Assembly: GCF_038025025.1 (NCBI RefSeq) | Contig: NW_027117343.1 | Span: 62,001 to 126,000, forward strand | From: Phyllosticta citribraziliensis | Taxonomy: Eukaryota | Direction: 5' to 3' | Length of the DNA: 64,000 nucleotides | In this document: positions 1 to 64,000 of the stretch, piece by piece | Layout: each line of letters begins with the position of its first letter | How positions within the stretch are numbered: position 1 is the stretch's first letter | The notes under the pieces: generated by a model | What the model was told of the DNA's origin: nothing | Seen by the model: only the letters and a program-made list of their open reading frames with translations | The model's database searches: none | Translations under genes and position numbers: made by a program

Positions 1-518
1 CGAGCGCCGGCGGCAACACTTGAAATTTGCCAGGTCAATTTTAACACCACGAGTGTCAAAATTGCTGCAAGTCAGCGGCACCAGACAGCCTTTGGATTTC
101 CTGGTCGAGACAGGCAGGACGAAATTGGACGCGAGCTTGGAGTTGAACTGTCTGGTACCCGTCCGCAGGCGCTCATCTGCACCTTCGACTTCCTTCGCTT
201 TGAGGCGGCGGTCTGTCGCCAGTCTTGATCTATTCAGGTTTGATTTGGGTCTTTCTTGCAAAGAGGCATGTAAAAAAGAAGAACAAGAAAGAGATTGAAG
301 CAAAGGACAAATTCGAGCACATCCATGTTGCTCTCGAGCCCAGGGGCTAACCAATTCCCTACATGGCTGGATATCCAAGCAATGCTGGAAGTCAGCGTCC
401 CCCAAACCACTAGATCTGCTATCTAGTCGCTTTGGATACCCTCTTTCGTACCATCTTTCCCCTGCCCTTGATTTCCAGCCCGTCAAGGTACCTCTCCTGC
501 TCACCAACCATGAGGATA

Positions 519-1651
519 CTACTCCCCATCACCGTCACTGTCATCTTCTTGATACTCCCCGCCGTACTGCTCCAGCATGTCCTGGTCTTCCTCCATTTCC
601 TGATCCTCCTCGACACCGCCCTGCAGCTGCTCTTCAATCTCGACCAGTCTGGTAGCCTGCTCATGGAGCTGGATCCTCAGCTGTCGAGCCTCTGCCTCCA
701 GTGCCTGCTTCCTTCCACCACCGCTGATGCCTCCCTGCTCAGCCGTAGCCACCTCATGAGCTGTCGATTTCATCGCGGCAGTGGGCTGGGCTTCGTGTTG
801 CTGAGGGCTGAACGCCTTTTCGATCGCTGATTCGACCACGCCACCCAGATCTTCCTTCAACGAATGGACCAGCTGCTGCTTGACCTCCTGCAACATGAGG
901 TCGGTGAGGAGGAATTCTCTCTGGAGCTCTTCTGACGGCGGAGGTGTTGGTGACAACGGCGGCTGGCTCGGAAGAGCACGAACATTCGTCGGCTGCGCGA
1001 GTGGCGTCAGTGAGCGTGGTCCAGCCTGGTTTTGCGTCGTCGATGCGCTTCCCACTTGCTCCGTATGCGCAGCTTCACCATCACCAGTGCGGCCATCCTC
1101 CAAGCCTCCATCCTCTTGCGACTGAGTGTTATCTCCACCGCAGTTGTATTGAACGTGCTCCAAGAATTTCTTGACTGTGCTCCTGCCGTGTCCACATCCA
1201 CCGCATTTGAACAGCCAAAGTTCGGGTCTATGCTGGTCGAAGAAATGGTATCCGAGGTCCTTCTCATGAGCCGCCAAGTAGCCGCACATCCTGCAAGTGG
1301 TGCGCCAGAATGCCGACTGCATGTTGGTGACTGCATCGGACGGATTGTTGTTGGACTCCGCGGCGAGCTTGAGCTGCGCGATCTCCTGCGCAGCGTTGGG
1401 CCTGCTGCAAGGTCCTTTCATGTGCCTCTTGAGATGGTCGAAATTGTTCGTCATCGCCGAGTAGCATACAGGACAGCGGTAGGGTTTGGTGTCGGGGTGT
1501 TCTTCCTTGCAATGGACGACCAGCTTCGTGTGGTAGAAATACTCGACGCCGCAAATGCGGCAGCAGGTCGGGTTGGCCAGGTCGGTTGAGGCTTCAGCTT
1601 CTCTCTGTCAGTGGATTGCGCTGGGCATTGAGCGGATGGGGTCTTACCCAT
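519..1651 (-). CDS. C2H2-type zinc-finger protein with two tandem double-finger modules and an acidic coiled-coil C-terminus (2 exons)
   Basis: The ORF 519..1454 extends upstream in frame. A spliced model ATG G|gtaaga...ctgac...aag|CT gives MAEASTDLANPTCCRIC..H..H..YRCPVC..LKRH. A second module follows: CRMC..H..H..FKCGGC..EH..C. Confidence 0.8.
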
Positions 1652-2670
1652 GACGAAACGGGAAGCTTGACGTGTGGATAGCTGGTGTTGTGCGAGAGTG
1701 AAGGAGTGAGAGGTTGTGCCTTGAACGTGGCCGCGTTTGGTCGCGTGGAGGATGACCTGAAGCGCAAGTGAGTGGAGAGTAGTTTGAGGCGTTGGGGAGC
1801 TGACTGAAGTGGGTTCGGAGAGGGAGAGAAAAGTGCCTTGAGGTTGAGCTAATGCAGATAGCTCGCAGTGCTGGCGAAGCAATCTGGAGCGCGACAAAGT
1901 GGCGAGGAGGTTGAAGCGTCCGAAGCTCAATCGATGTAGGCGCAGAGGAAGGGAAGAGGCAGAGGGGCGACGAGGTCAAAGCGAGGTCACAGAGACGGCG
2001 ACGCAAAAAATGACAACAAAATAATATGTGGCGCGACGTCGCCGAGTGACTCGGCGTTGGCAGACCTCGATTAAAATGCGCAAAGAGTTAAAGCGGGAAA
2101 AGGTTGAGCACGCGGAAAAGGAGGTGACTGTTTGAATTTTGAGAGAGGTGCAAAGGAAACAAATGATTAAAAGGCAAAGTTTTGGGGACGTGTCTACATG
2201 GACGGGCGCCAGAGTGTTTGTTTGAAAGCTGGAAAAGGCAGGTGCGCTCGCCGGCGCCCAAAACATCAATCTGATCAATTTGGTAAAGGAAAACCCATTC
2301 GCCACTGAATCCCATCCATCGCACCATGTCGAGAGGTCGAAGTACTATCCGACTCCCCATCCCACCCGATTCAAGCTGACCCAACCAAGTGCTTCATCAG
2401 CAATTCGACAAAAGGAGAACCGCCCACCGCACAAAACCCAATCGCGGCCGGAGGTGACTGTCTTCCGACTCTCTCGTGCTCCCAACCCCGAACAAAACAA
2501 GCAAAAAACTCCTCAAACTCCTCAAATCTTCATCGAAAGACCCGATCCAGTGAAAAACTCCTCAAAAAGCCAGACCATTGAGCAAGAGACCCGACCTGGC
2601 CATGAAACCCTCAGAAAATGTGACCCCCGGATCAAGTCGAGACCCTCGTGGTGGTAGCGAATGCCTGAGC

Positions 2671-3339
2671 CTACTGCCCCAACTCTTTCTTGGCGGCGTG
2701 CCTGCGATCACCCAAGGCGTCGAGCTCTTCGTTCAAATCGTCGTACCGGCGGTCAATCTCATCGTGGTGAGCAACCATGGCACGGTACTCATCCTCCGTC
2801 GCCGGACCACCCTCCGCCACCGTACCACCCAGCCTTTCTTTGATCGCCTCTTTCTGTCGCCACAGTGCCTTCGCCCGGTCGTCCACGCTCTCCATCTCTT
2901 CCTCCAGGCTCTCCACCTCTGCCATCAGCTCCTCGAACTCCTCCTGGGTCTTCTGCGCGAGCCTGCGCTTCTCCCTCTCCGCCCGCCTGTCTCTCCTCCT
3001 GGAGGCCTCCTGCTCATCGCGAATCCTCTGCAGCTGTTGAGGGCTGCGTTCATGGTCGTGTCTGCAGGACCGCCAGTAGTGGCGACGAAGGCTGCTGAGA
3101 TGGTTTGTCCACATGTCGTTGCAGCCAGGGCACATGTAGTGCGTGATGCCGTCGTGGTCGTCAGCCATGTGGGCGTTGAATTCCCTTCTGGACCCATTGT
3201 TCCTCCCGCAGATACGGCAGACACAAGACCTGACCATGTCGCTGGGAGGATCTGGTTGTTTCACAGTCAGTACGGACTTACTGACGTCCAGGAGTAGAAA
3301 CATACGATTATCGCGGTAGACCGGGGTGGAGGGAGCCAT
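2671..3339 (-). CDS. C2H2-type zinc-finger protein with a charged coiled-coil C-terminus (2 exons)
   Basis: MAPSTPVYRDN, then an in-frame gtatgt...ctgac...cag intron, then PPSDMVRSCVCRIC..H..H..YMCPGC..LRRHYWRSC and an E/R-rich heptad region. Confidence 0.8.
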   Translation of the reverse strand: MAPSTPVYRDNRMFLLLDVSKSVLTVKQPDPPSDMVRSCVCRICGRNNGSRREFNAHMADDHDGITHYMCPGCNDMWTNHLSSLRRHYWRSCRHDHERSPQQLQRIRDEQEASRRRDRRAEREKRRLAQKTQEEFEELMAEVESLEEEMESVDDRAKALWRQKEAIKERLGGTVAEGGPATEDEYRAMVAHHDEIDRRYDDLNEELDALGDRRHAAKKELGQ

Positions 3340-3357
3340 GTTAAGAGATGATCTGGG

Positions 3358-3444
3358 GTATGATCTGAGAGATTCGAAGCCGATTGATGTATGATCAGGG
3401 GTCTCGAAGCCGATTGACGTATGATCTAGGAAATCCGAAGCCGA
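3358..3444. repeat. Imperfect ~30-bp tandem repeat (2 copies plus partials) just upstream of the second zinc-finger gene
   Basis: tcgaagccgattgaYgtatgatc at 3374-3396 and 3404-3426, with partial copies on both sides. Confidence 0.8.
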
Positions 3445-4210
3445 GAGCACCAAATGTGAGGCCCGACGTTCTCAGGGATCGATTGTTTGGAGAAAGAAGC
3501 AGGATGACAGAGCTTGGGTGCAGTTGTGAGGCCGTCAGGAAGATTGAAGCTTGTCAAGAAGAGGAGTGTGGATGAGGAGGAAGACAGCTCCAGAGCAGCA
3601 GGACCAGCAGCCTTTATACCCCTCAGCAGCCTAACGGTCCACCGCCGGGTCAGGCGCCGCAACACCAAAAGAGTCATAGACAGCCAGCTGGCATGATGGT
3701 GCCATTTCGCGGCCTTCTTAGCACCAGCTCCCCAACACAGGAAGGAATACTGAGTAGGCTTTCACATCGACGAACGAAATAGGAGCAGACGAGCTGGGCA
3801 TTTAGGGTGACGAGCATATGACGGCGTGAAGAAGTCTGAATATGTGGCGCATATGACGGCGCGAAAGGAGAGTGTCGGCGTTGTCGACGAATTGTTTTGT
3901 GCTGCCAGAATTGAAAACGGCGCAAATCGTACGAGCAGTGTTCAAAAAGTACGCCGGAAGAAAGGAGGTTCAAGAAAAGAAGTGAAGTAAAACCCCTCAA
4001 CACCGTTTTTGATTGATGACTGACTGAATGACTGATATCTATCTTCCACGCTATCCGACCCCTAAACAAACCAAGAACTCCTCGAGCTGCTAGACCTCCA
4101 GGCCAGAAACCCTCATCTGCTAACGCATAACTAGTCCGCTCCAGGCGATCAGCGATCTGTTCTTCTCCACCGCCCTGCTTAACCTCCGGCTGGCCGCATT
4201 GGTCCTGCTG

Positions 4211-5388
4211 CTAAACTTGTGGGCGCTCATCGTGCTGCGGCTCCACCTCCTGCTCCACTCCAGGCTGGTCGCACTGTTGCTGCTGCTCGACTTGCGGGTG
4301 CTCATTGTGCTGCGGCTCCATGTCCTGCTCAACATCCGCCTGGATGATCTGGTACTGCTGCGGGAATTGAAGGTACTGATCGCGCTGTTGCGCGTCGACG
4401 TGCTGCGGCTGGTTCTGCGGCTGCATACGCTGCTCAATCTCCATCTCGGTGTACTGCTGCGGCTGCTGGTACTGCGTGTACTGCAAGTGCTGATAGTACG
4501 GCTGTGGCTCTTGCAATCCCAACGGCTGCTGCGAGAGGTATTGGTCGACATGCTGCGACTGGTACTGTGGCTCCACGTGCTGCTCGACTTCCAGCGGAAT
4601 GTATCGGTGCTGCTGCGGGAGGAACTCCGGGTACATATCGTACGGACTTTGCTGCGAGAGGGACTCGTAGGCGTGCTGCGACTCGTACTGCGGCTCCACG
4701 GCGTCCTCGTACTGGACATGCGGAAACTGAAACTGCTGGGCCCGGAACATATCCGTAAGCTCGTGCTGCGCGGGTTGATGGGACTGCCGAAGAGGCGGGA
4801 GCGGCTGCTGGAGCGGGAACTGCGGGAACTGCGGCGGTGGATGGTGGTGCTGGTGCTGGTGCTGGTGCGGAGACTGCTGGAGTGGCTGCTGGCCCGAATT
4901 GAACGCTGCGATCTCCCGATCCTGATCCCGAATCAGCCTGGCACCCAGGCCCTCGCGCTCGCGCTCGCCGTTGGCCCTATTCTCATTCTCGACCTGCGGT
5001 GCCCTCTTCATGACCTCCTCCTTCTTCTTCCTCCCACCCCTCCCCTTATCCCTCTTCCTCTCCGCATCGACCTTCTTCTGCTGCTCCTCATCCCTCGGAT
5101 GGCCCTTGGCGCGCCAGTGGTGCCGGCTGAGCGTGCTCCACTCGTCGGTGCTCATGCCGCAGCCCGGCCACGGACACTTGAAGACCTTGTGCGGCGGGTG
5201 GCGCGCGGCGAAGTGGGCGCGGAGCGAGTTTTGCGTTGCGCCGTCCATGTGGTGGTCGTGGCAGAGGCGGCAGCGCTTTGGGTCGCGCATGTCGGTTGGG
5301 CGGTCGGGCGGGTCGGGCGGGTCTGGTGGGTGGTCAGATTGGAATGGTTGTTGCGGGGGTTCTGAAGGGAGGGGGAGGACGCACTCAT
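4211..5388 (-). CDS. C2H2-type zinc-finger protein with a Q/P-rich repetitive C-terminus (2 exons)
   Basis: ATG A|gtgcgt...ctgac...cag|AC gives MNPPDPPDRPTDMRDPKRCRLC..H..H..FKCPWPGC..LSRHHW, followed by a basic NLS-like stretch and (V/M)EPQ repeats. Confidence 0.8.
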
Positions 5389-6177
5389 GGTGGCGAGCTG
5401 AGGTGAGTTGAGATGGTGGCAGCGGCAAACGGTAGATGGAGAGGTTGGACGTTGAGGTTGAGGTTTCTGCTGGTCTCGCGGTCAGGTCAGTCAGTCAGTT
5501 GACTAGGGGCGAACAGAGCGAGAGCGGAGAGCAGCATACACGAAGAGAACCGGCGCCCGGGTGGAAGCAGTGAGGACGTGTGATGGAAAGAAAGCAAGAA
5601 TCAGGAGGAAAGAGTTGGAGCAAAGAAATACCCTTCGACGCCGTGGGCCGTGACTTTGAGCCTGGCCTCGGCGACGAGGGGCGCGTGGTGTTGACGCCGG
5701 CGAGAACATGTCGCTACAGGGGACGACGGGATCTCTGGGGGACGCTTTGCGCGAAATTGAAGAGATGGGTGATGAGAAGACTTCATGAGAAAAAATGATG
5801 ATGCAGTCATTGCGAAGTGTATTCGGGTACTAAGTGTAGTCAGGGGTTATCAGAAGTGCATTCAGGGGTAATATCATCAATCCAGAAAAGAGAAAAAAGG
5901 CAGAGAGCAAACGAACAAGCATTGAGAAGGTCTTCACAAGAAGAAACAACCAGTCAGTTAGTGCTCAGCACACTCAGGGCTTATCAAAAGTGCATTCAGG
6001 GGTAATCCATCCCACACAGAGGACAAGAGAAAAAAAGCCAATAGCCTCCACACAAGCATCTCCAGACAAAGCCAAAGAGAAAAGATATAAAAAGGCAAAG
6101 ATTTGATTTGATTTGATTTGATAGCAGAACCACCACAGCACCACCTCAACGAAAGTCAACAACCAACCCAGCCCAAC

Positions 6178-7185
6178 CTACTGCCGCAGCCTCTTCCCAA
6201 ACTGATTCTGCATCTGCCTCTGATCCTGCCTCTTCCGCAACTCGCGCATGATAACGTCGTTGTCCAAATCATACAGCGTCTTCTGCGACTGCGCCTGCGC
6301 CGACGGCTGCTCGCGCTGCTCGCGCGCCCGCGCCCGCGCCGAGGCCGCCTGCGACTTGATGTAGTTGGACAGCTGCTGCAGGTTCTGGTGCAGGGGGGGC
6401 GGCGGGGGCGGGGCTGCGCTGGGAGGAGGTGGCAGACGCGAGCGCGACGTCTGCGGCTTCTTCTTGAAGATGCGCGTGTCGCGCGTGTTGGGCGTGTGGC
6501 GCGTACTGCGCGATGCGGGCGTGAAGGCGGAGGTGGGGCGGGGGCGGCGCGCTGCCGACGTGTAGGCGGAGGACTGGTTGAGGGTGAGGTTGTCGAAGGG
6601 GACGCCGGAGACGTCGTCGTTGTTGGCGTTCTTCTTGTCGTTCTTGTTGGTGGTGGTGCTGTTTCCCGCGACGCCCGACTCCGTCTTCAGCTTGTTCCAG
6701 TAGCTCGCCGACCCGCCGCCGATGCGCTGCCACGCGCGCGCCGCGTTGGCCATCTGGATGCGCGCGTCCTCGCGGCTGCGCTGCGACACGTTGGCCATGG
6801 CACTGCCGCCTCCACCACCACCACCTGCACCACCGCTGCCGCCGCTGTACCAGATGTTTGCGTTGCGGATCGTCTTGTCGGGAGCGAGCAGGGGGCGCGG
6901 CTGGCGCGGCGCGGGCGTTGGCGGGACGGGCTGCTGCTGCGGTTGCGCGTCTGGCCTCGACGAGGGCATCTTCTCGAGCGCCGTGCCCACGTCGTCGTAG
7001 AGCTCGAAATACGGGTCGTGGTCGACGAGCAGCTTCGCCGCGCCTTGGTCCTCGTTGTGCTTCCAGAGGATCTCCTGGAAGCGCGCGCGCAGGTCGGCGC
7101 GCTCGAAGGGGTCGAGCACGGCTTCGATGGCGTCGAAGAGCTCGATGACGCTGCTCCGGGGGATGGTGTCGATGCCGTCGGCCAT
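6178..7185 (-). CDS. Hypothetical protein (335 aa), low complexity
   Basis: Single ATG-initiated ORF with strongly GC3-biased codons. No recognisable motif. Confidence 0.65.
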   Translation of the reverse strand: MADGIDTIPRSSVIELFDAIEAVLDPFERADLRARFQEILWKHNEDQGAAKLLVDHDPYFELYDDVGTALEKMPSSRPDAQPQQQPVPPTPAPRQPRPLLAPDKTIRNANIWYSGGSGGAGGGGGGGSAMANVSQRSREDARIQMANAARAWQRIGGGSASYWNKLKTESGVAGNSTTTNKNDKKNANNDDVSGVPFDNLTLNQSSAYTSAARRPRPTSAFTPASRSTRHTPNTRDTRIFKKKPQTSRSRLPPPPSAAPPPPPPLHQNLQQLSNYIKSQAASARARAREQREQPSAQAQSQKTLYDLDNDVIMRELRKRQDQRQMQNQFGKRLRQ

Positions 7186-9369
7186 CTTGCTGGGTCGTCT
7201 TGTTGGAAGAAGAGAAGAGAAAACGGCGGAAAGGGAGTCTGAAAGGCGGAAGAGGGGGGACGCGGATGGCAGTGTGCGGATTCAGTCACTTGCAACGAGG
7301 AAGCTGACCGATCGTCGCGACCCGAAGAGAAGCGCAGAATCCTGTCGATTAAATACTCAGCGGAGACAAGAGCGCCGCAAACGTCTGCCCTGCCAGTCAC
7401 CTGTGGTCTGTCAATCGTGCTGCTTTCTGCCTCGGGACAACGGTCACAAACCTCGAGCGCAATTGGACAAAGAGACAACGCGAGCGCCACATTTGCCCGA
7501 CTGAGCTTTGCTCTTCCTGAAGCGGCCGCTCACAATAGCAGCGATGTTCGGAGAGGTAGATCGGCCTTGTTGTCGACTTTGGATCCGCGGGATGAGCAGT
7601 CGGTCCGCGTTGGCCTGGCAGTTGGACTTGGCTGAGCTGAACGTCGTCTTGGGTGGGTGGAGGGAGCGTCGCGGCCGACAAAGTGAACGACAAAGACCAG
7701 TGACGCGGGCAACTCGTCTGCAGCAACAATGCGGCAAAGCGCGACACACCCCAAGCAACCATTGCCGGTGGGGATGAGAATGCAGCAGCAGCTTGCCAAG
7801 TGCAGCTTGGTCTTCGCAACCTGCTGGCCCAGGTCGTCGGAGGAGTCCTAAACGATGCCTTGAACCTCTCCGTTTCCCAAGCCAGCTTGCGCTTGACTGT
7901 CCACACCTCTATCAGCGCTGATATCCAGCTTCCAGCTGATTGCGATTGCTGTTCCAGGCAGCGGAGCCGACTCGACGGTGAGAAACGACGCGGTCGACAA
8001 AATGCAGGCAAGACAAAGCTTGACGACGCGAGCAACCCATCCGCAGCAACAATGCAACAAAGCGCAACGTGCAACACGCAACACGCAACCAAACAAGCAG
8101 CGGGGAAGCGTCGAATACGAGGAGGAAATAGGTAGATGACGGAGTGAGAGAGCCAAAATGAAACAGTCAGTAAGAGAGAGAGAGAGAGAGGAAGACAAGT
8201 AGACGGACAAACAGAGAGAGGGGGATGGGGGAAATCCATTTCATTTGCAACTTGACCAACTACTTCCTCTCACATAGCTAGCGACGACAGTCTGTCTACC
8301 GTAGTATGCCAGTGTCGTGATTCCACCACCAGCAAGGAAGCACACACGCACCTCTCTATCTACCCATCGCCTTGGACCATCGCATCCCACAGCGAAACAA
8401 TCAGTGTCTTGTGCCAGACCACCACTATCCATCCATCCACCTGCTGCCAGCGACTTCTCTCCACCCACTCATTCCCCGCGCATCCACTCAGCCAGCCAGA
8501 CCAGCCAGCGCCATGGTGTAAAGAAACGGGGGACGAGCGACCGAGCGAACAAAGAGCCATACCCACACCCACGACAACAACGACAAAGCGAGCGAGCGAC
8601 GAAAACGTCAACCCGCCCTTGTCCGCACCACACAACCAGCGACAACAACACAAAACTCAAGAAAAACAGCAAGGAAAAAAGTTTCATGGCAATTTGACTA
8701 CTCGAGTGAGCGTAAAAGAGAGAGAGAGTGAGAGTGTCTGTTCGGTTTGATTCATCTCGTTCCAGCTAAGGTCGATGACAACGACAAAGAGCGGCAGAAA
8801 AAGCAAAAGCAAAAGCAACAACGGCAACAACAAAAAGTAACCCAAGGAAGAAAAAAACCAAGGAAAAGGTCTGTGGTCATTCTAGTGGTAATAGTAGAGG
8901 TAGCGAGTAGTAATTTTGATCGCAAACGAAACAAGGAAAAAGCGCCCAAGGAAAAGCGCCAAAGGTCGTGGTCGGTCGGTTCAAAGACGGTGTGGTGTGT
9001 TGGACATTTGTTTTGCGTCTCGGGTGACGAGGAAGCGCAGTGCCGTTTCTTTTTTTACGTGCATCTGCATTTTTCTCGTCGCCCCGATCGACAAGGAAAA
9101 GGAAAAAGGCGTAGTAGTGCAGAGTTTTCGTGTCGCCAGAGGCAGACTTGGGAATGAAGGGCTAGCGAGCGAAGGGGCCCGCAGAAAAAGGAAGAAGCAA
9201 AAGCAGAGCAGCAGATGCGCAAGGTTCGAGTCAAGTCGACGGAAGGGGTATCATGCTCGCAAAAGTATTGTTTGGTGGTGTACTTCGGTCGGTCGGTCGG
9301 TCGGGTGGTGGTTGAATGTCGTTGTCGTAGTCTAAGATGTCGATGGTGAAAGCGGCGAGGCATCGGGTT

Positions 9370-9735
9370 TTATATGAGGACGACCCATGGCGTCGCGAGT
9401 GACAGTATGAGGAGGATGATGAGAGCCAGCTGATAGAACGACGGCAGCTGATGGTGGTCTGAGTGGTTGATGTTGACAGCCCCGAGAATGGCGTATGCGG
9501 CGAAGCTTGGTGACGTGATGATAGCGGATAGGAGCCCGGGTGAAAGTGGTAAGGCTGCTCGGAAAATGAGCGCAATAGTGGCGAGCGTGATCCATGCGGC
9601 AATGGCGCCAGTAAGAAGAGTCCAAAATGCTGTGTTCACGATGTCTCGATGAGCTTGTAGCGACTGGTGAGGAGGAAATGTAGATGGTTCGGTCTCATAG
9701 TCGGGGGGAAGGTCGAGCAAAGATGGGCCGCCCAT
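9370..9735 (-). CDS. Small hypothetical membrane protein (~3 hydrophobic segments)
   Basis: 121-aa ORF with long hydrophobic stretches. A TATAAAA sequence lies on the minus strand about 50 bp upstream (plus-strand ttttata at 9782-9788). Confidence 0.55.
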   Translation of the reverse strand: MGGPSLLDLPPDYETEPSTFPPHQSLQAHRDIVNTAFWTLLTGAIAAWITLATIALIFRAALPLSPGLLSAIITSPSFAAYAILGAVNINHSDHHQLPSFYQLALIILLILSLATPWVVLI

Positions 9736-10655
9736 GGTGAAGTCTTGTTTAAGGATGGTGACCGGGGCGGTGTTGCTCTAGTTTTATAGAGCGAGCCTTC
9801 CTTTTTGGGATGGTGAACCATGGAAGCTACGAGCCAAAAGTTGCAACGATGGAAGGCTCAACTTGACGCCCAGAAGCAGTGGTGCAGGCAGTACCGCTAC
9901 TCCAAGCATGTTCAAGGTAGGTAGGGAGAGTCTCGTCACGTGCCGGCATCAGCATCGCTTGAGAAGTTTCCAGTCCTGCCACGCGTCAGTCATTGGGGCC
10001 GGCTTGTCCGTGTCGATGTTCAATGTACCAGTGGATTGGATTGCGGATTACGGATTCTGATGGTAAGGTCGATGGATGGAGGAGAGGAGGTCGAGGTAAA
10101 AAGAGCTCACCCTCAAGCAAGAGCAAGAGTAAAAGATGGAGATCGCCGCCAGACGGTGCGACCCCAAGAAGAAGAAAAGGTGCAACAGCAGCAACACCCC
10201 AAGCAGCGCAGCAACGCCGCCGCCAGATATGCCAGCCAAAGCCAGATGACAACGCCGTCTGTCGAGAGAAGATTCGGTGAGGGGGGGCCAGGAAACAATC
10301 CCAAGAATACTCTCTCCCAAATAAAGGAGAAAACCCCCTCCCCCAGTCTTCACAAAAACACAAAATCAAAAAGCTCCGTAATGAAACCCGGGTATCTGGC
10401 TCTCTGCTCTGACAATGTCGATAGATGATGATGAGGGGGATGGATGAAAAGGACGCAGCCCAGCTCCGGGTTTCAATAATTGTGGCCGGAGAGGGTGGTG
10501 TTGTGGTGGTGGTGCTGCCGCAGCAGTCTATCCACGTGTGGCCGGCCGGGGGCAGGGACAGCCCGAGTCGTCTCAGTCGCCTCCTGTTCTTCTGCTCCAC
10601 ATTCCCCCGCGTGGCCACACAAATCATCTTCCATCTCGTCTGGCGCGAATGCCCT

Positions 10656-12794
10656 TTACCAGGTCTCGCCAACTTCGCTCAGCTCCCTCTCACGCGCCGC
10701 AGAGCCCGGCGGAGCAATGGACCGAGGGCCATGTGCGCCGACGCTCGATCTCCGCGAGACTCTGCTCGGCCGTCTGGGCAGCGCCGTTGGAGTGGGGATG
10801 CCGCTGCCGCCATTTGGCGTCGGGATGCCCGAGCCTGGACCCATGCTACGGGTAAAGTCTGGCTTGCGGCTCACGGGCGTCGAGAAGCCAAAGTCGCGAG
10901 GCTTGGGCACGGGCGGCGTCGGCGTCTCTTCCTCAAAGTTGCGACGAGGAGGCGTGGGCTTGACGGTGTTGGCACGGCTGCGGCCCGTCGGACGTTGGTA
11001 GTTGGGTCCAAGGCTGCTGCTAAAGTTGGTGGTGTTGGCGTGAGACAAAGACGGCGTGGGCGTGTGGTTGCGACCCTGGCTGCTGCCCGGGCGCTGGGCA
11101 CCGGTAGTGTTACTCCTAGAAAACGGCCCGAGAGAAGCAGAAAAGAAGCTGTCTGCGGCTCCACGGCTCGGCGGGCGGCCGCTCATGTTTCCAGCAGTCT
11201 TGGGGCGGACGCCGGTGGTGTTGCTGCGGGTTGGTGGAAGTGCCGTGCTACGGCTGGGAGGCCGTCTGAAGGAAACGCTCTGGCCGCTCACGTTGCTAAC
11301 ACCACTGCGCTCGCTGGCCTGGCTGGTAGGCCTGCTCATGCCAGTCGTATTCCCAGGGAGCAGACCAGCTGAACTCGGGGCCTTTGCACCGCCTGCAGCG
11401 CTGAAGCTGAGCCTGCTCACTCCCGTGTCGCCGCCAGCCGCGGAGCTCGTCGTGCTACCGCTAGTCCGCGTGCGCGCCGCCGAGCGCCCAGTGATGCCCG
11501 AGGCACCATTGGAGTGGTTGCTCATGGCACTGCCGCCGCGAGGACTTGCGCGGGGCGGGGTCTGGGTGGGCGCGGGCAGCTTGCTGCGCACGTTGTGGAC
11601 GCGCGACTCGAGCTTCTGCATCTTGCTGATTAGCCCACGAATCTGGTACAGAGAGCCTGTACGAGGCAAAGCACCGTCGGCGCCACTGCGTTTGGAGTAG
11701 TGGCTTGCCGTTGGCCTGCGAGTCGTGGTGCCCGGCGTGGTGCGTCCGCTCGCGGAGCTCCACGGTACGGACGGGGCCCGAGAGTGACGCGAGCGCGCTG
11801 CGCCGTAGTCTCTTGCTCGTGGGGTGTTGTCCTGAAGCGTGAGGGGTCGTCTTCTCTGCGACGGTTCGAAGCCCTTGGAGGATCGGTCCTGCAGGTCGGT
11901 GAAACGTGGCGAGGGAGGAGTGGTGGCGCTGGAGCGCTTCGACTTGGATGGCGGCGGGGTGGACGTGGTCGGGGAAGACAGCGTCGTGGCAGAAGATGAA
12001 GTCTCTGACACGGGCGAACGCGGTCTTACCGAAGCACCAGTGACAAAGGCATGAGTCTTTTGCTCCATGTGCCTTGCCATGGTCTCTTCGGCGGCCCTCA
12101 GCTTCTCCTTGATGATGTCGGCTTCGATGGACAGGTCCGACAGCTCGTCGCGTAACCGCTGGTTTTCTATGCGCAGGTCCTCGCGCTCTTGCTCGCCGAC
12201 CTTGATTTCCTCCTCGAGCATGACGCTGCGCTCAATGGCAACGTTGTACTTTCCCTCGAGGTCTTCGAGCGATGACGTCTGGTTGCGGGCCTGGCGCTCA
12301 AAGTCGTCGTTGGCGACCTCGATGTCGCGCAGCTTGAGCGTCATGGCGCGGTTCTGCTCTCTCAGCGTCGTGATTTCTCTTTGCAGGGCATTCTGGGCTC
12401 CATTGGCTTCTGTCTTGGCCTGTTTGCATTTGGCCTGACACGACGAGGGTTAGCTCCGGTCCGCGACAGAGAGGCGACGGCGACCCCTGGCGATCCCCCG
12501 ATGGATGCGAGCAGCGACGCGGGGGGTCGGGGGACAGAGGCGAGGGCAACTCACCTTCCACTCGTCGACTTCAAAGCCTCGCTCCTCGAGTCTCTCCTTG
12601 AGCTGGCGTTCGCGCTTCTCGCTCTGCTCAATGTCCCTCTCGAGCTCCGACTCGACCTCGCGGCTGCACTGCTGAAAGTCTTGCAGCTCGGCTTCCAGGC
12701 TTTCGTACTGGGACTTGTAGTATGCGATTTGCTCTTCGAGGGTTCCGTTGGCCAGGCCCGGCGAGGCCAGCGGTGCATCGGTCGCGGATGCCAT
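10656..12794 (-). CDS. nudE: Nuclear distribution protein NudE (NDE1/RO11 family), 2 exons
   Basis: YYKSQYESLEAELQDFQQCSREVESELERDIE, LRDIEVANDDFERQAR and SLYQIRGLISKMQKLESRVHNVRSKLPAP are characteristic. Intron at 12435..12554. Confidence 0.95.
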
Positions 12795-13607
12795 GGTAGG
12801 CGGGTGTGCGGTTGGTGGGTCGGCTCGTGAATGTCGGGGCGGTCGTCAGTTCAGTCGTTGCCGTGGTCGTGGTCGTGATGGGGGCGGCGTCGTCCAGGCG
12901 GGGGTCGTGGCGGTGGTGGTGGTTGTGGTGGTGTTGTTGTTGTGGGTGGGTCGCGGTCGACAGTGTGGTGGTGGTGGTGGTGTTGGTGCCTTTGGTTCAG
13001 TTCAGATGCGCAGTCCCGAGCGGTGAAGTGCGCCTAGGGCGTTTCACGAAGCAGGGTCTGGCGGGGGAGAAATTCGAGTCGTCTACTGGGGCATCCGGTC
13101 GCAGGCCATGTCCTCGGGCGGACGAGAGGGCGTGGTGGGAGGGGTTTGGCGAGTGTTGTTGTGTGGGCGGAGGGCGAGTGTTGACGAGAGACGAAGCGGG
13201 CTGGAGTGGGATACCTACTTGCTTGGTGGACCACCTGCAGTGGTGACCAGTGACCTCGTGCAGCATTCATTGCCGGTTGCTACGGACCGTGCCCCCAGCC
13301 CCAAATCCCTGTGACGTGCATCGAATCCATGGCGCGACGTCAACACCACTGCCATTTTGTTTTTACGGATATACACACTCTCTCAGCACTCTGTTGTCTT
13401 CGCTCGTCGCCCTCCATCCGTACCTGACTGACGTGGCAGCGGCTCCGGATTGCCATTGCAGTGTGGAATAATGGAATAGCGGTCACTGCTCTCCACCGCC
13501 GCTCCACCGCTACATCCCCAGCCCGCCCATCATCGGCGCCATGTCGAGAAAAATCAGTCGCTCTGCTCAAATTCGCCGACGACAGCTCGCAAAATATCCA
13601 TAATTAA

Positions 13608-14984
13608 TTAACGCTCCTTGCCGCCATCGCCATCGCCATCGCCATTCCCATCCCCATCCCCCTTTCCCACCTGCAACTGCTGCAGCGCCTCCTTTCCCGA
13701 CTCCACCGCGTCCCCCACCAGCTCCTTGACCTCGCCCGCCGCCTCCTCCGCATTCTGGCGCAGCTCTCCCGCCGTCGCTGGGAACCGCCGCAGCGCCTTG
13801 AGCAGCACGTAGTACAGCTGGATCACGCCGACGTGGATGTGCTCCTTCATCAGCATCGTCAGCCCGTGGGTGAAGAAGCCCTTGAGCACCTCGCCCGACA
13901 GTCCCCGGTACAACCCCGCCGGCCCCTCGCGCCGCGCTATCGCGACAATGGCCCCGACAATCGTCGCCCGAGCGTCTCTCTTGTCGTGTTTCTGACCCCC
14001 TTCTTCCCCATGTCCTCCTGCTTGCGCCCGCGTCTTCGCCACCGACACGGGATACGTGATTGTGCTGGCCACGGCCTTGCTCGCCGCCGCCATGAGAAAC
14101 GTCAGCCGCGCTCCCGGGCTCTTGCGCTTCTCCCGCGCCACCAGCAGCCGCAGCAGCGAGCCCTGCAGCAGAAACGTCAGGGCCGGATTGACCGTGAGAA
14201 TCAGACTGGCGCTGTAGCCCGCCCAGAACCCCGTCCAGCCCTTCTCGCGCCAAATTTGTGCCGCGATGGCTCGCGCCGAAGGGCCCTTTGCCATACCGTC
14301 CCCTGGCTTTCCATTACCCCCGTTGCTGATGCTGTCGTTGTGCCTCTGCCGCGCCGCCACCATGGCCGCCGTCTGCTTGCGCGTGACGACGTTCTGCACC
14401 GGCGTCGTGCACAGCTTGGCCGCGGCGCCCGCCAGCATGCCAACCCCAATCTCCTCGAGCACCGGCAGGCTCCTGTTGCGCGCCAGCCCCAGCATGCCCT
14501 GCCGCGCGTGCCGCAGCATGTTGTACGCCAGGAAGAACAGGAACGAGTCGAGCACGCTCTTGACCAGCGAGTCGCCCACGCCGCTGTAAAAGGCCGCCAC
14601 GCCGCCCTCGCGCCCGTACATCTTGCGCACCGCGTCTGCTATGTCGGCGTATGAGTCGTCGTCCTGCTCTCTTGTCTTGCCGCCGTCCTGCCCCGCCGAC
14701 CGCGACTGCACCTGCAACCGTGTGATGACGACATCGAGCGGGTATATCAGCAGGTTCGCAATTGCTGAGCCGATGGCGCCGGACGTGGCGTGGCCGAGAG
14801 CAGGCAGCGCGGGGCCCAGCGGCGCGCGCGACGGTCGCGTCTCCTCTTGGACAATGTGGTAGAGCTCGAAGGCATCCTGTTGAGCGCGGTGTGAGCTGAT
14901 GAACAATGTGTGCTTAGAGGGTGGAGAGGTAAACACCAGCTGCTCCGTATAGAACCAGGCATTCTCGTCGTCGTTGTCAGCCAT
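13608..14984 (-). CDS. ANT1: Mitochondrial-carrier-family protein, peroxisomal adenine nucleotide transporter-like
   Basis: Three carrier signature repeats (YPLDVVITRLQ, TPVQNVVTRKQ, YPVSVAKTRAQ) with G-F/L-Y/W-x-G motifs. Probable in-frame intron near 14877..14936. Confidence 0.8.
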   Translation of the reverse strand: MADNDDENAWFYTEQLVFTSPPSKHTLFISSHRAQQDAFELYHIVQEETRPSRAPLGPALPALGHATSGAIGSAIANLLIYPLDVVITRLQVQSRSAGQDGGKTREQDDDSYADIADAVRKMYGREGGVAAFYSGVGDSLVKSVLDSFLFFLAYNMLRHARQGMLGLARNRSLPVLEEIGVGMLAGAAAKLCTTPVQNVVTRKQTAAMVAARQRHNDSISNGGNGKPGDGMAKGPSARAIAAQIWREKGWTGFWAGYSASLILTVNPALTFLLQGSLLRLLVAREKRKSPGARLTFLMAAASKAVASTITYPVSVAKTRAQAGGHGEEGGQKHDKRDARATIVGAIVAIARREGPAGLYRGLSGEVLKGFFTHGLTMLMKEHIHVGVIQLYYVLLKALRRFPATAGELRQNAEEAAGEVKELVGDAVESGKEALQQLQVGKGDGDGNGDGDGDGGKER

Positions 14985-15949
14985 CTTGTCAGTCGACGCC
15001 CCTTCACCTTCGCCTTATCCTCTACTTTTTTCCTCTTCTCCTTGTTCGCCCTTTGCTTCCTCGAGCTCGCCTTCAGCTCATGCGGCGGCGACTCGTACGC
15101 GAGATCTCTCAGTCAAACGGTAGGTAGGTACAGTCCGTATCCCCAGATTTCCTTTGGCAGGTAGGCCGGTAAGTTGCCTCAGATAGTAGACGTCAAACTC
15201 GGCATCCAGATGTCCGAACGAACACGAAGACCAAGTGCTGTTCCGGTCCGGCTACGGTTAGCTAGTCCGCTCGGGTCCAGCTGTGCGATGGCAAGCTCAG
15301 GTTGTTTGCGGGCTAGCTCAGACAAGTTTTGGCATGTGATAGAAGAACGTTGGGGTCGGATAACGATGCGAGTTGACTGACGACATGGTGTGCGCCCACC
15401 AGCCCAGGTTCCCCCCGCCGTGCGGAGTGCCCGTCGACCGTGCGTGCAGTCCGGGGTGTGTGGCTGGCGACGTCATTAGGTATTGGTGGCTTCCTTGTTG
15501 GCCCGCGCCCTTCAACACCGTGCAATGAAGGAACTGACACAAGCGATTAAAATGTGCTTTGTTCGCACGTTGTTGTCAGGAAACAGCTTTGTTGAACTGA
15601 ACCATGTCTTCACTACTAGACCTGCGCTACCTACCTACCCATCTATCTAGAGCTGCAAGAGATAGAAAGCGCTAAATAAAACAGCCAACAGCTAAAAGGA
15701 CCAAAAGAACTCAGCGAAGGTAGGAAGCCGTGCCCACATTTTCAACCTGGTAAATAGATGAGATGATCGCGATGAAAGAAAGGGTATCTAATGCAAAGAC
15801 ACTGCGCCGCCCACCGCCGCCACCGATAGAAAGAAAAAAAAAAAAATACGCTCGTCCTGTCTTTTCTTTTCTTTCCCTCTTTCAGAAATGGAGACGACAG
15901 AATGTCGGAAAGATCGCTCAAAGGCACTGCCCTCTTCTTCCCAGCTACC

Positions 15950-18900
15950 TCACGCCATCTGGCCTCTCTGCCCCCTAATCTGAATGCGCCCCGGGCCTCT
16001 CCCATCAAGAATCTTGCGCCGCACCTCCGCAACATCGACCTGCACATCGCCAGCCCCCGCCACGCTCAGCCCGCCAAAGCGCTGCGTGACGTCGGCATCG
16101 AAGCTCCTGCTGCCCCTGGCGCCACCGTACGCCAACAGCTCCTCGCCCTCGTCGTCGTCCGACGCGACTTCTTCTTGGCCCGGCAGGCCGATCTGCCGCG
16201 CGCCGAGCGTGCGCTTGATGTCTTCGAGCAGCACCTCCATCGGGCAGATGTACGCGACGCGGCTGCGCCCGCACCACGCCAGGACGTGGCCGCACACCCG
16301 GCCGTGCGCGTTGTCGATGACCCAGGCGCCAGAGTCGCCGCCGACTGTGTTTGCGTTAGATGGCTGTAAGGAGACATAGTCGTGTGTGGCAATCTTACCT
16401 CCAAGACCGCCCGTGACGTGCCAGGCACGCGCGTAAGAGCGGCGCCCGTGGATCTTCACGGCCGTCATCGTGTGCCCGATGACGCCGCCGCGCAGCCCAG
16501 TCGTACGGCCAAAGCTGTGCACGCGCAAGCTCGCCAAGTCCGCTGCGCGCGCAACGGCCCGCGGAAACTCGTCGTCCTCTGGGTGGAATCCTGCGCGCGT
16601 AACGGGGTCCAGGAGCGCGGGTCGCGAGGTACCCGTCGTCTTGTTCTCCGGGCGTGAAAAGCGGCGACCGCCTTGGACGAGGTTCCACGGCTGCAGGCGC
16701 TCTTCTTTCAGACGTAGAAGTGACCAGTCGATTTCGTGGACTATGCCATCGCGCTTCCAGCGCCGGATGCCGCTGCTAGCGTGCACGCAGCCAAGCTCGT
16801 GACTGTCGAGGTGGTCCTCGTCCTTGTCTTCTTCGCAGGGGAAAAAGTCTTCGTCGACATCGTCAATGGCCGGTTGGGTAATGAGTAGGCCATCGGCTTC
16901 AGCCGAGCCCGACTCGATGCCAGGCACGTCGCCGGGTTCGGACGGGGATGACTTTGTTGATCCTGTGTCGCTTTCGTAGTCGGAGTAATCGAGATCAGAC
17001 TCATAGGCTGCACTGGAGATCGAGTCATCGAGGTAGTCGTCATCATCTTCCTCGTCGTCTGAAATCTCGAATGGCTGGGGCGACAATGGCGGCGACTCGA
17101 GAGCGGGTGCAGAGCCAACAGACGATAGCCAGGGATAGGAAGTTGCCCGGCTACTCGAGCGGTATACCTGTGCGGCGCTGCATTCTGCATTAGTACTCTT
17201 GCCGAATTATTTTCCCTCATTTCTGCGCAGCTGGGGGGTGGATGAAGATGTGATAGCCGCTATTGCACGATGCTCTGCGCCGTTGATATCGTCTTTCGGA
17301 GGAGTTAGGGATGGCAAGTTTCGAGTGTACTAACCCATCATCGCTCATGTCGTCGTCGTCACTCTCGTCATCGCTTGGTACCTCCAACATGTGGTGCACG
17401 CTCATGCCAAATGGCTCTCCATCCACAAGAACTACGCCTCCGTAGCTGACTGGCGGTAGGTGTTCGCCGTTGAAAGCACCAATGCTCGCTCCACAAACTG
17501 GTCGCTGTTGATAGAGCTTGTTCATCGCTGGGATTCCCTCGTCATCGTGAGCCATGGACCGATAAGTCGCTGCAGCAGGCCTCCTCTTCTTTCGGGATCC
17601 CGAATCAGGCCTCGAGAGTTTTGACCGTCGAATCTTGCCCTTGTGGACCTTGAGGTCGTAGATGGCCTTGTCGTAGTTGAAGCGCTTAGCGAGTGCAGCC
17701 TTGGCCTTTCCAGTGCTGGAGCACGTAATGACAATCGTTGGTCGTGCTTCTGCAGGAGAAGGGCCGATGCCAAAAAGATCAATACTGGAGCTCTCATCGG
17801 AATCCTTGAGTGCCCTCTCGCAGATCCGAATCAGGCGGGGAAGCAGGACGTGTCCCCACTCGGTGGCAATAGTCGGAGAGGGTTGCCAACAAGGCTGGAC
17901 CAGCAGCTTTCTCTTCTTGCTTGCGTTGTGCTGCTTGATTTTGTTGCGAATGGAAACATCATCCACCGTGTTGAGCTCTAGATCCGATGGAATGCGCGTC
18001 TCGATCCTTGGGGGCACTTGTCGTCTTCTGAGAGGTTTCCGGGGTACCGAGAAGCGTCGCGATTGCTGCTTCAACCGCCATTGGTTTTGAATGAAGCGAA
18101 CGCTGCGCTCGAGATCGCTCCTGGATGCCCTCAAACGATTTCCACGACACAGGCTTTGGAACGAAACGACAGCTTCCTCCAGGTACTCTCTCAACTCGGG
18201 CATGTTCAAAAAGGCAGCCGATGCTTCGTCAAGAGGAGGCGAAGCAGTCTTATCCTTTTCGCGCGGTTCGCTCTGCTGGGTTGATCTGGTCGACTCCTTT
18301 TCGAGCTTTGACTGATATGGGCTCGGGGCACCTCCACGAAGTTCCGAGGGCGATTTCTTCTCGCTGACTGCAAAATCCCCCGGGGATGGCGCGGAAATGT
18401 TGTAGTCGATTGGCTCCATGTCGTCCAAGAGGCAGCATCTTTGAAGCCTGCTCAAGAGGCCGTCGTACACGACGCCGACTTCCGATTCCGAAATGTTGCG
18501 ATCTCCGGCCGCAATGCATTCTCGAACCGCATTCATGTAGACCGTGCCGCACTTGTTGGCCAACCTGCGGATCCAAATGTCTTCCAGCCGGAGCTTGAAG
18601 TCGGCCAAACTATACTTGACTTTGAAAACATCCTTCAGTGGGAGCCAGAGCCCAATTTCCAACAGCATCAAGGCAAGACCGTACATGTCGAACTGAATGC
18701 CGTACGGAGCGTTTGTTCGATTTTCCGACTTGGGGTCGTGCGGGTGGCGGTAGATGTTGAGGACGTTGGGAAGGGGAGGGTCTATGCTAGTTTCGGAAAA
18801 GATGTCAAAGGAGCAGACGAAAGGAGACCGAAGTTCATAGTCCGGGTGTCTGACTGATTCGCTTCGTGGCCTGCGGAACAGTAGCACATTGCCACTGTTG

Positions 18901-20117
18901 ACTTCCTTGTGGACCACACCGTGCGAGTGGAGTCGACAGAAGGTCATGACGAGATTATGGGCGATTCGAAAGCGTTGCTCGAGAGGTGGGATGTTTGGGA
19001 CTGCTTGGCTCTGTGCACCAGAAGACTTTGAAGAGGCTTGGAGCACGTTGAGAAGGGTGACGGGTCGCATGGACTGGAGATCTGCCGGTCGAAGTGGCCT
19101 CGCAGGGCTGCCGCACGCAAAGTGCGGCAGTTCAAAGACCAACCCGAATCGAGGTTGTGAGAAGTCTTCAAAGTATCCGAGGCATTTGAAGACTCCATAT
19201 TCTGACCCGTTGTTTCCACTCTCAAAGTGCGCGTTGCGCTGCTGGTACATGGAAAGGACCTGCTCGAGGCGGTCTAACGGAGGTCCAAAACCACCACCTC
19301 CAGTTCGGTAAGCAATGTCGAAGCCGGCATACTCGATGAGAACAGGTTGAGTTGTCGATTCGGAGCTTTTGTAGTCGTATCGCTGCAGTTGTCCAATCAG
19401 GCGCGAAGACGAAGGCACCCCGATTGTCTCGTATGGTGGAGGCTCCTCTTCTGGTAGAATGAGATCTGAGCGCTCTATTCTTGGAATCGGTTCGCCGGCA
19501 TCCAGAAGTTCCAATCGAGGGCTCGGCTGGTGCACTTTCACGTCGCCGAGTGCGAAGTCGTCATCCACGAGCGGCGCTTTGGCAGAGCCAAATTCGGAGT
19601 AGGTTTTTGACCGTTGCTGCGCAAAAGCCATGGGATTCTTGCCTTGCGCAAACTTGCGCCTCGATCTCGACAGGTCGTAGAGAGTGTCGATTGAGCCGCT
19701 GAGATCTTTTGCCAATTCTTCGTAACGCGCCTTGCCAGCGGGATTCCAGTCGCGCGGCACTGACGCCTTTCCCCTGCTCTTCAAAGGGCGCATGTCTTCA
19801 GATGCGGCTTGCTCAGATATCCTGATTTGCTCGGCTTCGTCGAGGATGTCTTTGATAGTGGCCAAAACGCTGGATACAGTCTCGGTCAAGCCGGCTTTGG
19901 CAACAGACTCGTCGATGCTGCCTTGCGAAGCAGCAGAACTGTCGTCGCTCCATTCCAGTCCCCAGGCGACCAGGCGGTCCTTTTGCATGCGGAATCGGCG
20001 GTGGATGGCATTGAGTTCGGGTACGCCTTGCAGCTTGACTTGCTCAGCGAGCATGTCCTTCTTGGTGTCCGAGTAGAGCTTCGTGAGCCGCCTGGCCAGC
20101 GGCGCAAGGGTCGTCAT
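15950..20117 (-). CDS. Large fusion protein: HeLo-like N-terminal domain, kinase-like domain and trypsin-fold (Ssy5/S64-like) serine protease domain (3 exons)
   Basis: N-terminus RRFRMQKDRLVAWGLEW. Kinase-like segment GVVHKEVNSGNVLLF..IYRHP..FDMYGLALMLLEIGLW. Protease motifs GASIG..MSVHH, EIDWSL, GRTTG, GDSGAWV. Introns at about 17179-17334 and 16346-16398 join the two ORFs in frame. Confidence 0.8.
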
Positions 20118-21345
20118 GATTGCGGATTGTGTACTACTTGAAGGTTATGGATATTCCAAAGATCGATATGTGAATGTCATAGGTCCGTGGCGCTTGCGAC
20201 AGGACGGATGCGCGGCCCCGCTTCTCCTCTGGAGACTTGTCCTGGGGGTGGTCGGTCTCGAATCACGACGTATGACGGGAGGTCAAGAGATGGAGAAGTT
20301 GAAGAGGTGGAGGCCGGCTTGCATGAAGGAATGGATGGCAATACAAAAAGGCGCTTGGGAGCAGGCACCAGTCTCAACATCGAGAAGGTCCATGGTGCTT
20401 TTCGCTGTTGCCTGACGCTGCAGCTAGGCCCGCTCCGGCTGGGGGGTGTGGCGCAGGGTCTGGGCTGCACGAATCGGGCCTCGCGCCGCGAGTCAGGCGC
20501 CTTGCCTCTTGTGGTCGAAACTGACACCCGATACATGTCCAACACCTTGAATGGTGGTCCAGAAGCAACCCTCTGCATGTCGCTGTCCATTTCTCTCCAG
20601 CTACCTAGTCGAAACGCAACGGCAATGCGTGAAACACGGCCGCACGTGGCGCTTTCCAGCCATCCACGCCCATCTTAGTCCTCGACCAGTACAGTACAAG
20701 ACTTGCGTCCACGTATAACAACGCGTAAGTTCGTCTGCGCCAATCGCCGCCCTCCACTGCCTTGGCTGTTCACATGACGAGCCCTCCATTTTGCACTTTT
20801 CCTGTGACTTTGCTGGGTCTTTGTTGAGCTGCAGCCTGTCCGCCAAGAAAGTTTTTTGGCATATCACCATCCCGATTGGTTCAGCCGTCTTAATTCGGCC
20901 TGACGAATTGACCGATAGCGAACGAGCCAGTCGGTCTTTTCAGTCTCAACAGTCCAGAACACCCCCAGGCGTCGTCTATGACCGTGTGCTTGTGGGCTCG
21001 TCATTGGTAGCTTGAGACAAGTTAGGTGGAGTGCACTCTCACGATCCGTTTGCCGCCGTAGAGTCGCACAAGTCGAGAGTGTTTCAGGCAGGCAATGGTG
21101 ACTATAGCAGGGGAGGCGGCTAGGCTTCAGCAACACAGGAAGGCGAAAATGTGCGCTGCAAAGTTCGGATCCGGATACGAGAAAACCGAGGGGACAGAAG
21201 ACTCGGCCAGCTGAGCGCGAGACACCGAAAGGCGGCAATTGAGCCACGGCAGGGCCCATCAATCTTGATCCCTGGCCTAGCAGGCAGCCGTTTGATCTTG
21301 GAAACCTCGGGCCAATCAACCCAACAGCCCCTAGAGACTTTGAGA

Positions 21346-21929
21346 TCATAGATATTTCTTTGCTGCGGCGGCAACCCTCTGCCTGAAGACGGGACTCCTG
21401 ACAGGCTGGTTCAGAGCGTAGAACGGGTTCATGATCGTCTTGACCCAGTTGTCGTAGACGTCCATGAAGAAGTTCTTGATGGCCTCCTCGGCAGCCGGGG
21501 CGGTGGGGTTGTACGTGCTCGAAGATGGGTATGCCGAGTTGCGCACCGAAGACATGGAGGCGGCCGACGAGCGGTGGTTGTCGTTGTGGGGACAGGTGAG
21601 GAGCAGGAACTTGACGTTGCCTGCGGTCAGGAAGCACGAGATGTAGTTGTTCTGGAAGCGGTCGATGTGTTTGAGGTACCTGGCCAGCTGGTCAGCAACG
21701 AGCGTTCAGGGTAGCTCAGTCCGAGGCGCAATGGGAGCTCTCACATCTGTCCGCCTCCCCACTGCACTTCTTCGACAATGTCGAGACTGCTGTGCACGAT
21801 GAACTGGTTCATGTGTCGCGCCTCTTCCCTGAAGCGCGCGATGCCGTCGCCGCCGCCCCTTGACGTCCCGAATTCATGCTCAAATAGCGGGTTGTCCTTG
21901 GTGCCCACAATGGCAAAGTAATAAGACAT
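21346..21929 (-). CDS. TRS20: TRAPP complex subunit Trs20 / sedlin (2 exons)
   Basis: MSYYFAIVGTKDNPLFEHEF..MNQFIVHSSLDIVEEVQW..YLKHIDRF..KTIMNPFY..AAAKKYL. Intron at about 21680-21743. Confidence 0.95.
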
Positions 21930-22114
21930 GATGGCGCGCGAGGACAAGTTGAAAGCCGGCGTTGGGACTTGCTTGGAGATGGAATGGAGTCGGAGCAGCT
22001 GTGGAGCTCCCCCGGTACGTGGAGTACTGCCGAGGCGGTGAAGGCCTCCCGCGCCAAAAGTTCCGACACCATCGCAGACCATCACGTCCGTCGATCTCCA
22101 GACAGACCGCAACC
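21930..22114. promoter_or_regulatory. Compact bidirectional promoter region between TRS20 and MRPL31
   Basis: Only 185 bp separate the two divergent start codons. Confidence 0.6.
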
Positions 22115-22593
22115 ATGTTTGGAGCATTCAAGCCATCGTCGCCGCTTTCCGGTGGTCTTCTCTGGTGAGTCCGGAATACAATTGCCACAATTGATCTCAA
22201 AGACTACGACACATGCTTACACCAATCGCAGGAAGATTCCATGGCGGCTCTCGCCTCCCCAAAAGGCCCGCCAACGTGGCCGCCTCCGCCGCGTAGACAA
22301 CGTCGTCGCGACCGTGGACAAGGCGCTCGCACGTGTTGGCATCCACGGCACCGTCAAGCTGGACCGCTGGAAGGAGGAGATGCCCACCGAGCCGGAGATG
22401 TTTGCGCGGGACAAGTACACTGTCTTTGGCCGGTACCAGAGAGGCTACAGGAAGGGAATTCACAGTACGTCCATATTCGCCTCGTGGCACGAGTGCTGGT
22501 CGCGATTGTTCTGGAGATGTGGTGCTGACAGCCGTTCCAGAGGTGCCCAAGTGGACTCGCGTCTCGCAACGTCTCAACCCGCCAGGTTTCTAA
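22115..22593 (+). CDS. MRPL31: Mitochondrial large ribosomal subunit protein L31 (mL60), 3 exons
   Basis: MFGAFKPSSPLSGGLLW|KIPWRLS..EMPTEPEMFARDKYTVF..YRKGIHK|VPKWTRVSQRLNPPGF, with two canonical introns. Confidence 0.93.
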
Positions 22594-23052
22594 ACTTTGA
22601 GACGTATATTCCTCTTCTGCATCTTGGCCTTTTCTATTTTGTTGGGAGCATGAATCGGCGCATATGGGTACTCGGCTCCACAGAATGAGCTGTCAGCAGT
22701 GAAACAAACCATGCTCGTTGGCCTCAAGACCAGCTTCAGAACGACGGTGTCCACTATGATGTGACAGTGACACTATCGAATTTTTGGGTAACATGCGACT
22801 TTGGGTACGGATTCGTCCGCTTTGCAATCCAATCAGTCGCCGGGGTCCTCATCGCAAGCCTCATCGATGCGGCTCTGGATAGACTCGGCACTTCTTGCAG
22901 CCTTCCACGAACTGAGGCGGATGATGGTCGATCCCTTTGCATCATCGCACTATGGCTTTAGGTACATGTATCTTGTACACTGTAAACATGATTGCGACTC
23001 CTAAACTATTCCAACTTTTCCATCCCTAACGCCTCTCAAAACCAATGACAGC

Positions 23053-24982
23053 TCATTTCTTTCCCCTTCCCTTGGCATTAAACGTCTTCAATGGATCCGC
23101 CTTTTTGACTGGCCTGCCCTTGCCCATCTTCTTCTTCATCGCCCGAGCCTTACGGATGCGGTTCTCCTTGGCCTCGTCCTTCTTGAATCCCACAAATCCA
23201 ATCTCTTGCGCAGCGTCCTTCTTGCCTCCCGCTGGAAGCAAATACTCGGGCACGTGCCTCAAATGCGGTTGCATCCTTGCCGTTCTGGCTTCGCTGTCGT
23301 GCCTCAGATGCTGCAGGTCCTGCGGGTTCTCTTCAAAGTGGCGTTTCAGCTTCTCAGACTTGAGCAGTTCCTGGCGGAGCTCGCGCGCACGTGCCTCACG
23401 TACGGCGATGCGGGTCACAGCGCGCAGTGCGTCGGCGAGACGATAGCGGAATCCATCGAGCTGCTTCATGTCGAAGTTGTACGGCTCCACCTTGCTACCG
23501 CGCTTCTCTTGAGACTTTTCGATCTTGGCCAGCACTTCCTCGTCGCGCTTGCACGATTCGACGCTTGTGGGCTTGTGCTTGCGATATTGGTCCTTGGGAA
23601 TAACAAACGAGATGGCCATGCCAGTCTTGCCAGCGCGCGCCGTACGTCCAATGCGATGCGTGTAGGATTTTGAGGTGGTTGGGAGGTCGAAGTTGAGAAC
23701 AAGGGAAACGTTTTGAAAGTCGATGCCACGAGCAATTCCGTACTCCTTGTCCCGTTTGCGCGCCTTGCGCTTCTTGCGAGGGGGCTCTGCCGATGCGTCC
23801 TTGTCCTTGATCTCTGAGTCTTCCGGCGCGTCATCCTCCGCTTCCGCTTCTTGCTTGTCCTCTTGGTCTGCTTCTTCCTCCACGTCGTCTTCTCCAGACT
23901 TGCTCTTTTTCTTCTTCTTGTGTTCGCTACCCAGCACCTCATGCTCGTCCGTGGCAATGATGATGTCGTAGACGTTTCTGTTGAACTCCTCCACGACGTG
24001 AATTCTTGAGTTGACAGGAAGCTCAGAGTTGAGAACACAGCTCTTGATGCCGAACTGCTCGAGGAACAGCTTGAGCCTGTAGCAGCGGTCTATGTCTGCA
24101 ACAAAGATGATACTCTTTCCTTTGACCAGTCTCAGCTTGAAAACGGCGTAGATGAGCAGAAACTTCTCGTCCTCGGCACACTTGACAATGTACTGCTTGA
24201 GCTTATCCGTGTCCTCCTCCTCTTCGTCAAGCTCCAAAAGTACCGGATCGCGGCAGAAGAGCCCCTTCAGGTCGTCGACGTCGCTGCTTAAGGTTGCGCT
24301 CATGAGGAAGGCTTGTGCAGTCTTTGGGATGGACTTGGAAATGTTTTGCAAGTCCTCCTCGTAACCGTACGAAAGCACCAAGTCGGCCTCGTCGATGACC
24401 AAGTGCGCAAGCTGGTCCAACGACAGCGCTGAGCTGTTCAAATTGTGGAGAGCTCGGGCAGGTGTCGCTACGACAATGTCTGGCGAGTTGGCGAGCCGAG
24501 CGCGCTGCACCTGGTCATCCTCCTTCAATGTGATGTTTGCCGTCCTCACATCCTGACCGCAAAAGGTTGCAAAGGCTTCGATCGTCTTGCTCACTTGGCC
24601 AGCAAGCTCGCGCGTAGGAACGAGTATCAAGGCCGAGGTGCATCTAGAAAAGCGAGGGTCGGATTTGCGCTTCAGGATGGATTGAAGAATCGGAAGAACG
24701 TAAGCCGCGGTCTTGCCAGAGCCCGTCTTTGAACGTGCTGCTTTGCGTTAGTAAAGAAATCACACTCGGTAGATTGGACGTACCAAGTATGTCCTTGCCC
24801 TCCAAAGCCAGCGGAATCGCCTTGGCCTGGACAGGAGTGGGCTGTGAGAACTTCTGCCGAACGATGCCCTGCAGTAGCCTGGCGTCGAGTCCAAGATTGT
24901 CGAAAGATTGCGAATTTTGTTCGACCGCAACGGCGTCGGCCTCCTCGGGCACATCGTTCTCGTTCAATTTGCGCTTTCCCAT
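23053..24982 (-). CDS. DBP9: ATP-dependent DEAD-box RNA helicase Dbp9 (2 exons)
   Basis: Q motif (FSQPTPVQ), KTGSGKT, PTRELA, DEAD, SAT, ARGIDF and HRIGRTAR. Dbp9-type features [22 protein letters not shown] and HFEENP..L..LRHD. Confidence 0.95.
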
Positions 24983-25313
24983 GGTGACGTTGGTTTGCAG
25001 TGGTGCTAGTGTTGTCGATGATTTGGTTGCGCTTGGCGGCGAGGAATTGCGCCGGCTTGGGGGAAAATTTCTGCCGACCTCCACCGCCTCGATGGGGTCT
25101 ACCTCCGGCACGTCCTCCCCGCACAGACTGGACGAGTCTCCTTCAACACCATTGCACCAACGTCCGTCGCACTCATGTTTTCAATTTCGACACGCGAGGA
25201 TACTACTCTCTGTGCTTGAATGTCACATAGCCCGATGACATCGACGACTACTCTGTTCACTCACTCGAGGAATGCACTATATTGACCAAACACTCGAATT
25301 TCAGGCTGACAGC

Positions 25314-28141
25314 TCAACAATCGTCTCTTCGCCCGTACAGACGCGAGGCGCGCTCTTCCGGCGTGTCGTTCCCAATGCTGTCGAGGTATTCGCGGAACGA
25401 TTTGCTCATCTTCATGACCCTCTGGAAATGCTCGCTCTCAACTATGATTTCGTCTCCCTCTTTGTGGTATTCGCTCTCGACAGCGTCGTGTTCTGCCAAC
25501 GCGATTGCCGTCTGCAAAGCGTTTCGAATTTCCCGACCATTCCAGTCCATGGCACACATCTCCGCTCCCTCTAATATGTAGCGGGTCGCTCCGGGCGCCA
25601 CTCGAATTTTCCCTTGGCATTCCCGGGCCAGTTTGTCAAGAAAGTTTTTCCAGATCACTCTTCGTCTCTCTGGGCTGAGTTTCTTGATCTCAATCATGAT
25701 GTGTACCCGCGATATGAAAGCTTCGTCGATGAACCCCAACCGAGTGGTGGTCAAAAAGAGAAGGCCTTCGAAGTATTCCATCTTCCGGAGAAAAGCTATG
25801 CCAACATCAGCACATGAACAGAAGTCAGGCGCAAGCACGCTCATACCGGATACCATTGCGTTTCGATCCACGTCTTTGTGTTGGCGACGTTCCAGGAAGA
25901 CGTCTGCCTCGTCAATCAAAAGTATCGCCTTGAATCTGTTTGCCAAGGAGAACCATTCCGTCAGCTCCGCTTCAATCGTCTCTTCCTCGTCTTTCAAGTC
26001 GGCCATAGTGAGGCTGATCAGGGGTCGTCCAGTCGCCATGGCCGTGGTTTCTGGCAGCAGTCAACACGACGCGAATACTCAACTTTCTACACGGGGACTT
26101 ACCAACTGTGTATGTTTTTCCGACACCCGGGGGCCCTGTTTGCGGAGGTCAGCCACCAGCCCTTGGAAGGTCTTGTCCAGACGAACCGTGTAGGAGAACC
26201 ACGACACCCTTGCCCTTGTTCTTGATAAAGTCTGCGGACCACGGCACTTTGGTCTTCATTTGACGATTCGATAGGGCCTTGATGAACTTGAGTTCTTCTT
26301 GGGGAATATTCGCCGGTGGGACTTTGTCAGGCTCCCCCAACTCGGAAATCCAGTCGACGTTGATGATTGCTGGTTCGATAACCATTAGCGTTCGACAGCG
26401 CTCGAAGCATGGCGCGAAACTTACTCCAGCTCTTCGTGAGGAGCGCAAACCCCGGCATGATCGGACAAAGAAGAAACAAATGTTCCTCTGACAGGAGATC
26501 GGGCGAATGATCAGGATCCTTGGTATTTAAATCCAACGGATTGACTATCTTCGACGATGCAGCCCTCTTGGGGTTATCCAGACCTTCTGGACCCTGGACC
26601 ACTTCCATGAAGTCGTAATTCCAGTTGTGGTCGGGAAGATCGGTGTCCTGGGAGTACGTCGTACAGGCTATGAGAGGACCATTATACTTTTGTCTGGGTC
26701 AGCCAAAATCTCCCGGGGTTTCTGGAACGCAACTTTACCTCTGGTTTCACTTTCGGCAACATGAGCTTCCCATTGTAGTTGACGTACGAATGGTCCTTCC
26801 ACAGGATGTTGCGAATCAGGCGTCCTCTTTTCTGATAGTCCGATCTCCGTTTGTTGCCGTCTTTGATATCAAAGTAGTCCCTTGGAAACACGGGCAGATC
26901 CAGGACAAGCTTCTCGCCTTCGAAATGATCGACTGTCACCTTCTTCAGGGCTGTCGCCAGCCAGCCAGTCCCCCAGATGGAGTCTTGAAACCAAACGTAG
27001 ATTTCCCAATGGCCCTTGTCGTGCGCCTGTCCTCCAGTTCCGGGGACCAGTGCGGCTCTCTGGATAACGCAGCCGATCCAAACGTTGTCATGAATATGGT
27101 ATGAAAGCGCCCCGGGACGAAGGAGGTACCACAAATCATTGTAAGTGACAGTCGGCTTGGCTTTTTGAAGTCTTTTCTGAGCTGGCAAAATTTCTCGCTG
27201 GATCTTTGGGTCCAAGTAATCCAGCAGTACCTGAATGTGTTCACACTTTTCCAGATTCTTCGGATTGCTGCTTTCGAGAGATTGATCCTCTTCCAGTCTG
27301 GTCTTGAGAGCCTTCAGTTCATCGATGTGGTGCAAGAGAGCACAAAATGGCTCTCTGAAGGTCACTGTATCTCCGAGAAAGTTTTGACTGCAATCGGTGA
27401 GCAACAGCGGCCATCAGCTTTCACGGACGACAATACCTGGGATAGTACTCGACAACTTCCCTGACGGCCTCCAACAGGACAGCTGAGTAGATCACCATGG
27501 TAACTTTGTCAATACTTGCGACCTTCATGTCCGAAAGAGACTGGCTCCCGGCTTCCCACACGCGATTGATTCTTCGGGTTCCATGCACCACCGGCATTTG
27601 TCTCCAGCCTTTGGACTCGACTTGCACGAAATGCTTGATTTCAAAGACGCTCGGAGGGCGTTGACGTATTGGCTGCGCGATTTCGAGAGTCAGAGGAGCG
27701 TCGTTCCTCTTCTCTACAAAGTAGCCGCCGCTCCTGTCGTTGCAATGATACACATATCTGACGTTGCAAGGACTCTCATCGACAGGCTCCACGGTCGATG
27801 CTACGGAAGCAGTCTCAGCCGCTAGGTGCGCATCCAGTGTATCGACCGGAGAGGTCTCAAGCATTGAATGGTCGTGATCGCTTAAGTCGGCCGGAAGATC
27901 AGGCTCGAGATCCGCGTCGCAATCCTCTGGCAAGTGGATTCTTGGAGCGATCTCGAATTCTTGATTGACATCCTTGCTTGAGTTGTCTCTTTTGTTCTCT
28001 CTTTCCGTCACAGCGCCTGTCGAGGTCGGGCTGTTCTTGGCGATTTCGGTCACCTCTGGGACAACATGATCGGCCTGGAGTTTCTTTATGTGTAAGCCTC
28101 GCGTTGTTTTTGTCTACCTTGGTGTTTCTGTCTCTTACCAT
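25314..28141 (-). CDS. Fungal AAA+ ATPase with a long N-terminal extension (DUF7025-type), about 8 exons
   Basis: Walker A LLHG|PPGVGKT (split by an intron), Walker B ILLIDEADVFLERR, and FLRKMEYFEGLLFLTT..IDEAFISR..NGREIRNA. Seven GT-AG introns give one continuous frame from ATG 28141. Confidence 0.9.
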
Positions 28142-29002
28142 TGCTTGCTTACTGATATGCTTCAATTTCTGATCAGCGAACAAATGATCAAGATCCAAGA
28201 CAAGGCAACGGAAATTTCTGGGCAAATCGAAAAAGGTGGTGCACCATTACACGAGGCTCAGACAAGTTCCGCGGGAGAATAAATCGACCAGAAGCCCCGC
28301 ACTGCAAGTAGCCGCGTACGCTCCCTTTTGGACGCGAGGAGGCTGTACAGTGCAAGGCTGGGCGTCTCAGGGCTTGATGCAGGTAAGAATATTCATCGGA
28401 AATCCGCAGGGCACGCAGTTCTTAGCCTCTCCAATCCTCAGATAACCGACCTGGTCTTTAATAAGCAGCCTTGCTTGTTGTTTGCACTTAATGGGCTGAC
28501 TTGTTGGCTTATCTGCAGTACGTGTGGTGAGAATTACGCTTGGTAACACGAATCAAGTGCCCGAGACCTTGCGCAGAAGTAGCAGTGATCGAGGTGAAAT
28601 GTCTACATACTCGTCACATCCGCCCCTCGAAACCGAAGCCTTTTCCCCCATCGCTGGGCTCTGCATAGGACGCAACGAAGTATTCACTCAGCCAAGGGTA
28701 CGAAATCTGCCAACTCCGGCACGCCACGAACCGCAAGATCAAGCCTGACGTGTGTGCAGGCAGAAGCGTTGCACCTCGCTCAGAAGCTTGATTGGTTTGT
28801 GGACCTGCTGTGTCATCAAGCCACCGAGGAGCGACCACGACTACAGCCTTGTTCGCAGCCTTGTCGCTGACCGCTTGACCGTTCACTGGGAAGGCAATCT
28901 CTAGTTACGAGTTGGACCTTCGCAAGTGGTCTACTGCCCTGGCGTCGACTTGAACCTCCGCGTTTCCGGCACGGCACACTCTTACGAGATTAAGACACAG
29001 TC

Positions 29003-31074
29003 ATGGATGCCTCCGACGCTTTGCTGCTGGTCCGCCAGTACAGCGAAACACAAATGTCCAAAAATCCAGACGATACGCTTTAGTGAGTTGAATTCGAAAG
29101 ACGGTATCGCAGAAATCGCACTTATGCTTTGGTAGCAAAAGTCTTGCAGACATGGTGCAGTGGGAAGAACAACAGGAAGCTTGAGGAGAAAGAATTTTCA
29201 GCGAATCAGCAGACAAGTCTGTGCAAATGTACACCAAGAATGACAATTTTGCAGAGAACAGATAGTGGGGTTTTCGTCACTACAGCTCCAAATCTCAGCT
29301 GACCTTGACGTAGCTATGATGTCTTCAACGGGGTCAGCGAGGTAGACGAAATATCCCAAGAACTCGAAAAGTCGTGGAGCAGGGTTCTCAAACACGTCAA
29401 CAAAAACAACAAGAGGAGAAGACACCTGTTTGTCCGCGAAGAATATGAAAAGCCTAGCATGGAGCAGTTGCGCAAGTTGCTCGATGAGTCGCACAAGGAA
29501 ATGGAAAAGGGGAAAGAAACGAAACGAGGCAGAGCGAAGAGCTGGGTCGTCAAAGTCCTCGACACGCTTGGGCAGTATGAGTATCTCTTCGCAATGCTTC
29601 CAAAGGACGACAAGTACTCTTTTTTGTTCGTCGGCGCGTTCACCGCAAGCGTCAAGGTTTTGGTCCCACCACTTTGCCGTTGAAGGTCGACTGATTGCAG
29701 CAGGCTGCTCAAACGCGTGAAAGCACGGCAGAGAAGATCTCCGACTGCCTTGGAAGGGCATCTGATCAAGTGCGCACTTTGTACAAGTCGGCCAGGGAGG
29801 CTCCAGACTCGGAGTACATCAAGAGGCACATAGCATGCTACTACTGCGCTCTGTTCAAGCTCCTCGCCAAACTGTTGGACGAGTGGTACCGCTCGCCCAC
29901 ACAACGGCTGAAAAGCATCCTCGGAGATTCGCTTCAGGCAGAAATGCGGAACTCCATGGACAAATTGAAGTACCACACGGAGCAGGCGGAAAAAGAGGCC
30001 AACAGTGTGACTAATAAGAGGTGGCTCAACGTCGTGGCTTTGAAGTTGGGGGCCCATTGCCAAGCGGGATTGGTCGGGCAGGCCATCGACAGTCCGAGAT
30101 CAAGGGCAGCGCAATCGCCTCCGCCGACGGTCGCGGCGCCTCTTGAGAGGCTGCAAATAGAGTCAAATTGCGGAGATTCGGGGACAGATCAAGCTGCTCC
30201 ACCCGCGCAAGACGACATCAAAAAGGAGTCGCCCGAGCACGATGAGCCAGAGAACCCCGCAGATGCAAGACCCTACTGGACAAGCAAGACAGTCCAAGAA
30301 GCCACGGAGAACCTCGGGCGATTCGTACAGACAGAAAAGATCAACAACCTTTCAGCACAGTCGCGCTACCTGTCGGTCAACCATAACGTCTACCATTCGC
30401 TGGCCTCCTGGGCCTCGAAAGGTGCTTCGGAAGCTCGATGGATAGCGGGACCGCCGCCCGATGCCCAGCCATCGCAAAACACCTTGACAGCGGCGTTCAT
30501 CGTGGCCGCTTTGCGCAACCTCGGCGTGCCGGTCGTGTCGTACTTTTGCGCGTACGACCCGAGCCGTTACAGGTCATTCGATCTCGAGGAGGAGCTTCTC
30601 AAAATGGTGTACGCGTTGATCCACCAGATTGCGGCCGCGCTGCCAGAGCAGCTTGATTTTGAAACCAGTAGAGGCGCAGCACTGGATCTTTCTACAGAAA
30701 GAGTCGTCCAGTTTGGATTGCGTAAAGACAGCCTCGCGCAGGCGATCGAGCTTCTTGAGGAAGTCCTGTCTGTCGGCCCGCCTCTGCTCTACGTCATCAT
30801 TGATGGCCTGCAGGTGCTTGACAAGGCAAGTAACGGCTCGGGTTTGAAAAGCTGTCTGCAGCGCTTCGTTGGGATTCTCGGCGACGCGGTCAAGGCTTCA
30901 TCCGACCATGGAAAGATTGTCAAGGTCGGATGGTTCACTGACCATCAGAGCATGACGCTGCAAGAAGCCTACAGACTCGGCACCCTTCGAAAAGAAGTGT
31001 TTGATTTTGAGGAAGAAGACGAGCTGCTGGGTATGATGAAAGTGCCCGATGTGACGAGGTTTGGCAAGTCGTAG
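29003..31074 (+). pseudogene. STAND/NACHT-like protein (helical N-terminal domain plus degenerate NTPase); apparent in-frame TGA in exon 2
   Basis: Four-exon model beginning MDASDALLLVRQYSE. The helical domain includes YEYLFAMLPKDDKYSFLFVGAFTASVK|AA and IACYYCALFKLL..WY. RWIAGP occupies the Walker A position without GKS/T, followed by VVSYFC and the Walker B-like YVIIDGL. TGA at 29182-29184. It may instead be translated from a downstream ATG. Confidence 0.55.
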
Positions 31075-31146
31075 TTGGACCGATTAAGGAAAATGAGGAG
31101 GCGCGCTTCAGCCCGGTCCATCTCTTTTTCATCTTCGTCTCGAAGT

Positions 31147-32778
31147 TTACTCGTTTCCGTGAGCGGTTCCGTACAGCACGAGCAACACGCACGTCGACAT
31201 TTGCGCGTAAAAGGCAAATTCCAGCTCGCGCCTCGTCTCCAGGTGTGAGCTGCACGCCTTCGCCGCCTCGTGCAAGGCAAGCAGGTCGTCCAAGACGTAG
31301 CAGTCTCGGCCCGGGGGTAGCGCAGCGTCGGGCCTGTAGACAAACTGGTGGACCAAACGCAGCTTCTCCTCCATCGAAAGGTCGTGGCGGAACGGCGTCT
31401 GTCGGAGAGGACGGTCATCCTGGCAAAAGAGGTGCATGCACTCTACCCGAAAGTCTTCAAAGCGCTTCAGCGTCTCTTGCTGTCTCGAGTCGGCCTCGCT
31501 GGCAAGTTGCGCAAGTCTCTTCAACTCCGGCAGGAAAGCGATGTGCGCGTCGGCTCTTTCTTGCCATATTGTCATGAACCAGTTGAGCGCGATGGTGAAG
31601 CAGCGGTACTGGGCGTCGCTGAAGAGCGTGCGGCTCGGTCCTCCGTTGAGCAGCGAGCGTCTCGAAATGAACACTTCGTCCTCGGTGTTGTGCAGCGCAT
31701 TCCTCTCGAGTTTGAAGGGCCTCGCTTCCCCGTCTGCGTGGCGAGGATTGCGCCCGTTGTCAGCGTCGGGCTTTTCGATTGGCCTGCATTTGTGTGGCTG
31801 CTCGGATTCGAGCTGCAGCGCCTCAGCCTTGCGCTTGGCTGGTGGACTTGGTGTCTCCGAGTGATCGCTCCAAATCCAGCTAGCGGTGTCTGGTATGGAT
31901 CCATTGTCTCCGTTTGTCGCGTGTAGTCGGGCCTGCTCTTGCTCCACCAGAAGCTTCAAATGTTGCCGGAGTTCGACTTGCGATGGGTTTGGACTATTCT
32001 CTGGGTGTTCTTGCGTCGAATTTCCGGGGTGGTTTGATTTTTCCCGAACGGCTTCTTCGTACGGGGGCGGATCGTCATCTACGACGGGATTCCAAGCATT
32101 TGGCATGGCCTCCTTGTCCTCGATTCCGTACACCGCCCACTCATCGACCCCCCATGACCGACCGCTGTATGTCTTCACGTGATCAATCGACGGAGAATCT
32201 ACTGGAACGCTCCGGGCTTTGGTGGCAAAGCGCTCCAACAAGTCTGCGGCAGACTCCAGGTACGGCAAATACACTTCAAAGGCAGTACTACGCGAAAGCG
32301 ATCTCAGGCTGAGAAGTAGGCCGCGCGAATTCGAGGGCAATGGGTTTTTGAACGGTTCAGTAGGCATCATGGCGTAACCGTGTTCTTGGAGGGCAAAGGA
32401 TAAGCGAAGGACTTTGGTAGACGAGCCGAGGCCTGCTCTGCGAAACTCATGGGCTGCTTCCGGGTCGTCTTGGGCCGTCACGACATCGATGGAGAAGAGA
32501 TTGTCTAGGCTTGCAAAGGAACGCGCAGGTAGGATGAGATGGACATCTCTCCTTTTCTTGCTTGCGACCCGCATCTTCAAAGGAAGGGAGAGTCCAATCA
32601 TGCACTTCTCATCTGCATCATCGGCAAACCACATGGACAATTCACCACAGCGACGTCCAGAAAAAGCCAATTGCCCAAGAAACATTGTGTGTCCCGTCTG
32701 CGCGTCGCGCCATTTCACCAAGAACTCGTTTGCGTAATCCAAGTGTGGTGCGGAAGAAAAACATGGACGGCCTTCCAT
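31147..32778 (-). CDS. Hypothetical protein (543 aa) with a PPxY motif
   Basis: Long uninterrupted ATG ORF with a globular-looking N-terminal region, DDPPPYEE, a linker and a helical C-terminus. Confidence 0.8.
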   Translation of the reverse strand: MEGRPCFSSAPHLDYANEFLVKWRDAQTGHTMFLGQLAFSGRRCGELSMWFADDADEKCMIGLSLPLKMRVASKKRRDVHLILPARSFASLDNLFSIDVVTAQDDPEAAHEFRRAGLGSSTKVLRLSFALQEHGYAMMPTEPFKNPLPSNSRGLLLSLRSLSRSTAFEVYLPYLESAADLLERFATKARSVPVDSPSIDHVKTYSGRSWGVDEWAVYGIEDKEAMPNAWNPVVDDDPPPYEEAVREKSNHPGNSTQEHPENSPNPSQVELRQHLKLLVEQEQARLHATNGDNGSIPDTASWIWSDHSETPSPPAKRKAEALQLESEQPHKCRPIEKPDADNGRNPRHADGEARPFKLERNALHNTEDEVFISRRSLLNGGPSRTLFSDAQYRCFTIALNWFMTIWQERADAHIAFLPELKRLAQLASEADSRQQETLKRFEDFRVECMHLFCQDDRPLRQTPFRHDLSMEEKLRLVHQFVYRPDAALPPGRDCYVLDDLLALHEAAKACSSHLETRRELEFAFYAQMSTCVLLVLYGTAHGNE

Positions 32779-34680
32779 CGTATACGCAGGGAGGATTTCA
32801 GGGGCACGGACACAGCAGATCTAGAGTAGCCAATCAACCGTGATATTCAAAATATCTACAGCAGTAAAGTACAAAAACCCCCGCGAAATTGCGCAGGAAT
32901 CCCACCCACCCAGGCTTTGACAAGCTGTTTGCTTGAGAGCAGCACTGGCTCCACTAACCGGGTCGTCGCGACGAAATCCTTGCCTCATGAGCGAGCCCAG
33001 CTCGAGAAGTTGTGCGAGCCAGAGGTTTCCCTCGAACTAGCACGCGTCCGGAGAAGGCCAGCCCAGGAAGAAAGCAAACAGGAGCAAGGCCAGAAACCAG
33101 CCAGACCGGCGATCCGAACGATCCGAGGGCGAGTCAAGCTCGAGAAGATTGTGCGGGCCAGAGAGGTACCTCGAGCCAGCACGCAACCAGAGAAGACCGA
33201 CCCAGGGTTTCGAAAGGAACGACCACCCTCGCAGGCAACCCGACACTCCAGCGCGACGATTGGATCCCGGATAGTTGCTGCGCGATCGAAAAGCAAACAG
33301 AAGAAACGTACGTTTGATGAACAGGCGAATGATGGACACGAAAACGAATGAGCTGTCGGCGCGGTGCGGTGATGTTGTCAGTTGAGCTGACTTTCCGGGG
33401 CTGGGCTGGGTGGAGTTGATCGGTTTCGGGAAATATGTTAGTCCGAGAAACGCGCGCTTACCAGATCACGTGAATATTCCTGGTTCGGGACCGGAGCCAC
33501 AACCATCAAACATCTTCCCCGCGCTTTATAACGGCGATCCTACTTTTACAACAGTGTTTCTATTCTCGAGGTATCATCAGATTTTGATTGAGACATCTGC
33601 ATTTGAAACTCACCATCAGATTTCCGGTCAAGCCTTTCTACCTCGTTTCGGCAAGCTTCCAGAAGCTTTGGAACCCAGCGCGAACGCGACGTGCAGCCGG
33701 AATCCATTGTCAGTCGGGTCGCATTGAAGGATGTCACGACCCTGAGACCGCCATTTTGCATGCGCGTTTGCAATTGTCCTCTCCCAAATGCCGGCCCCGC
33801 TCGGTTTCGCCCCGAGGAATGCTGACATCTTGCAGCGCGGGAAGATGTAGCGACCCAACTGCAGACGACCCGTTGGCAACAACACTGGAGTGCCGTACCC
33901 CAGTCTGCGAAGCCCACGCAACGCAAACCGGTCGATGGAAAGAGCCTCCGGATGCGAAAGCCACTGGCGTAGTCCAAAGTCTAGCCGTCAAGAGACAAGA
34001 AAAAGACAAAAGAAGGAAGATTAAGTAAATGAGAAAGAGACTGCTCGGCAACGCATTTATCGGGCGCGTTCCTCCAGACCGGCAGCCTGCAGTGGCTTGG
34101 AGGGGCCGCACCGCTTCTGGCTCAACAACCGCACAATCACGAGAGACGAACCACACAGAAACCATTGGCTTTTCTCCATCACTGGGCATCAAAGTCCCCA
34201 AAATATCTGCACACGTTCACGAAATGGTCCCTGATTCTGCCTCAAAAGACTTGAAGGATTGAGAACACCTAAGAAGCGCAGGGCCACAGGCGCTGCACCA
34301 TCTGTACCAGCCCTCTGATTCTGATTGTGGTCGCATTCATATGTCCCTGCTCTGCGGCAACATCTCAGCTTTCGCCCATTCAATCGCCTCGTCCTCGGGC
34401 ACTTGCAGCTATAGCACCAGGACCAGATCAATCGCCGAAATTCGATTTCAGCTCTTCACAGCACTCTGGACACCTTGACCATACGCTTGGTCGAAGTTTC
34501 CTCGCAAGTCTGCATGTCGGGTACTCTGCACGTCAAGCTTTCAATCATGTTCTGGTCTTTGCTTGCGCTAAGACTCGGAGCTGGCACAAACTCCCATATA
34601 TTCAAAATGAATTAACAAGTACAGAAAACTCCCATTTCCATTCCCGCAGATCCCGAAAGATACCCAGTCCCTCCCTAAGA

Positions 34681-35018
34681 CTAGCACGATTGGCGACCGA
34701 GCGCCTGGGTGATGGTGATGCAGCTGGCACCGGTGTAGGGGTTGTCCTCCTGGCCGTCCGGGCAGTCGCAGGCGGTTCCGTAGGGGCCAATGACGCCCTG
34801 GCAGAGCTTGGCGCAGCGTCCTGAAAGAGATTCGGAGGTCAATATACTTCATTCTGGCGATGAAAGTCAATTTCCAAAGAGGAGAGTCTCATACCCTTGG
34901 GGTACTCGCACGAGATGGCGCCGCCGTAGCATGCGCGCTCGCCGTTCTGGGCAAGTACGGGGGCGATGAGCAGGCCGACGGCCATGGCGATGATGGAAGT
35001 AATCTTTTGGGCGAGCAT
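34681..35018 (-). CDS. Small secreted cysteine-rich protein A (8 Cys, 2 exons), candidate effector
   Basis: MLAQKITSIIAMAVGLLIAPVLA-QNGERACYGGAISCEYPKG|RCAKLCQGVIGPYGTACDCPDGQEDNPYTGASCITITQALGRQSC*. Intron at 34821..34894. Paralogous to 37204..37503. Confidence 0.9.
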
Positions 35019-35230
35019 TGTGGAGGTGAGTGGACAAGGTAAAGGGTTTGGTGAAAGAGATCGAGTTGCTTTGTTCGGAATGAGGGGACAGATTAACGGT
35101 CTGAATTGCACTTCTTATACGCCCTCATTGTCTTGTCTTGGGTACTGACTTGTCTGTTTATTCAGGCACGTGCCGTGGAGGCTGTGGAAAATGAGGACTG
35201 TCGTATAGAGTACGATGCCTCGAGTCACTG

Positions 35231-35322
35231 GACTTGCCAAGCAGAGCGAGCAAATGGAGCGACTTGCCAAGCAGAGCGAATACATGGAGCGACTTGCCAA
35301 GCAGAGCGAACACATGGAGCGA
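35231..35322. repeat. 30-bp tandem repeat, 3 copies
   Basis: gacttgccaagcagagcgaRYaMatggagc starting at 35231, 35261 and 35291. Confidence 0.95.
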
Positions 35323-37076
35323 ATAGGCGGTCCTTCGGCGCGCTACGCTCAAAGCCGTTTGGAAGCTGGTGCGTGTCAGCCTTGCTCAAATAGTGCGGAG
35401 TTCTCCGACGAGCAAGGCGTTGTTCTCCGAAGATCAAGGTGTTGTACGGTAAGTGCGGTCGATTTACTGACTGCAGATCTGCCCTCATGGATTGGCTGAA
35501 CGAAGCTCGCTTAGAGAACAAGATTAGCTTTGCCAGATCTCTGGGGTTAAGCTTAACGAGAACGAATGCATGGTGCCCGTGGGACGAACCGCCCACTGAT
35601 CAGTGGGCCCACTGCAAATTGCTCAGGCGGTGTACTGAACAAGGGCGATTTTTTCTCGGGATGCGACTGTGGTACTCTGCATCGACTCTTGATTCTTCGG
35701 CCAAATTGCCCGCGCTGCGAGCACACATGAGCAGTCAAACTGAGGTCAGGATAAGCTTGAAACAAACGTCAAAGGGCGTTCTCTTGATTCATTTTTCCAC
35801 CACGTGCCGAGCAGCCTTGCATGAATCGTCAAGATTGGTTCCTGTCTTCGGTGGCCGGTACTGACCGTGGTGGCGGCTGCAATGGCCAATACGATGGCCG
35901 ACAGGACGCCGTGTTTGCGACCTGCCGAATCCGGTAACTCGAAAACTCGACCGCGCTTTGGGCGACAAGCGCGTGATGTTTGAGAAAGGACCGAAGAAAA
36001 GTCGGCGACAGCAACTTCAAACGTCTGGCAGCTGGATCATGGTCTAGAGCAGGCGACAAGCCATGCTGAAAGAGCTGGAGGCGTCAGTGATTCAAACATG
36101 GGGAGTCATCTTTCTGCGGTCTGGATTCGGCCCCCTTCGACTGCTCACGACAGAAAGGGCGCCCTGAATCCCACTTTACCATACGAAGAAGACATCAAAG
36201 TGTCCCGACCGTCTAACAGCCCGACTCTACCCAAGATCGACTGTGGAGAACCGACCGAGTGTTCACGCCTTGGCGCCGGGGATGGCCAACTTCCTCAGGC
36301 CCCCTTCCCCACAACTGCACTCGGGCAACTCTTTGGTACCTTTCTGCCTCTTCCACGTAGATGCCATAGCAATGGTCAATCCAAAAGGAACGGAAAATTG
36401 TGAGGTCAAACGCAAATCGAATATAACAGAAGGCGTCCAAACGGCCCGGACCTACTTACGTCAGCACGGACCATCCCCCTGAGTTCCCATTTTCGCAACA
36501 ATACAAAGTTTGGAGGTAAAGAGCTGCAGCAAGTCTGCGCCTACTGCACGTACACAGCAGCTTCGCCCGCTGAAATCATCGAACTGGGCGAAACCGTGGC
36601 AATTTTGCCCGATGACATGTGCAAGGGGGCGATGATCCACAGAATGGGTCAAAATTAGCCGCTCCCTTGGCGTTTGGCAGTGCTCTCTCCAGCCATGAGT
36701 CTCGAGTCAAAGACACTCGTATTACAAACCTAGCACTTCCTAGCTGTTTACCGTAAGAGGAAAGCAGTAAACCTGCTCAAACAGACTTGGCATTTGGCGC
36801 TCGGGGGTACAGTGTGCCAGCAACATCACGTTGTGACATCGCTCGGGACTACCCAGAACGACATCCAGGTGCATTATTACTTACCTGCTTTAGGCGATCT
36901 TATCTCAGGCATGGAAATGATGCTCCGCCCTCCTGCCTAGGGTTTGAGAGGCGTTGAAGTCTCGTGTCGGTTCAGGCCCGAGTCAAACATGTTCGAATGG
37001 TCACAATTGTCCAGTCGCCATGACTTTGGCCAATCTCGAGAAGGTCAAGAGGCACGAGAAACATCTCTTAGCAACT

Positions 37077-37084
37077 GTATAAAT
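37077..37084 (+). promoter_or_regulatory. TATA box of small secreted protein B
   Basis: TATAAATA about 125 bp upstream of ATG 37204, followed by a CT-rich leader. Confidence 0.55.
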
Positions 37085-37203
37085 ACGCCAGGGCGGACCA
37101 ATACCTGGCAATCGCAACCATCACCACTCTCCTTGATCCTCAGACCTCAACCCATACCCTCGTCCCTCGCTCAAGCAACCCTCCGCTCTCTCCAACAGCA
37201 ACC

Positions 37204-37503
37204 ATGCACTTCGTCCAGCTCTTCACGACCGTCGCCGTCTTCCTCGGCCTCGCGTCCACCGGCCTCGCCGCGCCCTCTGAGAACAATGGCGTCCTGCGTA
37301 CGCGCCAGAACGGCCTGCGCGGCTGCATCGGCGGCGCCATCTCGTGCGAGTATCCCAAGGGCCGCTGCGCCGTCATTTGCTCCGCCGACGGCTCCAGCCT
37401 CAGTTCCGTCTGCCAATGCCCGGACGGCCAGGCCGACAACCCCTACACTGGTGCCCAGTGTATCGATGTCATTAGGGCTGCGGGTCGCCAGAGCTGTTCC
37501 TAA
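37204..37503 (+). CDS. Small secreted cysteine-rich protein B (8 Cys, intronless CDS), candidate effector
   Basis: Signal peptide MHFVQLFTTVAVFLGLASTGLA, a short pro-region ending RTR, then QNGLRGCIGGAISCEYPKGRCAVIC..CQCPDGQADNPYTGAQCI..GRQSCS. Confidence 0.9.
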   Translation: MHFVQLFTTVAVFLGLASTGLAAPSENNGVLRTRQNGLRGCIGGAISCEYPKGRCAVICSADGSSLSSVCQCPDGQADNPYTGAQCIDVIRAAGRQSCS

Positions 37504-38256
37504 GGTAAGGGCGATTACGAGTTTGTTGGAGCTGAATGTTGTTGTGCTGACTTTCGATTTTATAGCTAGCCACGGGAGCTCCGTGGAGCCTCTTCGACAG
37601 AAGACAACTTGGATGTCCCCAAGGCAGGCGATGAGAAACTGAACATTGGAATCCGCATGCTCAAGTCGGACAATTTGAAGGCGGATCTTTGTAGCCAGCG
37701 CCTGCGCAATTAAATGATACCCAATATTTCGCCAGTCTCGAAAGAGCCCTTTGCATCCAATTGCTGCTCTTGAATATCCATTGAACCATCACACCCATCC
37801 ACCTTCTCCCACTCCCTTCCCACAAGCCAAACACCCAAACCGCGCAAGGCCACCCTTTTACGACTGTTCTTTAAAATCGACAGCAGCATGACACGAAACC
37901 AGGACTGTCACAGATCTCAAAGCAAGCGAAAAAGCAAGGACTACACCCGCAGGACTGCAGTCGAAGGTGCGCACGCAGGCGACGTTTGTCACATCCAAAG
38001 CGCCCAAAGCCTCGCCCACCAACAGCACTTCAACACAACGACTTGTATGTTAGTAGCCATGGGTCTTTTACGTACTCTCTGTTTCTGCACGTTTTGCATG
38101 CGCCTGGGCCGCGTTTGCTCGCCGATATCGGCCCGTTTGCATGAGTTACGGTTCTCGCTCCACCAAAACGCTTTCAGGCGTCCCCACATACTAAAAAGTC
38201 AACCCACAACAACAAACCATCATGTAGCTCTAGAACAGAACAAAAAGACAAAAGAA

Positions 38257-38336
38257 TGCGCCAGCCGCGAATCGAACGCGGGGCTCATCGAAACTGCTCA
38301 TGGCAACGATGAATTTTACCACTAAACCACTGGCGC
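38257..38336 (-). tRNA. tRNA-Gly (GCC) with a short intron
   Basis: Reverse complement GCGCCAG-TG-GTTTAGTGGTAAAAT-T-CATCG-TTGCCA[TGAGCAGTT]T-CGATG-AGCC-CCGCG-TTCGATT-CGCGG-CTGGCGC-A. All stems pair and T-runs follow downstream. Confidence 0.95.
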
Positions 38337-38692
38337 TGGTGTTGTGATTGATGAGGATAGGCCACGCTTGTCCAATCTATAAACATAGTTTTGCTGAGGA
38401 AACCTTAGACAGCTCTCCGATGAAGCCTTTGAATCACCGAATTGATCCCTGTTCCGGACGATTAATTCGATCCAGGCGAACTTTTCCAGCAACAGCGTAA
38501 ACTTTCGCGTCTTTAATCCTGATTGTTGGTCCTCGTCGAGCGAGATATTGTTTCCCTTGTCGAAGACCAGTCGCAACAGGAACAAAACACTTAAACAATC
38601 CATGTTGCCAATGAAATCAATCGACAAAACAAAAGAAACCAAAGCAAGCAAGTCTTCGACGTATGTAGAGTTACAAAAGGACGAACGTATGA

Positions 38693-39720
38693 TCAAAAAC
38701 TCCTGTCTCGCTCCGTCTGCCAGTACAGACAAAAGTTCGGCATGTCTTCATCACAGACACGACCAAGGTCCTTCACCTTGACATTGTACTGAATCGGATG
38801 GGCAAGCGAAAAGTTGATGCGCGAGGCAGGAGTCAAGGAAACACCGTCATTTGCCGGAACCACCGCGATTGATTCCTTGATCATGCCGCGTTCGCGTTCA
38901 CCCTGAAGCCATACAGGGTTCGAGTTGGTCGTGTGGACCACGGCATGCGCCTCTGGCTCGACACCAGGCTTGTTGACTCCACGGTTTCCGTACGTTGATA
39001 CGGGGCTATGACTCTCAGATGTGCCTCGGCTTTGGATCTTTTTCAGGACTCACACTGCGTAGCAAAAGCCTTGTTTCGGCTGAACCACGATGAAGCGGCG
39101 GATCTGCGAAAAGACGCGCTGGTCGTAAATGACCGTCGTCACATTGTCGCCGACATTCCTTGCATTTTCTCCCAGTGGCTCAGTGAAGAGCACGGAGAAC
39201 ATCTGCAACTTGTGAGCAAGTCAGCGTGGCAGGTTGAGCTTGTTTGCTCACACGACCAGCATGGAAGAACTGGCGAGGCCGCCTTTGCACTTCGTAGCCT
39301 TGGACAATCAGCCATTGTCATTGTGTTTGGAGCTCAAACGACTCACTCGGGTCGAGCCCCTCGACTGCTCCCGGTGATTCTCGAATCAGGCTTTCAGGGG
39401 TTCCTGAACAGTTCAGCGTCGATCTTGTCAAACAGTGGCGGTGCACAAACTTTCTTCAAACAGCGAAGCGACCTGAGCGGATGTGGACTGTACAGAATCG
39501 TGTCGCTGACTTTGATCTGCTGTGAGTTTGGCATCCAAGTCGGACTCTGATGAGCATTCCTACCGGCTTTGCCAGACGGTGATCCATTGCTGAGATTCTG
39601 GGAAACGTCATCTTCTGTGCCATCATACTCGGACGAGTTTGAAATACCAGAACTCCATCGGTACATGAAAAACCTTCCGTTGGAGTCTCTCACCCACTCG
39701 CGAGTAGGGTCTGCCATCAT
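38693..39720 (-). CDS. DUF6590-like domain protein, multi-exon
   Basis: Spliced translation EGLDP|SYEVQRRPRQFFHAGR|MFSVLFTEP..FSQIRRFIVVQPKQGFCYAV|PVSTYGNRGVNKPG..HAVVH..SRINFSLAHPIQYNVKVKDLGRV. The 5' exon structure is approximate. Confidence 0.8.
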
Positions 39721-40653
39721 GGTGGGGGTGTACAGCTTGCTCAGCGCCATGAGATTTCCAGTCCATCAAGCCAAACACAATATTTATCTTCCATGGAACC
39801 ACGCCCTTTCAGGACCCAGAGCAGAGCCGCACTACACCGCGAAAGGCATGTCCCCTGCTAGGCGGAGAGAGGCGAGGGCCACTGGCCTCTTCAATACCGA
39901 CATGTCGAATCCGCAACGACGCGAACCTGTTGGCAAACCCCGCTTTTACATGGCTGTGCCTCAAGCACCAGCGCTGTCTGGCCTGCAAGTGTTTGAAAAC
40001 AGAAGGACGCCGCAGACTAGCCGACAAGCGCGGCGCCGATCTTCTGTTGGCCGTCTTCTCATTGCACCACGTGTATTTAAACGCGCGCCTCTGTTATCGC
40101 GCGTTTTGCTTGTCCGAGAGGAGCGTAGCCGTTTTGGTTCCGCGAGGCATTGGTCCCTGCCACTGCATGTCAGCAGAGGCATCAAGCGAGATGGACTGCA
40201 GGCAGAAGTGGTGTGTTCGGAAATGATTCCGAGCAAGAGAGCCAGTCTAGGGGATATGTCGTGGCTGCACCAGGAAGCGGGATCGCTTTGAGTGGTCGCC
40301 ATTCCTGTCTACACATTCCAGAACTCTTCTAAATGCAGCACATCGGAGAAAAGAATCTGGGGATCTCTGCATGGTCCTCTAAAAGCCATGCTGGCACTAG
40401 AGGCGAATGGTCGAAAGAAGTCGAAATCTCTGGGCGGCGTCGCAGTGTAAATGATCAAATGCTATTGGATTAGCTAGTAGGTCGCGAACTTGGTGACAAG
40501 TATCAACAAGATAGAAAGCCCGAGGAAAAGGGAGCCTCCTGTAAATTCAAACGATGAGTTGGTTTGTCGCCTGTCCTGTTGATCCGACCACTTGCAGAGC
40601 ACGCAGGATACAAACAAAGAGTGAGCTTCAGCGAAGGTACGCCCGCCCCGAGT

Positions 40654-41350
40654 CTATTTCTTCTTGATTTTGCGCATCAAATGTCGTTCCCACAAAATCT
40701 TGAAGAACTCATACATTTCATCGATTTGGGTGTTGATGGACGGCACCGTCGACTCTCTTGTGATTGGAATAGAGTTGCAATCCAATCCCTGGACAATCTG
40801 GGCAGAAAGCTTCGTCTTTGAGCTTATTCTGAGTTGATACTGGAAACAAGGCAGGGTTCTGAACTGGCCACGTCTTGTTCAAAAAACCGCGCCGCCAGAT
40901 CCCGCCAGTCTCTGCCCTTGACATGCGCAAGCAAGGCCTTTGTCTTGGGATTTTCGACCGCCATTCGTGGTCCGAGCCGTATCCGTCTGCAACTGCTGGA
41001 AACCAGTTAGCGCGGTCTCGAGAGAAGTCGGACTTCACGCCGCACTGCACAGCCTTGGACATCGCCACATCTTTGCTTCCCGTCGCTAACCAAACGAAAG
41101 CCCTGCGCCGCCTTCGACTCGCTTAGTTGGTTCAGTTTACCTGCATCGTGGCGCGCAAACCAAAATCTTCGCGCGTTGGGCTTTCTCTCGGTAGGAAACC
41201 CAGTGGCCATGAGTCTCTGCGGCTGAAGTCTACGCCGCGGCGTTCTGATTTGTCCAACCCAGCTGCGCCACAGAGAGGCGAGGACGGATGGTGGGCTTTT
41301 CGCTCCGTTGGCGGCATATGAATTGGGGTCTGAGAGGCTGCTGCACACAC
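40654..41350 (-). CDS. Possible multi-exon hypothetical gene or relic; boundaries uncertain
   Basis: Protein-like segments MAVENPKTKALLAHVKGRDWRDLAARFFEQ and ..INTQIDEMYEFFKILWERHLMRKIKKK* with possible splice sites. No complete model could be built. Confidence 0.25.
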
Positions 41351-42804
41351 GGTCTTTGAGAAGTAGGTGCGGGGGAGATGCAGGCTTGCCGTCCGTGTGT
41401 CGACCCTCGCCTTAGCTCCACCGGAGTCCATTGCCTGGAATTCGGTCCCAGAAGTTCCAGAAGTTGAGGGGCGTAGCAGCGCGTTCAGCACGCGACAAAA
41501 GACTTCGAGAAAGACCAGCAACAAGAACGTTCGACTACGCGTCAAGTCGCTTCAGAGTCAGTAACAGTATCTCGAGAGGAACAATGCCCGAAAGCTTGAT
41601 TACCTGCTGCCATCCGGCCGTTTTCACTGTCAGCCGGCTACCAATTGGCTCCAAGGGCCAGTAAAACTCGCCAGACGCACAGCGTCAGCTGCACAACACA
41701 AGCAACTCACCAGCTCTGCTGTACTCTTGCATCGCTCCAATACAAAAGCTCAAGACACCGTGTGAGAGGAATCGGCCGTTTGTTTGCATCCAATGAGTAT
41801 TGCACGTGTGCAGGGCGAGGTGGCATGCGGATACCACTCGCTCAAAAGGCCTTGTCATGAACGTGGGTTCAGAGATGGCTCTGCACCAGCCGCGAGCACT
41901 TTCTAGTTTCCAGCGGCAAGGTCTGAATTATTCGAGAGGACTCCGCGAGAAATCTTGGACATTCCAAACCAACGGCAGCAGCATACGCCAAAATGACCCA
42001 AAAAGTTGCGAAAAAGCGCACCCAGCACTGCGCTCACAGGCAACAGACTCCACCCCACCATGGCACTACCAACAAGTGTTGCAGCCAGTCAGCTCCGCCG
42101 GGCCTCCGCCAGCCTCATCGCCAATGGTCCAACACCACAGCAGAACGCCAACCGACCTGGGACGAGAGGGTAGGATGCAGCCACTGCGTTGAGCCATTCT
42201 TCACACCGTGGGCCGAGCCGTGCGCTAATGCATCCGTCGACCGTGAGCAAACACGCCGGCCAACCACAGCCAGCCGGCCGGCCTCAGCCTTGTGCTTACA
42301 TCCATGCATGCGGGAACAGCGCCGGAAAGCCTGCTTTCGTGGATTGCGACGCTCGAGCGCTGTCTGCCTGCCTGCCTGATGTAGGCCTCCGCAGGATGAA
42401 TCGCTGTCAGAGCATGCCGACTGGAGGCAGCCGCATGCTGCGAGGGCGTCTGTTCGGGTGATGTAGCGATGGGTTGTGAAGCGATTGGGTCAGGCGTCAG
42501 AGGAGGAGCGGGCGCGCCTGCGGAATGGCAAGAAAGGTGGAGAATATTGAGAGGCGCCTCGCCTCCGGTCCAGAAAGGTAGCAGCGGCGTCTTATTCCTC
42601 CAGATAAAGAACGGGGCAGGCAATTCTTGCCGGCGTGACAACGTCAGCAGTCGGGAAATTGAGGCGCCACCGAGGGACAACCAGCTTCTCTGTGGGAAAA
42701 AAAGGTACATCTGTTTTTGCTTGGGCATGTAACTACGTCGGGGAGCAAGTACATTGGCAAAAGGACACTGATACCGCCAAACAAAAGCTCGAGAAACCAG
42801 CACT

Positions 42805-44146
42805 CTAGACTTCGTTCAAAAAAGTCGGCGGAGGCTTCCTGAGTTCAGGCGTAGGCGGGCCCGTGACGGGGAAAGACTGCTGCTCTTGCGGGCCCGGAGC
42901 AGCCGAAAGCCAGTCGTTGATCGCATCTCTCTTGTTCTGCCCGTCCGTCGCCGGGGGGTGGTCTAAAGCAGGAATGACAGGCTCCTGGATGTCTAGCTGC
43001 TGGTAAAGCGGCGGGTATATCTGCTCGTGCACTTGGTGTTTTGCGGACTCGATGGATACCGAGGAGCGCCGGGGAAGCAGTCCTTCGTTGATGCAGCGCG
43101 AAAAGAGCTCTTCCGCCTCTCTTTGCGCGCTTCTGAAATCGTAGGCGAGTGAATCTCGTGTACGGCTGTACTCTTGGTAGAACTCTAGGTCCGGAGGCGA
43201 CACGGGCTCTCCCAGGTTCGTTCGGCTTTCCCTCTCTGCTCGGTCATCGGCGTGCCCGCTCTCGAGTTCGAGTAGGCGCTCGAAAAGAATCGGCACGCTG
43301 GATCGCTTGTCGTAGTAGGCCTGTAAGAGGGGATCCTCGGCTTCTGATGTTGCCGCCGACTTTATTCGAGAGTCGCTGAGTTGCCGGCCGTCGTACTGCT
43401 TGTTTCTGAGTCCTGGATAAATCTTTTCGACAATCTCCGATATTTCAGACAGGACGTTGGTCAGGCGGTACTCGTCCGCTCCCTGCCTCCTCTCCATCTG
43501 ATCCAGGAACTGCTGTTCTTCATCCAATTCGTCTTGGATCCGATACAGGTGATTTATAGATTCGATGAGCTCAGGAGGGATTCTTCGGGGAGGGATGCTC
43601 TCCAAAAGAGCCTCAATTCCAGACAAGACTTCGTTCTGGGCCTTTTGGTAGTAGTCTCGCCCCCGCTTAGTCTTTTCGCGCTGGGTGATCAAATTCACTC
43701 GGCCACCTCCGATAAACGGCTTCAGGTTGCCAAACAGATTCAAGTTTTCAATCAGCGCCTCTCCAAGAGCCGGTGAGAGCTTCAGTGATCCTGGAGTCGG
43801 CGAGTGGTGCTCATCCTCGGTCTGCGTGGCACTCTCAAATGATCGTCGCTCCCGACGTGGCTCGTCGACAGCAAAGCTTTTGCGCTGGGCACCGTCTGCG
43901 TCACTCTTGTCGCACGCAGAGCACTCGCCTGCGTTGTCCATCGGTGCCGGTTTTCCGTGGGATCTTTTCTTGGAAGGATGACGTGATGATTCGTCGGGAC
44001 TGCCATCCGTCAATCGAGGAGGTCAAACATCGTCACCGGTTTCATGCCGGCTCGGAAGAGACAAGCGCTCCGAGTTTTACTCACCTCGAGTTGGTCTGCT
44101 TGGTAGATGGCGCTGGTCCAGCCATCTTGGAATTCTTATGCTCCAT
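42805..44146 (-). CDS. Hypothetical helical/coiled-coil protein (2 exons)
   Basis: The 402-aa ORF joins an upstream exon MEHKNSKMAGPAPSTKQTNS through a gtgagt...cag intron. It contains EDPLLQAYYDK..ILFERLLELE..RCINEGL. Confidence 0.75.
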
Positions 44147-44591
44147 GCTCACCGGGAGTGGCGCTCCGGCAACCAGCAACTTCCAATTTCGGGCTTTGGA
44201 TGATGTGGTCTTCGTCCATCAACGCCAGTTTGCAAGGCTGAAGTAGTCTTCATGCATCTTAAAGCATTGAAGCGGATCGAGTCGGCTGACCCGTACCCGT
44301 CGGGTTGTGTGGCTGAGCGTCCTTGCTTGTCATCCGCTGTAACACTGTTTTGCAGTCGGTTCCAAGGCTTGCCCCAGGACCCCGCTTCAAACAGTCCCAC
44401 GTGTTCTTCAAACCAGAGGTGCGGGCCGAAAATCCGCTTTTTGGTTGCCTATTGGGCTTACTGCTGCATGTCAGCACGGTGATGAAGAAGATTTTCACAA
44501 GCATGCTTCGGAGCCTCACTCGCCCCGCCATCCCTACAGTTTATAGGGACCGTGAAGAACCATAGCAAACTGCTTTCAGAGTGCCGACAGT

Positions 44592-45793
44592 ATGACTGAC
44601 GAAAGCCCAAGTGATTGGCCGCCAGACAAGTGGCGCGACCTCCCGACGGACTCTTGCGGTGCAGAGGCAGCGGATGCGCAGCCGCGGGCCGACCAGGTTA
44701 AACCCGCACCGCCGGATGAGGAATCTGATGAGCAAACAAGCGGCAACAACATTATCGAGACTTCTGTTGGTGCCGTCATCAAGATAGGGCCAGCAGAGAC
44801 AGTGACAGATCCCCCGGCTTTGCAAGAGGGCATCAGAGCCCGCAAGCGATTTGAGAGAACTCCGGGCGACAGAGAGGGGCTTGACCCAAGTATGGAGACC
44901 CGTTCCTGGTGAATATCGAGGCTAATAGTCAAAGATTATGTCGTGAGGGTTCCTGGATACAGATTCTATCGCCTGGGCAAGGTGTTTCGAATTCTCTGGC
45001 CTGAGCCGGCTGGAAACCCCCAGGCAAACACGACCTTCATTTCCGGCAAATGGAATGAGAACATTTTCGTAAAAATTCGATGGTTTGTCGTGATCCGCGA
45101 AGGGCACGACTGTTGCACCTGCTTGTAGGCATGATCCCACTGCCATTTTCAGCTCTTTACTCACCACGTCCAAGGCCAATCCAGACATACCAGTCGCAAG
45201 GCGTCGCTAAGAGAGGAACTGTCAAGAGTGACCACTCAATCGTCTTCAGCGAAAGGACTGCTCCATCCGCCAAACCGCGCGAGCACCCGGTGGGAATGGA
45301 AGGCGGCATGCGAGATCCAATTCGAGTGCGAGCAACTCATCCCGAGGAGCGTAATATGGATCCCATGTCGCGAATCAACTACGCAAAGCCATACACGGTG
45401 GAACACTACGTGAAATCATACGACTTTGGCCAAGTTGATCCAGCATACGAGCACGTCCTGCTCAACAACTTTGCCGCAGTCTGGAACAGAGTGCCGGAGT
45501 TGGGCAACAACCCTACAACGGAAACATTTTCAATCTCAGTCGACGTCCAATCGAGACAGAGGAATTCTTTGGGCAGAAGGCAGGCGAATCAGGGCCACTC
45601 ACCGGTGGAGAGATCTCAAAACACTTGGGCGCCGCGGTCTCCGGACTCGAGCCCAAGACAAACGGGACGGCGAAGACATTCGAGCCATTTGGGCCAATAC
45701 GCTGGACCGGCCTCATTCCAAGCAGAAGCTGGCGTCGAGCAAAATGACGAGGAACAGGGTTACGATTTTCCATACTTTCGCCGTCAATGCTGA
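44592..45793 (+). CDS. DUF6590-like domain protein (3 exons)
   Basis: EGLDP|NYVVR..FYRLGKVFRILWPEP..FVKIRWFVVIREGHDCCTCL|PIQTYQSQGVAKRG..HSIVF..DPMSRINYAKPYTVEHYVKSYDFGQV. Confidence 0.85.
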
Positions 45794-46551
45794 CGCATCA
45801 TCGCTGGATGGGACTTTGGGTTGCGAGGAGAGGAATTTGTGTTTGAAGCGGGCGCTCGGGCAAGGTGGAAGTCTTCTTGCGCAGTCGATGTTTGCCAGAA
45901 CCGAGATTGACTTTTCGTAGTAATTGATCCGGTGTCCAGGGAGCGTAGCGAGGCAAATGGATTCAGGGGCTTGCGACGTATTTATCACTCAGCTGACCAT
46001 TTTCTTGCGAGACGTGGCGTCAAATCGAAAGCAGACCCGATGTACTTTCGGGTGCTTTGAGGCGACACCGTCCGCAGACCGCAAGAATTGCGAACAGCAA
46101 ACTCGTTCATCCCGACAAGGTCAGTAAACAGAAATGGAAAACGAGACTTGTCGGAGCTGCCAGAGATGCCAATGTCTTGAGGTTTGGCAACATGCTCCAT
46201 GGCCACAGCCCCGTTCGGAAAAGATGAGGGGCACTTTTGCAACGCACCTCGGTCTTATCGCCGTTAACAGATCGCGTACAATGTTGGCGCATCATCACGA
46301 ATCTCTCCACGAATGGCCAACGAGCTCTTTACTCTGCCCCGCTTGGGGATCTCGCTTGCGTCCATACCCCGGAAGAAATACCACCGAGAGTCTGGGGAAA
46401 GCGTCGCCGGAGATGTACCGGCAGATGCATCATGTGGGTGTTGTGTTCTCGTCTATGTCCGTACTTGCAGCAGTATATAGGCCCCCTGCAGCTTCGGGAA
46501 AGCTTGATAAAGAGCCTCTGGTGTGGTCTTCGTGTTCTGAAGCGTGCAATC

Positions 46552-48488
46552 ATGAAGCTCCAAAGCCCCCTTTCCAGTGTGCTGTGTCTTTTGGCGTCTG
46601 CTGGAAGTGTACTGGGCGTCTCGGGACCGTTCCTGACGCAGCTGAACGAATCGGCGTGGGTTTTTGGAAACGAAATCTGGAACGTCACACAGTACCAAAC
46701 ATTCGCAACAAAACTTTGGTATGACGAGAGAGACCTCGTGGGTGATGCTGTTGGACACTATGTCAGCTACAGTACGTCGAAGCCGGAGAATGATCGTTCA
46801 TGTCGTTGTCTAATGCCGCTTCTTTAGATGGTGCTGCGTCCAATTTCAATTGGACGTCTGCTTCGGTAACCGCAAACACGAGCACGTACCTCGACATTGC
46901 CTTTTCAGCCATTGAAGGCGACATGCACTGGGTGATATACCCAGACCTTGCAGGCGCATACCAATACTTTGTCAATCACGGACTGCCAGTCCTTGGAGAA
47001 TTTCGCACGCTCTGGCGACTGGACAATACAACCTTCCCCAAAGGACGAACGAATGTTAAAGACGAGGAGCTTCCGGCGTTGAGCGAGTACAGTGCGGCGA
47101 CCAAGATACAAGACGAGACGTGGGAAAGAGCGGATGGAACCTTTATTACAAAGTACGACTGGACAGCATGGACCAGGACGTGGGACTTTTACGGAGTGTA
47201 CGGAGAAGATGCTGGAAGTTGGTACATTGTGAGTCTCGTAGCCGAGTCGTTGGCCAAGAGCACATTCAAAGGCTCACGCGATTTGCCCGGGTACGGATTG
47301 TTAATTTTGTAGAATCCAGGAAAAGACTACTACAACGGGAACCAACTCAAGCAGGAACTCACGGTGAGAGCAGACCGTCAATGGATGGACGACTGTTTGC
47401 TGACTTTATTTCGTTGGCAGGTCCATCGGGAATCTTCGACCGGCGACGCCGTGCAGCTGAACATGTTGCATGGGACACACTTCATGGCGTCCTCTTCCGA
47501 CGTTTTCTCCGATGGAAAAATTTGGGGTCCCTGGCTGTGGTATCTCGTAAGTGGGATCCGGGACATGGTAATTACATTGCTGACCCGCTGAACTCAGAAT
47601 AATGGTTCCAAAGCGGACGCCGAAGCACGAAAAACCGAGGAGTTTTCTTCTTGGCCGTATGCCTGGTTCGACAACGCTTGGTATCACAATCGAGCCGCAG
47701 CTGTGAAAGGATCAATCTCACTCTCTGACGGACGTCCTGCGAGTGGCGCCGCAGTTTTTCTTGGAGACAACAACCCCAACAAGACAGCTCTCGACATGGG
47801 TGGCGGATACTACTATACGACATATGCCGATGCAGATGGTATCTTTTCCTTTGAGCACGTTCTTGCGGGGACATACGGGCTCCAAGCGTGGTCCAATGGC
47901 AGCGCGATCGCAGATGTCTCAACGTCACTGCTGGTCAACAATGTCCAAGTCCCTTCGTCAAATGGAAGCGTCGACATTGGAGCCCACGTGTGGAGACTGA
48001 ACGATCGACGTCGTCTGTTCCAGTTGGGCGATTTCGACCGCAAAGCCCTAGGATTCAAATACGGTGGAGCCCCTTATCAACATGCCTTGGTGGATAGATG
48101 TCCGGCCAATTTGACATACACCGTAGGCAAGAGCAATACGAGCGACTGGTGCTTTGCTCAATCGGCAAATGGGACTGCGCAGATCTTGTTTGATGTCGAC
48201 GCAGTGTCAAATCAGACAGCGGTGCTGACAGTGTCCCTGGGTGGTTTCTCCGCGGGAACCAACGCAGAAATTACTCTCAATGGCGCAAAAGTCGGCAACC
48301 TGTCGAGTCTCGCGTCGGATCAAAGCCTGTACAGGTCTGCTACGGCTGCAGGCGAATGGCGTTTATTAGAATTTTCTTTTGCAGGAAATCTTTTTAGGAA
48401 AGGAAGCAATTCCCTGGCTTTTACGGTGAAGAACAGCACAAAATGGCGCGGCTGGATCTGGGATAGCATCATACTGGAGTGGGCGTGA
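46552..48488 (+). CDS. Secreted rhamnogalacturonan lyase (polysaccharide lyase family 4), 5 exons
   Basis: Signal peptide, then LGEFRTLWRLD, KIQDETW, ITKYD, NPGKDYYNGNQLKQEL, HGTHF, KIWGPWLWYL and GRPASGAAVFLGD..LGDFDR. Four canonical introns. Confidence 0.92.
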
Positions 48489-50154
48489 AAGTGGTTCTGG
48501 GAGGGAAAGCTATGGTCGGTTGGGCGAAGACGTGGAGAGTTCTTGGGGCAGGCAGAGACTGCGTTGGAGATGCCGTTTGACTCGCGGCCAGTGTAGGCTC
48601 TGAATTTTTCTCGGGAATTCCTTCTCGTCCTCTTACCGGCTTGGCATTGACGATTTGGACCCCACGCTCAGACCTGCCTTTGTAGGAATGTTGTGTGGAT
48701 ACCGGAGGTACCGAGAGGTGTTTGAATGTCAAGAACATTCGTGGATCGACGGGTCCAACACGAGCAGTCGAACGAGTGAAAGCAGGTCCATCCGTTGCGA
48801 AAAGAGCGCAGTCTTGAGTGGTTTAAGTCGTACGCGAAGGCGATGGCGAGAGGCTCTACGGGCGGGGGGAGATTGGTGTTGTTTCGGCGCAGTGCAGAGG
48901 GCAGAGCAACAGGCACGTGCGAGAGTGGTTTGGTGGTTTCCGTTGTGGTTCGGCAAAGGCGCTTAGTCAGTGGGCCGGGCGCGGGCCAATGGAAAGCTCG
49001 CGGAAGAGTCTCGGTCGGCAAGGCCTTGTCCATCGTCACCTCACTGCCGAATCGTCATCATTTCATCTTCTTCTTCACTCACCAACCGATGCCGCTGATT
49101 CTTGACCCCACGGCCACCATGGCGCTGGTCCAAGCACCATCCACGTCGACTGATCGGCACTACCTCAACAATGGATGTGTCCAAGTATTTGCCCGCCATC
49201 GCCCGCTCAGAAATCGCTGATGGAGCTTTTCTGAGCCCCGTAGCTTGCCTTGGTGTGTTACAGGGAAAGCGTTTCAAGGTCTTCGGCCAACCTTTCCTCG
49301 GCTCTCAACCGCACGTCCCATCGACGGGAAAGCCCCCGCCCGCCTTGTCAGGTTGCTTTGACCTTGGTACGTACGCTGTCGCGGCCTCTGCGTGCTGATC
49401 GCCGTTGCTGAGCACGATAGGGGCAGGGGAACACCGTGGCCCTGCGCGCAAACAGACTGGTCCCAAGATCCAAGAGGCTGTGTTTTTGTGGCGAGTAGTA
49501 CTTACGGTCAGCAGCCAACTCCGCCGTTGCCAAGTCGCACATGATGATGCACTCCGGTACCCAAGAGCGGCCGTCGTCTTGTCATGTTCCGACGTTTGCT
49601 CGATTGATTTCGACTTGTGCGAGGGCCACGCGCGCTATATTGAAGCTTTTAAATTAGCTGCTCAGCTTCATCTTCTCCAATCATGCGAAGCAAATCCAAA
49701 TGGACATCGCTTGGAGGTTACTCGGCACGGGTGGCACCTAGAGGCGCGGTTGCCGATTCGTCTTGGCATCGGGCCGTAGCTGCGCAGCATGTCATTCTTC
49801 GACGTTGAAAATGGCCCCAGACATCATATGGGAGAAGGACCGACAGGGCTCTGTGACGAATGCGGGAATGGCAGACACTGTTGGACCCCTGAGCGGTGAG
49901 GAGTGGGTCTCCATCCAGTGGGATCCTGGAGTGTGGCTCCTGCTGATGTAACTGGGGACGACGACACTCAGGACGCCAGATCCCACAAGATTTCGTTTTC
50001 CCCGTCTCAGCTTCTCCAAATCCCAGCCGTCTCATGCAAACGATGGCCGACAGTCAAACCCCCGAAGCAGATGGCACATCCAGAAAGCTGCTAGTGGCCA
50101 GGTTTGTCGCCCTCATAAGTTTTAATGATTGGTTGCTGAACATCACGATAGTCT

Positions 50155-52354
50155 ATGGACCCTCTCTTCTTCGTTAGCCGTCCTTTCAAGCAGATTTCTG
50201 CTCCTAGAGTCAAACTACCGTATGTGTTGCCAATTTGTCTCAAGATCTTTTGCTGATTGAACAAGATTTTCGTGAGCGTTCTCTTGACATGTAATCCGGA
50301 TTTCTTCGTCTGACCCGGAACTGTAGCTCTACACCTCCTCCTGGTCAACCTTATCGTCATTACCATAGTCCTGGCCATCATAACAAGGGGATCCCGTCAG
50401 CGCCAAGCCATCTCCATTCCAGGCTCAATCGACGAAAGCGCAATCAATGCCGATGATGTCAAGCAGTATTGGCTCATCCCAGAGACTCTGGCCATGGCTT
50501 TGTCATTTCCATTGTCTATGCAAGCTCTCCTGCATTGGACCAACCTCTCCACATTGACTACGATGCCTGTGAGTCAAAACGTCGAAGAAGCAGGTTGGGC
50601 GAGTCACTGATCATTTCCAGTTGTTCTCGTATCTTTCGTACGAGGTCTTCAGTCTTGTTGTCAACCTTCCACAGGGTTTGAAGTGGACCAAAGCCATCCA
50701 GGTTACAGGCATTGCTTGCTTCAGCTTGCTGATCGTGTTTGACGAATATCGCCTGACGCCGGAGAACATTCTTTGTTCCTTTTTCGCAACCTTCCTGGCA
50801 GGACTCGCCTTGGGTTGCAAGCGTATGCGCCCCTCGACATTGAACCCATCTACCAATCCCCCAAGTGTCAGATTTGACGCCATGTTTGTTTCCATCATCT
50901 GTACCACGGCATGGTGTATTTGGAAAGAAGACCCAGTCGCTGCCATCACAAACTTCCTCAACGTGGACCCCTGGATATTCATGTTGAACCTTGTATCTTC
51001 GACAGTGGCTGTACTTACCGGAGGCTCAATCATTTTCCCATTTAGCTCTGACGACCATTCGCCTGTGGAATCAAATCTGGCAACGACGCAAGTCGCCAAG
51101 GTTTCGGCCAACTTTGGAATGACCACCATTGTAGGGTTCATCTCGACTTTCCTCCCCATTCGATCGTACGCCACGGTCCTCCAGCTTTGCTGTTATTGCG
51201 CTGCTACAATTTTCCTGCTGAGCACACCTCAAGTCGTTGAAAGCGAACCTTCGACGAGTCGAACTCAGGGCTTTGGACTGGAATCATTTTTCAAAAGGAG
51301 AAGCCAAAAGCCCAGCTTTGCCGTCATTGACGATGACGAAGCCTTGTCGGACATGAGTCTTGTTAGCGAGGCGGAGCCGGCGCCCAAGAAGAACCCCATT
51401 CTGCCGTCGCTCGTTTCCCTGGCAGCTTACGCGGTTTTGCTCGTAACCTGGATCGGCTTTCTCGCTTGCAATTTCGGGCCGCTCCCGCAGTCAAACGCGC
51501 ACGCCTCGGTAACGCTTTTGGACTCGTCGTACTCTGCCACTCATGGATTCGACGTCGTCATTAGCATGTACGAAGAACCAGTCGAAGCCGTGCAAGCCAT
51601 CGTGTCAAGACTTTCGGAAATTCCACTTGTCAGTGGGTCGGCGCCCCGGCTGCACCTCTACACCAAGGACCAAACAGCAAACGTCGAAATGCTCAAGGAA
51701 GCGACCGGCGCTTACCAAGTCACCAAGCTCCCGAACTACGGGCGTGAGGGTGACACTTACCTCCAGCACATCCTTCGTCAATGGGACAGCCTCGCCCGCC
51801 ATACGCTCTTTCTTCAAGCCGACGTGCACAACTCTTACGAGATTTTCAACCGCATTCAGGATTTCTACGTCCCAGAAACCGGCATGCTCAGCCTTGGATT
51901 TAGCGGCAAACTTTGCGAGACGGATAATTGTGGTGATCGCTGGGGCTGGCGCGAGGAGCCTGCGCTTTTGCACGAATGGTGCCAGAAGATCAACGGCGAA
52001 GATTGCGACAAGATTCTTCTGTCGTACAAAGGGCAGTTTATCGCTTCCGCCAAGCGAATCCGCGGCATCAACAAGGATGTCTACGAAGGACTTCAGTTGG
52101 GTATGACCGATCCCGAGAGCTGGGCTCACCGAGAGCCTTACCTCGCCGGCCGCGAGGACTCTTTGAATGCGCCGAGGCTGGGATACACTTTGGAAAGAAT
52201 GTGGTCGGTCATAATGCAATGCTCCACCGACGACATTGCATGGAAATGTCCATCACTGCTCAGTCGCACAAGACGAGGCGGGGACTTCGGCGATTGCCAG
52301 TGCTTCGACCCACCGGATTCGATGATGCTCTTTAATGCGACTTCGATTACTTGA
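50155..52354 (+). CDS. Multi-pass membrane protein with a C-terminal DUF3431-like domain; 5' exons approximate
   Basis: Several TM segments, then VVISMYEEP..LYTK..LPNYGREGDTYLQHI..HTLFLQA..GQFIASAKRIR..GYTLERMW. Confidence 0.8.
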
Positions 52355-53751
52355 ATGGCTCCGTTTAGAGACACAATCAGACCAATGCACGGAATACCGA
52401 CGAGTACAGGCGGACACCTTCCACAAACGACAGGTCGTTTTCGGAATCAGAATATGCGCAGAGATCACCTCTGGACCGACAGCAACTCATCGACCGCTGT
52501 GGGACTCCTCCAATCTGCCATTAACTCTGTACAGTCCCTACCGCGTCCACCATTAAGATAATGGTTAAGAAGGTCGTCGGCAGCAACGCCGAGAAAGTGG
52601 CCTTGTGCCAGCGGAGAGCCAAGACCTCTGCGAGGCCTTTCGTGAGATTAGGAGGGTAAACGCACCACCAACGTCCCGCTTCTGGGCGCAACGTTCTGAC
52701 TCCACGGGTCGTTTCGCGTCTGGTGGTCCGTGGTCAAAGACGGCAAACCCGTTTGTCTCAGGCAGAACTCACAGCACCAAACCCGCAAAGCAGTTGCGGG
52801 ATAAGAAGGAAGGTACTACAGGATTTTGGCGTGCGGGTAGGCGAGCAGGAGCAGAAGCGGATTTTGACGAGGAAGATTTGTAGCAAAAGATATACGGGAA
52901 GAACTGGAATAAGACGATGATATCAACCTTCATTAGGATCAAAGCCAGCAGAAGGAGCTGTGTTCAAGACAAATTTTTGACGAATGACAACGATATCCCC
53001 GCGATTTGATGGCAGGGGTTCTTGTTCGGGCCGTTGGCGAAACATTTCAACCGTCGCAGCACCACTGCCAGTTGTACCGTCGATCCCCTGGGCTCTTACA
53101 TTTGAAGTACCGACACAGTGGCTGACGTTTTGCAACTTGTGGCGTTTCTACACAACTCGATGCGCCGCACGAGTTTGCGTCTCCAACACTGCGATTTGCA
53201 GGCCGTGCGCCCGACCTCGAGTCCAGACCAACATCATGGAAAGGCTCCGGGAGTTGAAGAAAGCGCAACTGCCTGATTGTCGAGTCAAGGCAGTATCTAC
53301 GATGCTGTTGTTGAGCAAGTAAGAAGATGCTGCCGGAGAGCGCAAGCTCACCGACAATCTGTGCTGTACGCCCCAGGATCTACTAAAACTCACAGGTTTT
53401 CCCGCGCGCCATTGATGCTTGCGGCAAAAATCTCAGAAGACACCTCATCCCACTGGCAAACCTGAGCATACCATGGCGTCATTATGTCGCACAATAGTCG
53501 CGAATTGAGTCGTGCACACTGCACCGCCAAATACCACCCGGCATATCCTTGCTACTTTTTTCAGGGCTGAGGCTACTTTGCACGTTAGCGACCAAGAAAG
53601 GCAATTGCGTATTTGAGACTCCAGTTCCCTACTGACCATGTTTCGGCGGTTTTCTCGCGCTGGAAATACGCTGCGCGACGTGACACTCTTTTCCATCAAC
53701 TTTGTCTATCTGCAGAGGATCGGAGCATGATCCGCTTCACTCGTTCTCATC

Positions 53752-56035
53752 ATGCGACTACCTAACGACTTTCGCTCCTTTACCTCGACAGCTGTCACCA
53801 TCTGCCTCCTTTGCGCAAGTATACCCAGAGCAGATGCATCGCCCGCAGATCCTGGCGTCTCGTTTGACGACATGAAGATGCCCACGTTGACACTCCCTTA
53901 TGCAAGAGTCAAAGCAAAGGGCTACGATGCGAAGAATGACGTAAGTGGACACCGCAACGGTCGAGGTTGGATTTGACTGACTCGCGACTATCAGATTTAC
54001 ATTTTCAAAAACATACCGTTTGCTGCACCGCCACAAGACGAGCTGAGATGGACAGCACCGCAACCGCCAGTAAAGTCAGAATCTATGATCGATGGCTCCC
54101 ACGGTCCGCAGTGCATACAAGCAACAAAACCAGGCCCATTCAAAGTTCTTGGTGAGGCTCTGGGAATGCAGTCTGAGGACTGTTTATACCTCGATGTCTA
54201 CGTTCCAAGTAATGCCTTGAACAAACCGGTCAACAAATTACCTGTAATTCAATGGATCCACGGAGTAAGTTGATAATCGAAACGTCTGTGACTTGGCTGA
54301 CCGGACGCAGGGCGGCTACGTCCACGGCTCGAAGGACCTGTATCCGGGCGATATGCTGTTGAAGACTTCGAAGAACAGTGTCATATACGTCGCAGCGAAC
54401 TATCGATTGGGTGCTTTTGGTTTCATGGGCGGCGCCACCATGGAAGAGTCTGGTCTACCAAACGCCGGTCTTTGGGACCAGCGCGCTGCGTTGAACTGGA
54501 CGCAGCAGTACATCAGTCTGCTTGGAGGGGACCCACAACAGGTGACAGCATTTGGCGAATCCGCTGGCGGTGGCTCGATACTGCACCACATCACAGCCTT
54601 TGGTGGCAAGCAAGATCCGCTCTTCAAGCGCGCTATCCTCCAAAGCCCAGCGTTCGACATCAAATGGGACCGGAAAGGCGCAATCGAAAGACAGTTCCAG
54701 ACATTTCTGGAAAAGGCAGGATGCTCAGGGCAGGACGTCAACTGTCTGCGCAAGACGGGCAGAGAAAAACTCGAAAAAGCAAACGACGGCCTCGTGCTCG
54801 ACCTGGCGACTTTGCGCAGCGCCTTCAGCCCCGTCCCGGATGGAGGGTGGGTGCGACAATCGCCGCCGCTCGAGCTGCGGTCCGGCAACCACTGGCGCGG
54901 CATCGAGAGCGTGCTACTCTCACACGTCAAGGACGAAGCGTCCATCTTCACGGACCCGCGCGTCCTGACTGACAAGCAATTCCACGACTACGTCAACTAC
55001 TACTTCCCAGATCGCAGCGTCGCCGACGGCATCGAGCGGCAGTATCCGCCACCCGAGGAGGACAAGACAACGTACACGACGCAATTTGCGCGCCTCGCCA
55101 TCCTGCTCAACCACTCGGGTTTCGTATGCTACGTACGCAACGCGGCCGACGCCCTCGCCGCCTCGGGCACACGCGTCTGGAGCCTCTCATACAGCGTGCC
55201 GCCGGCCAAACACGGGGCCGACATCATCCCCATCTTCCAACCGCCGCCAATGCTGGCGCCCAAAACGGAGCGCGCCTACCGCGACCCCTTCCGCGCGCTG
55301 TTCGTGTCGCTGGCGCAGTTCGGCGACCCCAACATGCTGACGCGGCGGCTGCGCGACGAGGACCGCGACAAAGAGACGGTGGCGGACCGGCTGCCGGACC
55401 CGTGGCCGCAGGTCGACAACAGCACGGACGAGCTGGGCAGCGTGCTCGAGGTCGAGGCGGGCGACTTCCGTCTCGTCAACGACCCGCAGAATGCGCAGTC
55501 GGCGTGCAACTTCTGGATGGATGTCGGCGCGTCGGTCACGGCGAATGGCGGGTTTGCGCCGCCGGATGGCGTGTTGACTAAGGATTTGGCGCCGAAGGAC
55601 CAGGCGAGCAAGAATTATGGTGGGTCGCTGCTCCCATTGTCCCTTCTCTCGAACTCTCCATTGCATCGCGGAGGCGCCAGGAGTTGCAGTTTTGCTGTTG
55701 CTTGGACACATTTCCCATCCCACAAGGACAGGAACAATGCTGACCACACACCCAACACAGGCACGGCCGTCCTACAAAACCCCTTCACCAAATCCCCCCT
55801 CGACGAGCAAACGCGCGCCAAGAGCGGCAACGGCGGCAAGAAGAAGAAGTCGGCCGCGCATCTCCTCGATGCGCCGACGCGGTACGTCATATCCCCCCCT
55901 CATCCCCTCCACCCTTTTTGCTTAACAAGCGGCATGAACTGGTTGCTTGTTCAACCCGCGCTGATGATTTGTGACCGCAGGAACACGCTCCTCCGCAACC
56001 TAGCAATCGGGGGCGCGATTCTGGAGATGTTGTAG
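53752..56035 (+). CDS. Secreted type-B carboxylesterase / lipase (alpha-beta hydrolase), 5 exons
   Basis: Signal peptide, FKNIPFAAPP..LRW, SEDCLYLDVYVP, WIHGGGY, NYRLGAFGF, nucleophile FGESAGG and His in KHGAD. Confidence 0.92.
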
Positions 56036-57411
56036 GCGCGAGAAGAGGGTTCTGTTTCGCCTTATCCGCGTGCGTGTCTGGCGTGCTGGGGTATTCGTGG
56101 CCGGGGGTTGATCGACGGAAAGAAAGAGAGATTATTGCGTGCAGGATACAGTAATCAGTCGTACAGTGTATGATACCGCGGCCAAGTAGCTAGCGACGCC
56201 CTCCCTTTCTATTTTCTTTTCTTGTTGATATTTTGTTTGTAGAATAGATACACATTTTACTGCTTCTTTTCCAGTTGTAACTCGCGCTTTGCTTCTCACG
56301 TCGTGTGCCTTGCCTACGTGCAACTGTGGCTGCTTTTCGCCGCGTTGAGGATGCTTGGATGGTTATAGTCGGGATGGTTTTATGGTGCTCAGTCAGACAG
56401 GTGGGGCCAGTTTCGCGCCACGCGGCGGCGAAGCAGAGTGCTGAGGTGTGGCTAGAGAGAGGGGGGAGTGGCGCGGGTGTGTCCGTCTGCGGTCAGACGG
56501 AGGCATGGATGGGTGTGTACATGCATAGCAGTAAAGAGATAAATAGAGAAATAGAGCGATTGGGGGCAAGAGGGACATCCTATGGCAAGGCTTTCTCATA
56601 GATGTACCTCTATATATTTACAACCAACACCGTTTATTCTTCTCGGTTCTTCTAAATTGGTAGTCTGTAAGCTGCTGGCAAGGAGAAGGCGATGCGGCGG
56701 CCTCCGTCTGAATCATCAGTGTCGATCAATCTACGTAGACAGGTACGGAGACGTCATGGTAAAAAGGGATCTGATGCTCGCTATAGATGTATGTACTGCA
56801 CACGCGCACAAGTCCATGTAAATGCATAGATCTAGCCACTCGAGCAAAGCAGAACGACCGAAGCCAGAAAGATAGATGCAACGAAGCAGCGCACAACCAA
56901 ACAGTCTAAAAACGAGAGAACCCCCGCAGCGATGCATGCATACCTGATGCGAATCAGATCTACCCACCCCTACCACTCATCCCAGTTGCAGGGCCAGCCT
57001 GCACACTGCACCGCACCACCGCTCTGTAGCACAAGGAAATCTAGAAAAAGACGGTAGATGCAATGAAATGTCGCGCAAGGAAAGAGCCCCCACCATCCAC
57101 CCTGCCGTCCATCTGCAAGGTACTTGTGGCATCAACAGCACAGCACACCCCACCCCAGAGCAGAGCAGGCTGGCGGCCTCCTGTGGCTGATGCATGACGG
57201 GACGAAGCCAGCCAGCCACCCCGAAGGGGTCATCCAGTCCCTCGGTCGATTGGTCCGTTATTCCACCTAAAAAGAACAAAGTCAGCGCAGCCCAGCACAG
57301 CACAACGAACGTCAACCCGACGAGCCTGCTGCCATGCCTTGTATCAATGCGTACGTACCTCTCTCTCTCTCTCTCTCCCGCACCGCCTGCGCTCTACACC
57401 GTCTACACCAT

Positions 57412-57693
57412 CTACTTCGTCTTGCAACCAGCGCACTTGACGTGGCCGCAGTTGCCGCACCCGACGTTGTGCGGCTCGAGGTGCGGGCCCATGGTGCACA
57501 CGCAGCAGAACCAGTGGCCGGCGTCGGCGCAGGGGCCGCTGGCGAGGGGCGTGATGGCGTCTGTGATGAGCGACGCGTCGAGGAGGGGGTCGATGGCGGT
57601 GGCCATCAAGGAAGACGAGGGCGCCATGGTGGACTCGGCGGAGAAGGGGCCGGCGATGGCGGCGGCCGTGGTGGTGGTGGTGGCGGGCTGCAT
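57412..57693 (-). CDS. Small Cys/His-rich putative zinc-binding protein (93 aa)
   Basis: C-terminal WFCCVC..GP..CGNCGH..CAGC, GC3-rich codons, and a TATA-like element on the minus strand near 57878. Confidence 0.7.
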   Translation of the reverse strand: MQPATTTTTAAAIAGPFSAESTMAPSSSLMATAIDPLLDASLITDAITPLASGPCADAGHWFCCVCTMGPHLEPHNVGCGNCGHVKCAGCKTK

Positions 57694-60511
57694 GATGATA
57701 ATGCTGAGATGAGATGGGATGTGATGAGAGGAGTGTGTAGGTTGTAGAGCTGAAGAGCGTTAGATAGAGAAGAATGCGGCAGTGTCTTTCTTTCTTGCTT
57801 GTCTATTGTCGAGACTATTCGGAGAGTGTGTCTGTGTGATGCAGAAAAACGACCACAGCGGCAGACTCAACACTGCTATATACCCTCCCGCAGCATGCGT
57901 GCAACGACGCCGTTTAGAATAGTCTGCTTGCTTCGCCCTGCTCTGCCATACCGCAATGCCTGCCTGCCTGCCTGGGGCGTCACCGAACGGTGTGCCTCAG
58001 TACGTGCCAGCCAGCAGGGGCCAAGGGGTAGGGGAGGAGGGGTTCGAGCTGGAGCTGTGCCATCCGTCACCGTGGTCAGTGACGCCCTTCTGCCTGTCCT
58101 GAGGCCGCTATAGGAGCAGCAGTCCAGGTGAGTCAAGCCACGCCTCTGGAAGCTTTCCGGCCGCTTGCCGCATCGGGGAGGAAGTGGGTGTGGCGGTGGT
58201 GCGTGGGAAATTACAGACGCCGACGTCTGTCGAATGGGCGGACGACACACTCGTCGGCGACCTCCGATGGATGGATGGGGAAAGAGAAGAGTCAAAGGCA
58301 GAGAGGCAGAACTCAGGCCTTGACCGTGAGAGCGAGGCGTGGGAGGACTGCCTTGCGGTGCCGTCGGCGTCGTGGTTTGTTACCGCGTTGAGGAGACTAG
58401 ATGTTCGTGACGGATTACGCATTTGTCTTGGACACGCCTTGCTACGCCAGACAGCCTATGAGAGGCCAAGTCAGTATCATTTCCTGCCAGCATAGGGTCC
58501 AGAGGTTGAATACGGCGTCACTTACCACGAGCCAAGACAGGCCGACTGAGCCATAGCCGTGCCGTAGAGCGACGGTCTAATCTTGTAAATGTCCAATAGC
58601 TGCGGCTGTGCATGGTTGACAATTGGGTGTCGATGTGGCACGTAGTCGGGACGAACGATGCACCTACGCCACAGGCAGGACCAAAAACGCCTGACAGCCT
58701 GAGGAGCTGAACAAGTGCAGGCCTCCGTGTGCCTCGGGCCGGAAACCAACACACCTCTTTTGCAGGACGAGTTTGGCGTTGGTGGAACAATGTGGATGAA
58801 TGGACTGATTGAATTGACTACAGAGACGTCGAGGTGAAGACGCTATACTGCAGGATGAGGCCATGCTGTTCCCACAATAGGCAAGTTGTCATAGCTGAAG
58901 AGGCACGGATGTGGCTGAAAGACCCTAGCCCAGCAGACGAACCAAAGCGACTCACCTTGGCAGCATTGCCGCAGGACAACCTCAACACCACCCCACAGAG
59001 GTGAGCTTCGCCACGGCTGAGTGACTGACTGACAGAAGCTCGTGCGTCTCGGCCGGTGGAGAAGAGCTGCGACTTGGTCTTTGCCGGGATCTGCCTCAGT
59101 CACGAGCACACCAAGTGCTGCGCTGTCTGGATGCAAGTCGGGAGCATTTGCATGCGGCTCTGCCTGGGGCAACAGGGCACCAGGTGGGCCGACAAGGCAG
59201 ACGCGGCGGCATGATGGTAGACAGAGGCCACCTCCAGCGTGTGTGACGGCAAGCCCATCCGTCTTGCGGTGAAGAAGCGGCGGCAGTAGAGGACTGTGCG
59301 CAAGCATCCTGGCCGTTGGCGAATGGCAGCCATCTGCTGACGTCGAAGGTGCGGCAAGAAAAATGGTTCAATATTTGCTGGGGACAGAAACGGAATAAGC
59401 TCATGGCCTGCGACGAGACGGAGGGAGCGACACTTGGGCCTTTTATCATTGATCAATTCAGTTCAGCCTTTGTCCTCCAGTCCAGTCCCGCGCAGATGCG
59501 ATAGTACCTGATGCAAAGGAAGGGCTCCATACAATTCCGGGATGGAGGAGAGTAGGTAGTCGGCAGCGACGAGGCTGGCCAATCAGATGGCGGGGATGGG
59601 ATGGAGCCGCCGACAGGCAAAAAGTGAGGCAGCACCAAGGGCAGTGTGCCCTGGCAACTGATGCAGTGTTTCGGTCAGAGGCCTTCACTTTGACAAGGCT
59701 GAGGGCTGAGTTGAAGCAGCCTGGAGAGGGTGCAACTGAGGGGACGACGGCGTGCAGCAAAGCGTGGGAATGAAGAGTCCAAGGCTGGACCCCGCGGTTG
59801 CAACTCAACTCCACTTTCGGGAGTCGGCTCCTGGCGAGGCAGAACGGAGAGGCAGAACGGAGAGGCAAAGCGGATGTGCAACGGTGGACGCGCTGCAGGG
59901 AGGGCAATCTGGCGAATCACCCGGGCGGGCGCATGTTCCCAGAGTGGACGAGGCAGTTGACCCGGGCGGCTCTGCGCCATGAGCTCATCGTCAGGACGAC
60001 TGGACGTGACAGCTGGACCAGACGGCGGATGAAGTGGCGGGCTGGGTTGACGTTGCGGTGGTGGACGTTGGGGGAGATGAAGTGCCGTCTGGTGGTGGTG
60101 TTGACAGGCGGACCATGACGTTTCCGGCTTTGTCACGGCGGTCCGAAAGGGACACCCCTCGACATCTTCACATGCATCCGTCCATTACTGCACCACCGGG
60201 CTTGCACCTTGTCCGTCGTCCTGGCCTGGCATTCCTTGGCACCAACCGTCGATACAGTAGCTCAACAATGCTGCTTGCGCTGCCATTCAACTTGCGACTC
60301 CTCGCCTGCTGACATCCGGTCCTCTCTCCCTCCCTCTCTTCTCTCGCTCTGCCAGGAGTCTCTCGCCCACGAGCCGCCAATCATGGCTCGCGTCTCGGCT
60401 TGATCACTGCTTTGACGCCAATCTTACGACATCTTATATCCGCAATATCCTCCACAACCTCCATATCGTCGCACCGCGTCTGCACCCGAAACGCCTCCGC
60501 AGCCGTCCACC

Positions 60512-62467
60512 ATGGCGCGCGTGCCCTTTCTGAGTCGGCTGAGGCCATGGCAGTACATCTATCTCGTCTCGAGCCTGCTCCTCGTTGCTCTCGAGAGCTT
60601 TATCCGCATCATAACCCTTGCGCTCCCTGGCCCAGTCATACATCTGTTCTACCGCGCCTCGCGCCGCTCCTTCAATTACCTGTCTTCGCCACAAGGACGC
60701 CGCTCGCGCAACAAGAAAAAGGGCCTGGTCACCTCAATTGCGCAGGCCTCGGATTTCGTCGAGCTCTGCGAGCTGTTTGGATACTATGCCGAGGAGCACA
60801 TTGTGCAGACAGGCGACGGCTATTTGCTTGGTCTACACCGGTTGGGATGCAGGCGGGGCGAGGAAGACATGAGGATCAATTCGGGCCCCGGCAGCATCAA
60901 GAAAAAGGTCGTCTATCTGCACCACGGTCTGATGATGAATAGCGAGGTCTGGGTCTGCTTGTCGGAAAAGGAGCAGTGTCTACCATTTCAATTGGTAGAC
61001 CGGGGCTACGATGTATGGCTGGGGAACAACAGGGGCAACAAGTACTCGAAAAAGTCGACCAACTTTGCGCCGACGGACCCTCAGTTTTGGAACTTTTCCA
61101 TCGACCAATTTGCCTTTCACGACATTCCCGACAGCATCGACTACATCCTCTCCACCACTGGCCAGCCATCGCTTTCCTACATTGGATTCTCTCAGGGGAC
61201 CGCCCAGGCCTTTGCCGCCCTTTCGGTCCACCCCACGCTCAACGACAAGGTGGACTTGTTTATAGCCCTGGCCCCTGCCATGTCTCCCAAGGGCGTCAAC
61301 AGCGGCTTGGTCGATAGCCTTGTCAAGGCCTCTCCCGACTTGCTGTTCCTGGCATTCGGGCGAAAATCGATCCTGAGCAGCACGACCATGTGGCAAGCGA
61401 TTCTGTATCCTCCAATCTTTGTCCGTGTGATTGACCTGTGCCTGTCATTCTTGTTTGGTTGGACGGTCAAGAACATCAGCGCCCACCAGAAGCTCGCTGC
61501 TTACCCGCACCTGTTTTCGTTTTCGAGCACCAAGACGGTGGTCCACTGGTTCCAAATCATTCGCAACGGCACCTTTCAAATGTACGACGACGAGATGCAA
61601 TCGCCCTTGAGGATCACCAACGATGCCAAATATTACAAGGTCGCCAAGTTCCCAACGCGCAATATCAAGACCCCCATCGTCCTTGTTTACGGCGGGAGCG
61701 ACAGCCTGGTGGACATTAAGATCATGCTTAGAGAGCTCCCAAAGCACGCCCAAGCCAAGGAGATCCCGCACTACGAGCACCTCGACTTCCTCTGGGCCGC
61801 CGACGTCGACGACATGGTTTTCCCACACGTCTTTGGCGCTCTCGACAAGTATGCAGGCACCGCCAGCAGCCCATCGCCGTACCGCGTCATGCGCACCCCT
61901 TCAGCAAAGGTGCGCTCGCTCTCGACCGACGACGACAGCCCGCACACGGCGCGCAAGATCTCGGAAAACATCACGTCGGCCTCGACGCTCTCAGCCTCGA
62001 CGCACAACACGGACGGCGCCCAAGACGCCAGCTACGCCGACGCGGCCAAGCGGCCCCCCAGCCCGTTTGGCTCGCCCCTGGCCATCCGCGTCCCCAACGC
62101 CAACAAGCAGCCGCGCAACAGCGCGGAGCGGCCGCCGTCGGAGGGCTCGCAGCGCGACTCGCGCGTGTCGCACAAGAGCACCACGTCGCGGCCCGAGGGG
62201 TGGTGGAGCAGCGACGAGGTGGGCGGCACCGACAGCAGCCCGCCGCCGCCGCCGGCGGGCAAGAGCCCCGGCCGCGCCAGCATGAGCAGCGTGCTCAGCA
62301 GCCGCGAGGGCGGCAGCAAGAGCGAGGCCAAGTTCGGCGAGAAGGGCATCACGCTCGGCATGGGGCGCGCGGTCGGCGGGCTCGTGGGCGGCGAGGCGTT
62401 TGGCAGTACGGGGAGTCCTGGCCGAAATGACGGCACCATCAAGAAGAAAAGCGGCAAGAAGAAGTGA
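60512..62467 (+). CDS. AB-hydrolase lipase / sterol esterase (Tgl1/Yeh/LIPA-like)
   Basis: EEHIVQTGDGYLLGLHR, HHGL, GYDVWLGNNRGNKYS, nucleophile GFSQG, GGSDSL and YEHLDFLWA. N-terminal TM segment and a disordered C-terminal tail. Confidence 0.95.
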   Translation: MARVPFLSRLRPWQYIYLVSSLLLVALESFIRIITLALPGPVIHLFYRASRRSFNYLSSPQGRRSRNKKKGLVTSIAQASDFVELCELFGYYAEEHIVQTGDGYLLGLHRLGCRRGEEDMRINSGPGSIKKKVVYLHHGLMMNSEVWVCLSEKEQCLPFQLVDRGYDVWLGNNRGNKYSKKSTNFAPTDPQFWNFSIDQFAFHDIPDSIDYILSTTGQPSLSYIGFSQGTAQAFAALSVHPTLNDKVDLFIALAPAMSPKGVNSGLVDSLVKASPDLLFLAFGRKSILSSTTMWQAILYPPIFVRVIDLCLSFLFGWTVKNISAHQKLAAYPHLFSFSSTKTVVHWFQIIRNGTFQMYDDEMQSPLRITNDAKYYKVAKFPTRNIKTPIVLVYGGSDSLVDIKIMLRELPKHAQAKEIPHYEHLDFLWAADVDDMVFPHVFGALDKYAGTASSPSPYRVMRTPSAKVRSLSTDDDSPHTARKISENITSASTLSASTHNTDGAQDASYADAAKRPPSPFGSPLAIRVPNANKQPRNSAERPPSEGSQRDSRVSHKSTTSRPEGWWSSDEVGGTDSSPPPPPAGKSPGRASMSSVLSSREGGSKSEAKFGEKGITLGMGRAVGGLVGGEAFGSTGSPGRNDGTIKKKSGKKK

Positions 62468-62689
62468 GAACGGGAAGCGAGAGGACAGCTTTTTTGTCAG
62501 GTTTATGAAGAGCAAGTTTGGCGGTAGTGGTGGTGTTGGTGGTGGTGGTGGCGGTAGTGTCCCTGGCAAGGATAGGGGTAGAAGCAAGGATGCGCGGCGT
62601 GGTGTTGCAGATGCACATGCGGACGCAGATGCCAGTCGTGCTTCTTCGACGCAAACTGCTGCGTCTGGCAGCGCGTCTAGCTCCTAGTT

Positions 62690-62735
62690 TACCTACCTAC
62701 CTTACCTACCTTCCTTCATATCTCCTTACCTTACC
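62690..62735. repeat. (ACCT/ACCTT)n simple repeat
   Basis: acctacctaccttacctacctt... seen directly. Confidence 0.7.
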
Positions 62736-63139
62736 TCATCACTCCCCTTTTCCTCAGCTTCAGCGGCATCACATCAGTTCAGTTCAATGCAGTCCAATCC
62801 AATCCAGGAGCGCCACCCACGTGTTAAACCCCTATCCTATAGCCGCCCACCGTAATGCAGCATAGCAGAGCACAGTGCTCAGGTACCTCACAGGGCACAC
62901 GCGCATGCACGCGCACGCGCTCGAGGCATTCATGCGCGTGCGCGTGCGCATTGACTCTCACGAGTAGGCAGCAGCGGCGGCGGCGGCTTCACTGCCTCCG
63001 CACGCGCCGCTCTTCTGTACACATATAAAGGCTCAGAGTCCGCCGTCTAGAAGAGGGCAAGCGGGCTCAGTGAGTGAATGAGAATTGAGGAGAGGGGAGA
63101 GGCGCGACCGCAATTCAAGTGGTCGGCCGAGTGTTGACT

Positions 63140-63173
63140 TGTTTTGTTTGTTTGGTTGGTTGGTTGGTTGGTT
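63140..63173. repeat. (TTTG)n/(TTGG)n microsatellite
   Basis: gttttgtttgtttggttggttggttggttggtt seen directly. Confidence 0.8.
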
Positions 63174-63906
63174 GCGCTCGCTGGGTTGATGAGGGAGTGA
63201 GTGAGTGCTGGATTGTACCTAGGTTATGAGGAAGGTGGGTAGCAGTGTTGTTGTTTAATGGTGGGGTTCATGTTAATGTTGTGTGGTGGGCGTTGACGTT
63301 GTAGTATTATAGCGCGTGAAGAGTTTTTGTGTTTTTGATGTGGAGAAGGGAGGGAACGAGGGAGGCAGACGAATTGAATGTAGCTCGAGGGAGAAGAGGA
63401 AAGGGAACGTGTAGATGTTTTGATAGGCGTCTTCTAGAGGCGACTATTACAGCTTCTACAAGACTTTTTGCCGCCGGTGATGTGCGTACGGTAGCTACAT
63501 ACGCCACACTTCTACTTCCAGCTGCGTCGCTTACGCGCCGCTACCGTGGTGCAGTCTGTAGGACCAAAAGGAGGGGAGTTGTGCCAATGCTTTGCTTACT
63601 GCCCGCCCCGCCCGCTGCAAACCCCTCAAAGCTTCAAAGTTTTTGTACGTGCGCGGTTCGTCTGGTTCATACGAGGCGCGCGCCTACATCTCGTCCCCAT
63701 GTCCATCGCCTCTGCGCTTTTTGCCGAATAGAATGCCTCAACGCCGTTCCAATGCCGTTCTTATGTGTAAAATGTGATCAGCCGCGGAGTTCTGAATCTC
63801 CGCGGAGTCGTCGCTTTGTACAATTCTCTGCTTTCGGCAGACGCGGTGGCAGGCGGACTACCATCTGTGCCGTGCCGGCTTGCTCTGCTCCGCTCGGCTG
63901 GCCAGC

Positions 63907-64000
63907 TCACCATGGCCACCATGAACTCTTCTTTTCGCTCGGCTGTGGCGCTGGCGGCGCCTGTGGTTGCGCTTCCGGGCTTTGCTGCGTGTCCTGAGGG
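63907..64000 (-). CDS. 3' end of a gene running off the window (ends ...PSEKKSSWWPW*)
   Basis: Open frame from the window edge, PQDTQQSPEAQPQAPPAPQPSEKKSSWWPW-TGA. KSSWWPW-like tails are typical of several fungal mitochondrial proteins. Confidence 0.55.
   Translation of the reverse strand, partial: PQDTQQSPEAQPQAPPAPQPSEKKSSWWPW

What the first reader, a model, noticed from the sequence alone, without database searches (positions are those of the whole stretch)
25314..31074. Head-to-head pair: intact AAA+ ATPase and NACHT-like protein with no P-loop and no sensor repeats
Seen: divergent genes about 860 bp apart. One is an intact 8-exon AAA+ ATPase (GPPGVGKT, DEAD). The other has a STAND-type helical N-terminal domain and a NACHT-like core (WIAGP, SYFC, VIIDGL), but Walker A GKS/T is replaced and there are no WD/ANK/TPR repeats. 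Known: fungal NLR-like STAND proteins act in non-self recognition, often as two-gene clusters. Inference: a two-component module in which an active AAA+ remodeller partners an NTPase-dead NLR-like scaffold. I know of no characterised system of this form, and it is my best candidate for a novel system in this window.
Basis: partly seen in the sequence, partly recalled or inferred. Interest (0 to 1): 0.75.

Follow-up and report, generated by a model that had tools for sequence, protein, structure and literature searches.

The report
Conserved AAA+ and dead-NLR gene pair
A fungal AAA+ ATPase gene and a neighbouring gene for an NLR-like protein that has lost its nucleotide-binding site are both transcribed and lie side by side in two distantly related fungi, so they probably work together, though how is unknown.

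Summary
The window matches Phyllosticta citribraziliensis. Gene A (minus strand, 25314-28141) is an 8-exon, 817-aa DUF7025-AAA-AAA_lid_13 ATPase with intact GPPGVGKT and DEAD motifs. Gene B (plus strand, 29003-31074, 4 exons) has a DUF7708 helical N-domain, a disordered linker and a confidently modelled STAND/AAA+-type nucleotide-binding fold. That fold has no Walker A lysine. No winged-helix module or repeats follow it. The start codons are 861 bp apart. Contigs of run X1 lack all 10 introns, so both genes are transcribed.

(1) Gene B is not a lone degenerate NLR. It belongs to a large Pezizomycotina family (1193 representatives at E<=1e-3), and 0 of 153 aligned rows have GxxxxGK[ST]. (2) The pairing recurs. 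In Arachnomyces sp. PD_36, a different class, the closest named homologues of A and B outside Phyllosticta carry consecutive locus tags and accessions. (3) In this genome gene B has an in-frame TGA at 29182-29184 where two orthologues have Arg.

A functional two-gene module is plausible (about 0.45). Physical partnership is untested. How generally the two families are linked could not be measured, because no fungal genome context was available.

The parts
25314..25795 (-). Gene A exon 8 (coding part). Holds the end of the AAA domain, the AAA_lid_13 domain and the stop at 25314-25316.
   Evidence: AAA_lid_13 E 8.1e-36. X1 record 1 piece 25200-25795.
25847..26050 (-). Gene A exon 7. Holds Walker B (LLIDEADVF) and the stretch that aligns to Msp1 pore loop 1, here KDEEET.
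   Evidence: joints 25795/25847 and 26050/26103. alignment to Msp1 5w0t_A.
26103..26135 (-). Gene A exon 6, a 33-nt microexon that encodes Walker A (GPPGVGKTYTV).
   Evidence: joints 26050/26103 and 26134/26186 (cut +1) in X1 and X3. sequence.
26186..26369 (-). Gene A exon 5.
   Evidence: X1 record 1.
26425..26686 (-). Gene A exon 4.
   Evidence: X1 record 1.
26739..27387 (-). Gene A exon 3, holding the DUF7025 domain.
   Evidence: DUF7025 E 3.6e-12, 46.9 bits (cut-off 27)..
27437..28074 (-). Gene A exon 2, the variable N-terminal region.
   Evidence: P0011.
28139..28205 (-). Gene A exon 1. Only the ATG (28139-28141) is coding; the 5' UTR reaches at least about 28205.
   Evidence: joint 28073/28138 (cut +1), with 67 letters on the far side in X1. 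P0011 begins MADHVV.
28206..28750 (.). Shared divergent promoter region between the two transcripts. The boundaries are approximate.
   Evidence: depth table: X1 has no cover at 28215-28415, and cover rises from 28416-28817.
29003..29082 (+). Gene B exon 1 (coding part), holding the ancestral start MDASDALLLVRQYSE...
   Evidence: orthologues P0002-P0004, P0006 begin alike. joint 29082/29136.
29136..29264 (+). Gene B exon 2. It carries the in-frame TGA at 29182-29184, and the ATG at 29227 is the start of the NCBI model.
   Evidence: translation. alignment (Arg in P0002 and P0003). X1 and X2 cover it with 0 differences.
29314..29656 (+). Gene B exon 3, the first part of the DUF7708 region.
   Evidence: DUF7708 residues 90-228 of P0001. 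joints.
29704..30270 (+). Gene B exon 4, first part: the rest of the DUF7708 helical region and a disordered linker.
   Evidence: pLDDT under 50 for residues 292-373 of P0002.
30271..31074 (+). Gene B exon 4, second part. It holds the P-loop-less NACHT/STAND-like nucleotide-binding fold, with WIAGPPPDAQPSQNTL and VIIDGLQ, then the acidic tail FDFEEEDELL and the stop at 31072-31074.
   Evidence: pLDDT 92.6, pTM 0.91. fold matches. NPHP3_N E 5.8e-4, below the cut-off..

Best explanation
The locus is a real, transcribed, divergently arranged two-gene unit that is inherited together.

Gene A is a classical-clade AAA+ ATPase of the fungal DUF7025 / AAA_lid_13 family. Walker A, Walker B and an Arg in the second-region-of-homology position are kept, so it probably hydrolyses ATP. 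The two aromatic residues of Msp1 pore loop 1 align to Glu-Glu, so it is unlikely to thread substrates the way Msp1 does.

Gene B belongs to a large Pezizomycotina family derived from NACHT-type NLRs. It keeps an N-terminal helical domain (DUF7708) that bona fide NACHT proteins also carry, and it keeps only the alpha/beta core of the nucleotide-binding domain. The Walker A Lys-Ser/Thr is gone family-wide, and the acidic pair after the Walker B Asp is replaced (DGLQ). The winged-helix and sensor repeat modules are absent. Gene B therefore cannot act as a nucleotide-driven switch by itself.

Inference: the dead nucleotide-binding domain serves as a docking or oligomerisation surface, DUF7708 is the output domain, and the neighbouring AAA+ supplies in trans the ATP-dependent step that controls B's state (assembly, disassembly or release). 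This would resemble the way a catalytically dead AAA+-like partner pairs with an active AAA+ in Torsin-LAP1.

Shown here: gene structures, transcription, domain content, the fold, family-wide loss of motifs, and adjacency in two classes.
Inferred: the functional coupling, its direction and its biological role.

In this genome B carries a premature TGA. At best an N-terminally shortened protein is made, from ATG 29227.
For: - Adjacency outside the genus. P0006 is the closest named homologue of B outside Phyllosticta, with 40% identity over 98% of the query. P0014 is the closest named homologue of A outside Phyllosticta, with 53% identity over the DUF7025 exon. They are FQN54_004080 and FQN54_004079 of Arachnomyces sp. 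PD_36, with accessions KAK2758236.1 and KAK2758235.1, and the same longest-contig figure (722083 nt) is given for both.
- Adjacency within the genus. In P. citrichinensis the accessions are consecutive too: KAK8158522.1 for B and KAK8158523.1 for A.
- A probable third case. The unnamed Logan proteins P0013 (A-like, 777 aa) and P0019 (B-like, 440 aa) both list 5536 nt as their longest contig. Each is the best or second-best hit outside Phyllosticta.
- Parallel similarity ranks. For A, Phyllosticta versus P0013, A. udagawae, Neofusicoccum and Diplodia gives 55.6, 50, 45.6 and 44.9% (the P0014 hit there covers only 300 residues). For B, Phyllosticta versus P0019, P0006, Aspergillus and Diplodia gives 41.3, 38.8, 30-31 and 31.5%.
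- Transcription. X1 contigs lack all 7 plus 3 introns, and the start codons are 861 bp apart.
- Fold of B. The C-domain model has pLDDT 92.6. VIA-align gives Z 12.0 to Avs3 and Z 9.5-11.9 to ORC/Cdc6, plant NLRs, CED-4 and Apaf-1.
- Family traits of B. There are 1193 representatives at E<=1e-3. 75 of 78 hit DUF7708 and 30 of 78 hit NPHP3_N. 0 of 153 aligned rows have GxxxxGK[ST]. The Walker-B Asp is kept in 138 of 153 rows, and the +3 position is Q in 98, E in 22 and D in 4.
- ATPase core of A. The Pfam hits are above their cut-offs. The best solved relatives are Msp1 (E 1.2e-9), ATAD1-type 'outer mitochondrial transmembrane helix translocase' chains, FtsH and p97.
Against: - Linkage was seen in only two named lineages plus one inferred contig.
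- For the next relatives of A (A. udagawae, Neofusicoccum ribis and parvum, Diplodia seriata and intermedia) no B neighbour could be checked. None of these species appeared among the 9 B hits.
- For Sclerotinia borealis SBOR_8042 and Botrytis byssoidea EAE97_002120 (B family) the neighbours are unknown.
- Both families are large, so most members may be unpaired.
- There is no evidence of physical contact.
- The fold match does not separate NACHT from ORC/Cdc6 or classical AAA+ (rows within 1 Z unit are tied).
- For the window's own protein the Pfam hits to DUF7708 (19.5 bits) and NPHP3_N (20.7 bits) fall below the curated cut-offs of 25 and 24.8.
- The premature TGA in this genome suggests relaxed constraint on B here.
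- Conserved adjacency could reflect a shared bidirectional promoter or joint transfer rather than joint function.
Confidence: 0.45

Rival explanations
1. The genes are neighbours without being partners. Adjacency persists through shared ancestry of a bidirectional promoter or through joint transfer, but the proteins act in separate pathways. B works on its own or with canonical DUF7708-NACHT NLRs, for example as a decoy or dominant-negative subunit that joins their nucleotide-binding-domain oligomers. A is an unrelated remodeller.
For: - ESM Atlas neighbours of B include clusters that combine DUF7708 with NPHP3_N and NACHT (ranks 17 and 19; scores 0.82 and 0.81, which the tool rates as leads only). 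Full NLRs with the same N-domain therefore exist as possible partners.
- The B family is large (1193 representatives). Its 150 best representatives are 118-753 aa and match along the profile, so it is a self-standing architecture.
- The closest further relatives of A come from species that did not appear among the B hits.
Against: - The closest named homologues of both genes outside Phyllosticta are direct neighbours in a fungus of another class.
- The two genes show the same similarity ranking across taxa.
- One search scored only 8000 word-sharing candidates, so absence from it is weak evidence.
Confidence: 0.35
2. In this genome the module is decaying. Gene B is a young pseudogene: a nonsense codon 60 codons into the 640-codon frame. 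The pair has no current joint function in P. citribraziliensis, whatever it does elsewhere.
For: - There is an in-frame TGA at 29182-29184 where P0002 and P0003 have Arg and P0004 has Asn.
- The TGA is covered without differences by contigs of X1 and X2, two studies.
- The lost 57 N-terminal residues are conserved in Phyllosticta, Arachnomyces and Sclerotinia homologues.
Against: - This is the only disruption. The remaining 583 codons are open and about 90% identical to P. citrichinensis.
- The mRNA is present and correctly spliced.
- An in-frame ATG lies 43 nt downstream of the stop, so re-initiation after a 59-codon upstream frame is possible (inference).
Confidence: 0.15
3. The pair is an accessory cassette that moved between fungal lineages as a unit. 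On this reading its patchy distribution reflects transfer, not a conserved housekeeping role.
For: For both genes, Phyllosticta sequences are closer to Arachnomyces and to unnamed relatives than to fellow Botryosphaeriales such as Diplodia and Neofusicoccum. For A the figures are about 55% against 45-46%, and for B 39-41% against 31.5%.
Against: - The same pattern arises from old paralogy with differential loss.
- No mobile-element genes were seen nearby. The flanks hold ordinary genes: a DEAD-box helicase, mitochondrial ribosomal protein L31, a mitochondrial carrier and NUDE.
- GC content is unremarkable, 0.51-0.53 against 0.51-0.63 across the window.
Confidence: 0.05

Closest known systems
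Fungal NACHT-type NLRs with helical N-terminal domains (Pfam DUF7708 / Goodbye / NACHT_N + NPHP3_N / NACHT + ANK, WD40 or TPR repeats)
   Same: The N-terminal domain family is the same: DUF7708 in 75 of 78 relatives, and it also occurs on NACHT-bearing clusters. The core shows NPHP3_N-type sequence similarity in 30 of 78 and has a STAND/AAA+ alpha/beta fold. A DG-hydrophobic Walker-B-like strand is present.
   Different: There is no Walker A GK[ST] in 0 of 153 rows. The acidic residues after the Walker B Asp are mostly replaced. No helical or winged-helix arm follows and there are no repeats. The protein ends about 90 residues after the Walker-B-like strand.
Fungal two-gene NLR clusters such as NWD2/HET-S (PMC4344463 and PMC3321046; only the search listings and abstracts were seen)
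   Same: An NLR-related gene and a functional partner gene sit immediately adjacent, and the arrangement is conserved between fungi.
   Different: In those clusters a complete NLR signals to a pore-forming effector through a shared amyloid motif. Here the NLR-like gene is NTPase-dead and sensor-less, the neighbour is an AAA+ ATPase, and no amyloid motif was looked for or seen.
Torsin with LAP1/LULL1 (recalled from the literature; not searched here)
   Same: An active AAA+ ATPase is paired with a partner that has an AAA+-like fold but cannot bind nucleotide. This is the logic proposed for A and B.
   Different: There is no sequence relation. Torsin lacks its own arginine finger, whereas gene A keeps an Arg at the aligned position. 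Binding of A to B is not shown.
Plant paired NLRs in head-to-head orientation, such as RRS1/RPS4 and RGA5/RGA4 (recalled; not searched here)
   Same: The genes are divergently transcribed neighbours, and one member does not need a working P-loop.
   Different: In plants both members are full NLRs with LRRs. Here the partner is a classical-clade AAA+ and the NLR-like member has no sensor.
Msp1/ATAD1, the closest solved relative of gene A's ATPase core
   Same: Walker A, Walker B and the region up to the Arg finger align at E 1.2e-9 over residues 575-691.
   Different: Gene A has a long N-terminal region with DUF7025 and a fungal-specific lid (AAA_lid_13). Msp1's W-Y aligns to E-E; that these two residues are pore loop 1 is recalled, not tested here.

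Membership tests
NACHT / STAND NLR | Walker A GxxxxGK[ST] after strand 1 | tested here: not met
   The window has GPPPDAQPSQNT. 0 of 153 family rows covering the site have GxxxxGK[ST], and 3 of 153 have any K[ST] dipeptide there.
NACHT / STAND NLR | Walker B hhhhD[GAS]hDE with catalytic acidic residues (consensus recalled) | tested here: not met
   The window has VIIDGLQVL. The Asp is kept in 138 of 153 rows and the Gly in 122 of 153. The +3 position is Q in 98, E in 22 and D in 4 of 153, and the next position is hydrophobic.
NACHT / STAND NLR | ASCE-type alpha/beta nucleotide-binding fold | tested here: met
   The model has pLDDT 92.6. VIA-align gives Avs3 Z 12.0 (202 aligned, rmsd 4.3), NRC2 10.5, CED-4 10.0 and Apaf-1 9.5, but ORC/Cdc6 (11.9) and NSF-D2 (11.4) are tied with these. 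Foldseek best E is 1.8e-4, to TnsC and ORC.
NACHT / STAND NLR | Sequence match to the NACHT or NPHP3_N profile above Pfam's cut-off | tested here: inconclusive
   The window protein scores 20.5-20.7 bits on NPHP3_N against a cut-off of 24.8. 30 of 78 relatives match at E<=0.01, best 7.8e-10. No PF05729 NACHT hit was listed.
NACHT / STAND NLR | Helical / winged-helix arm after the nucleotide-binding domain, and C-terminal sensor repeats | tested here: not met
   The protein ends at 31074, and the RNA contig runs through without a further joint. Pfam finds no repeat family. The 150 best relatives are at most 753 aa.
DUF7708 (PF24809) proteins | Profile match | tested here: met
   The window protein is below the cut-off (19.5 bits against 25). 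Relatives P0006 (30.8) and P0008 (27.8) pass, and 75 of 78 relatives match, best E 3.4e-31.
DUF7025-AAA-AAA_lid_13 fungal AAA+ ATPases | The three Pfam domains in order, above the cut-offs | tested here: met
   DUF7025 scores 46.9 bits (cut-off 27), AAA 25 (21.2) and AAA_lid_13 123 (27) on the exon pieces. P0011 carries PF22942, PF00004 and PF23232.
Classical-clade AAA+ protein translocases (Msp1 / p97 type) | Aromatic-hydrophobic pore loop 1 between Walker A and Walker B | tested here: not met
   In the phmmer alignment, Msp1 'DKWYGES' pairs with 'KDEEETI' of gene A. Relatives have GTKEE or GTNEE there. That WY is Msp1's pore loop is recalled.
Classical-clade AAA+ protein translocases (Msp1 / p97 type) | Walker A, Walker B and an Arg finger | tested here: met
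   GPPGVGKT, LLIDEADVF and DEAFISR align to Msp1 GPPGCGKT, IFIDEIDSF and DDAFLRR, and they are invariant in 16 relatives. ATPase activity itself was not tested.

The most novel reading that the evidence does not exclude
This is a new kind of fungal two-component NLR-like system. A family-wide NTPase-dead, sensor-less NACHT derivative (DUF7708 plus pseudo-nucleotide-binding domain) is switched in trans by a dedicated neighbouring AAA+ ATPase (DUF7025 type, with an acidic instead of an aromatic pore loop). The nucleotide-dependent step of an NLR would then be outsourced to a separate gene, and the pair would be inherited, and perhaps transferred, as a cassette across classes of Pezizomycotina.
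Probability: 0.2. Interest if true: 0.8.

Novelty: new variant of a known kind. Interest (0 to 1): 0.5.

Why it matters
Fungal NLR-like proteins are numerous and mostly of unknown function. All known models assume that the NLR's own nucleotide-binding domain is the switch.

A large family that keeps the NLR N-domain and the nucleotide-binding fold, but has lost nucleotide-binding motifs throughout, does not fit that model. At least 1193 clusters at 50% identity belong to it.

A conserved neighbour that is an intact ATPase offers a concrete and testable idea of where the energy-dependent step went. If the idea is wrong, the result still matters: it defines the DUF7708 / dead-NACHT family and the DUF7025 AAA+ subfamily as a co-inherited pair. 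No paper in the searched library mentions either DUF.

Tried and rejected
- Whole genome of the window: not held, so paralogue-by-paralogue linkage inside this genome could not be counted.
- Metagenome scan with the B-family alignment: 212 stretches matched a pattern, and 1 encoded a relative. That locus, L001, is a 1518-nt contig, too short to show neighbours.
- Earlier findings of this scan: nothing by place, by words or by two sequences.
- Complex prediction with A residues 200-817 and the B C-domain: no verdict. The score was 0.03 against a mark of 0.34, the alignments were not used, and the controls were not run. This is evidence neither for nor against binding.
- The look-up of sequencing runs: no listed holder is on record as RNA. 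The spliced contigs came from laying runs X1-X3.
- Full-length model of B (P0002, 9-row alignment): poor, with mean pLDDT 53.6. It was not used for fold search, so the fold of DUF7708 remains untested.
- Profile search of the B family against sequences of solved structures: nothing below E 0.5.
- Literature:
  - 0 papers hold DUF7708, DUF7025, AAA_lid_13, PF24809 or PF22942.
  - The searches listed general fungal-NLR papers. Only passages of PMC12258605 and PMC9815663 were read. The passages shown did not mention an AAA+/NLR-like pair or a P-loop-less family. Their supplements were not opened.
- The third cluster look-up was meant to find B-family members in the species that hold A's next relatives. 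It returned other taxa (Aspergillus spectabilis, Hymenoscyphus, Apiospora, Colletotrichum, Delphinella), which shows breadth but not adjacency.
- An idea considered and dropped: that the first intron of B is a single 231-nt intron. Orthologues and RNA contigs show a coding exon inside it.

Full report
WHAT IS THERE

The window matches Phyllosticta citribraziliensis. The largest exon of the plus-strand gene is 100% identical to NCBI protein BC567DRAFT_180307 (P0001). The minus-strand gene is 100% identical to J3D65DRAFT_623379 (P0011). No whole genome is held for the window.

GENE A (minus strand, 25314-28141)

- Six-frame reading and the minus-strand sequence gave a multi-exon AAA+ gene.
- Contigs of coded runs X1 and X3 join across seven introns, each with GT..AG ends on the minus strand: 25795/25847, 26050/26103, 26134/26186, 26369/26425, 26686/26739, 27387/27437 and 28073/28138.
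The first exon contributes only the ATG (28139-28141). The sixth is a 33-nt microexon (26103-26135) that encodes the Walker A loop.
- The spliced product is the 817-aa P0011.
- Pfam hits on the exon pieces all exceed the curated cut-offs: DUF7025 (46.9 bits, cut-off 27), AAA (25 bits, cut-off 21.2) and AAA_lid_13 (123 bits, cut-off 27).
- Among solved structures, the ATPase core is nearest to Msp1 (E 1.2e-9). ATAD1-type 'outer mitochondrial transmembrane helix translocase' chains, FtsH and p97 follow, 52 distinct sequences at E<=1e-5.
- In the residue-level alignment, Walker A, Walker B and the DEAFISR stretch pair with Msp1's GPPGCGKT, IFIDEIDSF and DDAFLRR. Msp1's DKWYGES pairs with KDEEETI.
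- From memory, that W-Y is Msp1's substrate-gripping pore loop. If so, gene A is a probable ATPase that does not grip substrates the way Msp1 does.
- Sixteen relatives all have an acidic stretch there.

GENE B (plus strand, 29003-31074)

- RNA-type contigs of X1 join 29082/29136, 29264/29314 and 29656/29704. The gene therefore has four exons, not the three I first drew.
- The last exon (29704-31074) runs to a TAG at 31072-31074. The X1 contig continues past it without a further joint, so the protein really ends there.
- If read through, the frame is 640 codons, the length of the P. citrichinensis orthologue P0002.
- Exon 2 carries an in-frame TGA at 29182-29184. At that position P0002 and P0003 have Arg and P0004 has Asn.
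- Contigs of X1 and X2, two studies of organism A, cover the site with no differences. The stop is therefore real in this species.
- NCBI's model starts at the next ATG (29227) and gives 583 aa. The 57 lost residues are conserved in Phyllosticta, Arachnomyces and Sclerotinia homologues.

WHAT GENE B IS

- On the window's own protein, Pfam gives only sub-threshold hits: DUF7708 at 19.5 bits (cut-off 25) and NPHP3_N at 20.7 bits (cut-off 24.8).
- The word-indexed search found just 9 relatives among 8000 scored candidates.
- A profile search of every representative protein found 1193 at E<=1e-3, 679 at E<=1e-10 and 181 at E<=1e-30. The best 150 are 118-753 aa long.
- Of 78 full-length members scanned, 75 match DUF7708 (best E 3.4e-31), 30 match NPHP3_N (best 7.8e-10), 5 match AAA_16 and 1 matches Goodbye.
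- Named members come from Phyllosticta, Arachnomyces, Aspergillus, Diplodia, Botrytis, Sclerotinia, Monosporascus, Hymenoscyphus, Apiospora, Colletotrichum and Delphinella. The family is therefore spread across Pezizomycotina.
- ESM Atlas neighbours are DUF7708 / NPHP3_N clusters of Ascomycota (scores 0.96-0.99). At lower scores (0.81-0.86, leads only) there are clusters that combine DUF7708 with NPHP3_N and NACHT.
- With a 122-row alignment, the C-terminal 267 residues (window 30271-31071) fold with mean pLDDT 92.6 and pTM 0.91 into a five-stranded alpha/beta domain.
- Foldseek gives weak matches (best E 1.8e-4, TM 0.3-0.44) to TnsC, ORC/Cdc6, RecA/RAD51 and KaiC.
- VIA-align against 48161 chains gives Avs3 at Z 12.0. 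Then come Cdc6/ORC (11.9-11.6), NSF-D2 (11.4), DnaA, plant NLRs NRC2 and ZAR1 (10.5, 10.4), a TPR-STAND (10.1), CED-4 (10.0), Avs4 (9.9), MalT (9.9) and Apaf-1 (9.5).
- These rows are close to tied. The fold is a STAND/AAA+ nucleotide-binding domain, and structure alone does not single out NACHT. The NACHT assignment rests on the NPHP3_N sequence similarity and on the shared N-domain.
- In a profile alignment of 158 family proteins, 153 rows cover the P-loop site. None has GxxxxGK[ST], and 3 have any K[ST] dipeptide there.
- The Walker-B-like Asp is kept in 138 of 153 rows and the following Gly in 122. The position where NACHT has an acidic residue (consensus recalled) is Q in 98, E in 22 and D in 4.
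- The replacement motif W-I-x-G-P-x5-P-S-Q-N-T-L is itself conserved. This is a constrained pseudo-active site, not random decay.
It describes a whole family, not a local oddity.

IS THE PAIRING MORE THAN CHANCE?

- The DUF7025 exon of gene A found four proteins at E<=1e-5 among 806 candidates: the protein itself, P. citricarpa, the unnamed Logan protein P0013, and FQN54_004079 of Arachnomyces sp. PD_36 (P0014).
- The closest named homologue of gene B outside Phyllosticta is FQN54_004080 of the same fungus (P0006).
- The accessions of these two are consecutive (KAK2758235.1, KAK2758236.1), and both proteins list 722083 nt as their longest contig.
- P. citrichinensis shows the same adjacency (KAK8158522.1 and KAK8158523.1).
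- P0013 and the B-family protein P0019 both list 5536 nt as their longest contig. This suggests, but does not prove, a third linked pair.
- Similarity ranks run in parallel.
  - For A, Phyllosticta is 55.6% identical to P0013, 50% to A. udagawae, 45.6% to Neofusicoccum and 44.9% to Diplodia. The P0014 hit in that call covers only 300 residues; over the DUF7025 exon it is 53%.
  - For B, Phyllosticta is 41.3% identical to P0019, 38.8% to P0006, 30-31% to Aspergillus and 31.5% to Diplodia.
- Both genes of Phyllosticta (order Botryosphaeriales) are thus closer to a Eurotiomycete pair than to fellow Botryosphaeriales. This fits co-inheritance of a particular paralogue pair or joint transfer.
- Against this, I could not see the neighbours of any other family member. 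The next relatives of A are from A. udagawae, Neofusicoccum and Diplodia, and the other B relatives are from Sclerotinia, Botrytis, Aspergillus and D. corticola. The only metagenome locus is too short. The generality of the link is unmeasured.

EXPRESSION

- X1 contigs carry the fully spliced forms of both genes. X3, from a related species, carries spliced gene A and the first intron joint of gene B.
- The runs are not on record as RNA, so intron-less contigs are my evidence that they hold transcripts.
- X1 cover is absent at 28215-28415 and rises from about 28416-28817. The two transcripts therefore leave a shared region of a few hundred bases in opposite directions.

MECHANISM

- Shown: an intact AAA+ core; a pseudo-nucleotide-binding domain with constrained replacement motifs; an NLR-type N-domain; co-inheritance in two classes; and transcription of both genes.
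- Inferred: B cannot switch by nucleotide exchange, so the ATP-dependent control step is provided in trans by A. B's dead domain is the docking or oligomerisation surface and DUF7708 is the output.
- I put the functional coupling at about 0.45 and the specific direction (A acts on B) lower.
- The main rival, at about 0.35, is that the genes are neighbours without being partners, with B acting on canonical DUF7708-NACHT NLRs.
- A further reading is that B is a young pseudogene in this genome (about 0.15). Joint horizontal transfer of the pair is possible too (about 0.05).
- A complex prediction gave no verdict and counts for nothing either way.

NOVELTY

- No paper in the searched library mentions either DUF.
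- In the fungal NLR papers I looked at, I read passages only. Those passages do not describe a P-loop-less family or an AAA+ partner. Their supplements were not opened and may list such proteins among non-canonical NLRs.
- I rate the finding a new variant of a known kind: NLR-related two-gene clusters, and an active AAA+ paired with a dead AAA+-like partner.

Noticed in passing
window 29182-29184: There is an in-frame TGA in exon 2 of gene B where orthologues have Arg (P0002, P0003) or Asn (P0004). Contigs of two runs of the same organism (X1, X2) carry it. The NCBI model restarts at ATG 29227 and loses 57 conserved N-terminal residues.
   Followed up: partly
window 26103-26135 (minus strand): The Walker A loop of gene A lies on a 33-nt microexon. 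In several Phyllosticta annotations the gene is split into a DUF7025 protein and a 'P-loop NTPase' protein with consecutive accessions: P0169/P0170, P0171/P0178, P0175/P0179 and P0180/P0177. Missing the microexon is my suggested cause and was not checked. Real frameshifts are not excluded.
   Followed up: partly
window 27437-28177 (plus strand): Contigs of run X2 show joints with GT..AG ends on the plus strand (27720/27771 and 28091/28177) inside the 5' half of gene A. This would be a spliced transcript antisense to gene A that runs toward gene B. Each joint rests on one contig, at depths of about 24-27.
   Followed up: no
window 25847-26050 (minus strand); P0011 residues about 605-615: The residues aligned to Msp1's W-Y are Glu-Glu, and all 16 aligned relatives have an acidic stretch there. 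That is unusual for a classical-clade AAA+.
   Followed up: partly
window 31150-32820 (minus strand): A 557-aa open frame lies convergent with gene B and has no Pfam hit. One 3913-nt X1 contig runs on about 1620 nt past window 31200, far enough to span this frame as well as gene B, so the region appears to be transcribed. Whether it belongs to the pair is unknown.
   Followed up: no
window 23053-25180 (minus strand): A DEAD-box helicase gene (DEAD E 1.2e-32, Helicase_C E 1.9e-19) lies directly downstream of gene A. The wider neighbourhood holds ordinary genes: NUDE, a mitochondrial carrier, mitochondrial ribosomal protein L31, a PL4 lyase, a carboxylesterase and a lipase. The pair is not in an obvious accessory island.
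   Followed up: partly
P0030 (Hymenoscyphus albidus), pseudo-P-loop: One family member has PTKSTL instead of PSQNTL, which places a Lys-Ser where Walker A would have it, though without the glycine-rich loop. This could be a partial reversion or an ancestral state.
   Followed up: no
L001 715-1105: A 1518-nt soil-type metagenome contig encodes a 31%-identical relative of the gene B nucleotide-binding domain (E 3e-13). It is too short to show neighbours.
   Followed up: no
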